Position numbers and translations under genes: made by a program. A stretch of 64,000 nt of DNA from positions 134,602,001-134,666,000 of the forward strand of contig NC_083229.1 in the NCBI RefSeq assembly GCF_032191835.1, given 5' to 3'. Below, piece after piece: positions 1-64,000 of this stretch. Within the stretch, counting starts at the first letter, position 1. Each line of letters opens with the position of its first letter. The DNA comes from Heteronotia binoei. Taxonomy: Eukaryota. The notes under the pieces are model-generated. The model saw only the letters and a program-made list of their open reading frames with translations, was not told where the DNA came from and did not search any database.

Positions 1-810
1 TCTCCTTCTGCCTCCTTCCAACTTTTTCTTTGTAGTGGCTGCAGGACGTATCTATTCTGCAAGTGTCACTTGGACTTAATGAAACTACTCAGCCTGTTAC
101 TTCTCCCCACCAAGGACGTGCGGGGACTGGTTAGTTCTCTGAGTTACTGAGGGACTTCTAAAAGGGTGTTCTGCTGATTCACACAAAACTAAAAATCCCA
201 GTTGTTTCTGGGAAGGATGCCATCCAACTGATACCAGTTTTAAGTCCTCCAAGTTTATTATGCAGATGTGGCTATACACACTACAGCAGGAGGAGCTGAA
301 TACTTGAAAGGAGTTGGTGAGTACTGCATTCTTGTCCAATATCTGTCCATTAGACCTATTTCCCAGGATGGTGTAACTGGCAAGGGACACACAACGCAGT
401 GTAAATGATTAACTGAATGCAACATTCTTTCCTATGGTACCAACAAAACAGGAACCTATCACAGAAACCACACACACAAACACAATATTATTCTAGGAGA
501 CATGAACTGACTAGATTGTTTGGTGGTTTTTCAGTTGCTTCACTGACTACCAAAACCATCCTACTGCGGTCTTCTTGAGATACTGAAAGAAATGTATGAT
601 AACTTTTGGTTGCCAAATTGTAAGACTACTAATTGTGAGAGAAAGGTTCTTTTAATATTTTCCTCACATGGTCATTATAGCAAACAAGCAAGCTTAAAAT
701 ACACAAAAGAACTTTCATGTATTCGAACCGTCCCAGTATTTTTAGCATTGAGACAGCAATCACCATGTGTTGTGAAATTCTATTTGTCCTACGCTCATCT
801 TGCCACTCAC

Positions 811-939
811 CTGATTTTTTAATGTATCAATACATTTTCGTAGTTTTCCTAACGTGTTTGAGCTGCTGTACTGTTCTGGTCCAAAGCTATATTGCTGGAT
901 CCAGTTACAACCTTGTGAGTAGAGAAGTTTCTCAGGGAG
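811..939 (-). CDS. OTULINL: OTULINL coding exon (OTU domain), LPEKLLYSQGCNWIQQYSFGPEQYSSSNTLGKLRKCIDTLKNQ; gene continues beyond window start
   Basis: tttcag acceptor, gtgagt donor, 129 nt, phase 0/0; matches human FAM105A LPEKLLFSQGCNWIQQYSFGPEKY rather than OTULIN. Confidence 0.95.
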
Positions 940-1161
940 CTGAAAGAAAAGGATGCAACCAGAGTCACTAGGTTAAGAGTTCAATGGAAAACAAAGATGC
1001 TGAAAGTGAATCAAACTCTTGGGGAAAGCTTGCATCTCCCTCAGCAAAGGAGGCAGGGAGTGACGAAAAAGCAGATTTCCACTGTCTCTCCCCTTACTGT
1101 TTCTTTGCATTATACAAGAAAACATGTTTCTAGGTCAAAATGCATATCCAGTTTTTGGAAA

Positions 1162-4100
1162 TGTTAGCTGCAATGCCAGGTCCATAAACAACAAGACCTC
1201 TGTTCTGTGTGATACCATCAGAGCAAAATGTGGACCTGGCTTGCATGACCGAGACCTGGGCAGGAGATGGTGAAACTGTTGCCTTGAACCAGCTTGATCC
1301 TCTAGGTTTTTCAGTCCTTCACCAGTCCTGGGCCATTGGACAGGGTGGGGGGAATGGAGTTGTGATCTGAGAGTCTATCTCCTTTAGGGCGCTCCCCAGC
1401 CCAAAGACTGCTGGCATGTGTGGGAGGAGAAGGAGAGCTTAGTAGAACATAAGAAAAGCCATGTTGGATCAGGCCAATGGCCCATCCAGTCCAACACTGT
1501 GTCACACAGTGGCCAAAAAACCCAGGTGCCATCAGGAAGTCCAGCAGTGGGACCAGGTCACTAGAAACCCTCACACTGTTGTTAGCTATCTGGCTGGTGC
1601 ACTGACCCACCTAATACACCAGCAGATACCCTGCTGGGTCTGTTGGAGGCTGCCATGGGCTGGGCATTGGAGTTTCCCAAGTTATTGATCTTGGGGGACT
1701 TCAATGTCCATGCTGTGTGGCTGCCTCTACTCAGACCAAGGACCTAGGGCTTTCCATGGCTGCACTGGGGCTCTGCCAGTTTGTAGTAACCCCCACACAG
1801 GGAGCAGGCCACATGCTGGATTTAATTTGGGGGCTGGGGATAAATGTGGATCTGGTGCATACAGATGTGGTGCCATGCTCAGACCACTTCACCCTTAAGG
1901 CCCAGCTGAAGGTTCCACAACCTCCATTTTCCGCTCACCCACATGCATCCGAATGGTTTCCAGAATGCTCTGCAGGAACTGATACCCCCGGCGACTCATT
2001 GGATGAGCTGGTGGAAGATTGGCATAACTGCCTTTCTGAAGCCATTGATGAGATTGCCCCCCCCTCCGCACCCTCTCTGCCCCTGTACCAAACTAGCTCC
2101 GTGGTATACCCCAGAGCAATGAGATGAAATGGGGGCTGAGACAGCTAGAGCGAGAGTGGAGGTGGTATCACGGTGAGGCTGCAAAAACATCTTATAGAGT
2201 GTTTGTGAGAACCTGTGAGGTGGCAGTGAGAGCCACTAAGGAGGATTTTTATGCAACTCTCATTGCATCTGTGAGTTCATGCCCAGCCCAATTATTTAGA
2301 ACCATTCAGTCCTCGACTTCACTGCCGCAGGGCAGACACAATAATAGGGAACTGAACATCAGCTGCGAGGCATTTGAGAGCTTAGTGGATAAAGTTTTGG
2401 CGCTCCACTGCAATCTTCCTGCCATTTGCGAGACAATAGCAGAATTGGAAACTCCTTGGCCATATTCAGGCCCTATTTTGGACCACTTCAGTCAACTCTC
2501 ACTGGAGTAGACTGACAAGGTCCTTGCAGCTGTGAGGCCCACCACTTGATCCGTGCCCATCTTGGCTGGTTAAGGCCTGCAGAGATTCGGTGTGGGCCCC
2601 TCTTTGTGATATCATCAGTTTGTCCCGCGGATTGGGGTTTTTTACAGAGGGGATGAAGAAGGCAGTGGTACGTCCACTCTTGAAGAAACCATCTTTAGAC
2701 CCAATGGTCTTGACCAACTACTGCTCAGGGTCAAACTCCCCATTCCCGGGCAAGGCAGTTGAGAGTGGCAGCTAAACAATTGTAGGTCTTCTTGGATGAT
2801 GCCTCCATCCCGCATCCCTTCCAGTCAGGTTTCTAACCTGCCCATAGGACTGAGACCATTCTGCTCACCTTTACAGATGACCTCTGGAGACAACTGGATC
2901 AAGGTGGGTTGGTGCTGCTGCTGCTTCTCAATCTGAGAGCAGCATTTGACATGGTTGAGCACAATCTTCTGGCCCATTGTCTCACCAATGCAAAGATTCA
3001 GGGGTTTGCCCTGAAATGACTTTCCTCCTTTCTTGGGGACAGATGGTGGTGCTGGGGGAGAGGGTTTCTCCATAGCCCCAGAGGACTGCAGGGCCCATCA
3101 GAGGGCGATTCTCTCCCTGATGTTTTTCACATCTGTATGTACCCCCTCCACCAGTTGTTCCAGGCGTATGGGATAGGGTGCCATCAATATGTATATGACA
3201 CCCAGCTCTGCTAATGACAGCTGGATGTGGCCCCAGATGTTTTGGACAGGGCCCTGGAAGCTGTGGCTGGATGGCTACAAAAGAGCCAACTGAAGCTAAA
3301 CCCAACGAAGATGGAGGTCCTGTACCTGAGTCTCAGAGGACCGGATATGGAAATACGGTCCCCAGCCCTGGGCAGGGCATCTTTGACACCAATGCAGAGG
3401 GTGCAGAGCCTGGGGGTCGTACTGGATGCCTCCTTATCTATGGAGGCCCAGATCATTGCAGCTACCGAATCAGAGTTTTTTCCATCTGCAGCAGGCACAG
3501 CAACTAGTTCCACACCTTTCTACTTGCGACCTAGCTACGGTGACCCATGCAATGGTCACTTCCAGAATGGACTCTACATAGGCCTACTCTTGCATCTGGC
3601 CCAGAAACTGCAGTGGGTGCAGAATGCAGCAGTGCGGATGCTGACTAGGATGTCTTTGCAGACTCTCATCTAGCCTGCGCGCCAAGAACTGCACCAGTTG
3701 CCAATACAGTTCTGAATCTGTTTCAAGGTACTGGTATTAGCCTTCAAGGCCTTAAGCAGCCAGAGACCAGCATACATGTGGAAATGCCTCTCCCACCGAG
3801 CCTTGTGCTCATTAGATCAACACTTACTGGTGATCCTTGGCCCTAAGGATGTCCACTTGGCCCAAGCGGGGTGGGGGCATTTTCAGCCCTGGCCCCAACC
3901 TGGTGGAATGAGCTCCCACTGGAGAGTAGGCTCCACAGGACCTTCTGCAAGACCGCGCTCTTCCGCCAGGCTTTTGCATGAGGCCACAGATGTCAAAATA
4001 CCATCTGGCCCCTCCAGCCCAGCTTTGTTGTTAATTTACTAACTCCTGAGATCCTAACTCCTGCGGATAGAACTGGCAACCTGCACAAATGTGACAAAAC

Positions 4101-4253
4101 TGACATTGGGACATTGGTATAATATAGTCTGTGCATCATTTTTAGAGTGGGATATACTATGTTTTAAAGCTGATTTTTTATTTTAATCAATGTTGTAACC
4201 TGCCCTGAGCCTCTTCACAGGAAGGGTGGGATAAAATTCCAATAAAATAAATA
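1162..4253 (+). mobile_element. Degenerate near-full-length L2 LINE (APE endonuclease, RT, 3' tail) in an OTULINL intron
   Basis: remnants DLACMTETW, LGDFNVHA, THMLDL, LNPTKMEV, QNAAVRML; tail gccctgagcc..gggtgggataaaa; many stops and frameshifts. Confidence 0.9.
1444..1580 (-). mobile_element. CR1-type 3' tail fragment nested in the L2
   Basis: agaacataagaaaagccatgttggatcaggccaatggcccatccagtcc is the reverse complement of the CR1 tail at 60780-60850. Confidence 0.8.
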
Positions 4254-4405
4254 CATAAGTTGAGCTAGCAGAACAGTGACCACCCTCCAGACTTGCCTCT
4301 ACTTTGGCCTATGCTGGTTTTTTAAAAAACAAAGGAACTGCACTTGGAGAAGATACAACAGACAAACCATTCACTGTGTGTGCCACCATTTATTTCACAA
4401 CCCAC

Positions 4406-4555
4406 CTTTAGAACATCGACTGCCTTCATCCATGGTGGAAGAGGGATACCTTGGCTGAATATCTGAAACAACACAGCTCTCAACACGCAGTAGTTATCTC
4501 TTCTTACTTCGCGTATATATTTTATATGATGCCTCCAAAACAGGTCTTCATAAGC
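4406..4555 (-). CDS. OTULINL: OTULINL coding exon, AYEDLFWRHHIKYIREVRRDNYCVLRAVLFQIFSQGIPLPPWMKAVDVLK
   Basis: 150 nt, AG/GT, phase 0/0; matches human AYEELFWRHHIKCVRQVRRDNYDALRSVLFQIFSQG. Confidence 0.95.
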
Positions 4556-5908
4556 CTTTAAAAAAGGGACATATATAACAAACTAAATTTCTTGATCTTC
4601 CTAGCTGGTTGTGTCATGAGGTAAATTCAGGGCACTGATTCTGGGCACCGTTAGCAGCAAGGCAGGAGGGCAACGACAGAACCCACCCACCTGTTCAGAG
4701 TATTTACATCCCCCACACACCTTTTCTCCCGTAGACTCTCCCCGAGACAAGGCAGCTAAATGCACACAAGCTAGAAACACAGCCGACTCTACCCCAACAA
4801 TTTACTCTCCACTAAGAGTTCTTTCAAATAATACTGTCCTGCAGGCCTTTTTAAATGTAGCCAGGGAAGGAGCCTTCTATACCCATTCTGGCAGGCCACT
4901 CCACAGATACACCAGCAAGAAAGCCTGTGATGACCTCATTGTCACCATACGGACAATCCTAAGAGGGCCTCACTTGGAAAATGGAAACAGAGTCCAGCAG
5001 CACCTTTAAGACCAGCGTTTTATTCAAGGTATGAATTTTTGAATTTATGCACACTGCCTCAGATACATAGAAGCGGAAGAGTAATTGGAGAGTTAATTGG
5101 CAGAGCCTGGGAAAGAGATCCTGTGCAAGGAAATGGGTGCCGCCTCGGCAAGACCACAGTTGCCTTCTCATGCAGGTGTGATGCAGGCAAGAGAACTTGC
5201 TACTTGGCTGGGAGCCACACCACAGAAACGAGCAGCAAGAGGCCACAATTTAGCTTTTCCAGCTCAGACAACTCAAAATTTTTCAGACCAACCTGAGAAA
5301 CATTCTGTTCCTACAGAAAGGACTGGATTAATTACTATGCTTTAATCATAACAAAATTCCTGTGTGCATCAGAACAACAGGGAAGCCACCTTGACCCACC
5401 ACACTGGGAAAACCCAAACTAATAGTTGTGTTTCCACAGCTGAAGGACGGAGAACACAGCTGTGGTCTAGTAGCTTGCATGCAGACACGCACATGTTCAG
5501 ACTTACTTCCGCTTTGAGGTCAATATTTCCTTCCACACAATAGTGAACTTCCATGAAAAATGCTTTCCATCTTAAAGAGCCCAAGAAAGAAGATACTGGA
5601 TTGGATTTATATCCCACCCTATACTCTGATGAAGCCAGTGTTGCTGATGCAGGGTAGAGTTGGGAGGCAAGGGAGGAGGTGAGTATTGTGTCTTCTGGAT
5701 GGCAGAGACAATCCTTCATTTTACCTCCTACGTGACCATTCAGACTGGTGCACCCAGCAGATGTTCTACCCACTGAGCCACAGCCCATGTCCAAACCAGC
5801 AAGGCACTTGAATCCCCCAAAAGGAAACCCTCCTTTCTGATTTGGCTTGGAATAGGCCAAGCTCAGCCAACCATTCTGGTGCTTCCTTCACTCCTCAATA
5901 ACTCTTAC

Positions 5909-6000
5909 TTCTCTCATCTTCCTGTCTTGCTCTGTTTCTCCTTTCCATTTCTGTGCACAGTAACCGAGCAGGTCAACTTCAGCCAGGACAGAGTGGTTCC
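5909..6000 (-). CDS. OTULINL: OTULINL coding exon, (R)NHSVLAEVDLLGYCAQKWKGETEQDRKMRE
   Basis: 92 nt, ttag acceptor, gtaaga donor, phase 1/0; matches human RNLSVEAEVDLLSYCAREWKGET. Confidence 0.93.
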
Positions 6001-6099
6001 CTAAATCGAGCACAGATATTAGTAAAAAAAAGTAGATTTGTTTAAAATGTAATACAGAGGACAGGGGAAGGGGGACTTAAAAACAAAAACAAATTTTAC

Positions 6100-6131
6100 T
6101 TATGAATTTTCTCTGCAGGTATCTGCTCCAC
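6100..6131 (-). CDS. OTULINL: OTULINL 32-nt exon, (W)WSRYLQRKFI
   Basis: ttcag acceptor, gtaaaa donor, phase 2/1; matches human WWIGYLQRKFK. Confidence 0.9.
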
Positions 6132-6484
6132 CTGAAAGTCAAACAGAAAGGGCAGTCAGAGAGCCGCCAGCAGCAGCGAGCAAACACCAATCATGTCGCA
6201 AAGTGGAGAGCAGGAGGGCCAAAGACCAACAGAAGGAAGGATTTCTTCATGCAACATACAACTTATCAGCCCACTGGCAGACAATGCAGTTGTGGTCACT
6301 GAAGGTTTGTTGATGTCTTTGAGAGAAATTAGAGAAACTGAGAATCGTGCTGATACCCGTTGCTCAGGAGAAATGGAACTCTATGTAAACTAATGCTGAA
6401 TAATGTACTTTCAGCTGACTTCCAATGTGCTCTAGCAATTGCTTGCAAGTGGATTTTGCCATTTCATACAACAAAAACCAGCAG

Positions 6485-6613
6485 TTTCACACACATTGAA
6501 TAATGCACTTTCAATGCCCTTTTCAACTGGATTTTTCTGTGAGAAAACAGCAAAATCCGCTTGCAAATGATTGCTGCAGTGGATTGAAAGTGCATTATCC
6601 AGCATGTGTGAAA
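6485..6613. mobile_element. Short palindromic MITE-like element
   Basis: about 31-bp imperfect inverted arms tttcacacacattgaataatgcactttcaat / attgaaagtgcattatccagcatgtgtgaaa. Confidence 0.6.
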
Positions 6614-6781
6614 GTACAGTAAATAAACAGGCTGTTTCACTGGATAGCGCAGAGAAGTCATCACTCTCACGCTGTCTGTGAGTCTGCAGGGCCACGAGAG
6701 TGGCTGCCTTAGAAACAGAGCACCACACGAGATGGCAGAGCAAGGAAGTTCTCAGGGAAACCACTCCCAGTTTAAACCTAC

Positions 6782-6852
6782 CATTTCAACAGATGAGCTA
6801 GATACGTATACAGCTGCCTGCAGTACCAGAGAGCAGCCGTGAGAAGAGGCAT
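6782..6852 (-). CDS. OTULINL: OTULINL exon 2 coding part from first in-frame ATG, MPLLTAALWYCRQLYTYLAHLLK(W); exon acceptor at 6929
   Basis: donor TG|gtaggt in phase 2 joins the 32-nt exon; similar to human AAICYFRRLHLYSGHKLKW; the start codon choice is inferred because of in-frame TAG at 6925-6927. Confidence 0.7.
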
Positions 6853-8478
6853 GCTTGACTCAGTCAGTCTCTTTACAGCTCCGAAGGTGTGGAGGGCAGC
6901 TCCACTCCAAGACTGCAACTCATTCTATCCTAAAAGGGGGGGAGGGGAGAGAGAGAAAGTAATAAGCTTCACAGTGTTTGCAAGAGATAAAGGTCATTAT
7001 TCACATCATTCTGGACAGGATCACTTCCAGGTCTCCTCCCAGGCAGACTAGCCCATTCACACCTCCACAGAAGCACGGAGAAACAGCCCTTCCAATATGC
7101 ACAGCTGGGGGGCAGCCAGAATGTGTCTCCTAATGTGTTCGTTTGAGGATCCCTCTGCCCAGTACGCAGGGGTAGCAATTCACCAGGGAAGCTAGAAAAG
7201 AGAAGCAGACGACACATATTGAAGCTGATGGGGTTAGTGAGGACTGGTTAAAGGCGGGCTATGTTTAGCTCCAGATGGGTGAAAACAGATGCCAGGCTTG
7301 TCAAATATTATCAGATCCAGCTGTTTGCTAGCCAAGAGTACTGTATGAAAAAAGGAAGACAAAATATACCCCTTATCAAAAAAGAGACTTAAATAGCAGC
7401 TTATCAAACAGCAACTTAATCAGCTCTTGCAAAAGTCAGATACATATCCGAACAGGCCTCAAATGATGTTAAATCATTTTGCCTTTGAAGCAATATTTGC
7501 AAGGGAGATGCAAGCTGCAGGAGATGCAGACCTCGCAAAAAAGGGAAGGGCTTCAAACAAAATATACACCAAAGCCTGGACTTTGGATTCTGGCTGTTCC
7601 AAAAGAAGGAAGAGAAACAGAATCTTTGTCTGTGTTTGCATGTCACACCCAGGATTTGTGGCAGGCAGCAGAATTCACTTGTCAGCCTTCAGCTGGCGGG
7701 GAAAGCAAGGCCTACTGCAAACCTGTGGCTCAGAGCCACACCTGCCCGTGAGGCTGCGTTCCTGCTGCAAAGATGTGGCATAACCCCAACATTCAGATCT
7801 CAGTCTTTTGCTTCTGAAAATCTGAAGCCCCTTGCTGGTAGGTGTGCTGCTGGGCGCAATATAATCCTCAGGAGTGACTCTGGTGCAGGGGGTCTCCAAC
7901 GCGGTGTCCGAGAGCACCATGGTGCCCAGCAAGGGTTTTTAGAAGGGGGGGGGCACTTGGGATCTTGAGCCATCACTAGCGCTTCTGGCTGTTCCCTAGA
8001 GATCTGATTGGCTGTGCAGATTGCAATAATGTTGTTTCAGCAGCAGCTGCTACCAGCATTGGTTTTATTCTCTCTCACTCCTCTTCCTCAATATTCTAAT
8101 GACTACCCTTCTCCCCTGCACTTGGGCTTCCCCAGGGTGGTTGGCTCCGCCTCCTGCAACAGCTGTTTTGTGATTGGCTCTGGTGGCAGCCATCCTGTGG
8201 CTTCACCCACCACCCAACGTTGGAATTCCAAAGCTGTTCAGAGGCACAAAAAAGCTGGGGACCCCCCTGCTACAAAGCATTTCAGGCGGCTGGATCCAAG
8301 TGTCTGTTTCTTCTCTTGTACCAACATTACCATGGGATCCTTTGAAGCTACCTTGACGGCTGTGCACAAAGCAGAACTGAGGATGAAGTTAAAACTTGCT
8401 CCGATTCATTTGGCCACTCCCCAGGGCTACAAACTCACACAAACACCTGCAGCTGCCTGATACTGAGCCCAACCACTA

Positions 8479-8785
8479 AGAACATAAGAGAAACCATGCT
8501 GGGTCAGGCCAATGGCCCTTCCAGTCACACAGTGGCCAAAACAACCCAGATGCCATCAAGAGGTCCACCAGTGGGGCCAGGACACTAGAAGGCCTCCCAC
8601 TGTTGCCCCCCAAGCACCAAGAATACAGAGCATCTCTGACCCAGACAGAGAGTTCCAACAATACACTGTGGCTAAGAGCCCCAGATGGACCTCTGCTCCA
8701 TATCCAATCCCCTCTTGAAGCTGTCTATGCTTGCAGCCGCCACCACCTCCTGTGGCAGTGAATTCCATGTGTTAACCACCCTGGT
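8479..8785 (-). mobile_element. CR1 3' end fragment
   Basis: homologous to reverse complement of 60540-60850, including the tail and the ggaattcactg motif. Confidence 0.8.
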
Positions 8786-8869
8786 CCCTCAAGGTCAGTC
8801 TTCTCTATTCAGACGGGCAGTGGTTCTCCAGGTCTCAAGCAGAGGTCTTCCATGTCAGCTACTACCTGG

Positions 8870-8950
8870 TCAATTCAGTGGGCAAGGTCAGGGATTGAAC
8901 CTGGGACCTTCTGCATGCCAAGCAAATGCTCCACCACTGTGCCACTGCCC
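8870..8950 (-). mobile_element. tRNA-derived SINE head fragment
   Basis: gggattgaacctgggaccttctgcatg (pol III B-box ggttcaatccc on minus), same family as 47262-47462. Confidence 0.65.
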
Positions 8951-9299
8951 ACTCCCTCTTCTGCAATGCTGGGCCACACATCTGTCCCTTCATTGTTCAA
9001 AAAAGGGCCTGTAAGCAGGTGCAGCCTTTCCCCTTCCCCTGGCATCAAGGCCAACGGGATGAATAACAAATGAGACTGGAAGTTCTCACTCAAAGGAAGG
9101 GGAAAGACCGTGGGGGAACATTTCTGATCAAGAAGAACTTTTATGCTTTCTACTACCCCAAAGCGTTTGTTGGCTGTTCATAGAGAAGATGTATCTGTAG
9201 CTTGTATGGCACAGCAATCTAAGAAATGTCCCCCTGTGTTCTTCTGATTCACTACTCCAGACCACAGAAGTCAATTAAACTCCCTCTTCAGACCTAAGA

Positions 9300-10460
9300 G
9301 GACGGAATGGATGGGAGGGGGCGGTCTTGTTTCTCAGGCACTGACCTCTCATGCTGAACTCCTGGGGGCGCCTCCAGCGGGTTCTCTCGGGAAGGCTGAC
9401 GGGGCGACTGAAAGAGCGGCTTCCTGCCTAGCCGGAGGAGAGGCCCCTCCTGGGGTTGGGCCTTTTGGCAAGAAGCGGGAGACGCTGCTTCCCTGGAAGA
9501 GCCTGCTGCTGCTGCTGCTGCTGCTGCTCTGCCGCTTTGGGGCTGGAAAGGCTGGCAGGAGCAGGGGGGGGGGCGCAGTCCTTCTAGCGGCTCGGCAGCC
9601 CCACTGAGCAGCGCGCGAGGCCTCGGGGGTCCCCAGCTCCTCCTCTGAGCCGCCGCCGCCGCAGAGCCGAAGGCGCAGCCCCCTCCACGCCCAGAGCCCG
9701 GCTGCCCCGCTCTTGCTCGAAAGCAGCCGCGGCTTCTGCCCCCCGCCCAGCCCGGCCGGAGCCTCACCTGCCCGCCACGCCACGAGGAGGAGGAGGACGC
9801 AGCCTCCAGCCGCAGCAGCGCCCGCCCCGCCCCGCCCCAATGGCCGGCGCTGCGGGGAGAGGCGGAGCCGGGCGGAGGAGCGCCGCTGGGGGAACCTCCC
9901 GGTGCAAAGCTCAGGCTCTCGGGGGCGGGCGCGCCGACTCTCCTCTGGGGGAACCTGCTGCTCCACTTGCAGCTGCTGGCCCGGCCTTGGGGCAGCCCGA
10001 GCTCCCTCGCAGGGATTCTGCCCTCCTCCTCCTTCCTTCTCCCCGCGGAGCCCCGAACAAGGCGCTTTGCACGAGCCCCTCACAGCTGCTCTGGCCGGGA
10101 GGCCTCCTCCCGCTCGCCCGCTCCACGAAGCCCCGAGATCAGCCGGCGGCCTTCTCCCCCCCCCCCCCCGCAGGGCCTCCAGCGCGGGCTGCACCAGCCA
10201 GAAAGAGCACTTTCCCCACGCACGTGTCCCCGGGATGGCCAACCGCGCGCCAAATCCTCCCCCTGCTGCTGCTGCTGCTGCTCTTGCGGCCTGGAGGGAG
10301 CATCGCTGCTGATCTGCCTAGGAAGAGCCCCCTCCCCTTCGGGCAGGATCCGAGGCCTGCAGGCTCCTCTGACACAGGAGCTACATTTCCCAGGACCTCT
10401 CCTGTCCCTTTTTGAGGGCATCTGGGAAGGGGCCTTGAGAGCCGAGCCTTGCTCGGTCTT
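9300..10460 (-). promoter_or_regulatory. CpG island promoter of OTULINL with tandem GC boxes (GGGGCGGGGCGGGGCGGG, about 9821-9838) and CCAAT box (9837-9841)
   Basis: sharp rise in GC and CpG density relative to CpG-depleted flanks; motifs seen directly. Confidence 0.8.
9768..9822 (-). other. OTULINL: Probable OTULINL exon 1, apparently non-coding
   Basis: strong donor gcag|gtgagg at 9768 inside CpG island, directly downstream of CCAAT and GC boxes; no ATG between the boxes and the donor; TSS position inferred. Confidence 0.55.
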
Positions 10461-10612
10461 GTGCACCTTGTCTTGACGGGAAGGAACTAATACGTGTTTT
10501 AAGCAAACAAAAACATTCCTAAGTCACAGTCCGCTCTTTTTCTTTACTGCTGAGAGCTCCTTACAAAACAGGAAAACCCTTCAACTTCTGCCACCCATTT
10601 TGCAAAGACTTA

Positions 10613-11135
10613 GGCCATTTTCGCACTAGCGTTTACTCCGGCGTAGCACCCCATTTACCTCCGGATCTTTTCCTGGTTTTCGCACCTGTTGCTCCGGCGC
10701 TGCGTCTTGCTCCGGTGCTGCAGGGGTTTCACGCCGGAGTATCTAGATCCACCTACTTCCGGAGTTTTTGAATAAAGCAACGCCATAGTCTCATCATCTG
10801 GATTCTCCATGCTTCTGACGATACAAGGCAGTGTGGATGATGCTGCTGCAGCCAATACTTAACCAGAAGCGTCACGTGATGGTTTGCCCGCGAAAAGGGG
10901 ATTCTCTTGTTACATTGTTACGTAGTTACGTTGTTACGCAACTGGAATTGCGCTTAAAAAAAAAAAGATTGACATGGCATCGAAGTCAATTCGATGCCAG
11001 TGCGAAAACGATTTGAGCCGGGGCTTCAGGGAACGCGACTCCGCAAAAGAGTCACTAGTGCGAAAACAAGGAAAATGAGCCGGACATAATTGCGCCGCGG
11101 AATAAGGGGAGCAAACGCTAAGTGCGAAAACGGCC
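10613..11135. mobile_element. PIF/Harbinger-type MITE
   Basis: TIRs ggccattttcgcact / agtgcgaaaacggcc; TTA target duplication at 10610-10612 and 11136-11138; internal repeats of agtgcgaaaac. Confidence 0.8.
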
Positions 11136-12482
11136 TTAGAGAAGACGCCCTTGGTCCGATCAGGCACAACTTTTTTGCAGAAGCAGAACCCTCAAGGACT
11201 CGCAGGGGAGCGTTTCATTCCCCCTCCCCTCTTTCCCTCCCTGAAAGCCTCCTCTTCCCACCCAATGGCCATCCTGCCTATATCTTCCACTTTCCCTCTC
11301 TTACCTAGCTCCCCCCGCCAGCAGCCTCTATATAGCAAAACTCTGAATGTATTAACTTCATTTCCATCCCACCTCTCTGCAGTGGGGACCAAGACAACTG
11401 TCATTATTCTCCTCTCCTCCTTTTCATCCACTCAACAACCCAGTGAGGCAGGCTAGGCTCAAGGAATGCGGTTGGACCAAACTCACCCAGTCAACTTCCA
11501 CAGCAAGATGGGGATTTGAACCTGGGTCTTGCAGACCCTACTCAGAAGGAAGCTCTGGTTGTCATAGGGTGGCTGCTGTTTAACATTCGCAAGGAGCCAG
11601 GCCTAGGTGAGTCATGCAGGTCAGGTGGCCTCATGTCATCCAGTGGTTGGCGCTAGCCTTGGGCTCGTCAGATCTCCCAGAATTACAGCCAATCTCCAGA
11701 CGAAAGAGATCTCTTCTGGAGAAAATGGCTACTTTGGAGAGTAAACACTATGATATTTTATGCCCCTCCCCAAAAGTCATCCTTCCTGTATTCCACCCCC
11801 AGATCTTCAGGAATCTCCCAGCCTGGAGCTGGCCGCCTTAGGTCGGCTTGGCCCCCATGAGTCCTCCTCCAAAGGCCAAAACAGTCCTGGGAAGGGAGGA
11901 CCCTGCTTTTGACTCACAGAAACTGAATCCTGCAACGCCTGGTTGCTTAGCAATGGCCACTGGGAGAATCTCTTGCTTAAAGCTACAGGACAACTTTTCT
12001 CACTTGTTTTCTTTAAAAAAACAACCACCATTTTTTTATATTTCAATTTTTAAAGAAAAGGAGGAATTTTTTCAGGTTTGTAGAAAGATCTGTCTTGCCC
12101 ATTCATAGCTCACACCACTGGATTCAAGTATCCTCAGATTTGGCTGTTGGAACAGACAAGGGGGAGGGAATCCCGCCTCTGCTTCCTTTGCCAGGCCTGC
12201 CTTGGCTCCCCCCCCCCACCTGAGAGCCGTGATGGCAGCAGCAACAGCAGTGCCTGAGAACCGCTCTGAGTCTAGACTGGCTTCTGGATTCCCCGCCACG
12301 GTGGCTTGGCCTGGAAACTCTCCCAGCAGGACCCAAAGCATCTGCTGTGGGGGCCAGGCCCAGAGAGGCGCCCGGCTTCTGTGGTCATGGTGTGAAGGGG
12401 CCTTGCCATGCATTTTGTTTGGGCCTGCGTTCTCTGCAACTGTAATGGGAATGCTGGGGGAGAAGAAGAAGAAGACAACTGC

Positions 12483-12742
12483 AAATTTATACCCTGCCCT
12501 TCTCTCTGAATCAGAGGCTCAGAGTGGCTTACAATCTCCTATATCTTCCCCTCCCCCCAACAGACACCCTGTGAGGTAAAGGGCTGAGAGAGCTCTCCCA
12601 GAAGCTGCCCTTTCAAGGACAACCTCTGTCAGCTATGGCTAACCCAAGGCCATTCCAGCAGCTGCAAGTGGAGGAGTGGGGAATCAAACCCGGTTCTCCC
12701 AGATAAGAGTCCGCACACTTAACCACTACACCAAACTGGCTC
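12483..12742 (-). mobile_element. tRNA-derived SINE with L2-like tail
   Basis: B-box-like gggtttgattccc; tail gggcagggtataaat; second copy at 45545-45770. Confidence 0.75.
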
Positions 12743-12917
12743 TGTTGCAGGAATCTACGCTGTGTTGCTTTGCCTTATTTTCTCTTTTGTTTGTAGCACA
12801 TAAAGTGCTCGCTCTACTCTGGTAGGGATGTTCACGTCTGGAATCCAAGGAATATCTCCTTGCAGAGACTGTCTGGGCACTTGGTAGCACACAGTGGGGG
12901 TTGGGTGAGAAACTTTG

Positions 12918-13099
12918 CAGGGCTTTTTTTGTAGCAGGAATTCCTTTGCATATTAGGCCACGCCTCCCTGATGTAGCCAATCCTTCAAGAGCTTACAGGG
13001 CTCTTAGCACAGGCCCTACTGGAAGCTCCAGGAGGATTGGCTACATGAGGGAGGTGTGGCCTAATATGCAAAGGATTTCCTGCTACAAAAAAAGCCCTG
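12918..13099. mobile_element. 182-bp near-perfect palindromic MITE (hAT-like CAGGG termini)
   Basis: about 67-bp arms cagggctttttttgtagcaggaattcctttgcatattaggccac.. / ..gtggcctaatatgcaaaggatttcctgctacaaaaaaagccctg; partial copy near 14073-14180; no clean TSD. Confidence 0.75.
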
Positions 13100-13299
13100 A
13101 TTACCTTGGCTTTGTGTGGGCTTTTTGCTCCAAATTTTGATGGGCTGGTAATGGCCCTGGAGAGGGTTATATGCATCTGGCTCCCAGGGTTATAGCCAGA
13201 TCTGGCACAAAGAGTCATACCTGCTGTAATGTGTCTATCCAGAAACCTCTGAATCTCAGCAAGAGGTCTGATTATTGAGGATTCCTCTGGAGCTGGTGA

Positions 13300-13730
13300 G
13301 GGGTTCGGAGACCAAGTCCTATGAGGAAAGGTTGAAGAAGCTGGGCATGTTTCGCCTGGAGAAGAGGCGGCTGAGAGATGATAGGATCACCATCTTCAAG
13401 TACTTGAAGAGCATATAGAGGATAGTGTGGAATTGTTTTCTATAGCCCCAGAAGGTAGGACCAGAACCAATGGGTTGAAATTACTCAAAAGAATTTCCGG
13501 CTCAACATTAGGAAGAACTTCCTGACCGTTAGAGCGATTCCTCAGTGGAACAGGCTTCCTCGGGAGGTGGTGGGCTCTCCCTTCTTGGAGGTTTTTAAAC
13601 AGAGGCTGGATGGCCATCTGACAGCAATGAAGATCCTGTGAATTTAGGGGGAGGTGTTTGTGAGTTCCTGCATTGTGCAGGGGGTTGGACTAGATGACCC
13701 TGGAGGTCCCTTCCAACTCCATGATTCTAT
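13300..13730 (+). mobile_element. CR1 LINE 3' fragment
   Basis: [19 protein letters not shown]-type C-terminus and tail gaggtcccttccaactccatgattctatga. Confidence 0.85.
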
Positions 13731-16061
13731 GAGCTGCGCCCTGACAAGGCTTTTAAAAAAAAAACTTTGGGGGAATTTAAACTTGTAAAAAAATTTGGGG
13801 ACATTTCAGATTTTCCTGCAAACCTGGGGTGTGTAACTCTGCAGAAAAATTGATTTCACATTGGCTTGGCTCCAATCTGTGGATGTTGGTACCCACAAAT
13901 GGGGACCACATGTTACTATTAGATGTGATGATATGATGCTAATGATATTAAGAATCTGAAAGGATAAATAAATACAAACTTGAGGGCTAATTACAAAAAA
14001 CATAAATAATGCAAAATTATGAAAAATGCATGTATTTATTACAGGACAATTTAAAAACAGTTATGGGCCTAACCAGGGTTTTTTTGAGCAGGAACACAGT
14101 TCCAGCTGGGTTGGTGTCAGGGGGTGTGGCCTAATATGCAAATGAGGCCTTCTGGGTTTTAACAAAAGAAACTCTGGGCCTAACTATAGCCTCAATACAA
14201 AATAAAATTTTGCAATGTACATAAATGGAACCTAATGTGACCCAACATGTTTTGGCCTTACTGCCCTTCTTCCGTGGTCAAGCATAAATAGTACTTAGGC
14301 TCAATAGTGTGATAGTTATTCAATGTAGGACCAAGGAGAGTTTTATAGTTCTCATCATTGACATAAGACATAGGACTGTTATGCTGTCATAATCAGGTGC
14401 ATATAACCTGGATGGAGTTTCAATTATATGTGTAAAAGAATCAAAACAGAGGCCTTCCTATTTTGGTCCAGGAAAAACAGCCTCAAAAGCCAATGTATCA
14501 CAAAGGCCACATCTGAGTTAACTTTAACTTGGGTACTATTCTATAACTCCAGTTAATGTTCAGGTCAAATATAGTGTGCTTACGGGTAGATTCAGGTGGG
14601 AGGCCGTGTTGATTTGAAGCAGCAAAACAAAGCTTGAGTCCAGTGGCATCTTTAAGACCTGTGATTAAACTTTGTTGCATGCACATGAAAGCTTATATCT
14701 GTTGGGGAATTCCCCTTTATATTTTCTTTTATTTCATAGACACTTTTTCTTACCACTGTTTCCCAAAACAAAACTTTATCTCAGCATTTAATACATGAAA
14801 CACAGTCACTGTTCCATAAACTGATAATGTCCGTATCCAAGCTACTTAAGGCAAAACAATTTTCAGTTATAGAAACTTACACACTATATTTTTTTACTTA
14901 AAGACTCTTGTAATTTTTGTACCTGCTCAAATCTAAGCAGTCCAACCAGGACGATTAAAATTCTGAGCAGGTTTTACAGTTGAACAAAAATGCTGTAATA
15001 GTCTTTACCTATGAACTTCCAAGAAGCGAAAGGTTTTGTCTGTTTGCCTTGATATCTACCCACAATCAAACAGCATGCTTGTCTTCAAACAACTCAAACT
15101 TACGTATAAAAAAGCCGAATGTCCTGGCATTTTCCAGCTGTCCAATTGGCTGTGGTGTGTGCCACATCAGCCATTGACCTGTGTTCTGCCAGTCAAGACA
15201 ATTTGCATGCCATTGACTGGATCTGCTCCTCTCTCAGGACAGATGAGGATTAGGCCACTGGGGAAACTGCTAAGCAATAGCTGTTGCTTGGCTACCAAGT
15301 TTGCTTCTGTCAGTAAAACACAACCAAGCTTTGTTCTCTCACTACAAGTTGTGTGGGGGGGAGGAGGCCCTTTCTAGGCCACTTTGACCTTTGAGGGAGA
15401 ACTCATTGCAGTTATTTTCTCCAGGGGAAGATCTGTTATCTAGAGTTCAGCTGTGATATCAAGAGATCTTCAGGCTCCACTTAGAGCCTGGCTACCCTAG
15501 GTTTGACTGCTTGCTACTGCTGCTGGGAAGGAGATAGAGTTACCAATTCCAGATTCAGAAATTTGAGGGGTGGAGCCTGGAGAGAATGGAGTTTGAGGAG
15601 GGGTGGGACCTCAGACAGGTACAATGACATAGACTCCACCCTCCAAACCAGCCATATGGACATTCCATCACAACTCTGTTTAGGCTGCAAGCATATTTTA
15701 GCTCACCCGTGGAACCAAATGAACCCAATGTGACTTCAGATGGCTTTGTGGGACTCTTGGCCTCCTGACAACTCATTGGATGAACTTACAGAGACTTGGC
15801 ATGACTGGCGCTCCCTGGCGTCCCTTCTGCCTCTGTTCAAGATGCTCATTGTGGTACACCTGGGAACTGTGGCTGATGAAACAGAGGCTGAGATGACTAG
15901 AGAGGCAGAGGCAGCAAACTCGTGATGAAGCAACCAGAACATCCTATAGGTCATTTATGCAGACCTATGAGATGGCAGTCAGGGCCACAAAGAAAAACTA
16001 CTTTGTGGCCTGGATTGCATCCACAAACTTGTGCCTGGCCCAATTATTTAGCATGATTTGG

Positions 16062-16531
16062 TGTTGGGTTTCTGATGCCATTTCACTTCCTGTTGTCATG
16101 AGTTCATTAAGTGTTTGTATATGCATGCTGATGTTTAGCCAGTGAGTAGGTAGAGCCAATGAGAATGTTTGCACGTACTTCCCGCCAAGGCTAGGTGTCA
16201 ATATGCATAGTGACCATTGAGGGAGAGCCCTAATAGGCTAATCCATATATTTGGGTGGTGGTCTGAGGGAAACCATTTGGTTAGTTTTATTGCCCTTTGT
16301 GTTAAGCCCTTAGATCTCCATGCAGTTGAAGTTAAGACTCGAGAGAGTCAAGATGTAGCCTAGAAGCTAGATAGGATAATGAATCCTTCTTTGTTTTTTA
16401 GAAATCCCAATCATACCTTTTCCTCATTAGTAAAGTAAACTACTTTGTTTCTTAAGCTAAACCGCGTGCCTGGCTGTTATTTGTGGTTCTCACCACTTTA
16501 CTCTGCTAATAGTATATCTAAAACCCCAACA
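16062..16531. mobile_element. Solo LTR (470 bp)
   Basis: termini TGTTGGGTTT..AAACCCCAACA; 5-bp TSD tttgg (16057-16061, 16532-16536); L2 sequence resumes across it. Confidence 0.85.
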
Positions 16532-17232
16532 TTTGGTCTTTAATTTGCCACAAGGCAAACCAAGTGCTAGGGAATTGAATATTGGCTGTGAGGCTTTTGT
16601 GAACTTTTTTGCAGATAAGGTCTTGTTGCTCTGCTGTGACCTCTCTGCCACATTTGATACAGTGAGCAAACTTGAGGCACCAAGAACATCTTCTGGTCTA
16701 GTTTTGGATTGCTTCACTCCACTCAGCCTAGAAGAAGTTGACAGTGTTCTGTCCTCTGTGTGCCCTGCTACCTGTGTGTTGGCTCCATGCCTGTCCTGGC
16801 TGATAAAGGCTTGCTGGTTGAAGCTACAAAATCCTCTCCAGGTGATTGTCAACAGATCCCTTTTGAAGAGATCTTTCCCACACCTCTCAAAGAGGCAGTG
16901 GTTCAACCCCTCTTAAAAAAACTATCCTAAGACCTGGCCATATTAGCGAACTATCAGCAGGGGTTGAACTTACCCTTTTTGGGCAAGATTATAGAGCGGG
17001 CTGTGGCAGCACAGTTGCAGGGTTTTCTGGATGACTTTTCTGTGCTGGATCCATTTCAGTCTGGCTTTTGCCTGGGTCATGGGATGGAGATGGCCCTAGT
17101 TGCCCTCATAGATGACCTCCAGAGGCAGCTCGGCAGTGCTGTTGTTAGATCTATTGGCTGCATTCGATACAATCAACTATCAGCTACTAGCCAGCCACCT
17201 AGCTGATGAGGGGATTCAGAGGTCCAGCTTGC

Positions 17233-17677
17233 TGTCAAGTCTGCTCATAACTCTGGTCAGGCCTGCAAATAACATTGGCTCAGGAGAAGAGCATCCTGGG
17301 TAAAGCTAAACTGTATTCCATTGCTGCTAGCTTAGACTCTCCTTACCCCCCTCCTTTCCTTTGTTATGTAGCCTTGCTTTGAAATGGGAATATGTGAACA
17401 GTTTATCTGCGCCTTCTCAGGCTTGGCACCGGGGGAGGGCGGAGCCAGAGACGCTCAAGGCCAAACCAGGCCTGAGAACGAAGTTGTAACATCAATGTGT
17501 GAATGTGCCCTGCATAGTACCCCTCCCTCAAGAATCCCTTTGAAGTGTACCTTATATGATTGCATTCTACTGTATGATCTTTAGTCTTTCAATCTTACTG
17601 TATTCAAGAGCCATGATATCAATAAACTAGTTACTTTGTTTCAACGAAGACTCGTTATTGAATCTACCGACTTGACA
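17233..17677 (+). mobile_element. Solo LTR (445 bp), different family
   Basis: termini TGTCAAGTC..GACTTGACA; 5-bp TSD cttgc (17228-17232, 17678-17682); AATAAA at 17621. Confidence 0.85.
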
Positions 17678-18976
17678 CTTGCAGTGGCTCACCTCTTTTC
17701 TCCAAGGCTGGGGACAAAGAATGGCGATTGGAGAGATATTGTCCCAGAGACACCCACTGGTATGCAGAGTGCCTCAAGGGGTGGTTCTCTCCCCAATACT
17801 GTTTAACATCTATATACACTCCCTTGCCCAGATTGTCCAGAGGTATGGGCTTGGGTGCCATCAATATGCAGATGACACCCAGCTCTATCTATTGATAGGT
17901 GGTCAGCTGGCTGTGCCCCAGAAAATTGACCTGCCGCTACAAGCCATGGCTCAGGCTGCTCAGAGCTACAAACATGGCTCAGGCTGACTCAACTGAAGCT
18001 AAATCCAATGAAGATGGAAGTCCTTTACCTAAGTCACAGTGGCTTGGGAAGGGAGATCCCTTTACCGGTTTTTGATGGGGTGCCACTGATACTGGAGCCA
18101 AAGTTCAAGAGCCTGGGAGTATCCTGGAACCCTCCCTGACAATGGAGGTCCAGGTAGCAGCCACTGCCTGCCTGCTACCACCTTCAGCGGATAAGGCAAT
18201 TGGCCCCCTTCCTTGAATGCCACGGCTTAGCAAAGGTGATCCACACAATGATCAACTTGAGAATAGACTACTATAATGTCCTCTACATGGGGCTGCCCTT
18301 ATCTCAGATCCAGAAGCTGCAACTGGTGCAGAATGCTGCTGCCAGGTTGTTGATGGGTCTCCCTATGCATGAGCACATCCAACCTGTGCTAAAAGTGCTG
18401 CACTGGTTGCCTGTTGCATACTAGATCCAATTCAAGATACTGTTTTTTAATCTTTAAAGCCTTATATGGCCTGGCACCTGCCTACCTGCAGGACCTGCAC
18501 GTACCCCAGAGAGAACTGCGTTCAGGAGCTCTGAATTTTTTTGTCAGTCTCCAGGCCGAAAGTAGCCAGATTGAGTTTGACCAGTGCAAGGGCCTTCTCA
18601 GTGGCAGCACTGATGTTATGAAATGCTCTCTCAGATGACATCAAGGCCCAGCGGGATCTTGTTCAGTTCTGCAGGGCCTGTAAGGCTGCATTGTTCCAAC
18701 CTGCATTTGGGAATTAAGATGGGAGAGAGCTGCTGAACTGCCTAGAAGCCAAATGTTATCACACACCTCTGTGCCATCGACCGTTGCCATTAGCAAATCT
18801 GAAAATTGTGGAGAACTATGGGAACGCCATCTAGTTTTTTTATATTATGCTCTGCCTGGTAACAGCACCAATGTTATTCTTTGAATGTTTTATGGTCTAC
18901 TGTTTTAATACAGTTTTATATTGATTATTTTGTTTTATGAGGTCATTCTGGCTTGTTAGCCGCCCTGAGCCCACTT

Positions 18977-19505
18977 GTATGGTCGAGGACCTGCCTACCC
19001 GAGGGACCGTCTCTCCCCATACGAGCCCCAGAGAGCACTGAGGTCAGCAGGGAAGAACAAGCTGACTATCCCTGGGCCAAAGGAGGCGAAATTGCAGAAC
19101 ACCCGCGCACGGGCCTTCTCCATTGCAGCTCCGTGCCTGTGGAACCAGCTCCCGGAAGAGGTGCGGGCCCTGTGGAGTCTTGACCAATTCCGCAGGGCCT
19201 GCAAGACCATCCTTTTTAGGTTGGCAGACTGCTGACTAAGGATGGCCGAATTGATGGACCCGCCAAAGTGACTGTTCAGTGACCTTCGCCATTATGCAAA
19301 CAGACAGAATAGCGCCAGGAACACCACTGTTACTGTTAAATTATGTCGAATGTAAATTGGAATGGTTTTAAGATAATGCTGATTTTAAAATTACTGTATA
19401 ACTTTTTAAATGTTGATTTTAAAATTACTGTATAACTTTTTATATGAATATGTTGTTAGCCGCCCTGAGCCTGCCTAGGCGGGGAGGGCGGGATATAAAT
19501 AAATC
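18977..19505 (+). mobile_element. Younger 5'-truncated L2 inserted in the tail of the older L2
   Basis: YGRGPAYPRDRLSPYEPQRALRS closely similar to the end of the 48969-50627 ORF; own tail gccgccctgagcc..gggagggcgggatataaataaat. Confidence 0.85.
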
Positions 19506-20519
19506 AGGGAAAGGAGAGATGTGTTCTTCAAGATAACACCTTATGATTTCTCTGAATTATATCCTGCTGTGTTCTTAGAGATTAGAGAGTCGCTGCCATT
19601 TCGACTGTTTATGTTAGATGGGTCGGGGCGGGGGGAGTTTGGGACTTGGGGTTATTTAGGACTGCCTGTATCAATTACTTTCATTCCTAGCAATGCTTAT
19701 GCAATAAGAAAGGTTATATACCTGTAGCAACTCAATAAAGCTTCATCTATACTTTTATAGTCTATATGATTGTTACTTGGCAAACCTCACCCACAAACCT
19801 TTCTCCTACAGAAAACAGCCGCCTTGGGTGGGTGGGAACACACCAAGTGTGGGGGAAGTGAATGCCATCACTTGGGTGGGTGGGAAGACAGCAAGATGGG
19901 AGGGGCACTCACCCACAGCCTCTTTCTAGAGCCCATTGTATTTTCTACCACAATGGGCCTTATTCATTATTTCCACTGCAAAAGTTGATACTTTTTAAAA
20001 ATTAATTTTCCTTCTGTGAATGTTTCCTTTTCCCCACTTCTCTGAGGAGTTCACAAGGATGATTTCTCTTTCAAGTCCATCAGGTTCCTTCTCTTGCTCC
20101 TCTGGTGGGTCCATCGAACTCTTATGCAATTGACGTTTTGCAGGAAGTGGAAGGTCTTGCAAAAGGAGTCGCTGGCAGGAGCAGTGCTTTGGAGAGCACA
20201 GCAGGCAGAGCTAATCTTGATGGGCCAAAGAGCACAGAGCGCCTTCCTGTGCCATTTCCGACACACTGCTGGCATTTGCTTCTCCAAACACAAACCACAG
20301 GAAGAAGGTTTATTGTCATGAGGTTGCAGGGGTGGGAAGACAGCTCCTCTTTGTGATGGATCAGGAGAACATAGTTTCCCCTTATCTTCACTCCAGGTGA
20401 GATTTGTTTTAGAAAGCTATTTAAGAAAAAAACTGCCATGTACCACTCACACTTCCCTAATGGCCCTACAGTTCTGTGGAATTCAGCGCACCCAGAGCCT
20501 CCTTAAATTCATGAACTGC

Positions 20520-20680
20520 TTTTATTAAGACCAACGAAGTTTTATTCCTGGTATAAGCTTTCATGTGCAGGCACACAAAAACATATACTGGGAATAAACT
20601 TTGTGGGACTTAAAGGTGCTGCTGGACTCAAACTTGGTCTTGCTGCTTCTGACCAACATGGTGACCCACCTCAACCTGTT
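20520..20680. mobile_element. Penelope-like terminal repeat fragments in inverted arrangement; related copies at about 4980-5070, 14585-14700, 44700-44940, 52500-52730
   Basis: shared motifs taagaccaac, aagctttc(a/g)tgtgc, ttaaaggtgctgctggactc, cagaccaacatgg. Confidence 0.6.
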
Positions 20681-22197
20681 CTTAGTGGGATAACTTACAG
20701 AGGGAGCAAGAACAGAGGAGGGCTGCAATTCTGAAAGCAGTGCATTGGAGGAAGACATGACTGGTTGCAGAAACAAGCAGACCAAAGAACCTCAGCACTC
20801 ATAAAGAGCAGGCTTCTAGCCTGCATGGCCACAAAGCGGTGTTTGGGTGGCCAATGCCTGCAGAAATGCCCTGAGCCTGCTTTGGCTGGGAGGGCGGGAT
20901 AGAAATCCAATGAAACAAACAAATAAATAAAATAAATCTCAGATGGAATAGGTGAGGAAGGTACCTGGGCTCAACAGGAAGGGACCAGACCTTTCTCTTG
21001 TGCAGCAGCAGCAGCACTGATGATGCTGAGAGTAGTAAAAGCTGCCTTCTTGCATGCTTGGATTGCAAACTGCAATCACAGGACTCTTCTTTCGTTGACA
21101 CAGTTCATAGTAAAATGTGTTCAGTATTTTTTCTTGTACATAACAGCACCACACCTTGCACAGAGAACTACTACTTTTGCTCAGTTGTCAGCATTACCAC
21201 AGCAGAGTCAACTCCACCTTTATTGAGGGTGCCCATCTCAACTTTCGAAGAAATGATAACTTCCTCTTCAAAATAACAACAGCAAAACCAAAGGGGGGGG
21301 GGAGAGATTCTGAAAGTCTTGCACAGAGTTTCACTGAATATGTTCCCAGTTCTTGAAGTGGGGGGAGGGCAAGGGAGAGTGGCAAACCCACTCCAGCACA
21401 TTAAGAATGAACAGAAGGCACGAATGGCACAAGGTTTCTTGAGGAAGCCCTAAAAGAGTTCTTAATGCTCCTTTTGCTCATAAATGGGACAGCCATGGGA
21501 ATTTAGGTGTGATGGCCCCAGTTCCTGAGGCCTGCCTGGTTGCAGATACTGCAGATGAGACATCTAACCTATAAAGGGTCAAGGTGGGAAGGCAGATAGG
21601 TTCTAAAGAGTCTTCCTCTTTTTGCATGGAAATAAAAAACCTGTTGAGCTTTTCCATTTATACCCCTTTCCAAGAACTTCTTGGTTTCTTATAGCACAAG
21701 GTGCAATAACAACTCCTTCTATACCCAGCTGCCTCACTCCCCACCCCCCACCACTGATGAAAGAAAAGGTTGCTGGGAGTTTAGAGGATGCGTTTGCAGA
21801 ACAACACGTGGGTGCTGCCTCAGAGATGGCCAAAGCTGCCTAATGCAAGAGCCACATAAACACCAGATGTTGGAGAGGCACAAGACATCAACAAATGTTA
21901 CACACACCTTTTTACTGAAAAGTATGCATATTTGCATTTTATGAACATTAAATGAGACCATCAAAAATAAAACCAAAAGGGGTGAAAACAGATATTGCTA
22001 ATGATATTTATTTGTCTAAGTAAATATCTGGTCAAAACAAGGATGAAAATATGGAAACCAATTAAATTAGAGATATTTACTGGCTATTTACTGCAAGTAG
22101 AAATCTTGTGAGTTTCCATCTTGTCTGTGAGTCATTGAAAATCTGGCTGATATGTTGTGTGCCTGTCAGGGCTGCATGAATTACTTCCACTGCACTT

Positions 22198-22810
22198 CTA
22201 CACAGAGGGCTTTTTCTGACACGGTAGCCAAGCTCCTGTGTTTGAAAGGGCAGCTGGTGTTGGAACGAAATAGCCCTGTAAGCCTGGGTCGCCAGCGTTG
22301 ATCGTGGGCAAGGTCGATGGCTGAACCAAAGCATTGGTCAATGAAGTCAATGCCATTTGGACTGGAGATAGTGCTGATTCGAGCAAGGCTGTAGAAAGAC
22401 AAGCTGCTCGATTCTTTCTCGTTTGTTTGGAGAAGTTGGCACTGCACACAAGAGCTGACTCGATGTCCTTCTCAGAGACAGAGGGAATGGCCCTCAGGGG
22501 AAGGAGTCTTACCCCTGCAGCAGATGCAGCCTTTGAAGAAACCCCAGCGTTTCCCCATAAGCTGTTAGGAGCGGTTAGGCACTAGGGGGAGGGACCCCCG
22601 AAGGATGAGAAGTTAAGAGGTCTAAAATTCTTTTTTTTTTTAGAGGCAAAAAAGGAAAATGAAGGACGAGTCATAGACAGAATGAAGAATGAAAAGTATA
22701 TAGGTAGTTTGGGCGAAGGGAAAAACTGTACTGACCAAAGCAGAGGAGATCAACCGATCCGTGCAGCGGTCAGAAGAGGAACGGGTGGGACTTCCAGGGG
22801 CAAAAATCCC
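22198..22810 (-). mobile_element. Degenerate DIRS 5' remnant (gag N-terminus and part of left end)
   Basis: GFFKGCICCRGKTPSPEGHSLCL*EGHRVSSC / FSKQTRKNRAACLSTALLESAL parallels the gag at 40174-41091; gcagcggtcagaagaggaac resembles 41213-41230. Confidence 0.75.
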
Positions 22811-23064
22811 CGGCTTGCTATGTACTGACTGGAGCTGGTCCAGGTGCTCTCCCTCCCACAGAGATCATGATGATGTAAAAGTAAAACCAGGCACTCATTC
22901 AGGTCACCTTCTGTGAGCCACTTGAAGAGATGGTTCTGTGTCCACCTAAAAACCCTCAAAACAACCAGCCCTACACAACATTTTTTTTAATGGGATTTCT
23001 CTCCCACCCATCCTGCCAAGGCAGGCTCAGGGTGGGATACAGACAAAACATAATACAGCATCTA

Positions 23065-23201
23065 TCAGGAGTGGCCAACGGTAGCTCTCCAGATTTTTTT
23101 TTGCCTACAACTCCCATCAGCCCCAGCCATTGGCCATGCTGGCTGGGGCTGATGGGAGTTGTAGTCAAAAAACATCTGGAGAGCTATTGTTGGCCACCCC
23201 A
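23065..23201. mobile_element. Palindromic MITE
   Basis: arms gtggccaacggtagctctccagat..ctacaactcccatcagcccc / ggggctgatgggagttgtag..atctggagagctattgttggccac. Confidence 0.75.
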
Positions 23202-23339
23202 TAATACATCATTAAAGCCTAAGAATGATGGGGCTATTTAGAGCCCAGTCTCTGCTCTGCATTTTCTAGGCCGAGAGTGCACTAGTGGGCCAACTGCAGG
23301 CCTTGAATAGAACTCCCCTTCTCTGGGCCCTTTTCAGTC

Positions 23340-24560
23340 TGGGGCCAGGGCCAGGGGTGGGGTTTCAGATGACAGCCTCCGTCTTGAGTGTAGACAAAGA
23401 CCATGTTTCTTTGTTTCTCCTACTGGATCTATCTTCAGCCTCTGGGACATCAGATCATGCCCTCCTGCTGAAGCGCCTGGAGGCAGAGTGTGTTTGGGAA
23501 TGGTTTAAATCATCCCCGAAGGATTAGACTCAAAGGGTTGCTGGAGGAGAGCTCTCTTGTTGGGTTCCCATGTTATCCAACCCCTGTGTAAAAACTTCTG
23601 GAGAAATCATTCATAGTGTTGGAATGGGATGCCACCAGTATGTGGATGATGCCCAGCTCTCTCTCACTCTCTCTCGTGGCCCAGAAACCAAAATCTGAAG
23701 TATTGAGTCACTTTATCAATTACACACAACTGCATAGTTTCAGCACCAAACCAAGAAGCACCACCAGCCTTCTGCATACACACATTTAATCTATTGCATA
23801 CCAGGAAATAACCAAAGTAAAAGTTGGCTGGATTTTTAGTCACTGGGGTTCATGTGAGCTTTTAGATTGGCTGAACCTTATCTACTAAACAGTCAGCCGT
23901 GTTTCATTTGAAGCTCATTACTCGTACCTGGAAATATATCCCAGATTGGTATAAAATAAGCCAAAACCAGTTCCCATATTAGCACCTAATTCCCTCTCCT
24001 CCCTCCTCCCTGTAGACGTGACAATCTGGTTCAACAGAAGCAGAGCCCGAGGAACAAAGTGGCTTCCGTATTTCCATCCAAATCCCCTTGGTGATGCGGT
24101 TAGAGGTCTTGGGCCACTACTTGACTGCAGGGTCAAATGGCTGAAAGCAAACAAATAGAAACTAAACCCAGACACGACAGAAGTGATGCTGGTTGGAAAG
24201 GTCGTGATTTTGAAGGACACTGTGCTTCCCACTTTCAGGGGGGCTCACCTGATACTTGCTGACTCAGGTACAAGCCTGGGGTTATACTGGATCCAGCACT
24301 GCTGTTGGAGAAGTGACTTAATGTAGCTGCAAAGAATGCTTTCTTCCAACTCAGTCTAGGCTGCAAAATGGTCCCCTCTCTTGACACGGCCATTCGGATC
24401 CATGCCATGGTAACCATGAGACTAGATTACGGAAATGCCCTTTAAATACGTGTCTCCTCAGAGAGCCTCGTCAGGGCAGGATGCCACATGCTGGTTATTA
24501 TCAGGAGCCAGGAAGAGCATGAATCGTCTTCCCATTCTGCCATCACTCTGCTGGCTGCTG
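23340..24560 (+). mobile_element. Highly decayed L2 RT fragments
   Basis: LLLDLSSA..DHALLL, HQYVDDAQL, ctaaacccagacacgacagaagt, gtaaccatgagactagattac remnants. Confidence 0.6.
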
Positions 24561-25114
24561 ATCAGGCCCTGGGCTAAATTACAGAATTGGCTGCCACATG
24601 CAAAGGACTTTCTGGCTTTGGTCCCTCACATTTGGAGGCTCCCTTTTTCCTCTCTGCTCTGCCACAAGACTCAGGCAAACGCTGCCACCGAGAAGCACTT
24701 GGGAAGCTGTGGAGGACACCAGAGCGGCTCTGGACTCAGAGGGGCTCCCAAGTACTGTTGCTGTCACTGCAGGTGGGCGGTGGTGGTGGAGATGGGCTTC
24801 CTCCCCACGTGTCTCGCAGGCCTCCCCCATGTGCTTCCTCTAGTCCCTCCATAAACAGAGCATCTCTCAGCAATACTGCTGCAGACGGCTGTGTTTGATT
24901 GGGAAACAGCATCCGCTTTCTGACTTTGGATATTGCTCACTACATAGGCCTACAATGCAAGTTCCCCAATTTCACAACTGCTTTTAACACTGAACATGCT
25001 TTGCTAATTAGAATCATGATAGTAAACAAAAAAACCAACAACATTAAAATAACCTCCATTCGACCTACTTCAGTGGTCTCCAATAAAAGAAATCAAGCAC
25101 AACTGTTAAATATG

Positions 25115-25120
25115 TTTAAT
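25115..25120 (-). terminator. TRIO: Candidate distal TRIO polyadenylation signal ATTAAA
   Basis: at end of U-rich UTR-like tract, followed on minus strand by GU/U-rich gttgtgcttgatttctttt. Confidence 0.5.
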
Positions 25121-26050
25121 TTTTTTAAAAATAACTGATGGCAAAATAAAATATTTACATCACATCATACTGTGTAAAGGCGCAACATCACTATACAAAG
25201 AAATATACATGCAAAATAAAGCAAAACTTTAACTAAAATACAAAACAAAATAAAAATTCATAAGCAAAAAAGTTATGGTTGGTATGAATGTGCATCCATC
25301 CAAGTTTTGAGTCTAATTCTCTTTTTTAAAAGTTTCTGTACAACTTTACAAAAAAAGAAGAAAATAGTAATAAATAGACCGCAATGGAAGCTGCAACGTT
25401 AAAATTAAAACCAAAGTGAATTTAGGTCTTAAGACTGATGACTGCATCTACTTTGTACCAGACGCAGGCTGGGTTTGTTCCAACAGGCATTACTTACATG
25501 CACATGCATCATGAACACACACACACAAAAGGATGACTGAACACCCACATCCACTCCCTGATACACGGGAAGCCATCAGTGTCTTAATATTCCACACATT
25601 GCCTGAGCCCTAAAAAACATTTTTCAAAAACAGACAGCTGTCATTTATCAGGTTCGGACTGTAATGGCTTGACCATACTTCTTCAAAGAGCACAAAATTC
25701 ATTCTGTTATCATACAGAAAGAAATACACAAATCTGAAAATTTTAAAAAGGTAAGAGATTGATTTTGGAAAAAAATAATACTTTGGTATTTTGAACAACA
25801 ATAACAAACAAACTTCTGTAAAAACATACCCTATTTTTCTTATCCAGTTTGCATCTCAGGAAATGAAAATCATTTTACAATATTTTTTAAACCAGTTCTA
25901 ATTTTGAACTAAGTTCTAAGCAAAGCCCCCAATGCAACTAGTTAATGTCACTGTGATAAAACCCTCACCCTTCCCTTCCCCCACCCTGGAAATGCCAAAC
26001 ACAAAGTCAAAAAGCTCGCCATACTATGAGTGTGCTTTTTTTCCTATATA

Positions 26051-26056
26051 TTTATT
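26051..26056 (-). terminator. TRIO: Candidate proximal TRIO polyadenylation signal AATAAA
   Basis: canonical hexamer about 970 nt after the stop codon. Confidence 0.5.
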
Positions 26057-27027
26057 ACAGTTACAACAGAGGTCCTCATAAATAGTTGCATAAAATGTTA
26101 AAGCCACAACATTGCACATAATATGAAATTTAAAAAAAAATCCCCAAGTGAGTGCATTTACAGTATTTTCTTCCTGCTGTATCCTGCTTGACAATGGAGG
26201 GCGGTTGGCCTACAGGACACCCAACCCAGGAGTCCTTTTCTGACCGGTCAAGCAAAGGCTGACCAGAACTGAAGACCCGCACAGTGGTAGACCACCAGGT
26301 AGGGAGAGGGGAGAAAAAAGGACAGGGGAGATCAAAGAGACACAGACCGAAGAAGGCAGGTAAACAGTATATTTACAAGTAAGGCCTACATTTTATCAGA
26401 GCAAAATGGTTCATTCTATTCGTATGCAAAAATCTTGAGGTTGGATGAACTTATAAGCAAAGTCTGATCTCAGTGCACTGCTATGCAAAATACACATAGG
26501 TGAGGCAACTGGAAAGCTGTATGTCCAAGTGGAAAAAAATCACAGGGGTCAAAATAGATGCCGTCTGGGTGGGCAGCTATTTCACTCAGTTTTTCTAAGC
26601 ATCACGGTTTGTCTCTTGTCTCTTAATACCAGAGCTTTGAACATAGATGTATTCCTTTGTCTAAAATCTTGAAAATGCTAGTTAAAGATCATTTGCAAAA
26701 TTTTAATTGTTTGACTTTTTTAAAAAAGGAATTTTTTTTTTTAGAAACCTGAATAAAATACTGTAGTAAGTGTAAAGTTCTTCATTGCCTTTTGCAGAGT
26801 ACAGTGCTGTAGTCCTCCACCCCAACGTAGTTTTGCACTGCTAGTCCCAAGTACAACCATGTGTAGATTTACTCGGAATGCATTCCACACGATGAACATG
26901 CTAGCAGCTGATTGGCTCTTTATTTTTTCTTCACCCCAAATTCAAGTCAACAGCTGATTGGCAGGAGAGCTTCATCCTTAGTTTGATTGGCAAGTGAAAG
27001 AGAATGAGAGAGGACGTCACAGTTGGA

Positions 27028-27573
27028 TTAAACTTTTGGCAAGAGTCTGCTCTGTAAGAAGTTTTTAATGCTACAAATGGGTCGAACATCATTCTGGTGT
27101 TTCCGCCGCTCAATGAAGGAAGTCAGTCTGGCTATGTCAATCTGGCTGTCAGCACTTTTGGCACTGCCTGGCTGCAGCCACTGGTCCTGGAGGGCTCGTG
27201 CAGCAGAAGGACGCTGGGCTGGGTCAGCCTGCAGCAGGAAACAGACAAAATCTTTGGCCTTCTGGCTCACTCCTTTGAAGTAGTCATCTGGGAAGCTAAA
27301 ATCTAAGCGGCAAATGTTCAGGCAGGTTTCCTCTACACTTTCGTCCAGGAAAGGAGACACGCCACTCAGGAGGACATATGTGAGCACTCCAATGCTCCAC
27401 ACATCTGAGGTCAGGGAGACGGGGTTTCCAAGGATAATCTCAGGAGCTGCAAACTCTGGGTTCCCAAGTAACTGGTGGATATAGTAGGTGGTATTGAGCT
27501 GGACTGCATCTCCAAAGTCAGCCAGCCGGATGGTTGCTTTGGCCAAGCTTTTATCCACCAGAACGTTTTCAGG
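27028..27573 (-). CDS. TRIO: TRIO terminal coding exon (kinase C-lobe), PENVLVDKSLAKATIRLADFGDAVQLN..LQSRLLPKV*
   Basis: ttttag acceptor, DFG motif, APE motif, TAA stop; near-identical to human TRIO C-terminus. Confidence 0.97.
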   Translation of the reverse strand, partial: PENVLVDKSLAKATIRLADFGDAVQLNTTYYIHQLLGNPEFAAPEIILGNPVSLTSDVWSIGVLTYVLLSGVSPFLDESVEETCLNICRLDFSFPDDYFKGVSQKAKDFVCFLLQADPAQRPSAARALQDQWLQPGSAKSADSQIDIARLTSFIERRKHQNDVRPICSIKNFLQSRLLPKV

Positions 27574-28171
27574 CTAAAAGGCAAAGTGAAGAGAGAAAGT
27601 TTCATTCCCATATCCAGCAAATACCATGCAAGCAACAGTCTGGACTTTCAAATGAAGAGAGGAGTTGGGCCTTGGTCACTAAGGCATGTTTTTCAAATAC
27701 TAAACACTGGAAAAACTTTTGGAAAACTATTAAAAATTTACAAACGCCCAGATAAAACTAGCACATCTCAGCTAACTGAGCAGATATATCCAGTGGACCA
27801 GTCTGCTAAAATTCAAGACTTCTAAAACCGATCTTAAGTAAAATTGTTCCCCATTGTTAAGGCCATGCGCGATAAGGAAATTAAGTCGTGCTAACCCACC
27901 CGCTGAACATCCTTCCTCCTTCAGACCTGGCACAGACACGGGGTCAAACAGGCGCAGAGACTGAACCCATTTTTTTCCCAATAGGGGAGCGGGGGGGGGG
28001 GGGGCATCCAGGCAGGGACAAGAAGTGACTGGAGGAATGTATGGGCGTGCCAGCATTTTAACTACACACTTGAATAAACAGACTGTTACAAATAGATCTC
28101 TATGCTTTCCAGAAGCTGACCCCTTTCCATGTCAGGATCTCTGTGAATGGAGCAATTTATATTCTTTAAGG

Positions 28172-28770
28172 CAGAGGTGTGGGCCGGACCTGACATAAAT
28201 GAGACCTTTTGGGGCCAGGCCAGGTGTGTCATAAAATGCAATACCAGGCAGCAGCAATATAAACTTTATAAAAGACGCAAACACAATAAAATATTTTTGT
28301 TAAAATAAAACATGCTTAAAAACGATCATTCTTGCAATATTTTGTTTTTTTAAGTCTGATAACTGACACCTCTTGCTCTTCTAAATTGTTGCATCAAAAT
28401 CTGGAGGCAATGTCTGCGCTGTAGCACTCTTAAGTATGTTGTTCAGGTATGTATCTGTAAGTTTCAAATCTACTTTTGATTTACTGACATTCATTACAGA
28501 AATCTTATGCTTTGAGCCTAAGGCCCAGGGGAAAATATGAAATGGCTGGGCATTGTGAGCTTTTGTATGTAAGTTACTTCATGTGCTGGTCAGCCAATGG
28601 AAAAAATAGAGGCTTTGCTCTGCAGCTCCTGTGCAATTGGGCAAGTCTGGCAAAGCAAGAAGGAAGCAAGAGAGGGAGAAGGAAGCAAATGACAGTAAGT
28701 TGCTCATGGGCCTGACAAGAGCACTCCAGGGGCCTGATTCAGCCCTTGGGCCACAGGTTTGACAGCCCTG
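28172..28770 (-). mobile_element. Non-autonomous hAT-like element
   Basis: terminus gtttgacagccctg; internal sequence shared with 28911-29474 and 32199-32717. Confidence 0.7.
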
Positions 28771-28910
28771 ATCTAAAGAGTAGCGAGAAATGGGATAATA
28801 AAAGTACACATCTGTGAAATACTGTGGCTGAAATCTATCTGATTTGAGAATCCAGATGTCTGATCATCCTGGGACCTTTTCTTTACCCATTGTCCTTAAC
28901 ATTCCTGGAG

Positions 28911-29474
28911 CAAGGGTGTCAAACATGAAGCTGGAGGGCCGGATCAGTTCCCCGGATGAGTCCTATCAGGCCTGTAAGAAACTGGCTGTTGTCTGCTTCC
29001 TTCTTTCTTTCTTTCTTTCTTTCTTTCTCTCTCTCTCTCTCTCGCTTCCTTTTGCATTATAGCCAGGCTTGCTCAATCACACAGGAGCTATGGAGCAAAG
29101 CCTCCTTTTTCTCAATTGGCTGAGGCTCCACCCTTGGGGAGGAAGAGGGGGAGGGAGAGCTTGCTTTGCCAGGCTCTCTCAATGGCATAGCAGAGCTACT
29201 GAGCCAAGCTTCTCTTCCTTCTATTGGCTGAGGCTCCTCAGAGCAAAAGCTGCCAATTATCAGAGACTGTTAAATAAACAAAAATATTTCAAGAGTGCTA
29301 ATATTTTAGGCATGTTTTATTTTAAGTTCTTAAAAAACCTTTAATTGTGTTTGTCTGTGTCCTTTATAAAGTTTATATCTCCACTGCCTGGCATTACATT
29401 ACAAATGGCCCAGCCTGACAAAGTCTCAATTATGTCAGATCCGACCCTCCTAACAAATGAGTTTGATACCCCTG
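28911..29474 (+). mobile_element. Non-autonomous hAT-like element with internal (TTTC)n/(TC)n tract
   Basis: TIRs caagggtgtcaaac / gtttgatacccctg. Confidence 0.75.
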
Positions 29475-30461
29475 CTTTAGATGTCCCTTTTGAGAACAAG
29501 ACCGAAAAATGACAAACTTGGCAGGAGTCTCATTTTAGCCTTTCAGGGCTGCTCTTTGAGGCTCTGTTGTGAAGCTGACAGATGTTCATGGAAGTGGTCA
29601 GGGAAGAGCCAATGAGCTGTTTGCAGTTCCTGACTCAGCTGGCCGGACTGAGATGCAGGCCCTCATCTTTGCACCTGATTGTTCTGATGGCACAAAGATG
29701 CACATTTTGAACTGGTTTCGGTCTGGTCATCAGAACTTGTAACTTTTACCTAGGTGCTTAGCAAGAGTGTATTCTGTTAGCTCAACTGACTCCATGTTGT
29801 GAACTTTACTAACCCTGTAACTCTGCATTTCAAACAAATACTAACCATTGAAGGGTGACTGATAACCACTGGCAAACATCTGCATGTACCCTTTGAAGCT
29901 GGCAAGCTAGAGAAAGACAGCGGGGTTCCTTCCTCCTTGATGGGAGATAAGGAGCCTGGGAACAGACAACTGTCTCTCTGAGTGTGAGAAAGGATTTATT
30001 GTTTTATGTTACCAATGTATAAGAATGTACCGATGGCCTTGGAAGCCATCAGAGTCAACTTGCTTCTTCCATGGACAGAGTTCTCAAATAAACGGATTAA
30101 TTTTTGAAACAAAGTGATGCGTTTCTTTTGAAGTTCCCAGTTCTGACACTGGTCTCCTATATGCGGTTTCAAAAAGCGAGCAGGATGTAAACCTTGAGAA
30201 GCTCCTACAGACAATGGCTTCCTGGCTTTAAAACAGGCTGAACTTGCTCCAATCTGCCTGCCTGCTTGAAAGCAGAGGACTGCACTGAAATGCTGAAACT
30301 CTTTCTGAATAGTAAACGTTCTCTCAAGGTATCAGTAATGTAGAGTTGGAGTTCAGGGCATTTCTCTCTGTCTGCGGAAAGCCTTGCACAGCTTGTGCTG
30401 AAGGGACTCCTGAGGTTTGTACTGACGGACTCATTGGGGGAGAACTTTCAGCCCAGTTCAC

Positions 30462-30600
30462 CTTCAGGTCCAAGTGCGCGATTCTGCAGTTGTGAAGATA
30501 CTGCACAGCTTCCAGAACTTCCCCCAGGCAGAGCTTGATCTTCCCTTCTGTGAGGTTTCCCCCCCGCACAATGTAGTCCAGAAGGCGCCCCTGGTTGGCC
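30462..30600 (-). CDS. TRIO: TRIO kinase exon, (M)ANQGRLLDYIVRGGNLTEGKIKLCLGEVLEAVQYLHNCRIAHLDLK
   Basis: 139 nt, phase 2/0, catalytic loop HLDLK. Confidence 0.97.
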
Positions 30601-31806
30601 CTGTGGGAGCAGAAGCAGCAGACCATTGGCAAAGGACAGAGCTGAGATTTTCAGTTCTGTATTTCTAGGTCAACATTATGACCTGCACTATTTCTCTTAA
30701 ACAAACAGAAACCATGGCCAATTTCATCCTACCCCCCCTTTTTTTTAAATGAGGAAGGAATGGAATAGTCAATTCTTGTTGAATTATCACTACCATGCGG
30801 GGCTTCTTTTTCTGGAACTCTCCAAAGGGAAATGAAGAAGAAACACCCGGGTGCCCCTCAGGAACTTTTAAACATTTTTTTTTAGAATTTTGTTTCCACA
30901 AAGAGGTTCTGGGTCTCTGTCCTGCCACAGCCCCCCAGAAAAAGAAGCCCTGGCTGTCAGAATAGTAACACTTTTTTTGCTTGCAATCAGATTCAGTTGT
31001 AAACCCAAAGATCAGGAGAAGAGGGAGGGGTTGCGTAAGCGTCTCTCGTAGGTGAGCTGAAGGGAAGGCCTACAAACGAAGCACAGCCAGTGTTCTTGCA
31101 GTGTTGGCTGCTGATCTGTCTGCTCTTGTCTCTCTATTTTCCAAAGCAAATCGGACACCACTATATACATATCTCTGACTGGATCATGGACAACATATCA
31201 CTAAAAATGCAGGTAGAATTCTCCCTCATGCTATGCAAAGAATGCTGACAAGTCTCAATTCCTTTAACTTTAAATTGGACACAGTGTAATTTGTAAACCT
31301 AAAAGGGCTGTAGGATTGTAGCACACCGACTGCCCATATACTTGACAGGGGAGGATGTCTGGAAAGGACGGAGCCTCTCCTGCTTAAGAATCTGGTACTT
31401 GGGGGTCTGCAGCAGACCTGAAGGAAGTCTTGGTCGTGCAGGAGGAGGAGCAGTCCCAGTCTGGAGCTCACAGGGGCCTCGATCCCATCAGGTGTTTCAC
31501 TCAATCTCACCTAATTCTCCTTCTTACTAAGCCCCCCCCCCCCCCAATTACACGTGACATTTTCAAAGCACATTCCGGGATCCTCAGGATATTTTTTCAG
31601 TATTCAAAGGGGACCACCTTCCTTCCTTGTTTGCTGGGAGAAAAGCTGGTTGGATTCAACATTTTGAATCTCCTAAATCTCTTGGAAGCCAGATGTGGTT
31701 CAGAGGCCACCAAAGTGGCTGCCCTGGATTCAAATTATCATAAAAATATGCAGCATCTTGGGCAGGAGTAAAACATTTGCATGAAGAAACTTAAGGAGCC
31801 ACATAC

Positions 31807-32007
31807 ATCTCTAACACCAAGATATAACTGCTGGAAGTCTCAAAGGTATCAAGAAGGCCAACAAGCTGAGGGTGTTGAAGATTCTGCATAATCCCAAGTT
31901 CGTGGGTGACCTGATCTCGTTTCATCAGTTTCTTGTTCACGAACTTAGCAGCTACTTCGTGCTTGGTCCCCTTTTGATCACATCTCTTGATGACAGAAAA
32001 CCTGCCT
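31807..32007 (-). CDS. TRIO: TRIO kinase exon, (R)GRFSVIKRCDQKGTKHEVAAKF..YILVLE(M)
   Basis: 201 nt, phase 2/2, Gly-loop and VAAK lysine. Confidence 0.97.
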
Positions 32008-32198
32008 CTGGAAAACAAGAGACAGAAACAATGAGGTCAACTCTTACCAAGCAAAGGCAGCTTGCTCTCACAAGAGGAAATATTTGGACAGACATAGTCA
32101 AAGGCAGCTCTGAGATGCCAGGCACGCCTCCATCCTTTGCAATGAAATCAGGTTGTTCGCTTGCTGAATCACTTACAACCAAGTCACACCAATTAAAT

Positions 32199-32717
32199 CA
32201 GGGGGGGTCAAACATGTGGCCCAGGGGCTGAATCAGGCCCCCATGCAACTGGCTGACATCTGCTTCCTTCTCCCTCTCTCTTTCTTCCTTCTGTATAACA
32301 GCTTGCTTTGCCAGGCTTTCTCAATTGCACAGCAGAGCTACTGAGTCAAGCCTCTCTTCCTTCTATTAGCTGAGGCTCCTCCCCCTCCTGGCCTTCTGGG
32401 GAAGGAAGGAAAAAGCCAGAGCTTCCTTTGCCCAGCTCCCTGGATCCCATGGGAGAGATAAAAAGAAAGCACCTTTAAGACCAACAAGTGCTAATGCTTT
32501 AAGCATGTTTTATGTTAAGCTTTTAGCCGCCCTGAGACACTTAGGTGAGAAGGGCGGGGTATAAATCTTAATATAAATATAAATAAATAAATTAAAAAAT
32601 CTTTGTGTTTGTCTTTGTCCTTCCTGGCATTGCATTTCATGACACACCTGGCCCAGCCTGACAAGACCTCATTTACGTCAGATCCGGCCCTCAGAACAAA
32701 TTTGCTCAACACCCCTG
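32199..32717 (+). mobile_element. hAT MITE with 8-bp TSD, containing an inserted L2 tail (about 32520-32595)
   Basis: TIRs caggggggg tcaaac / ctcaacacccctg; TSD aattaaat at 32191-32198 and 32718-32725. Confidence 0.85.
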
Positions 32718-33835
32718 AATTAAATGTTTGTATAGCTACTATGCTGTTATCATTCCAAATGGAGACCTACAAGAAATTGCCAGGGTGCCCCCACAAACAG
32801 CCCTCTCCAGGGGACATTTGAGAGGCTCGAGCAAGCCAGTTTCTCCATCTCCTGCTTTGTTTATTGCTGTGTTTGCTTCAGCAGACTCTGAACTACTCTC
32901 AACACCCCAAGAGCCACGGACATGCTTCATGCCTCCCCCCCAACCGCCTTCTGGTTAACGACTGTCGAGGTCCGTGCTGGCCTCAAGACAAAGAGGGGGA
33001 GGGGATGTCCTTCCCTCTGCACCCCCCAGTGAGGGCCAGCCTGTCACCCCAGTGGGCACAAGAACAAAGCACCACTCGGCTCACAGCTGTTCCCTGGTTC
33101 AGCGGGGTGGTGGGCGGGACCTCCCCTCTGGGCGCCAATGATCCGCTGGGTAGCAGGGTGAGATGCTGCCACTGGGCAGGTTGTGGGTGCCCCTCATGCA
33201 GCGAGGGGGCAGGCATGGTGCTCAACTGCCTTGGTGTTGTGGGAACAGCCGACCCACTGCCATGACCGGGGGTGTGTGTGTGTGTCTCTGCCCGAGCCTG
33301 GGAACCCCCCAGCCCCACAACATTTCTAATTCCCCAGCCCTTGACAGCAGGTGCTGCCTTTGTGTTAATAACCCCCCCCCCAGCTATAGTAATTTCAATG
33401 GGCCTGCTTGATCTTTTCTGGACAGTTATCGAAAATGAAATGTGCCTGCTGGACATGAAAGACAGGTTGCTTACTGTAACTGTAGATCTTCGAGTGGTCA
33501 TCTGTGCATTCACACTCATGGGACAGATCACCTGCGTCGATCCCCGAATCGGTACCTAAAAAGCCCGGGATTTTTTCGCGCTCGGCACCAAAGGGCGTGC
33601 GCATGCTCGCTGGCGCCAGCGCAAGGATCCCACCAGTTCCTTCCTGACCACTGGAAGCCCCTACTGGAGGGAGACCGTCAGCAGTGGGGAAGGAGGGCGG
33701 GTAGTGTGAATGCACAGATGACCACTCGAAGATCTACAGTTACAGGTAAGCAACCTGTCTATCTTCTTCGTGGTCTCTGTGCTTCACACTCATGGGAGAT
33801 TAGCAAGCAAGACATACCTGGAGGTGGGAAGACGG

Positions 33836-34860
33836 TCAACCAGAAGAAACAGCTTGCAGCACCGCAGCTCCCAGATGAGTCCTCTGTTCAGCATGTACGT
33901 CCAGCGCATAGTGCTTCATAAAGGCATGCGGAGAGGACCAGGTGACAGCCTTGCAAACGTCCGTCAGGGAAACACCTTTCAGGAACGCCACAGACTTCGC
34001 CATCGCTCTTGTAGAGTGTCAGCGAATAGGCCCAGGTAACGGCTTCTTAGCCAACAAATAACACAGTTTAATACTCTCAGTAAGCCATTTTGAAAGCCGC
34101 TGAGACGAGATTCTGGAACCTAACTTAGGAGCAGCATAAGAAACAAAAAGATGCTGGTCCTTATGAAAACCCTTGGAGCAACTCAAATAAAATAATAAGG
34201 CATGCTTAACATCTAAAGCATGCAACCTACGTTCCTCATCCAAGGAAGGTGTAGGATAAAACGTGGGCAACCAAACTTCTAAGTTAAGGTGGAACTGAGA
34301 AACCACCTTGGGGAGAAAGGAAATATCAGGAACTAAGGACACTCCAGACTCCTGAAAAGCTAAATATGGGTAGTCACAACGCACAGCCGTGAGCTCCCCT
34401 GCACGGCATGCTGATGTGATGGCTACCAAAAAGGCAGTCTTCCAAAATAGGAGCTGTAACGAGCATGTAGCCATCGGCTCAAAAGGACGCCGAGTCAGCC
34501 TGTCCAACACTAGAGTCAAATCCCACAACTGTGGGGGTGATCTCGAAAAAGAATGAAGCAAACCCTTAAAAATCTCTTAGAATGAGGGTGTGCAAAAACT
34601 GAATGCCCCTCCACTGGTTCATGGAATGCAGATATTGCCGTCAGATTAATGGAGGAAAAAACAAGGCCAGCATCCACCAGAGACAACAAAAACTCAAAAA
34701 TAACTGGCAGCCCCACCCTCTGGGGCAAAACGGTAGGATCAACTAAAAACTGAAGAAACTTCCACCACTTCCTATTATAAGAAGCGTAGGTAGACAGCTT
34801 CCTGATATTCAGGAAAACGTGTTGGACTCTGCTGGAGAACTCACAGTGTCGATGAACCAT
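33836..34860 (-). pseudogene. DIRS tyrosine recombinase, disrupted
   Basis: STYASYNRKWWKF N-domain, WDLTLVL, AITSACRAGEL, ALDVKHALLFYL, then TGA at 34019-34021 followed by HSTRAMA..FMKHYALDV; frameshift near 34560. Confidence 0.9.
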
Positions 34861-34964
34861 GCTGTCAGCTTCAGGTGGGGCATGTTGTGATGGAATACAT
34901 GACCGTCCTGAGCTGACAGAAGATCCGGTTCCACCGGAAACTGGTAGAAGACCCCCCTCGCCAG

Positions 34965-35740
34965 TTAGAGCAAGATCGGGAACCAGTTCTGCTGAGGCCA
35001 CCACGGAGTCACAAGGATGCAGCATGGTTTCTCTCTTGTGATCTTGTTGACCACCCTTGTCAATAGTGGCAGAGGTGGGAACAGATATAGGAATCGACCT
35101 TCCCACGGGAACAGCAGAACGTCTCCCAACGACTCTGGATCCGAGCCCCCTCTGGAGCAGAACAGAGGACATTTCCGGTTCTCGACTGTGGCAAAGACGT
35201 CCACCTGAGAATACCCCCAGAGCTGAAACATGGGTTGAAGGAAGCACCACTGTATCTCCCACTTGTGTGGGGAAGCCGCACCCCTGCTGAGGGAGTCTGC
35301 TTGCAGATTGAGCACCTCTGGGAGATGCGCAGCCTTCACAAAGATGTTGCGGTCCAGGCACTCCAACCACAGTTCCACTGCCAGCGCACAGAGCTGTCGA
35401 GAAACTGTCCCTCCCTGTCTGTTGATGTAACACAGGGCAGTGGTATTCTCCGTAAGCAGAGCAACAACCTTCCCCGCCACCATGGGGCGGAAGGATCAAA
35501 GAGCAAAATGAACTGCCAGCAGTTCCAGATAATTTATATGGCAATGAGTCAATTTCAAAGGCCAAGGGCCCCCCACACACAGCACGTCCATGTGGGCCCC
35601 CCAACCCCATAAAGACGCATCTGTTGTGATCGTCACTGTTGGTACAGGCAGGTGGAAGGGAGCTCCCTGACAAATGTTGTCCTTTGATTTCCACCACTGC
35701 AGTGTTTGATGTGTCACAGGTGGAATTACAAACCTCTTTC
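34965..35740 (-). pseudogene. DIRS RNase H plus Dam-like methyltransferase domain, frameshifted
   Basis: TTDASLWGWGAH, HINYLELLAV, ENTTALCYINRQGGT, NLQADSLSR, VDVFAT, LYLFPPLPLL, LVTPWWPQQNWF. Confidence 0.9.
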
Positions 35741-35890
35741 GAGACGCCTGTGCACCGGACGCAGCGGGTGGAGCGAGAGGAGCCCTGAGCCGCTGACGGG
35801 GCCGGGAACTAGGAGGGGTGCGCTGCCGGGAGTGAGTTTGGTGGTGACGGCAGATAACGTTGGGGTGCTGAAGAGGGGAGCTGGTGCAGA

Positions 35891-36620
35891 CAATCTTGGA
35901 AGGACCGGGTGTATGGGCAGAGCAGGGCCCCTGAATGAATAGGTTGCCCCCACAAACAGAACGGTGGGGCTCTGCTGCGTGCTGTAATTAATTTACAATT
36001 AGGAATAGGGTGGAATTTACAATTAATTATTGCTATTTGATCGAAAATTTTTTCGATCAATCTTGGATCAATGTTTCGATCAATCTTGAAAATTTTTTCG
36101 ATCAATCTTGGAAGGACCGGGTGTTAATTACAATTACGGTAATTATTGCTATTTGATCGAAATTTTTTTCAATCAATCTTCGATCAATCTTTCGATCAAT
36201 CTTGAAAATTTTTTCGATCAATCTTGGAAGGACCGGGTGTATGGGCAGAGCAGGGCCCCTGAATGAATAGGTTGCCCCCACAAACAGAACGGTGGGGCTC
36301 TGCTGCGTGCTGTAATTAATTTACAATTCATTATTGCTATTTGATCGAAATTTTTTTCGATCAATCTTGGATCAATCTTTCGATCAATCTTGAAAGGACC
36401 GGGTGTTAATTATAATTAATTATTGCTATTTGATCGAAAATTTTTTCGATCAATCTTGGAAGGACCGGGTGTATGGGCAGAGCAGGGCCCCTGAATGAAT
36501 AGGTTGCCCCCACAAACAGAACGGTGGGGCTCTGCTGCGTGCTGTAATTAATTTACAATTAGGAATAGGGCGGAATTTACAATTAATTATTGCTATTTGA
36601 TCGAAAAATTTTTTTCCAAT
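35891..36620. repeat. Composite tandem array: three copies of a roughly 110-bp unit interleaved with AT-rich hairpin modules
   Basis: unit caatcttggaaggaccgggtgtatgggcag..aatttacaatt at 35891, 36219, 36451; hairpin ttgatcgaaaattttttcgatcaa at 36037, 36430 and variants at 36153, 36341, 36597. Confidence 0.9.
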
Positions 36621-39600
36621 TAATATACAAGGGAATTTGAGGGTTGGGGCCTATTGGGTTAATCTGAATATTGGGATCTGGTAGGGCGGAGTGGACTGGG
36701 GAATATTGGTGACAGTAGTGCATTGGTGGTGGCTAAGATTGCTGTTGCCACCAGCGGGGAATGGCTGGTCTAGGGATTCCAGTGCTCCTGGGGAGGGGGA
36801 GGTATGGCGGTGGGAACAGATGACATAAGGGAGGAGGACTGAGACAAGATAGTGCTCGGTCTTCCTCCAATCTGTGTCCCATCCCAAGGGTGACAGGTAG
36901 TAGGGTCAGGCTGAATAACTCGCCTCCGTCATTGGTGTTATGCAATTCCAAGTCCATTAATAATAAGACCTCTGTCCTTTGACAGTTCCTACTCAAACAG
37001 GACATGGACCTGGCTTGCGTGACTGAAACCTGGGTGCGAGAGGGAGATACAGTAGCCCTCTCGCAAATAGCTCCCCCGGGCTATTCAGTCTTCCACCAAT
37101 CGCGGACTAGTGGGCGGGGAGGAGGAGTGGCATTATTTATACGAGAGACTTACTCCTTTAGGGTGCTCCCGGCCCCAAAGATTGAGGGTATTGAATGTGC
37201 CGGTCTGGCGTGGGAGGTTGGAGAGGGGTTGGCGATCTGGCTGGTGTACCATACGCCAAATGCACCAGCAGGCGCTTTACCGTCCCTGCTCGAGGCGGCG
37301 ACAGGCTGGGCGTTGGAGCACCGAAGGTTGGTGATCCTGGATGACTTCAACGTCCATGCTGATGACCCGACCTCCAGTCAGGCGATGGACCTAGTGTCTT
37401 CCATGGCGATGCTAGGACTCTCTCAATTGGTTACAACCCCCACTCACCAGGCCGGGCACATGTTAGACCTGATCTTTGAGGCCGGGGTTACGGTGGACGA
37501 TATAACCGCTGAAGCGGTGCCATGGTTGGACCACCTCGCCCTCAGGGCTCGTGTAGATATGCCACCCCAAACCTGTTTAGGCGACGAGCTCATTATGGCT
37601 TGCCCGCGGAACCAGATGGACCCGGAACGGTTCCAAATGGCTCTGCAGGATCCCTGGCCCTCTGGCGATTCTCTCAATGGCCTGGTGGAGACCTGGAATA
37701 GCCGGCTCTCTAGGGCCATTGATGAGATCGCACCTTGACGCCCTCTACGACCTCAGACTAGGCTGGCTCCGTGGTATACCCCGGAGCTACGCCAGCTGAA
37801 ACAAGGCCTTAGACGGCTAGAGAGGCAATGGCGGCGTACCCGTGACGAAGCAACTAGAACATCTAATAGGAAGTTTATGAGGTCCTATGAGATGGCAGTC
37901 AAGGCCGCAAAGAAAACATACTTTGTGGCTAAGATTGCGTCTGCAAACTCGCGCCCGGCACAATTGTTTAGGATAATTCGGAATTTTACTACATTGCCAC
38001 AAGGCAATCCAAACATTAAGGAATTGGAGATTGGCTGTGAGGCCTTTGCGAAATTTTTTGCAGACAAGATCCAGTCGCTCCGCCACGACTGCCCTGCCAA
38101 TTTGGAAGCAGTAAGCGAACTCGAGGCCCAATGCGTGTCTTCTGGTTTGATCCTGGATTGCTTTGACCCACTCAGCCTGGAGGAAGTTTACAGAGTCCTT
38201 GTCTCCGCATGCCCAACAACTTGTGATCTGGACCCATGCCCCTCCTGGCTAATTAAGGCTTGCCAGGAGGAGCTAAGATGTCCTATATGGGACATCATAA
38301 ATAGATCTCTTTCAGAGGGCTTTTTTCCAACACCTCTGAAGGAGGAAGTGGTCTGCCCTCTCCTGAAAAAGGCTACATCAGATCCGGCGAAAATGGCTCA
38401 TTATCGGCCGGTCTCAAATTGCCCTTTTTGGGCAAAATTATAGAGAGGGCTGTGGCGTTGCAGTTACAGGCATTTCTGGATGACGCTTCCACCTTAGATC
38501 CGTGCCAGTCCAGCTTCCGCCCGGGCCATGGGACGGAGACGGTTTTGGTCGCCCTCATGGATGACCTCCGGTGACATCTGGACCGAGGTGGTTCGGCAGT
38601 ATTGCTGCTGTTAGACCTATCGGCTGCTGACCCGCTGCATCGCCGACGCAGGAATTCGGGGGCTATCCTTACAGTGGCTCTCCTCCTTCCTTGAAGGTCG
38701 GGGACAAAGGGTGGCAATTGGAGGAGAGCTGTCCCAGAGACACCTACTTAATTGTGGGGTGCCTCAGGGGGCGGTTCTCTCCCCAATGTTGTTTAACATC
38801 TACATGCGCCCCCTTGCCCAGATTGCCCGGAGGTATGGGCTGGGTTGCCACCAGTATGCTGATGACACCCAGCTCTATCTATTGATGGACGACCGGACTG
38901 ACGATGTCCCTATAAATTTGGACTGGGCGTTGCAAGCCGTGGCGGGTTGGCTCAGGCTGAGTGGGCTAAAGCTGAATCCAGCAAAGACAGAGGTCCTTTG
39001 CGTGGGTCGCGGCGGGCCAGGAGGGGAGGTCTCCCTACCGACTTTTGACGGTGCGTCACTGATACCAGTGCGCAGGGTCAGGAGCTTGGGAGTGCTACTG
39101 GAGCCTTCCTTGACAATGGAGGCCCAGATAGCTGCCACTGCCAAATCCGCCTTCTTCCACCTTAGGAGGGCGAGGCAGTTGGCCCCCTTCCTGGAACGCG
39201 GCAACCTGGCAACTGTGATCCACGCAACGGTCACCTCGAGGTTGGACTACTGCAATGCCCTCTACATGGGGCTGCCCTTGTACCGAACGCAGAAACTACA
39301 GCTAGTGCAGAATGCAGCGGCCAGGCTGTTAGTGGGACTACCATGGTGGGAACACATACAGCCTGGGCTGCGCGAGTTGCACTGGCTGCCAATTGTGTAC
39401 CGAGTTCGTTACAAGGTGCTGGTTATTACCTTTAAAGCCCTATATGGCCGAGGACCTGCCTACCTTAGGGACCGCCTCTCTCCATATGTTCCCCATAGAG
39501 CACTGAGATCCAGCTCCCAAAACCTACTACGAATCCCTGGACCAAGGGAGGCCAGACTGAAGGTAACAAGGGAGCAGGCCTTCTCCACAATGGCTCCCCA

Positions 39601-39951
39601 ATGGTGGAATCAACTACTAGAGGAGGTGCGAGCCCTGCGAGACCTAAATCAGTTTCACAGGGCTTGCAAAACCACCCTCTGTCAACTCGCGTTTAAGATG
39701 GAACCCGGAAATGACACCTAGCCATCTTATACATATACTGAACTGTGGCACTTTAATTTGTAGCTGTTAACAATTTTAATTGTTTATTTAATTTAATTGA
39801 ATGTATTTAACTATTTTAATTGTCTTTTATTGTAATGATTGGATTTTAGTGTAATCATGGTGTAAACCATGTCATGTGAGCCGCCCTGAGCCCACTTTGG
39901 CGGGGGAGGGCGGGATATAAGAATAAATTTATTATTATTATTATTATTATT
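36621..39951 (+). mobile_element. L2 LINE with full-length but disrupted ORF2 (ATG 36761 to stop 39721) and (ATT)n tail; its 5' UTR may extend to about 35745
   Basis: APE motifs VTETW, DDFNVH, HMLDL; RT motifs VPQGAVLSP, YADDTQLY; several stops are CGA>TGA type; tail gagccgccctgagcc..gggagggcgggatataag. Confidence 0.95.
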
Positions 39952-40173
39952 GACCTCGGAGTCCGACATTGAAGACTCTCTCCTCAAAGAATGTTCCGAG
40001 AGCACCAGTGTTGACTCTCTGATGGGTGGCTGGATTTCCTCCACCACCATGCCGCGTCTTTCGGGCGGGACAGACATCGATGCTGAGGGGCGCCACCTAG
40101 AATGCTGGGAAAGGCTCGACATATGGGATGCCTCGAATTGCTGGTCCCAGTCTGCAAACTCCCGAGGGGGGTA

Positions 40174-41091
40174 TCATTGGTACGGCGGGTATGGATAGGC
40201 ATAGGGAGGCCACTGGTGCTGCTCCCACGGTGGAAGGGGTGGGAAGCGGCGAGCTACGGTGGTCGATTCCAGCTCTCTCCGACCTCTTGCCTGATCCAGT
40301 GGTGCCAATGGCTCCATCGGTGCTGACACCTCCACCTCCGAGACAGAGTCGCTCTCACTGCGACGCCTCAAACCCGAAGAATGGGAGCGCTGAGTGAGGT
40401 TGATCTCTTGGTCTGATGCTGATAGACGCAAGTGCTGCGAAGCACTGCCTCTCGACACTGAAGGGCTACGATGTGGGGGCGCCAAGATCTTCCTCGGCGG
40501 AGCGGTCGACATCGATGTCGAAGCGTCATGAGAAGGTGAAGGAGTGCGGGACGATCTCTTCTTCCGCTTCTCCTTAGATTTCACCTTCGGTGCGGATGAT
40601 CGGGTCCCCGAGTCATTCCGACGCTTCTTAGCTGGGGTGTCCACTGACCCTTCAGAAGGTCGCTTTGTGGAACGCCCGCGCTTGACTGGCATCTCGGTCC
40701 TGATTGGTGATGTATCAGCCGATGTGACCGTCGGGGCTGCGGCCTCTCCCATCGGTACCGACGGGCCCGATGCCATTTTTCGAGGACGAAGTGCCGACTC
40801 TACCAACGCAGCTGAAAGCATCGCTGCTCGATTCTTGCAACTTTGCTTGGAAAAACTCAGGCAGTGCGAGCAAGAATCCACACGATGTCCCTCACCCAAA
40901 CACAGAAGACAGAAGGAATGGCCATCGGGGGGGGGGGGGGGGAATCTTCTTCCCACAGGAGCGGCACCTCTTAAAAACCCCCAACATCTTTCCACAGACG
41001 CCAAGGAAAAAACCCACCCAGGAAAGTCTCTGAGGGGAAAAACTGGGCCCCAAAGGGCAAGTCCAACAAATTTATTTTTTTTAAACAACAC
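40174..41091 (-). CDS. DIRS gag-like ORF with N-terminal Cys/His zinc-binding motif; true start probably near 41010
   Basis: DGHSFCLLCLGEGHRVDSCSHC, then basic/Ser-rich region typical of vertebrate DIRS ORF1. Confidence 0.8.
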   Translation of the reverse strand: MLFKKNKFVGLALWGPVFPLRDFPGWVFSLASVERCWGFLRGAAPVGRRFPPPPPDGHSFCLLCLGEGHRVDSCSHCLSFSKQSCKNRAAMLSAALVESALRPRKMASGPSVPMGEAAAPTVTSADTSPIRTEMPVKRGRSTKRPSEGSVDTPAKKRRNDSGTRSSAPKVKSKEKRKKRSSRTPSPSHDASTSMSTAPPRKILAPPHRSPSVSRGSASQHLRLSASDQEINLTQRSHSSGLRRRSESDSVSEVEVSAPMEPLAPLDQARGRRELESTTVARRFPPLPPWEQHQWPPYAYPYPPYQ

Positions 41092-41860
41092 TAACTATCT
41101 AACAACGAACTAACTACACTAAGAAAATAACAAACGGGCTATATACAACAAGAAAAAGCAATTGTAAGATTACTTTACCGACCAGGGACACGGAAAGAGA
41201 TCCTCTTAGCGCAGCAGTCAGAAAGGAACTGGCGGGATCCTCGCGCTGGCGCCGGCGAGCATGCGCACTGGGACGCCTCCGCATGCCTGTTGGTGCCGAG
41301 CACGAAAAAATCCCGGGCTTTTTAGGTACCGATTCGGGGATTGGCGCACGCACTCTATCCCATGAATGTGAAGCACAGAGACCACGAAGATCACACAGAG
41401 TCATTTATTTCATGAGTGCTGCCAACATGGCCGAACGTGGACCAATGACATGAAGGCCTCCTCAGTGCCTGCTGTTCTGTCCAAGGGATTCCCAGGAGGG
41501 CCCCCTCCTCACCTGGCAGTGGGAGCTCCTGTCCCATGTCCCACTGGGGCCCTGCACAGAGAGGAATCACACCGTTCTTCCCCATAGCAATAGGGGCAGC
41601 AGTGGAACCTCCAAATGCCGTTCCAGTAATGAGTGAATTATGTTAAGGAACTGACAGAGAGCATGGTCATTCACTCGCTACCTTCTGTGTCTGCCTGACT
41701 GTGCCACTACTCCTGCAAGCCAGTCTTTCACTTAGAACATAATCTAATCTCCGCATATCTATGTCCCTGCAGATTTGTGGTGTGCTAGTACACCTGCACA
41801 AGTTGCCTCTCTCTAGGTGCATCCTGAAGCTTTCAAAGATGTGTGCAGACTGAACCATAC

Positions 41861-41939
41861 CTGCCAAGCTCAGCCACTTCATTGTACAGGGAATCAAAGT
41901 TATCCTTCCAGGTTACAATGACCCCATCACATCCAGGAC
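41861..41939 (-). CDS. TRIO: TRIO exon, (G)PGCDGVIVTWKDNFDSLYNEVAELG(R)
   Basis: 79 nt, phase 1/2. Confidence 0.96.
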
Positions 41940-42034
41940 CTGGAACAGGGAAAAGTGATCTACATTGCACATTTACCATACAAAATGCATCCCAATCTCA
42001 ATTTTGTGTGTGCTCCCCAAAGACATAAACCCAC

Positions 42035-42156
42035 CTAAAACTCGAAGACTGGCCGAAGAGGAAACTGAACCCATATCATTTGCAGCTACACAAGTATAGA
42101 TACCATCATCTTCTGTGGTCACACCAATGACTTTCAGAGATGCTTCTCCTACATCA
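42035..42156 (-). CDS. TRIO: TRIO Ig-domain exon, (S)DVGEASLKVIGVTTEDDGIYTCVAANDMGSVSSSASLRVL(G)
   Basis: 122 nt, phase 2/1. Confidence 0.96.
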
Positions 42157-42611
42157 CTGCAAAACAAAAGTTTGAGCGTAAGGAGCTGAGCAATCCCAAG
42201 TGGCTGGGTTCAACGGACCACTCATCCTTCGTCAGGGGCTTGGTGGGTGACAAGCTCCAGTCCCTTTCGGAAGACAAGAAGACACTCCAGTTTACAGTGG
42301 CGGGTCTGGAAACCATCACTCTTGCATAACATAATACTAGTTTGAAGTTACTCGTGAGCTGCCACTCAGGGAAAAGGAGATGTTGGGAAACCAGTCACAG
42401 GAGACGAAGGGCTTTTCTGCACACTCCACTCACTCTTGATTGCCTTGGCAGTCGATCCACAAGCACTGGGATCACTCTGGGCAGGGGCCTTCCGCTCATC
42501 TCTCTCCCTTTGCATTGTCACAGTTGCAGAGTCAGTTTATTCTCTTCTGCTCTAAATTTCATATTTATGTTGGCTCAAAGTTTCCACTGAAGCTCGTTTC
42601 TGAGACCAAAT

Positions 42612-43145
42612 CATAGAATCCTAGAGTTGGAAGGGACCTCCAGGGCCATCTAGTTCAACCTCCTGCACAATGCAGGAAACTCCCAAACCCCTCCCCCTAA
42701 ATTCCCAGGATCCGCATTGCTGTCAGATGGCCATCTAGCTTCTGTTTAAAAACCTCCAAGGGAGGACAGCCCACCACCTCCCGAGGAAGTCTGTTCCACT
42801 GAGGAACCGCTCTAACGGTCAGGAAGTTCTTCCTAATGTTGAGCCGGAAACTCTTCTGATTTAATTTCATAGAATCATAGAGTTGAAAGGGACCTCCAGG
42901 GTCATCTAGTCCAACCCCCTGCACAATGCAAAACCCCACAAATACCTCCCCCTAAATTCACAAGATCTTCATTGCTGTCAGATGGCCATCTAGCCTCTGT
43001 TTAAAAACCTCCAAGGAAGGAGAGCCCACCACCTCCCGAGGAAGTCTGTTCCACTAAGGAATCGCTCTAACAGTCAGGAAGTTCTTCCTAATGTTGAGCC
43101 AGAAACTCTTCTGATTTAATTTCAACCCATTGGTTCTGGTCCTGT
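42612..43145 (-). mobile_element. Two head-to-tail CR1 3' ends
   Basis: tail catagaatc(c/a)tagagttg(g/a)aagggacctccaggg begins at about 42612 and again at about 42868. Confidence 0.85.
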
Positions 43146-43445
43146 ATTCAATGTATTCACAAAATAGCCTCTGGAACTGAAGTGCCACTACCCTTCCTAT
43201 CACACAGATTCTAGAAAGTATTTTAGCAGTGGCTTGGAAACCAACATCTGTTGAGTTGGTCTGAGAAGAAACTCTGGAAGTTGCAGGACCTGCAGGCTTC
43301 TGTGTGTGTGTGTGTGGGGGGGCCTCATGGCAGAGAACTGGGGAACTGAAGTGACCACTTAAAGCCCTCCAAGCTATTTTGACGCTTGCATGCCTGTCGC
43401 CCTTCAGTGCAGTCTGCCGCGTGCTGTGCCAAGAAGCCACGTTAC

Positions 43446-43608
43446 CTGCAGGAGATGCTGTAGTGACTGTCATTGCTCAGGGTGTTGTGATCAGGACCTT
43501 TCCAAGTTATTGAAGCTTTTGGACGACCACAAATTTTGCACTTCAGAATGACAGTCTCTCCTATCTCGCATGTTGTCTCACTTAGTGGTATAATAAACTC
43601 TGGGGGAA
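43446..43608 (-). CDS. TRIO: TRIO Ig-domain exon, (V)PPEFIIPLSETTCEIGETVILKCKICGRPKASITWKGPDHNTLSNDSHYSISC(S)
   Basis: 163 nt, phase 1/2. Confidence 0.96.
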
Positions 43609-44330
43609 CTGAAAGAGGAGGAAGCAGTTGCCATGAAAAAGCTGCAAGTTATACGTCTTGCTCATCATCATATGACTGCATGCAGCCTAGAAGCTACTGA
43701 CGTGTTACCATGCAGAATGCATTCCACTCTGTACACATGAAATGGCCTTAGCCGGAATCAGAAGGCTGCTCTGGCACCATCGGAATTGTCTACTCCAACA
43801 GGCAGTCCCTTTCCAGCGTCTGTGACATCACCTCCTACCTGATCCTTTTAACTGGAGGTGCCGCAGATTGAACCCGGGACCTTCTGCCACTGAGTCACAC
43901 CCCTCTCCCTCTCAGCAGATGTCTAGAGGCCTCTTGGTGCCCATCCTCCCCCCCCCCCCTGCTCTGATAGCCGCTGAGGGAATGTGAATGGAGCCCCACT
44001 CCAGGAATTTCCAATCAGAGAGAGTGCAGGCATTTGCCTTCTGGGGGGAGAGTGCAAAGGCCTCAAAAGCCTTTTCCAACTCCCCCCCCCCCCCCAAGAT
44101 GTCCCTGGGGAAAATCCTGGGTAGTGCAGAGAAATCCAAGCTGGCTGGATTCGTGAAGGGGCTTTAAGGGGAGCCAGATGCTGCTGCCGCCCCCCCCCCC
44201 ATGAGGGATGAACAGGCAGGTCCACTGCTTGATTGAATTCCTTCTAGAAGTGAATAATGACTCCCACCATTGCAAGAATGGGAAAACATGACTTCAGAAT
44301 GATGCAATTTTGAATTTAAACTCAACTCAC

Positions 44331-44358
44331 CATCATAAATGTAGTTGGGGTTGAGAAG
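44331..44358 (-). CDS. TRIO: TRIO 28-nt micro-exon, LLNPNYIYD(V)
   Basis: ttttcag acceptor, gtgagt donor, phase 0/1. Confidence 0.95.
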
Positions 44359-45544
44359 CTGAAAAGGAGAAGTGGAAAGGAATTAGCATGTAGAAGTGAT
44401 TTAGTCTGATGCCAGTGCCAGGAAGGGGCCTCATGGCCAGAAGTGCTGAATGTGGCGGGAGACCCACCAGTGCCCCAAAGGGCGGGGGAGGAGGAAGCTC
44501 TCTCCACTCCGCATTTCCCCAACCAGCCCTGAAGGACAAATGTTTCTGCAGTTGTGCCCTTTCTTTCCAAATGGTTTCTGACAGCCCTGGAAGGAGAGCT
44601 GCTTTATGCTGCTCTATCCCCCCTCCCCTGCTATGACCCCAGAGTCCAGATTTCTCCCCAGACCCTTGAAAAGCAAAGCAAAAAAGCAGTACTCGCTTCA
44701 CAGGAATCAAAGGAGACATTATGGAACAAAGATCAAGTCTGAGTCGAAGCCTTGGTGTGCAGGCACACTTCTTCAGATACACTGGAGCAAGACTTCCTTC
44801 GCCATCACACATAATGCTATCTGAAGTGTGCCTGCACATGAAGGCTTCTACCCAGAATTAAACTTTGCTGGTCTTCAAGGTGCCCCACTGGACTCGATCT
44901 TTGTTCTGCTGCTTCAGACCAACATGGCTGCCCACTCCCTGGAAGACACCATGGGGTCACTGGATGGATGCCCATTGGGTCTCATTGAATGCATACCTGA
45001 AATCTGTACACAGCATGTGCGCTGATGTGCATGTCATAAATGTGCATGTGCAAGGAAAGCGGCTCTTTTCCCCCTTTGCCTGGAGCCTGCCCCCCACCTC
45101 AGGCCCTCCCAGCTGAGCTCCCTTTAATAGCTGTGCATTGAGTTAAAAATCTGGGCCTGCTCCTTTCCACTGGTGACTCCAAAGAGGCAGAACACCCAGG
45201 AGACCCTGGAGATGGGGGACCCCACCCTATCCGCCAGTGGCAAGAAATGCCCATGGGTCTTTTTAGGCCAGCATCTGCAGTGCAAAAGACACCCTTCTTC
45301 TGAAATGGAGGGAAAGTGGTGTAGCTGTGCTCTTGTCTGTCGTCTGAATTCCCATTATTTGGTGCCTGCAGGTCAAGCATCTTTGTAAGTTATCCAAGGC
45401 TGCTGCAGTTGGTGGGAAAGGGGGCATTTCAGTATTTAAATAAATTGGGGTGGTACATTCAAGAATAATGGCACATATGTCGGCTGGAATTAGACTAAAG
45501 TTTAAAGACAACTGGACTAGGAATAGTTTTACGAAGACAACTGC

Positions 45545-45770
45545 AGAGCGGCTTACAGTCTCCTATAACTTTCCCCCCCACAACAGACACCCCGTGAGGT
45601 GGGTGGGGCTGAGAGGGCTCTCACAGCAGAAGCCCTTTCAAGGACAACTCCTATGTGAGCTATGGCTGACCCAAGGCCATTCCAGCAGCTGCAAGTAGAG
45701 AAGTGGGGAATCAAACTTGGTTCACCCAGATAAGAGTCTGCACACTTAACCACTACACCAAACTGGCTTT
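45545..45770 (-). mobile_element. tRNA-derived SINE, same family as 12483-12742
   Basis: direct similarity along its length. Confidence 0.75.
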
Positions 45771-46086
45771 TAATACAGAGAATACTTTTCTTCTCAGCTG
45801 AGGAAGTCTGAGGATTTCCACCCCGCCCCCACAAGCTGAAAGAGGAAGCTGGGGAAAAGGCCTGTAGGAGAAACTGCCCTTCAGTCACAAGCTCACCCCT
45901 CCCCGGCCTCCAAATTGAATGCACCCCCATGAAAAGTAGAATGTTCTGTTATTTCATCCACTGCACAGGATGTCCCATCAAAAGCCCAGGCCCCTTCCCA
46001 TTTGAAAAAGCTCCAGAAACAGCTGTTTCCCCTAAATTACCAACGCAATATCATTTTTATGAAAACACAATATGAGGAAGGTGTAC

Positions 46087-46225
46087 CTTCACGGAAACCT
46101 TGTTGGCAAGACCTTCTCGGGACTTACGGTAACCATTTTCTAACTTGCCTTCCCTTTTGCCATCTTTATCCTTTTTCTCAGATTTCTTCCTCAGACGGAG
46201 TGCTGTATGCCAAGATGACGACTTC
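46087..46225 (-). CDS. TRIO: TRIO exon, (K)KSSSWHTALRLRKKSEKKDKDGKREGKLENGYRKSREGLANKVSVK
   Basis: 139 nt, phase 2/0. Confidence 0.96.
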
Positions 46226-46883
46226 CTGAAGCCAAAACACGAAGGCGTTGTAATCAGCTGGGATTTCTGGTAGGTGATTTAGCCTCGGAAATGTCTTTGA
46301 AACCAGCAGGCAGACAGGGGCGGTGCTGGGTTTTTTGCTGCCCCAAGCTGCCCCCATCCTGTCCCTGCCCCCCATGGGGGGTGTCTCCCCGCTAGGTGGA
46401 GAAATGGCAAATCTGCCTCCCCCCTCCCATTTAAAGACCCCTGCTGATCAGTGAGAGCATTTAAATGGTGGGGAGGTGGATCACCGCAGCGCTGCCTCTT
46501 TTGTCTGCTTGGCCCCATGCAGGTGAAAGAGGCAAAAGTAATAGCGAGTATGCAGAAATGGTGAAAATATGTAGTCTTGAGTATGCAACAATGGTGAAAT
46601 TAATAATTCAGTTGAAAAACAGATTAGTTACAGAATTTGAAATGTAAAATGTTGAATATGTATCCCAACAGAAATAAGTTTTATTGTATTTTGTAAACAA
46701 TGATCAAAAATGAAGGGGGTGTTGGGAAGAAATATTTTCTATTTCATATATTTTATTATATATAATCACCTTTTGATACATATAATTATGATATGCAATC
46801 ATTTTTTCTTTTCTGTATTTTCTTATTTTTGTTTTACGATTATATAGAAATGAAGAAGCAGAATGAAAATCAGTTCTAATTCT

Positions 46884-47980
46884 GAGTCGATTGCACCTTT
46901 AAGACCAACTTAGTTTTATTCAGAACATAAGCTTTCGTGTGCATGCACCCTTCTTCAGACAAGGAATGAGGTATAGTAAGCAGAGCCACATATGCTGGTG
47001 GGGTTTGGAATGCCAAGTGGTACAAAGTTAAAAACCACGAGCAGAATAGTAAAATTAACAAATTCAGAAAACCGTTGATCTGCATTGCCTTGGCGTGGGA
47101 AACCATAAAACAGTAACATGTCAGAATGTGAGAATGCCTGTTAATTATTCTGTTGCTAATAAACCTGGGTCAAAAAGAAGGCATTTCTTTCCCAGATGTT
47201 TTTTCTGTCCAATTTATATATGAACATATTTACATATGAACATAATTTACATATGAACATATGAAGCTGCCTTATACTGAATCAGACCCTTGGTCCATCA
47301 AAGTCAGTATTGTCTTCTCAGACAGGCAGCGGCTCTCCAGGGTCTCAAGCTGACGTTTTTCACACCTATTTGCCTGGACCCTTTTTTGGAGATGCCGGGG
47401 ATTGAACCTGGGACCTTCTGCTTCCCAAGCAGATGCTCTACCACTGAGCCACCGTCCCTCCCTCCCTTTTAACATGTAACATAAATATATACATCATTCT
47501 AGTTTGCCATTAGGAAAAATATATTAAAATATAGTAGAAGATGTGTTTAATATATGTAATGAGATAAACAGCCAATATCCCTAGTTTGAGTATGTCAATA
47601 CAAAAGCATTCTGATAAACTATCCTAAAAGAGAAATACATTGGAATACTGTGGATATATTGCCCTACTTGGTGAAATTGGGTTTAGCATATGTAATGAGA
47701 TGTTACTGTTTTATGGTTTCCCATGCTAATTCAACCCAGATCAAAGGTTCTCTGAATTTATTAATTTTACTATTCTGCTATTGGTTTTTAACTTTGTACC
47801 ACTATTCCAAACCCCACCAGCTATATGTGGCTCTGCTTACTGTACCTCATTCCTCGTCTGAAGAAGGGTGCCTGCACGTGAAAGCTGACGTTCTGAATAA
47901 AACTAAGTTGGTCTTGAAGCTGCAATCGACTCCTAGTTTGTTCTACTACTTCAGACCAACACGGCTGCCCACTTGGATCT
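46884..47980. mobile_element. Penelope-like element: inverted terminal repeats of about 240 bp (46884-47122 minus, 47697-47980 plus) with hammerhead-like cores
   Basis: the two arms are reverse complements; each has CTGAAGA..GAAAGCT; assignment to Penelope is from familiarity with the repeat, no RT seen. Confidence 0.65.
47262..47462 (-). mobile_element. tRNA-derived SINE with CR1-like tail and (catatgaa)-type terminal repeat at 47222-47262
   Basis: A-box-like gtggctcagtgg and B-box ggttcaatccc on minus; tail tcagtataaggcagcttcat. Confidence 0.8.
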
Positions 47981-49051
47981 ATCAGTTCTAAATGTAACAT
48001 GTCGAATATAAATGTGTGGGAAAAGGTGGGTTTTGAGGAGAAACTTTTATTTTCTACTGCAATAAATTTTAAATAATATTTTAAAAAGACAGTTCTCCAT
48101 ATATCCTGTGTTCATATACACGTGAAAGTCTTTACATACAGAAAGCTGGTATGCTTGGGAGACAGGCAGGGAATGCTTTGATGTGAGAGAAAGCTTTCAG
48201 TCCTGCAAGGGCTTTTACCCCTTCTGTGAGGGGGGGAGGGGCACGGGAACTTTCTGAAGGGCTGAATGCTAACCCCTTCCATTCTAGCAGAAAGTGCAGC
48301 ACGAGTGGTGGAGCCTGGGCAACTGGTTGATATCAAAGTGTTTGGAAGAACACAGATGAGAAAATGCCAACCGACACATTCACCTGCCAAGCTAACGGGA
48401 TAATGGCTCTCCTGTGATTGTGTTGCTCTAGAAAGACGCTGTGCCCATCCATCTCTGCTGCCTGCCTATGCTAGAAAATCTTTTAAAGGTTTGGTACAAA
48501 TAGGATTCTTGACCATTTTTGACACTAATTCCCACGGCCCCCTTTAAGTAAGAACGGCCTCTGTGCAAACACACTTTTGTCCTCCCTGAAATGTCACATG
48601 ATGGGTGCCATCAATCTCGTAATAATGCTAAATTAGGTCTTCTTTCACTGTGGCTTTGTGTCTCTGCACCACCTGTGACCAAAACTCAGGCCAGATGTTG
48701 CTCTTCACCTTTGCAGCACCTGCTTTTACCAGCCAGCCAGCTAAACTGCTCCAGCTTCCTCTCCTGGCTACCAGTTTTCCAAGTCACACACTCAGCTGCT
48801 TATTATAATTGGATGACTTGCCTTAAAATTAATTTAGGGATAAGAGTGGGCTGGGACTTATAGGAACATTGTTTCTGAAATGTTTCATCCCCCGCAATTT
48901 CTCCCCCGCCCCAAACCAGGTTTTGCCGAGACCCTTCAAAGCGAACACGGGAGGATGCCGCTCAGCACATGCAGTCGCCCTTCATGCAGAGCTGCTCCAG
49001 GTACGAGAGATTAAACTTCCTTGATCTTTCTCAAATCATTATGACAATAAT

Positions 49052-50862
49052 CTTGGATCACTTCGACGCGCTCAGTCTTGGGGAAGTCGACGAAGTCCTC
49101 TCAACTGTACGCCCTACAACTTGCGACCTTGACCCATGCCCCTCCTGGCTAATTAAATCTTGCCAGAGGGAGCTTAGATATCCTATACGGGATATCATAA
49201 ATAGATCCCTCTTGGAAGGGCAATTCCCAACATCTTTGAAAGAGGCCATGGTCCGCCCTCTCCTAAAAAAGAGTACAGCAGATCCGGCCGAATTGGCAAA
49301 TTATCGACCGGTCTCGAACCTACCATTTTTAGGTAAGGTTATAGAGAGGGCAGTGGCGTCACAGTTGCAGGGTTTTTTGGATGACACTTCCGCCTTAGAC
49401 CCTCACCAGTCCGGCTTCCGTCCGGGCTATGGGACGGAGACAGTGCTGGTCGCCTTGGTGGATGACCTCCAGCGGCATCTGGATCGAGGCGGCGTGGCGG
49501 TGCTGATATTGTTGGACCTGTCGGCCGCATTTGATACGGTCGATCATCAGCTACTGGCCCGCCGGCTCGCCGACGCGGGGATTGGGGGATTGGCCTTACA
49601 GTGGCTTTCCTCCTTCCTCGAAGGACGGGGACAAAGGGTGGCCATTGGGGGGGAGCGGTCCCGGAGGCACCCACTAGTATGTGGGGTGCCACAAGGGGCA
49701 GTTCTCTCCCCGATGTTGTTTAACATTTATATGCGCCCCCTTGCCCAGACTGCCCGGAGGTTTGGGCTTGGGTGCCACCAATACGCTGATGACACCCAGC
49801 TCTATCTACTAATGGATGGCCGGCCTGGCTCCGTCCCAGAAAGCCTGGACTTAGCACTGCAAGCCGTGGCAGGTTGGCTCAGACTGAGCGGGCTGAAGTT
49901 AAATCCAACGAAGACAGAGGTCCTTTGCTTGGGTCGCGGTGCCCTGGGAAGGGAAATCCCTTTGCCGGTCCTTGACGGTGTGCAGCTTAAAGCGGCACAT
50001 AAGGTCAAGAGCCTGGGGGTTCTTCTGGAGCCTTCATTATCAATGGAGGCACAGATAGCGGCCGCTGCCAAGTCCGCGTTTTTTCATCTTCGACGGGCAA
50101 AGCAGTTGGCCCCCTTCCTGGAGCGCCGTGACCTAGCAATGGTGATCCATGCTACGGTCACCTCGAGACTGGACTACTGCAACGCCCTCTACATGGGGCT
50201 GCCCTTGTGTCGAACTCGGCGGCTGCAGCTGGTGCAGAACGCGGCGGCTAGGCTGTTGCTGGGGCTCCCAAAGTGGGAGCACATACAGCCGGGGCTGCGC
50301 GGGCTGCACTGGCTGCCAGTGGTATACCGAGTTCGCTACAAGGTGCTGGTTATCACCTTTAAAGCCCTATATGGCCGAGGACCTACCTACCTGAGGGACC
50401 GTCTCTCCCCATATGAGCCCCAGAGGGCACTGAGGTCATCTGGGAAAAACCAGTTGAATATCCCTGGGCCAAGGGAGGCCAGACTGAAGGCCACCCGGGA
50501 TCGGGCCTTCTCGGTCGTCGCTCCATTATTGTGGAACCAACTCCCCGAGGAGATGAGGGCCCTAAGATGTTTAGATCAATTTCGTAGGGCCTGTAAGACC
50601 CACCTTTTCAAGGTGGCCTTCAACTAGCGATAGAATCAGCAATAAAGCTAGGTATGCTGCTGGAAATGTTTTTATTATCTGATGTTACGAAATCTAATGT
50701 TTACAACGCCATATTGTTATGTTAATTTTAATAATTTATAACTGTTTTAACCATGTTTTTATAATGTAAACTGATGTAATGTGTATTTTATGCTGTGAGC
50801 CGCCCTGAGCTTGCTTCGGCGGGGAGGGCGGGATAGAAATAAAAAATTATTATTATTATTAT
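49052..50862 (+). mobile_element. Young 5'-truncated L2 with uninterrupted RT-to-C-terminus frame (to 50627) and (ATT)n tail
   Basis: QSGFRPGYGTET, DLSAAFDTVDH, GVPQGAVLSP, YADDTQLY with no stops; CpG-rich. Confidence 0.95.
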
Positions 50863-51251
50863 AATCATTTTTTCTAAATATCAGAAACTTTCAATATGAA
50901 GTTTGGATGTCTTTAAAAAGCAAAACAGAATGCAAAAACAAGACAGGTCTGAGGCCCCTTAAAGCCTTTACAGGCAGGACACATCTGACGGAGGGGGCTC
51001 TAGCCCACACAATAAAGATGGCAGTTTTGGAGGGAGCCCTGTTGGTCTGCAGAGGAACAGCGAGGCTCGGGTCCAGCAGCACTGGAGAGACCGGCCAGAT
51101 TTTGGGGAGGCAAAGCTCCCTTCGCCCGATAGAATGACTCTGGAGCCCCCCCCCCCCGGTGCCCCAGGGCTTTTGGCTGCTTTTCCTACAGCGGATTTGT
51201 CCTCAGCCCCTCTGGAGAGTGTCCCATGTCAAGCATAGCCCAGAGACTCAC

Positions 51252-51499
51252 TTCATTGTTCCATCGGGGTTCTCAGCGGAGACTGCACTGGTGTGCCCCA
51301 GGACATAGCCGGGGATCCAGCCCTCGGCTGCGGGGCACTGGTCAGTGGCGGCTCGGAACACCAAAAACATGTTCTGTTGGTTGCTGGCTAGAATTTGCAC
51401 GACCTCTCCTTGGTAGACATTAATCTCATCCTCCTTCACTGCCGTATAATCGTGTGTCACCAGCATGGTGGAGATATTGCTACTGCTGCTACTTTCACT
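51252..51499 (-). CDS. TRIO: TRIO SH3-2 exon, SESSSSSNISTMLVTHDYTAVKEDEINVYQGEVVQ..ENPDGTM(K)
   Basis: 248 nt, phase 0/2. Confidence 0.97.
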
Positions 51500-54090
51500 C
51501 TGTGGATTAACAAATTCAGTGTAAGGGGAGAAAAAAGGGAAAAATTTAGACAGATACAAAGCAAGCATCTATGTTCCACAACATCAGTATGACTGAGATA
51601 TATCCATCTCAATAAACCTAAGTTTAGGCTAACTTTCACCAAAGATAGAAACTTGGTTTGCATGAAGCTAGTAATCGAAGAGAAAAGAGTTTCCTGCTAT
51701 CTGGTAAACGGAGCCTTTATATATGATCGCCAACATAAGAGGACAACAGAGCAGGCATTCTAAATGCAATTGTGATTTCTGTGTCTGTATACTAATTGCT
51801 TGGTTTCCTTCCTGAAGAAGCATTACAGGAAAGCTGACGTGTTGGGCTGGAAGAACCAAAGATTAGCATTGACAAACTCTGCTTCCATTTTAAAAGATGC
51901 CTGCCTGCAAATTATTAAGTCCTCTTCAAGTTCTGCCGTTACTGGGTCTGTCCAGATAAGACCCCTGGCTTAAGGCAGAGGTGGGGAAAAATGCTGGTCT
52001 TGCTAACTCAAGAGGAGAAAAGTGGAACCGAAGTCCACAACCATTAAGCCACCCCACTGCCCCCACATTCCAGCTTCTCCTCCCCGAGACATCCTCTGCT
52101 TAGCCTGCCAACCCATTTCGGCTACACGAATGGATGAGAAACACTGGAGTCCGAAACAGATATAGGCTGAAAGCTACAAATTTGCTCATTTAAGTTGCAA
52201 TCAAAGTTTGTGGAGAATTTACAACAAAATTGTTCCATGCAACTGTCTTGGAGACAGGATGTGGCCACCCCCTTACTCTCCCCCTCAATACCTGGGGAAA
52301 AAATTCAACAAAGAAGCAATATTTTGCTAATTTTGACATTCTTCTCACCACTGGCATAATTCCCATTGCAAACATTAAGTTCTGAGTTGCCAAGTAGAGT
52401 TTCCAACTCCAGGACATGGAGAAAAGGAAACTGTTGGAATGCGCAGATGTCTAAAGACACTCCCTTCCCAAACAATTGCGAATTTGAGACACTTCAATCT
52501 TTTGAACAAACTTTGAGTCCAATGGAAACTTAAAGACCAACAATGTATAATTCTGGGTGTAAGCTTTTGTGTGCACGCAACGAACTGATGCTTAGTATAA
52601 GCTTTCACGTGTGCATGTGTACGGAAGCTTCTACCCAGAATGAAACTTGGTGGGTCTTAAAGGTGCTGCTGGACTCAAACTTTGTTCTGCTCCTTCAGAC
52701 CAACATGGCTGCCCAGCTGCATCTATATCATCTAATGCTTCACCCATCTTTGATGCTTTAGCAGGAAAGACATGACACTTGGCTCCCATTGTGCCAGAGA
52801 TTAACACTAACAAAACATAATGTTTTCTTTAAGAGGCCCTTTTTCTTAATGGCAACTGAAAGCCTGCTTATCCTAGCAGCCAAGCTAACTTTTCTCTAAG
52901 CGAAGGAAACCATTTAAGGAGGAAAGCCCAAGCCAAATCAAATACAAATCATGGAAGTTCAAACAGGAACAGGCATGCAAAGCAGAACTCTGACTCTAAA
53001 ACTATGAACAAGAAGTATAAAAAGAGGAAGTCTCGAGAGTGCTACATGGTTAAAAAATCCAAAGAGTGCATGCTTCCAAGAAAGGTTCTGAAGGCCGTGA
53101 CCTGCAATTTGTGTTGTGCTGAAGCTATCAAGGGAGGTAAAGAGGACACGGACACCTGAATGAGGGGAGGGGAGGAGGAGATACCAACCCCAGAGCTAGA
53201 ATGTGCCCATCACACTCCCAGTCCCACCCAGTGCTCCTTCTCAGGGGCCTGCAGGTGTCCTGTGAATGCCGTGTGGTCTATCCAGGCAGGCTGTGGGCTG
53301 GCTGGTCTCCTCTGAGCACTGGAGACAGCAAAGCATCTCAGGTCTTCTAGCTTTGGGGCAACTGTCGCAGCCTTTTAGCTGTGTCTTGCTTACCAGCACT
53401 CTGATGCTAGAAGGTTCCAGGACTAGGTATGCATATTAAAGACAACAGATCAGCAAAATGCTGTGGTGCAACTAGGTTACAAAAAGCAGAGACGGGAGCT
53501 TGGAGGGGTAGCTGGCTAGCTGAATGTGAGCCCTGGAGAGGCAGCTGCCCTCTGAATGCCAGTTGCTGGTGCCAACAGAGAGGGAGGGAGGGCTGCCAAA
53601 TTCAGGCCCAGCTTGTGAACTTTCCAGAGGGTCCCCGTTGGAACAAGGATGCTGGTCTGACTCAGCAGGGCCATCGTTATGTGTGTGCTTGCATGTCGAT
53701 GCCAAAGGAGTAAGTTCTGAACTGTTCTGCAGGGGAAATACATAATAAGCTGAGATCTGCTACGGTGGCCGTCCACAGCATGTTAAAATGTCTGCCTTCA
53801 TGTTAGATGGGAGAAAAGCCAAGAGCAAGTTAGTAGAAGTCAGACTAGCATGGTTTTTTAAAAATAATTCAGCAGAGGCAGGAATCACATTTAGAGAGGG
53901 TTAGAAGGCTTTCCTGTGTGTCTACACCCACACACAGACCCTGAGGCTGGAGCAGTTGATTATTATTTCAGAGCAGTGATGCAGCACCGGAGAGTCAGAA
54001 GTTAGTATGCAGAGTGATGGCCGCGCAGAGGAGGGGCAGCACGGGAAGGTGTTTAGAGAGCCGGCAGGACAGAAGCGCTCCGTCTCTTAC

Positions 54091-54836
54091 CCCGTTGCTC
54101 TGGGTGGAGTGTACTGACTGTTCGCTGGTCGAGGAACATGTGCTCATGCGGTCTGTGTCCTTGCTGTGCGAAGAGAGGCGGTGCACCTGGCGCTGGAGGG
54201 AGTCGCTGTCCCCAGGAAACGTGAAGGAGCCGGGGCGGCTGGCGGGGGATGCCGGGATCGAGCTCCAAAAGGAGCCCTTCTGCAGGGGGCTGCTGGGGGG
54301 GAAGACTTCCTTGCCAAAAGGAGAAGGGAAAGCAGTCGCCGGAGAGTTTATTGGCGAGACGGCTCCAGGCCTGGATTTCCCCAGGGTCAAGGATCCAAGG
54401 CTGCTCCTCGAATGGGTCTCCTCAGAATTGCCACGGAGCTCCCTTTGATCTGCATCTGCTGAGCCCAGAGCTCCTCTCCGTGTCTTCTGGGGGCTCTCTG
54501 CTGCTTTCGTCTTTGCCATCTTCTCTGCTTCTCTCTCGGGGCCATTCTGCTGTGCATTTGCTGGGTGTCTGCCTATCTGGCTAAGGCCAGCCTCTAGGGT
54601 GGTGATGTGGGGAGGCAGCAGGGAGGAACTGGGAGCGGACGTACCTGACATCTTGTCTGCCTCTGCCTGGGCGGAGGCTGCAGAGGAGACCAGGACTGGG
54701 GAATGGTGCCGGACGGGCTGTGGGATCCGGGAAGGCCTGCTGCGGCTGGAGCTGGGGATGCCAGGGCAGCTGCTGCTGTTGCCGCTTCCACCAGGGCCAC
54801 TGTGGTTCCTCTGGTACTCAATGGGTGACGTCAAGG
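54091..54836 (-). CDS. TRIO: TRIO large Ser/Pro-rich exon, (A)LTSPIEYQRNHSG..STCSSTSEQSVHSTQSNG
   Basis: 746 nt, ccccag acceptor, gtaaga donor, phase 1/0. Confidence 0.96.
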
Positions 54837-56269
54837 CTGGGGCAGCAATGGGCAAAGATGGAGAGCAATTAGAATAGACAGTGCAGAGCAATTTGATGCT
54901 GGTTTTCAAACAACAACCACTCCAAAAAGTCATTCACTCCTCTTCAGAGAAGGGAACAAAACCCAGAAGCTAATCCTCATGTACCACATCAGAATTTTTT
55001 TTTTTTTTTTAAATTGTCATCTAAAATTCTTGATTCCGCCCAACCCCCCCTCTAGTGACATTTTAGCTACTGCTGTGACAGGTGAATAAACACATTTAGC
55101 TGCAGGGGGACAGATGCAGTCCAACCAGTGTTGTTCAATATTACTTGCTTGGAATGGAATGAAATTTCTCTTCTCAATATTGGTATAGAGAGAGTTTTAT
55201 TTCAAAAAGTGTTAACAAAGAATAAAATGTTTATTGAATTAACTGAACACAAAATGATTAACGGGACATAAAAAGTCTGAATTAACCGAACAGAAAATGT
55301 TGACTGAATTAACTGAACACAAGCAATTCTTTGTCACTAAAAAGGTATATCAATTGCTGAAGCATCATAAAAATCAGGAAATACTGAAAGAGAAGCAGTA
55401 CCTTTAAAAATGGAGGGAAACAACAGACCAAGAAATGACAATATAAACATGTGGAAATTGCGTTTGTGTGTGTGGGCTGATCCAGTGGTACCCTGGTGCC
55501 ATAATGGAAGGGGGTCCCTCCAATGGAAACTTCCCACTTAGTAGAAGAGAACTGTTGTTTCCTCCATGCTGTTATTTATGGTATACAGCAATGCAGCATT
55601 TTCACAAAATTGATCAAAGACACAGCTCAGTTTTGAAAGATACGATGTTCTCTCCATTCACACACACTGGGAACAGTTAGGGAGTTAGTCCCATGTGCAT
55701 AATGCCTTTGGGTTATGTCTTTTAAAAAGTGGTGTCTAAAGGACTAGTTATTCAAACCTTTAAAGCAAGCTAATAGTAAATATATCACCATTTTAATTAT
55801 AACACACTTTAAAAGCAACACAATACCACTTACAAAAGAAATACTATCCCAACTGTGTGGCACATGGCTATTTCTCTTGAGCAGTTTGGCATGAACAGAT
55901 AAAGGTACTGGAAAACTGGCTCCTTCCATCATTATGTTAAAGAAAGTCAACATGAATTAATCAAAGGTGATTTGTGATGGCTGCTTATCCAAATGCAGTT
56001 ATCTGAACACTGGGGCTCTAATTCTCATGCTGAAGAATGCCAATAATTTGTGTGGATTGAAAGATGAAATTCTTAAATGGCTGCCTGTTTACTTCAAAGT
56101 AGGATATCTGTAAATTTTAAACTAAATAAGACATGGAACATTATTCAGTAATCCACATCTCAAAAACAGGAAGGACAGGATAGGCTGTAAAAAGAGGAGT
56201 CTGGATGCTGCATTCCTAATTATACACGAGGCAGAATCAAGGCCCCCTTCAAACACAGCTCAGGTTTAC

Positions 56270-56447
56270 CATTTAGAAAATTACGCTGGTTTTCCAAGAT
56301 TTGGTTGATTTCATGGATCCACATCTGGCGGACTCCGGGACTGGTGGAATGCAAAACAAAAGTCTCCACAGCATCTCCTCCTCGTGACGTTAGTGCAAAT
56401 TTACATGGATCGTTGTCTATGTTTTCCTCCAAGCAAAGGCCACTCAC
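56270..56447 (-). CDS. TRIO: TRIO PH2 exon, VSGLCLEENIDNDPCKFALTSR..QILENQRNFLN(A)
   Basis: 178 nt, phase 0/1. Confidence 0.96.
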
Positions 56448-56569
56448 CTTAATTAGAAAGGGGAACAAAATGCATTAAAAGATTTTTATCTCCAAGGATA
56501 AAAGTTGCTGCTTCTGCTGCTGCCGTCATCATCATCATTGTCCCATCCTGGCTTAGTCCAGGTTCTGGA

Positions 56570-57480
56570 TGATGTACATCAAGTAAAAATACAAGTACAT
56601 ACACAGGTAAACTGACATATCAATACAAATTGAGCAATAAAATTACAAAACCCCTGATGATATCTTGCTAATACAGTTCTTCTTCCAGAATATTGGAGCA
56701 TGCGGGAGGAAAGGAAAGGAAGGTGCCGGCCATCACTGTCCTCAGTCCAAAGCCTGGCAGAACAGCTCTGCCTTACAGGCCCTGTGGAATTGCTTGGGTG
56801 TCATCTGGCAGAGAGTTCCACCAGGTTGGGACCAGGACTGAAAAAGCCCTGGCTCTTGCCGAGGACAGCAGGACCTCTTTAGGGTAGGGATCATCAGCAG
56901 GTTGCAACCAGCAGTGCGTAATGCTCTCCCAGGGACATAATGGAGGAGATGGTTGATTCATTCATCCCCATGCTGAGGAGCAAATCTAAGGTGTGGCCTG
57001 CTTGATGTGTGGGACCTGAAACAATCTGGTAGAGTCCCAGCGCTGCCATGAAAGACACCAGGTCTGAAGCCTAGACGGAAGCAGCAGATCCAGCTGCGTG
57101 GACACTGAAGTCCCCAAGGATTAATAACTGTGGGAACTCCAAGGCCCACCCAGCAACCACCTCCATCACGCTCAGAAGGCTGCCCGCTGGTGCACTAGGT
57201 GGTTGGTACACCAGACAGACGGCCGTACTCACTTGGGCATCCCACACTAGGCCGACACACTCAATCCTGGTGATCTCTGGGATGGGGAGTGGCTTGAAGG
57301 AGAAGCCTCCCGGATGATCAGCGCCACTCCATCCCCCTCCTGCCCTCAAGTTTGAGACTGATGAAGGACCAAGAAACCTGGTGGGGCCAGTTCTTTCAGG
57401 GCAACTGTCTTGCCTTCCTGTTCCCAGGTCTCGGTCACCCAGGCCAGGTCCATATTCTGACCTGCAAGATAATCTTGCAG
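56570..57480 (-). mobile_element. Internally deleted L2: APE N-terminal part joined to 3' end
   Basis: DLAWVTETW, IECVGLVW, LILGDFSVHA on minus at 56960-57450; ARARAFSVLVPTWWNSLP at 56780-56870. Confidence 0.75.
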
Positions 57481-58652
57481 TATCCTGGTTTTATTATGTA
57501 TGGACCTGGACTGCACAGCAGCAATGCTGAAGAGGAGTTAACAATCCGAGCCTCTATGCAAGCATTTCTTGGGACGGGATGAAGGTTGGAAAGGGACCGA
57601 GCATATCCAGATCTCCACCTCCTTCCATACCAAGACCTTCTCCCACTGTCAGGCACCCAAGAGGGTCGCAGAGTCCATCTCCTCCCCCTTCTTTCACCTC
57701 CCACCCACCACTGGTATCTGGAATACAACCAAATTAACCCACAATATATTCTAAAATACAATCAGTAGATAACAATAAGACAACTAATTAGATAATAACA
57801 ACTTCCCCTTAATATTGCCACCCAAAGCGCTCTACTCACTAGCCCCTCCCTCCCACTAACAAGACTAACAAACTTTATACGATGGGGGGGCGGAACTTCC
57901 CACTTACCATCAATTTGTCGAATTATCTGACCTATAGCAAAACATAAGTGGTTTTGAAAAAAATCCCAGCTGCACCAATTGATGGTACAACCGGTTCTTA
58001 GTCTTTGGAAATAAAAATCCAACCAGCCCACTGGATTCTAGTGCTGGACTCCAAATGAGAGTGATCTTCAGCCCCCTTCCTCTCCAATTCTCTTTACTGC
58101 TTACTCCCAACTCCAAATCATTAATTTGGAGTTGGGAGTAAGCAGTGAAGTGGCCAAGTTTGCAGATGACACTAAATTGTTCAGGGTGGTGAGAACCAGA
58201 GAGGATTGTGAGGCACTCCAAAGGGATCTGTTGAGGCTGGGTGAGTGGGCGTCAACATGGCAGATGAGGTTCAATGTGGCCAAGTGCAAAGTAATGCACA
58301 TTGGGGCCAAGAATCCCAGCTATAAATACAAGTTGATGGGGGTGTGAACTGGCAGACACTGACCAAGAGAGAGATCTTGGGGTTGTGGTAGATAACTAAA
58401 TGAAAATGTCAAGACAGTGTGCGATTGCAATAAAAAAGGCCAACGCCATGCTGGGAATTATTAGGAAGGGAATTGAAAACAAATCAGCCAGTATCATCAT
58501 GCCCCTGTATAAATCGATGGTGCGGTCTCATTTGGAATACTGTGTGCAGTTCTGGTCGCCGCACCTAAAAAAGGACATTATAGCATTGGAGAAAGTCCAG
58601 AAAAGGGCAACTAGGTTTGGAACACTTTCCCGATGAAAAAAGGTTAAAACGC

Positions 58653-60322
58653 GGGGGGAGTGGCTTTGACCAACATCCGGTCAAGAGCCTTTGCCTAATG
58701 CTCGCCCAGCTGGCTCCAAAGTTATATTGTTTGTACCCCTTCAACTATATTTTTTGAACCTTTGAGTGATGTCTCCAAAAGGGGTGAAGAAGGATAAACA
58801 GAAGGGAAAAAGCGTTCAGCTTTTAACTGACTTTTTGGAATTGCCATCCACCTCCCACACAAGGTTGGAGAGATACGAGGAACCAGCAGGAGGAGAATGT
58901 CCTCTCACATTGAATTTATTGACACAGACAATGTCTAAGTTAAGACAAGAAATACGAGAGGACATAACCTCTATGTTACAACCGTTGTGTCAGCGTCTGG
59001 ATGAACTACAGGATTCTCATAAACAAGTTACCCAAACAGCACAAGAAGCTTTAAAAAGAGCTCAAGAGTGTGAAGGGAGAATATCTGAAATAACATCAGA
59101 TGCATGGACGAGGGAACGGGTTTTAACAATGGACTTTCGTAACCGGGAGCTGTGTTTAAAGTTTAGAGGTTTTAAATCTGATGTGGAAGTTGAAATGGAC
59201 TTATATGTATTTATGGCAAATTGGCTTGCTGAAGCAACTCACCTGGAGGCCGAAGTTTCCCCACTCATTCAAAAAGCATATCGTGTTGGCAAGGTATGTA
59301 AAGACAATTTGTCTTATACCAGAGATATTTTGGTGCAGTTTAAGGACTATCGTATGAGGCAAAGAGTCTTTGAAGACCAGGGAGAGGGGAGGCTTGGACT
59401 ATCAGGGGTTAAAGATTCAGGTCTTTCCGGCTCTCCCTCCTGAATTTTTAAGAATCAGAAGAGACCTCAAGGATACAACTGCCAAACTGCAGGACTTAAA
59501 ATTAAATATAAATGGCTACAATCAGGCAAATTATATGTCCAAAAAGGCTCCACTTCATATATAGCATATGACGCAGCCTCGGGTGAATTATTACTCTCCA
59601 AGTTAACTCCCTCCTCCCCTGCATCGAGAGTAAACGAGAGAAAGGAATGCTCTCCTCTCGTCTTTTTAAGGACAACCCGTGCTTGTACTGAGGAAGATCA
59701 TGTAAACTTGGAAGAAAGTATGGATTCTATCTAAAAAGAAACTGAAGCAACAAGAAAATGGAAAAGTTGACGAAATTTATAATTTATATCTAAAGACTTT
59801 TCTTTCGGAATTTATGGTTGGGTGGGGTCAGCTGGTGCAAACATTTGGGTAATTTCCCTCCATAGCTAATTCAGTCCAGGTGGAAGGAGGGACTATCTCT
59901 TCTAGACCTTAACCTTTGAGGTCTCCAGGGACTGAGCTATTTTGTTAGAATTTAATTTTATGGATTTTTTTTTAGAGTAGACAGAATAATGAAGTTATAG
60001 AAGAAGGAAATATTGAATGATTGTGGTATTAAATTTTAAAAATGTGTTAGGGAAGATAGTATTGTTAAGCTTAATTATTCCTTTACTAAAAAAAAGGAAA
60101 AAAATAATAAAAAATATAAATAGACATACATATATACATATTAAGAAGTGTGGAATGGTAACACATGAAGTAATCTCCAAAGAGATAGATCAACTTTAGT
60201 TTATGTTAACTCAGGTGAGATGTTATTAAGTTGTGTTGTTTTTGATTTGTTATTGTTGTACACTTTTCTGTTGGAATAGGTATGAATTATAATGAATCTA
60301 TAATAAAATTTTGTTTTATAAG
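58653..60322 (+). mobile_element. ORF1-only L1-like (half-L1/HAL1-like) retroelement with TSD
   Basis: TSD aaaggttaaaacgc at 58639-58652 and 60323-60336; G-rich 5' end; L1 ORF1p-like frames; AATAAA at 60302. Confidence 0.75.
58766..59564 (+). pseudogene. L1 ORF1p-like (coiled coil, RRM, CTD) with one frameshift near 59390
   Basis: heptad-rich N-terminus, FRNRELCLKFRGF, IQKAYRVG, TRDILVQF, then GLKIQVFPALPPEFLRIRRDL in the next frame. Confidence 0.7.
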
Positions 60323-63300
60323 AAAGGTTAAAACGCTTGGGGATCTTTAGCTTGGAGAAACGTCAACTGTGGGGTGACATGATAGAATTTTACAAGATTA
60401 TGCATGGGATGGAGAAAGTAGAGAAAGAAGTACGTACTTTTCTCCCGTTCTCACAATACGAGAACCGTGGGCATCAATGAAATTGCTGAGCAGTCAGGTT
60501 AGAACAGATAAAAGGAAGTACTTCTTCACCCAAAGGGTGATTAATATGTGGAATTCACTGTCACAGGTGGTGGTGGCAGCTACAAGCATAGCCAGCTTCA
60601 AGAGGGGATTGGATAAAAATATGGAGCAGAGGTCCATCAGTGGCTATTAGCCACAGTATATTACTGGAACTGTCTGGGGCAGTGATGCTCTGTATTCTTG
60701 GTGCTTGGGGGGGCAAAGTAGAAGGGCTTCTAGCCCCACTTGTGAATCTCCTGATGGCACTTGGGTGGGGGTTTTTTTGGCCACTGCGTGACACAGAGTG
60801 TTGGACTGGATGGGTCATTGGCCTGATCCAACATGGCTTCTCTTATGTTCTCATGCTAGTGTTCCACTTTGGCCACAGGACAGCCCAAGAGAGCAGCCAT
60901 ACAAACATCCAAACTAGTTTTACCAATTGGGAGGAGGTGGAGGAGGAGAAGGCCAAAGAAAAAAAGGATGGAGAACAATACTCATTTGAAGAATGTGAAG
61001 ATTAAACGATGAAGCTGAGGCAGTTGAGAAGACTGCAACGTAGGTGTAGGAGGAAACTGAGTGGGAGGGGCGTTTTCCCCTCACTCCAGGCATGCTCAGT
61101 AGAGGCCTGCACCCCAGAGCGAGAGGAAAAGTGTTCTAAAAAAGCTTGAGACCAGCTATTGGAGTCTCCATATGTGGGACTGCACAGAGACCACAAAGAA
61201 GATCAAACTATGTTTGTTATCTGAAACTGACCAATTTTGCAACTTGCAGCAACTTCAGTTTGCCTGAAATGAAATACAGCTTCCCTTCCTATTTCCAAAA
61301 AAGCTTCTCTTATACATTAAATCTGCCTTGCCCTGGACAGCTGAACTGTCCTGTACAAGGGAATGAGGGAGGCTGAGAAACTGCTGATAGGAAGAGGCAC
61401 TCCATGTGCACAGATTCTGGTGTGCTGGTGACAGAGCAGAACCATTCACAGGTTTTCAAATGCACCCAGAGCTCACAGAAGCCTAACAGAGCACACCCTT
61501 CTTGCTCTTGGCATTCTGCTTGCATGATCTGTGCTGTGGCCAAGAGGAGGGAGGGAGGGAGGGAGGGCTGCTTGGTTGTGGGAAGATGCCCCTGTTGACA
61601 AAGAGTCTGCATAAGGAGTGAAGAAGCATGCTTAGATCTTAGATCTGAGTCTGACAGCCAGTGACAGCTGCATCATGTGAGCTGGAGTCAGATGTACAGT
61701 GACTCAGCAATTTGTACATTGCTCCCATTGGCTGGCTGTTGTATAAATGTAGATAAGTGCCTTCGTTCTTGTCCCTTGAGGATTATTGGATGTATGGCGA
61801 AGCACTTTGTTAGTTTGTTCCAGTATCTGTATATAGTCACTGTTGTAGATAACTGTATCGTACACACTGCTTTGATACAAGCCAGAGTGTGTGTGTGTCT
61901 TCTTGTGGGGTCTACTGGAAGAGTCAGCAGTGAGCTCAACTCAGCCACACCGAGAGCCCCTCTCCCTTCAATGCCAGCAGCTCACTTACAAGTTATATTT
62001 GTTTTTCTTATTTCACAGGTCAATGAAGCCATGGAATACAGTTACAGAGAAGTGACATTCACATTTCTCCCAGTGATACAAAAATTTCCTAAGAAAATGA
62101 AGAAAGCATCAACCAAACACTGTTATTGACTATCATCAACCTCCCTCACTGAAGTCAGCAGCATCTCAGTCCAAAACAGCATTCGCAAGCCTCTTGCCCA
62201 CAAGCATCCTATGTATAAAAAAGCTGTTTCGTCTTGGCAGATCCAAGCTCCCTCATCGATTGGGACTAGTTGGGACTGTGGTGCATCAACCTTTGGCCCA
62301 TCAAACCATCAATCAGCTGCTCTTGCATCACATTGACTGATTGCTCTCCCCCACCCACTGCTGGCCCCAGGACAGACAGAGATTGGCCATCTGGGGAAAC
62401 TGCTAGGCAATTAACCTGGCTTCTCTCAGTAAAAAGCAACCAAGCTTGGTTCTCTCAATAACAGGCAGTGGGGTCCTATTTTGGCCTTTGAGAAAGAACT
62501 CATTGGTTGACTCCGCTCCTCTCTCCCACCCAAGTGGCTATTGCTAGTTAGCCAAGCTGCTTCTCTCAGTCAAAGACAACCAACCTTGATTCTGGCAGTT
62601 TATGGCTCTCCCCCATTGGCTAAGCTGCCTGTCGCTCTGCTTCGCAGAGGAGAGAAAGAAAGTGTTCTCTTGACTGGCTGAGGGAGGAAGGAGGAGGGAA
62701 AGAGCCAAAGAGAAAGACTTCTCATGATTGGCTGAGGAAGGAAAACAGATAAGAGACAGGGGAAAAAATGGCGTCCTGTAGCAGCAGACCAGAATCAGAG
62801 AGATAGGGAGGGAAAGTGAGAAAAAGAGACAAATTGAACTCCTCTGCTTAAGACCTACAATATTATCAGAAAGAGAGTGTTGGTCTGAAAGGTATCACCA
62901 AAGGCCTCTGAGGGAGAACTCACTGGGGCCAGTCCTAACTATGGCTGCCATTTCCAGGTTGGTGGGGAATTCCTGGAGATCCTGTGGTGGAGTCTGAGGA
63001 GGGCATAGGAGTTAGGGCTTCAGAGCAGGGTCTGCCAGACCCAGGTTCTTGCCATGGAAGTTGACTGGGTGATTTCGGACCAGTCACAGACTTCCAGCCT
63101 AACCTCCTCACAGGGTTGTTGTTCAGAGCAAATGGGGGGAGAGGAGAATGAAGTAAGCTGTTTGGTCCCCACCACTGTGGAGAAAGACTGTCCTTTTCCT
63201 ATGTAGAGGCTGCAGGAAGGAAGGAGGTGAAGGAAAGCTGAAGTCAGCGGGGTAGATTAAAAGAAGGAGATGGGGATGTCAACTCCAGGTTAGGAAATTC

Positions 63301-63925
63301 CTGGAGATTTAAGGGGTAGAATCTGGAGAGGGTGGGGTTTGAGGAAGGTTGTGACCTCAGACAGGTACAGTGCCATACACTGCACTCTCAAAACCAGCCA
63401 TTTCCTCCTGGGGAACCACTGTTGCCAATCTCCAGGTGAGGGCTTGAGATCACTCAGAATTACAACTGCTCTCCGGATGGCAGAGATCAGATCCCCTTAA
63501 GATTGGGGGGGGGGGGGAGGAATGAATGCCTTCACTTGGGTGGGTGGAAAGACAATAAGGGAGGGCACTTGTTCAGAGCCTCTTTCCAGAGTCCATTTTC
63601 TCCCGAGCTTCCACTTCTCTGATGGGGCTGGTTGTTACACATGACACAATCCACAAGACTTCTGCCATCTGTGCTGGAGGAGGGAGAAGAAAGCTATGAA
63701 AGGCAAGGAGGTCAGCTATTCACCTTCCTTCAGACAGGTCTATTTTCACAGAGCATTTGATTAGCACTTCCCCAAAGTGTCAGGAGGCCAGCCATGCTGA
63801 AAAAACAAAATACTTCTGGCTGCCTCTTAAGAAAAATGTGAAGACTGCTGGACTGGACACCCAGATCAAAGTGGAGTCAAAAATCCTGATCCTCTAGCAC
63901 AAAGAGATCAATTCAGATTACTTAC

Positions 63926-64000
63926 CTTGATACTGTTCTTAAATAAGAACCCTGGAGTTGAGAAGCCTTTCTTTTTATCTAGTGGTTCACTGAATATGAC
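63926..64000 (-). CDS. TRIO: TRIO PH2 exon (partial), VIFSEPLDKKKGFSTPGFLFKNSIK
   Basis: 25 codons ending AAG|gtaagt, phase 0; cut by window end. Confidence 0.95.

Follow-up and report, generated by a model that had tools for sequence, protein, structure and literature searches.

The OTULINL orthologue of Bynoe's gecko (Heteronotia binoei) is an intact, transcribed and previously annotated gene, and its fourth coding exon, an ordinary part of that gene, encodes a cysteine (Cys88) at the position of the OTULIN nucleophile. Human OTULINL is the textbook pseudo-deubiquitinase of the OTU family. We consider that the best overall explanation, with a probability of about 0.6, is an OTULINL that has kept its ancestral cysteine and that most likely acts in a scaffold-like manner. 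The DNA analysed, hereafter the window, is a stretch of 64,000 nt without runs of N.

An intact OTULINL gene in Bynoe's gecko

Five coding exons of OTULINL were located in the window (Table 1). When joined, they encode 158 residues that match XP_060098998.1 over its residues 1-158 with 100% identity. This protein of 307 aa is listed together with XP_060098999.1 in RefSeq as 'inactive ubiquitin thioesterase OTULINL [Heteronotia binoei]', and its residues 159-307 are encoded by two more exons outside the window. The surrounding locus, L001, was retrieved from GCA_032191835.1 (record CM063331.1), and window position 1 corresponds to position 16852 of this locus. The full identity of the protein and the overlap with the locus indicate that the window is gecko genome and that the gene was already annotated.

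Table 1. Features located in the window, in window coordinates
Feature	Position	Strand	Remarks
OTULINL first coding exon	6782..6929	minus	ATG at 6852 (MPLLTAALWYCRQLYTYLAHLLKW); in-frame TAG just past the acceptor
OTULINL second coding exon	6100..6131	minus	32 nt (WSRYLQRKFI); needed for the 100% match to XP_060098998.1 residues 25-35
OTULINL third coding exon	5909..6000	minus	ends ...NHSVLAEVDLLGYCAQKWKGETEQDRKMRE; carries the equivalents of OTULIN Tyr91, Trp96 and TQK100-102
OTULINL fourth coding exon (focal exon)	4406..4555	minus	residues 66-115 of the 307-aa protein
TGC codon, Cys88	4487..4489	minus	aligned with OTULIN Cys129 and human OTULINL Asp139 (HMMER, MAFFT)
OTULINL fifth coding exon	811..939	minus	residues 116-158 (LPEKLLYSQGCNWIQQYSFGPE...); last OTULINL exon within the window
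CAMK-type kinase C-lobe exon	27031-27558	minus	best PDB matches DAPK1 (1.6e-33) and twitchin; upstream of OTULINL
Long Ser-rich ORF	53995-54933	minus	upstream of OTULINL, same strand
Retroelement ORF	13275-13418	plus
Retroelement ORF	34019-35697	minus
Retroelement ORF	37004-39721	plus
Retroelement ORF	40174-41091	minus
Retroelement ORF	48969-50627	plus

The focal exon is bounded by an AG acceptor at 4557-4556, preceded by a pyrimidine-rich tract, and by a GT donor at 4405-4404 (GTGGGT, 4405-4400). Read from 4555 to 4406, it holds one open frame of 50 residues that includes FWRHHIK and RRDNYCVLRAV, while both other frames contain stops. These residues form the N-terminal portion of the OTU/Peptidase_C101 domain, including the Cys-loop RRDNYCVLRA. 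In a phmmer search of all PDB chains, the exon matched human FAM105A (6drm_A) along all 50 residues with an E-value of 1.1e-20 and 75 bits, whereas human OTULIN was matched at about 39 bits and over residues 12-46 only; the match to FAM105A lies far beyond chance. In this alignment, the cysteine of the exon stands opposite the aspartate of RRDNYDALRS in 6drm_A. The Pfam family PF16218 (Peptidase_C101) matched the focal exon at 2.3e-15 and also matched the fifth coding exon, and NCBIfam returned zero matches, as expected of a prokaryote-oriented library.

At the level of the full protein, the best PDB match was again 6drm_A (E 1e-121), with the OTULIN chains at about 5e-63; the PDB alignments span residues 36-304, and the PF16218 family profile is annotated on XP_060098998.1. 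Because the solved orthologue is matched at E 1e-121, an OTULIN-type OTU fold of gecko OTULINL is not in doubt. We then placed the protein in a maximum-likelihood tree of 98 OTULINL and 20 OTULIN sequences, from which a Ser-bearing Pelodiscus isoform was left out. OTULIN and OTULINL were split with 100% SH-aLRT support, and the gecko sequence fell within Gekkota (99) inside the squamate OTULINL clade (100). Moreover, squamates have a separate true OTULIN, for which a dozen squamate entries were found. A mis-assigned OTULIN exon is thus ruled out by the bit scores, by the tree placement and by the squamates' own OTULIN. The earlier note, made from the letters of the window alone, had read a TGC codon at 4487-4489 within RRDNYCVLRAV and had assigned the gene to OTULINL rather than OTULIN; both readings hold, the first with an exon on the minus strand that has intact splice sites and a single open frame, the second with the exon scores, the protein scores and the tree.

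Squamate OTULINL proteins are shorter (306-320 aa) than those of turtles, birds and mammals (365-371 aa), and the gecko N-terminus is about 60 aa shorter. The gecko protein begins MPLLTAALWYCRQLY, with an in-frame stop ahead of the start. As a result of this shorter N-terminus, the hydrophobic membrane-localisation segment is encoded only in part, namely its C-terminal half. Human OTULINL carries an N-terminal hydrophobic membrane-localisation motif, PMLM (PMC7862380). We propose that gecko OTULINL would be membrane-associated, as its mammalian orthologue is, despite the N-terminus about 60 residues shorter in squamates. The promoter and 5' exon of OTULINL probably correspond to a CpG island of high GC content that spans roughly 9300-10400.

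In its orthologue group, OTULINL sits between TRIO and OTULIN, on the strand of TRIO. The kinase exon and the Ser-rich ORF of Table 1 are probably 3' exons of TRIO. The OTULIN gene lies outside the window and outside the retrieved locus. The interval between the putative TRIO and OTULINL is populated by retroelement ORFs, comprising LINE reverse-transcriptase ORFs (336 and 552 aa), an endonuclease-like ORF, a DIRS/tyrosine-recombinase-like pair, a Ser/Pro-rich gag-like ORF and a CR1-type C-terminal fragment. The length of some of these ORFs suggests that they were active recently.

The catalytic triad and the likelihood of enzymatic activity

Residues were mapped by HMMER alignment to the OTULIN chains, where 77 is added to the chain index to obtain human numbering, and by MAFFT alignment with a 352-aa rabbit OTULIN, whose functional residues are numbered as in the human protein. 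The last OTULINL exon (24035-24217 of L001) ends GAA GAT GAC TGG CAT TAC CAC ATC CCT, which reads EDDWHYHIPVAQM, and then a stop. In its DDWHYH motif, His299 (CAT) aligned with OTULIN His339 and His301 (CAC) aligned with Asn341. The state of the gecko triad is therefore Cys88/His299/His301, compared with Asp139/His350/His352 in human OTULINL and Cys129/His339/Asn341 in OTULIN (PMC7862380). The same source agrees with the earlier note on human Asp opposite OTULIN Cys129. The note had further placed the His/Asn part of the triad in downstream exons beyond the window, and there the His339 equivalent is indeed present, as His299, but the position of Asn341 is taken by His301. The latter position varies among geckos, being H, D or L.

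A full HMMER search queried with the exon and a word search queried with a bird orthologue together yielded more than 150 OTULINL proteins of named species, and the three positions were compared between groups (Table 2). Cysteine was found at the nucleophile position in 20 of the 21 squamates and the His339 equivalent in all 21. The sole squamate that departs from cysteine is Tiliqua, with serine, and serine also occurs in one Pelodiscus isoform.

Table 2. Residues at the three catalytic positions of OTULIN and OTULINL
Group	Nucleophile position	His339 position	Asn341 position
OTULIN, 20 of 20 sampled	C	H	N
OTULINL of lungfish, coelacanth, salamander, three frogs and Anolis (full triad)	C	H	N
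OTULINL of caecilians and other frogs	C (Gly in Ascaphus)	H, Q or Y	variable
OTULINL of turtles, gharial and most squamates, including all seven snakes	C	H	H
OTULINL of tuatara	C	L	H
OTULINL of all 25 birds	C in 11, S in 14	Y	H (D in Galbula)
OTULINL of mammals	D; N in platypus and Jaculus; A, S or T in a few	H (Q in muroid rodents and Tamandua)	mostly H

Gecko OTULINL would most likely be an OTU-fold scaffold or binding protein, as is supposed for mammalian OTULINL, rather than an OTULIN-like Met1-ubiquitin hydrolase, and the Cys88-His299 pair would represent a conserved core feature rather than a proven catalytic dyad. The protein is thus predicted to work like its mammalian orthologue, and probably not as a robust deubiquitinase. 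The chief alternative is that gecko OTULINL, and non-mammalian OTULINL in general, would be an active cysteine hydrolase, either a deubiquitinase or a ubiquitin esterase, possibly at the ER membrane, with Cys88 as the nucleophile and His299 as the base, and that thiol catalysis would have been lost secondarily in mammals. We regard this as a tentative reading that has a real but minor share of the probability.

The alternative draws on the retention of both Cys and His across the deep divergence of nearly all squamates, as well as in turtles and the gharial, and on the full Cys/His/Asn triad of lungfish, coelacanth, salamander, several frogs and Anolis. Gecko OTULINL also has an OTULIN-like DNYC Cys-loop and EDDxHY His-loop, retains equivalents of Y91 and W96 and has Asp at the D336 equivalent, which is Asn in mammals. 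In many cysteine proteases, catalysis relies on a Cys-His dyad or on a non-canonical third residue. On the other hand, the third triad residue in this gecko is His, neither Asn nor Asp, and it varies among geckos at a position that is essential in OTULIN: the N341A mutation abolishes OTULIN activity, while L259E, E314R, W96A and TQK-to-AAA reduce it (PMC3690481).

The positions that contact ubiquitin at the S1 site in OTULIN also vary freely in squamates, which weighs against the active-hydrolase reading. At the L259 position, squamate OTULINL shows L, H, S, Q, R or D, with Asp in every snake and Leu in this gecko, and at the E314 position D, T, V or H, with Asp in this gecko. This variation indicates that the distal-ubiquitin contacts in squamates are without OTULIN-type constraint. 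The equivalents of OTULIN Tyr91, Trp96 and TQK100-102 in the gecko are Y48, W53 and T57-E58-Q59, so that the TQK motif reads TEQ. The PIM residues D54 and Y56 fall in gaps in all OTULINL sequences of the alignment, and the gecko C-terminus, IPVAQM, is without the PDZ-binding tail. All seven snake OTULINLs combine Asp at the L259 position with Phe at the Y91 position and still keep Cys and His. In OTULIN, L259E weakens ubiquitin binding and Y91F lowers kcat 20-fold.

Overall similarity to OTULIN likewise failed to set the gecko apart from mammals. Of the 112 positions at which all sampled OTULINs, teleost through mammalian, are invariant, the gecko retains 76 (0.68) against a mean of 0.678 for mammalian OTULINL; greater OTULIN-likeness of the gecko at these sites was therefore not found, and at such constrained positions it has diverged from OTULIN as far as the mammalian proteins have. 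Nor was Cys88 unusually conserved, since about one third of the OTU-domain columns were at least as conserved among non-avian non-mammals.

Birds provide a further view of the relation between the two residues. By the mapping in Table 2, they lost the general base (His to Tyr) on their stem lineage, independently of the nucleophile loss in mammals. In birds, a change from Cys to Ser took place on at least five or six occasions, as relaxed constraint after the breaking of the dyad would allow, and this is in line with an active hydrolase elsewhere. The replacement in birds is always Ser and is seen in passerines, tinamous, Centropus, Thinocorus, Turnix and Dryobates. However, the coupling of Cys and His losses on the tree was not significant in independent pairs (p ~0.5, with only 7 pairs). 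Moreover, Cys is kept where His is lost, as in tuatara (Leu), Rhinophrynus (Gln), Pyxicephalus (Tyr) and half of the birds, indicating that the cysteine can be conserved without a dyad.

Weak activities have been reported for human OTULINL even though it has no Cys at this position, namely diubiquitin cleavage on a protein array (PMC7344921) and Ub-Ser esterase activity (bioRxiv 10.64898/2026.10.20.760496), and these residual activities count in favour of an active hydrolase. Taking both sides into account, we consider robust Cys-dependent deubiquitinase or hydrolase activity of gecko OTULINL, perhaps on non-canonical ester-linked substrates, to be less likely than not. A wider proposal is that OTULINL would be a pseudo-enzyme only in mammals and that the non-mammalian protein, ancestral as well as present-day, would be an active Cys-dependent ubiquitin (iso)peptidase or esterase that prefers other substrates than OTULIN does. 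It would include both the Cys/His/Asn proteins of Table 2 and the Cys/His/His proteins of geckos, other squamates, turtles and crocodilians, and we give it a similar, minor share of the probability. A scaffold-like OTULINL with an ancestral cysteine is the reading that we favour.

The cysteine is ancestral

The distribution of residues on the tree indicates that the cysteine is plesiomorphic and that its loss is a mammalian event. As mapped, the alignment and the tree show that Cys88 was inherited from the OTULIN/OTULINL duplication and has since been kept, with the change to Asp (Asn in platypus) on the mammalian branch only. The earlier note had left open whether the cysteine was kept or regained, and the first of these stands, since the residue is ancestral and present in most non-mammals, while the second fails on its distribution over the tree. 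Regain in the gecko lineage, by reversal from a non-Cys ancestor, is formally possible only, at a cost of two nucleotide changes from Asp or Asn and one from Ser. Against it, mammals apart, Cys is carried by each of the squamate outgroups, namely tuatara, turtles, gharial, basal birds, amphibians, coelacanth and lungfish, as well as by all OTULINs. In addition, the gene tree agrees with the species tree, and Tiliqua, the only non-Cys squamate, has a sister sequence with Cys. This residue distribution effectively refutes a regain, to which we assign next to no probability.

The suggestion that the pseudo-enzyme residue change could be lineage-specific is supported, the nucleophile loss being confined to mammals by both alignment and tree. 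By the same vertebrate-wide mapping of Cys versus Asp, Cys occurs in most non-mammalian orthologues, an outcome that the note had said would reduce the novelty. Accordingly, the cysteine is not special to the gecko lineage, and any sauropsid or amphibian genome is expected to show the same. The restriction of nucleophile loss to mammals and the complete triad in OTULINL of basal sarcopterygians and amphibians may be unreported; full-text searches found no paper on either, with Ceccarelli et al. 2019 outside the searched texts.

The TGC codon in RNA and in a second sample

A 1188-nt RNA contig from a run with the same species label (X5) spans positions 4406-4555 exactly, with 0 differences. Its flanks read into the start of the 939..811 exon on one side and into the 3' end of the 5909 exon on the other, indicating that it derives from a spliced mRNA with the junctions of the gene model. 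Raw RNA reads of two further runs (X11 and X12) were sparse and without differences. A second sample under the same species label, from a separate and earlier study of 2015 (X1), gave a DNA contig that covers 4473-4760 and shows no difference across 4473-4555, the TGC codon included. In the intron, this contig has four substitutions relative to the window, namely 4649 (C>T), 4654 (G>A), 4696 (C>T) and 4717 (A>G), and 7 nt are inserted after 4671, which amounts to about 1.5-2% divergence between individuals or lineages of the Heteronotia binoei species complex. The agreement of the RNA contig and the second sample indicates that the TGC codon is real and transcribed, so that confirmation of the codon in reads, as proposed in the note, was obtained. 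Cys was also present in the four other gecko genera sampled.

An artefact, whether an assembly or sequencing error at TGC, a rare allele or a mis-assigned OTULIN exon, is the least probable explanation of all: the RefSeq protein does come from the same assembly as the window, hence its identity is not independent support, but the RNA contig is from another study and has no exon difference, the 2015 contig differs in the intron and not in the exon, the other gecko genera share the Cys, and the exon scores (75 bits for FAM105A against 39 for OTULIN) agree with the tree placement.

Significance for the annotation of OTULINL

The window itself is of little consequence, as it holds a normal exon of an annotated gene. 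What matters more is the name 'inactive ubiquitin thioesterase', which has been transferred to non-mammalian OTULINL by orthology and is unsupported by the residues. Should non-mammalian OTULINL be active, the 'inactive' label on hundreds of sauropsid and amphibian proteins would be wrong. The Cys-bearing orthologues are natural reagents for the ancestral activity of the family and for when and how it was lost, because weak residual activity has been reported even in human OTULINL and the nucleophile loss is confined to mammals.

Comparison with known systems

The closest known relative is human OTULINL/FAM105A (6DRM), an orthologue that matches over gecko residues 36-304 at the E-value given above and belongs to the same tree clade. 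FAM105A was reportedly defined as a pseudo-DUB by Ceccarelli et al. 2019. What marks the human protein as a pseudo-deubiquitinase is the replaced nucleophile (Asp139), along with a lack of ubiquitin binding and of diubiquitin cleavage, and the gecko protein departs from it in the first of these. The two genes agree in exon structure and in lying downstream of a kinase-ending gene, which in the gecko is probably TRIO. Their proteins share the His350 equivalent, the His at the third position (His352), Asp in place of E314, an altered TQK motif and the lack of the OTULIN PIM. They differ in that the gecko has Cys88 for Asp139 and Asp for Asn at the D336 position of OTULIN, and in that about 60 residues are missing from its N-terminus, which leaves the hydrophobic segment incomplete.

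With OTULIN/FAM105B (Peptidase C101, PF16218), gecko OTULINL shares the residues at Cys129, His339, Y91, W96 and D336 and the motifs DNYC and EDDxHY. Unlike OTULIN, it has His for Asn341, TEQ for TQK and Asp for E314, and 36 of the 112 invariant residues are changed. OTULIN is a Met1-specific deubiquitinase, whereas the gecko paralogue is without the PIM (D54/Y56) and without the C-terminal PDZ-binding tail.

The OTULINLs of lungfish, coelacanth, salamander, some frogs and Anolis belong to the same orthologue group and share Cys and His with the gecko, but carry Asn where the gecko has His. With the full Cys/His/Asn triad, they are better candidates for an active OTULINL than that of the gecko. 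USP53/USP54 and OTUD6B were, as is said, first classed as inactive and later found to be active. Together with the esterase activity of human OTULINL, they are precedents for a wrong 'inactive' label, with the difference that biochemical assays decided those cases whereas the present one is argued from sequence.
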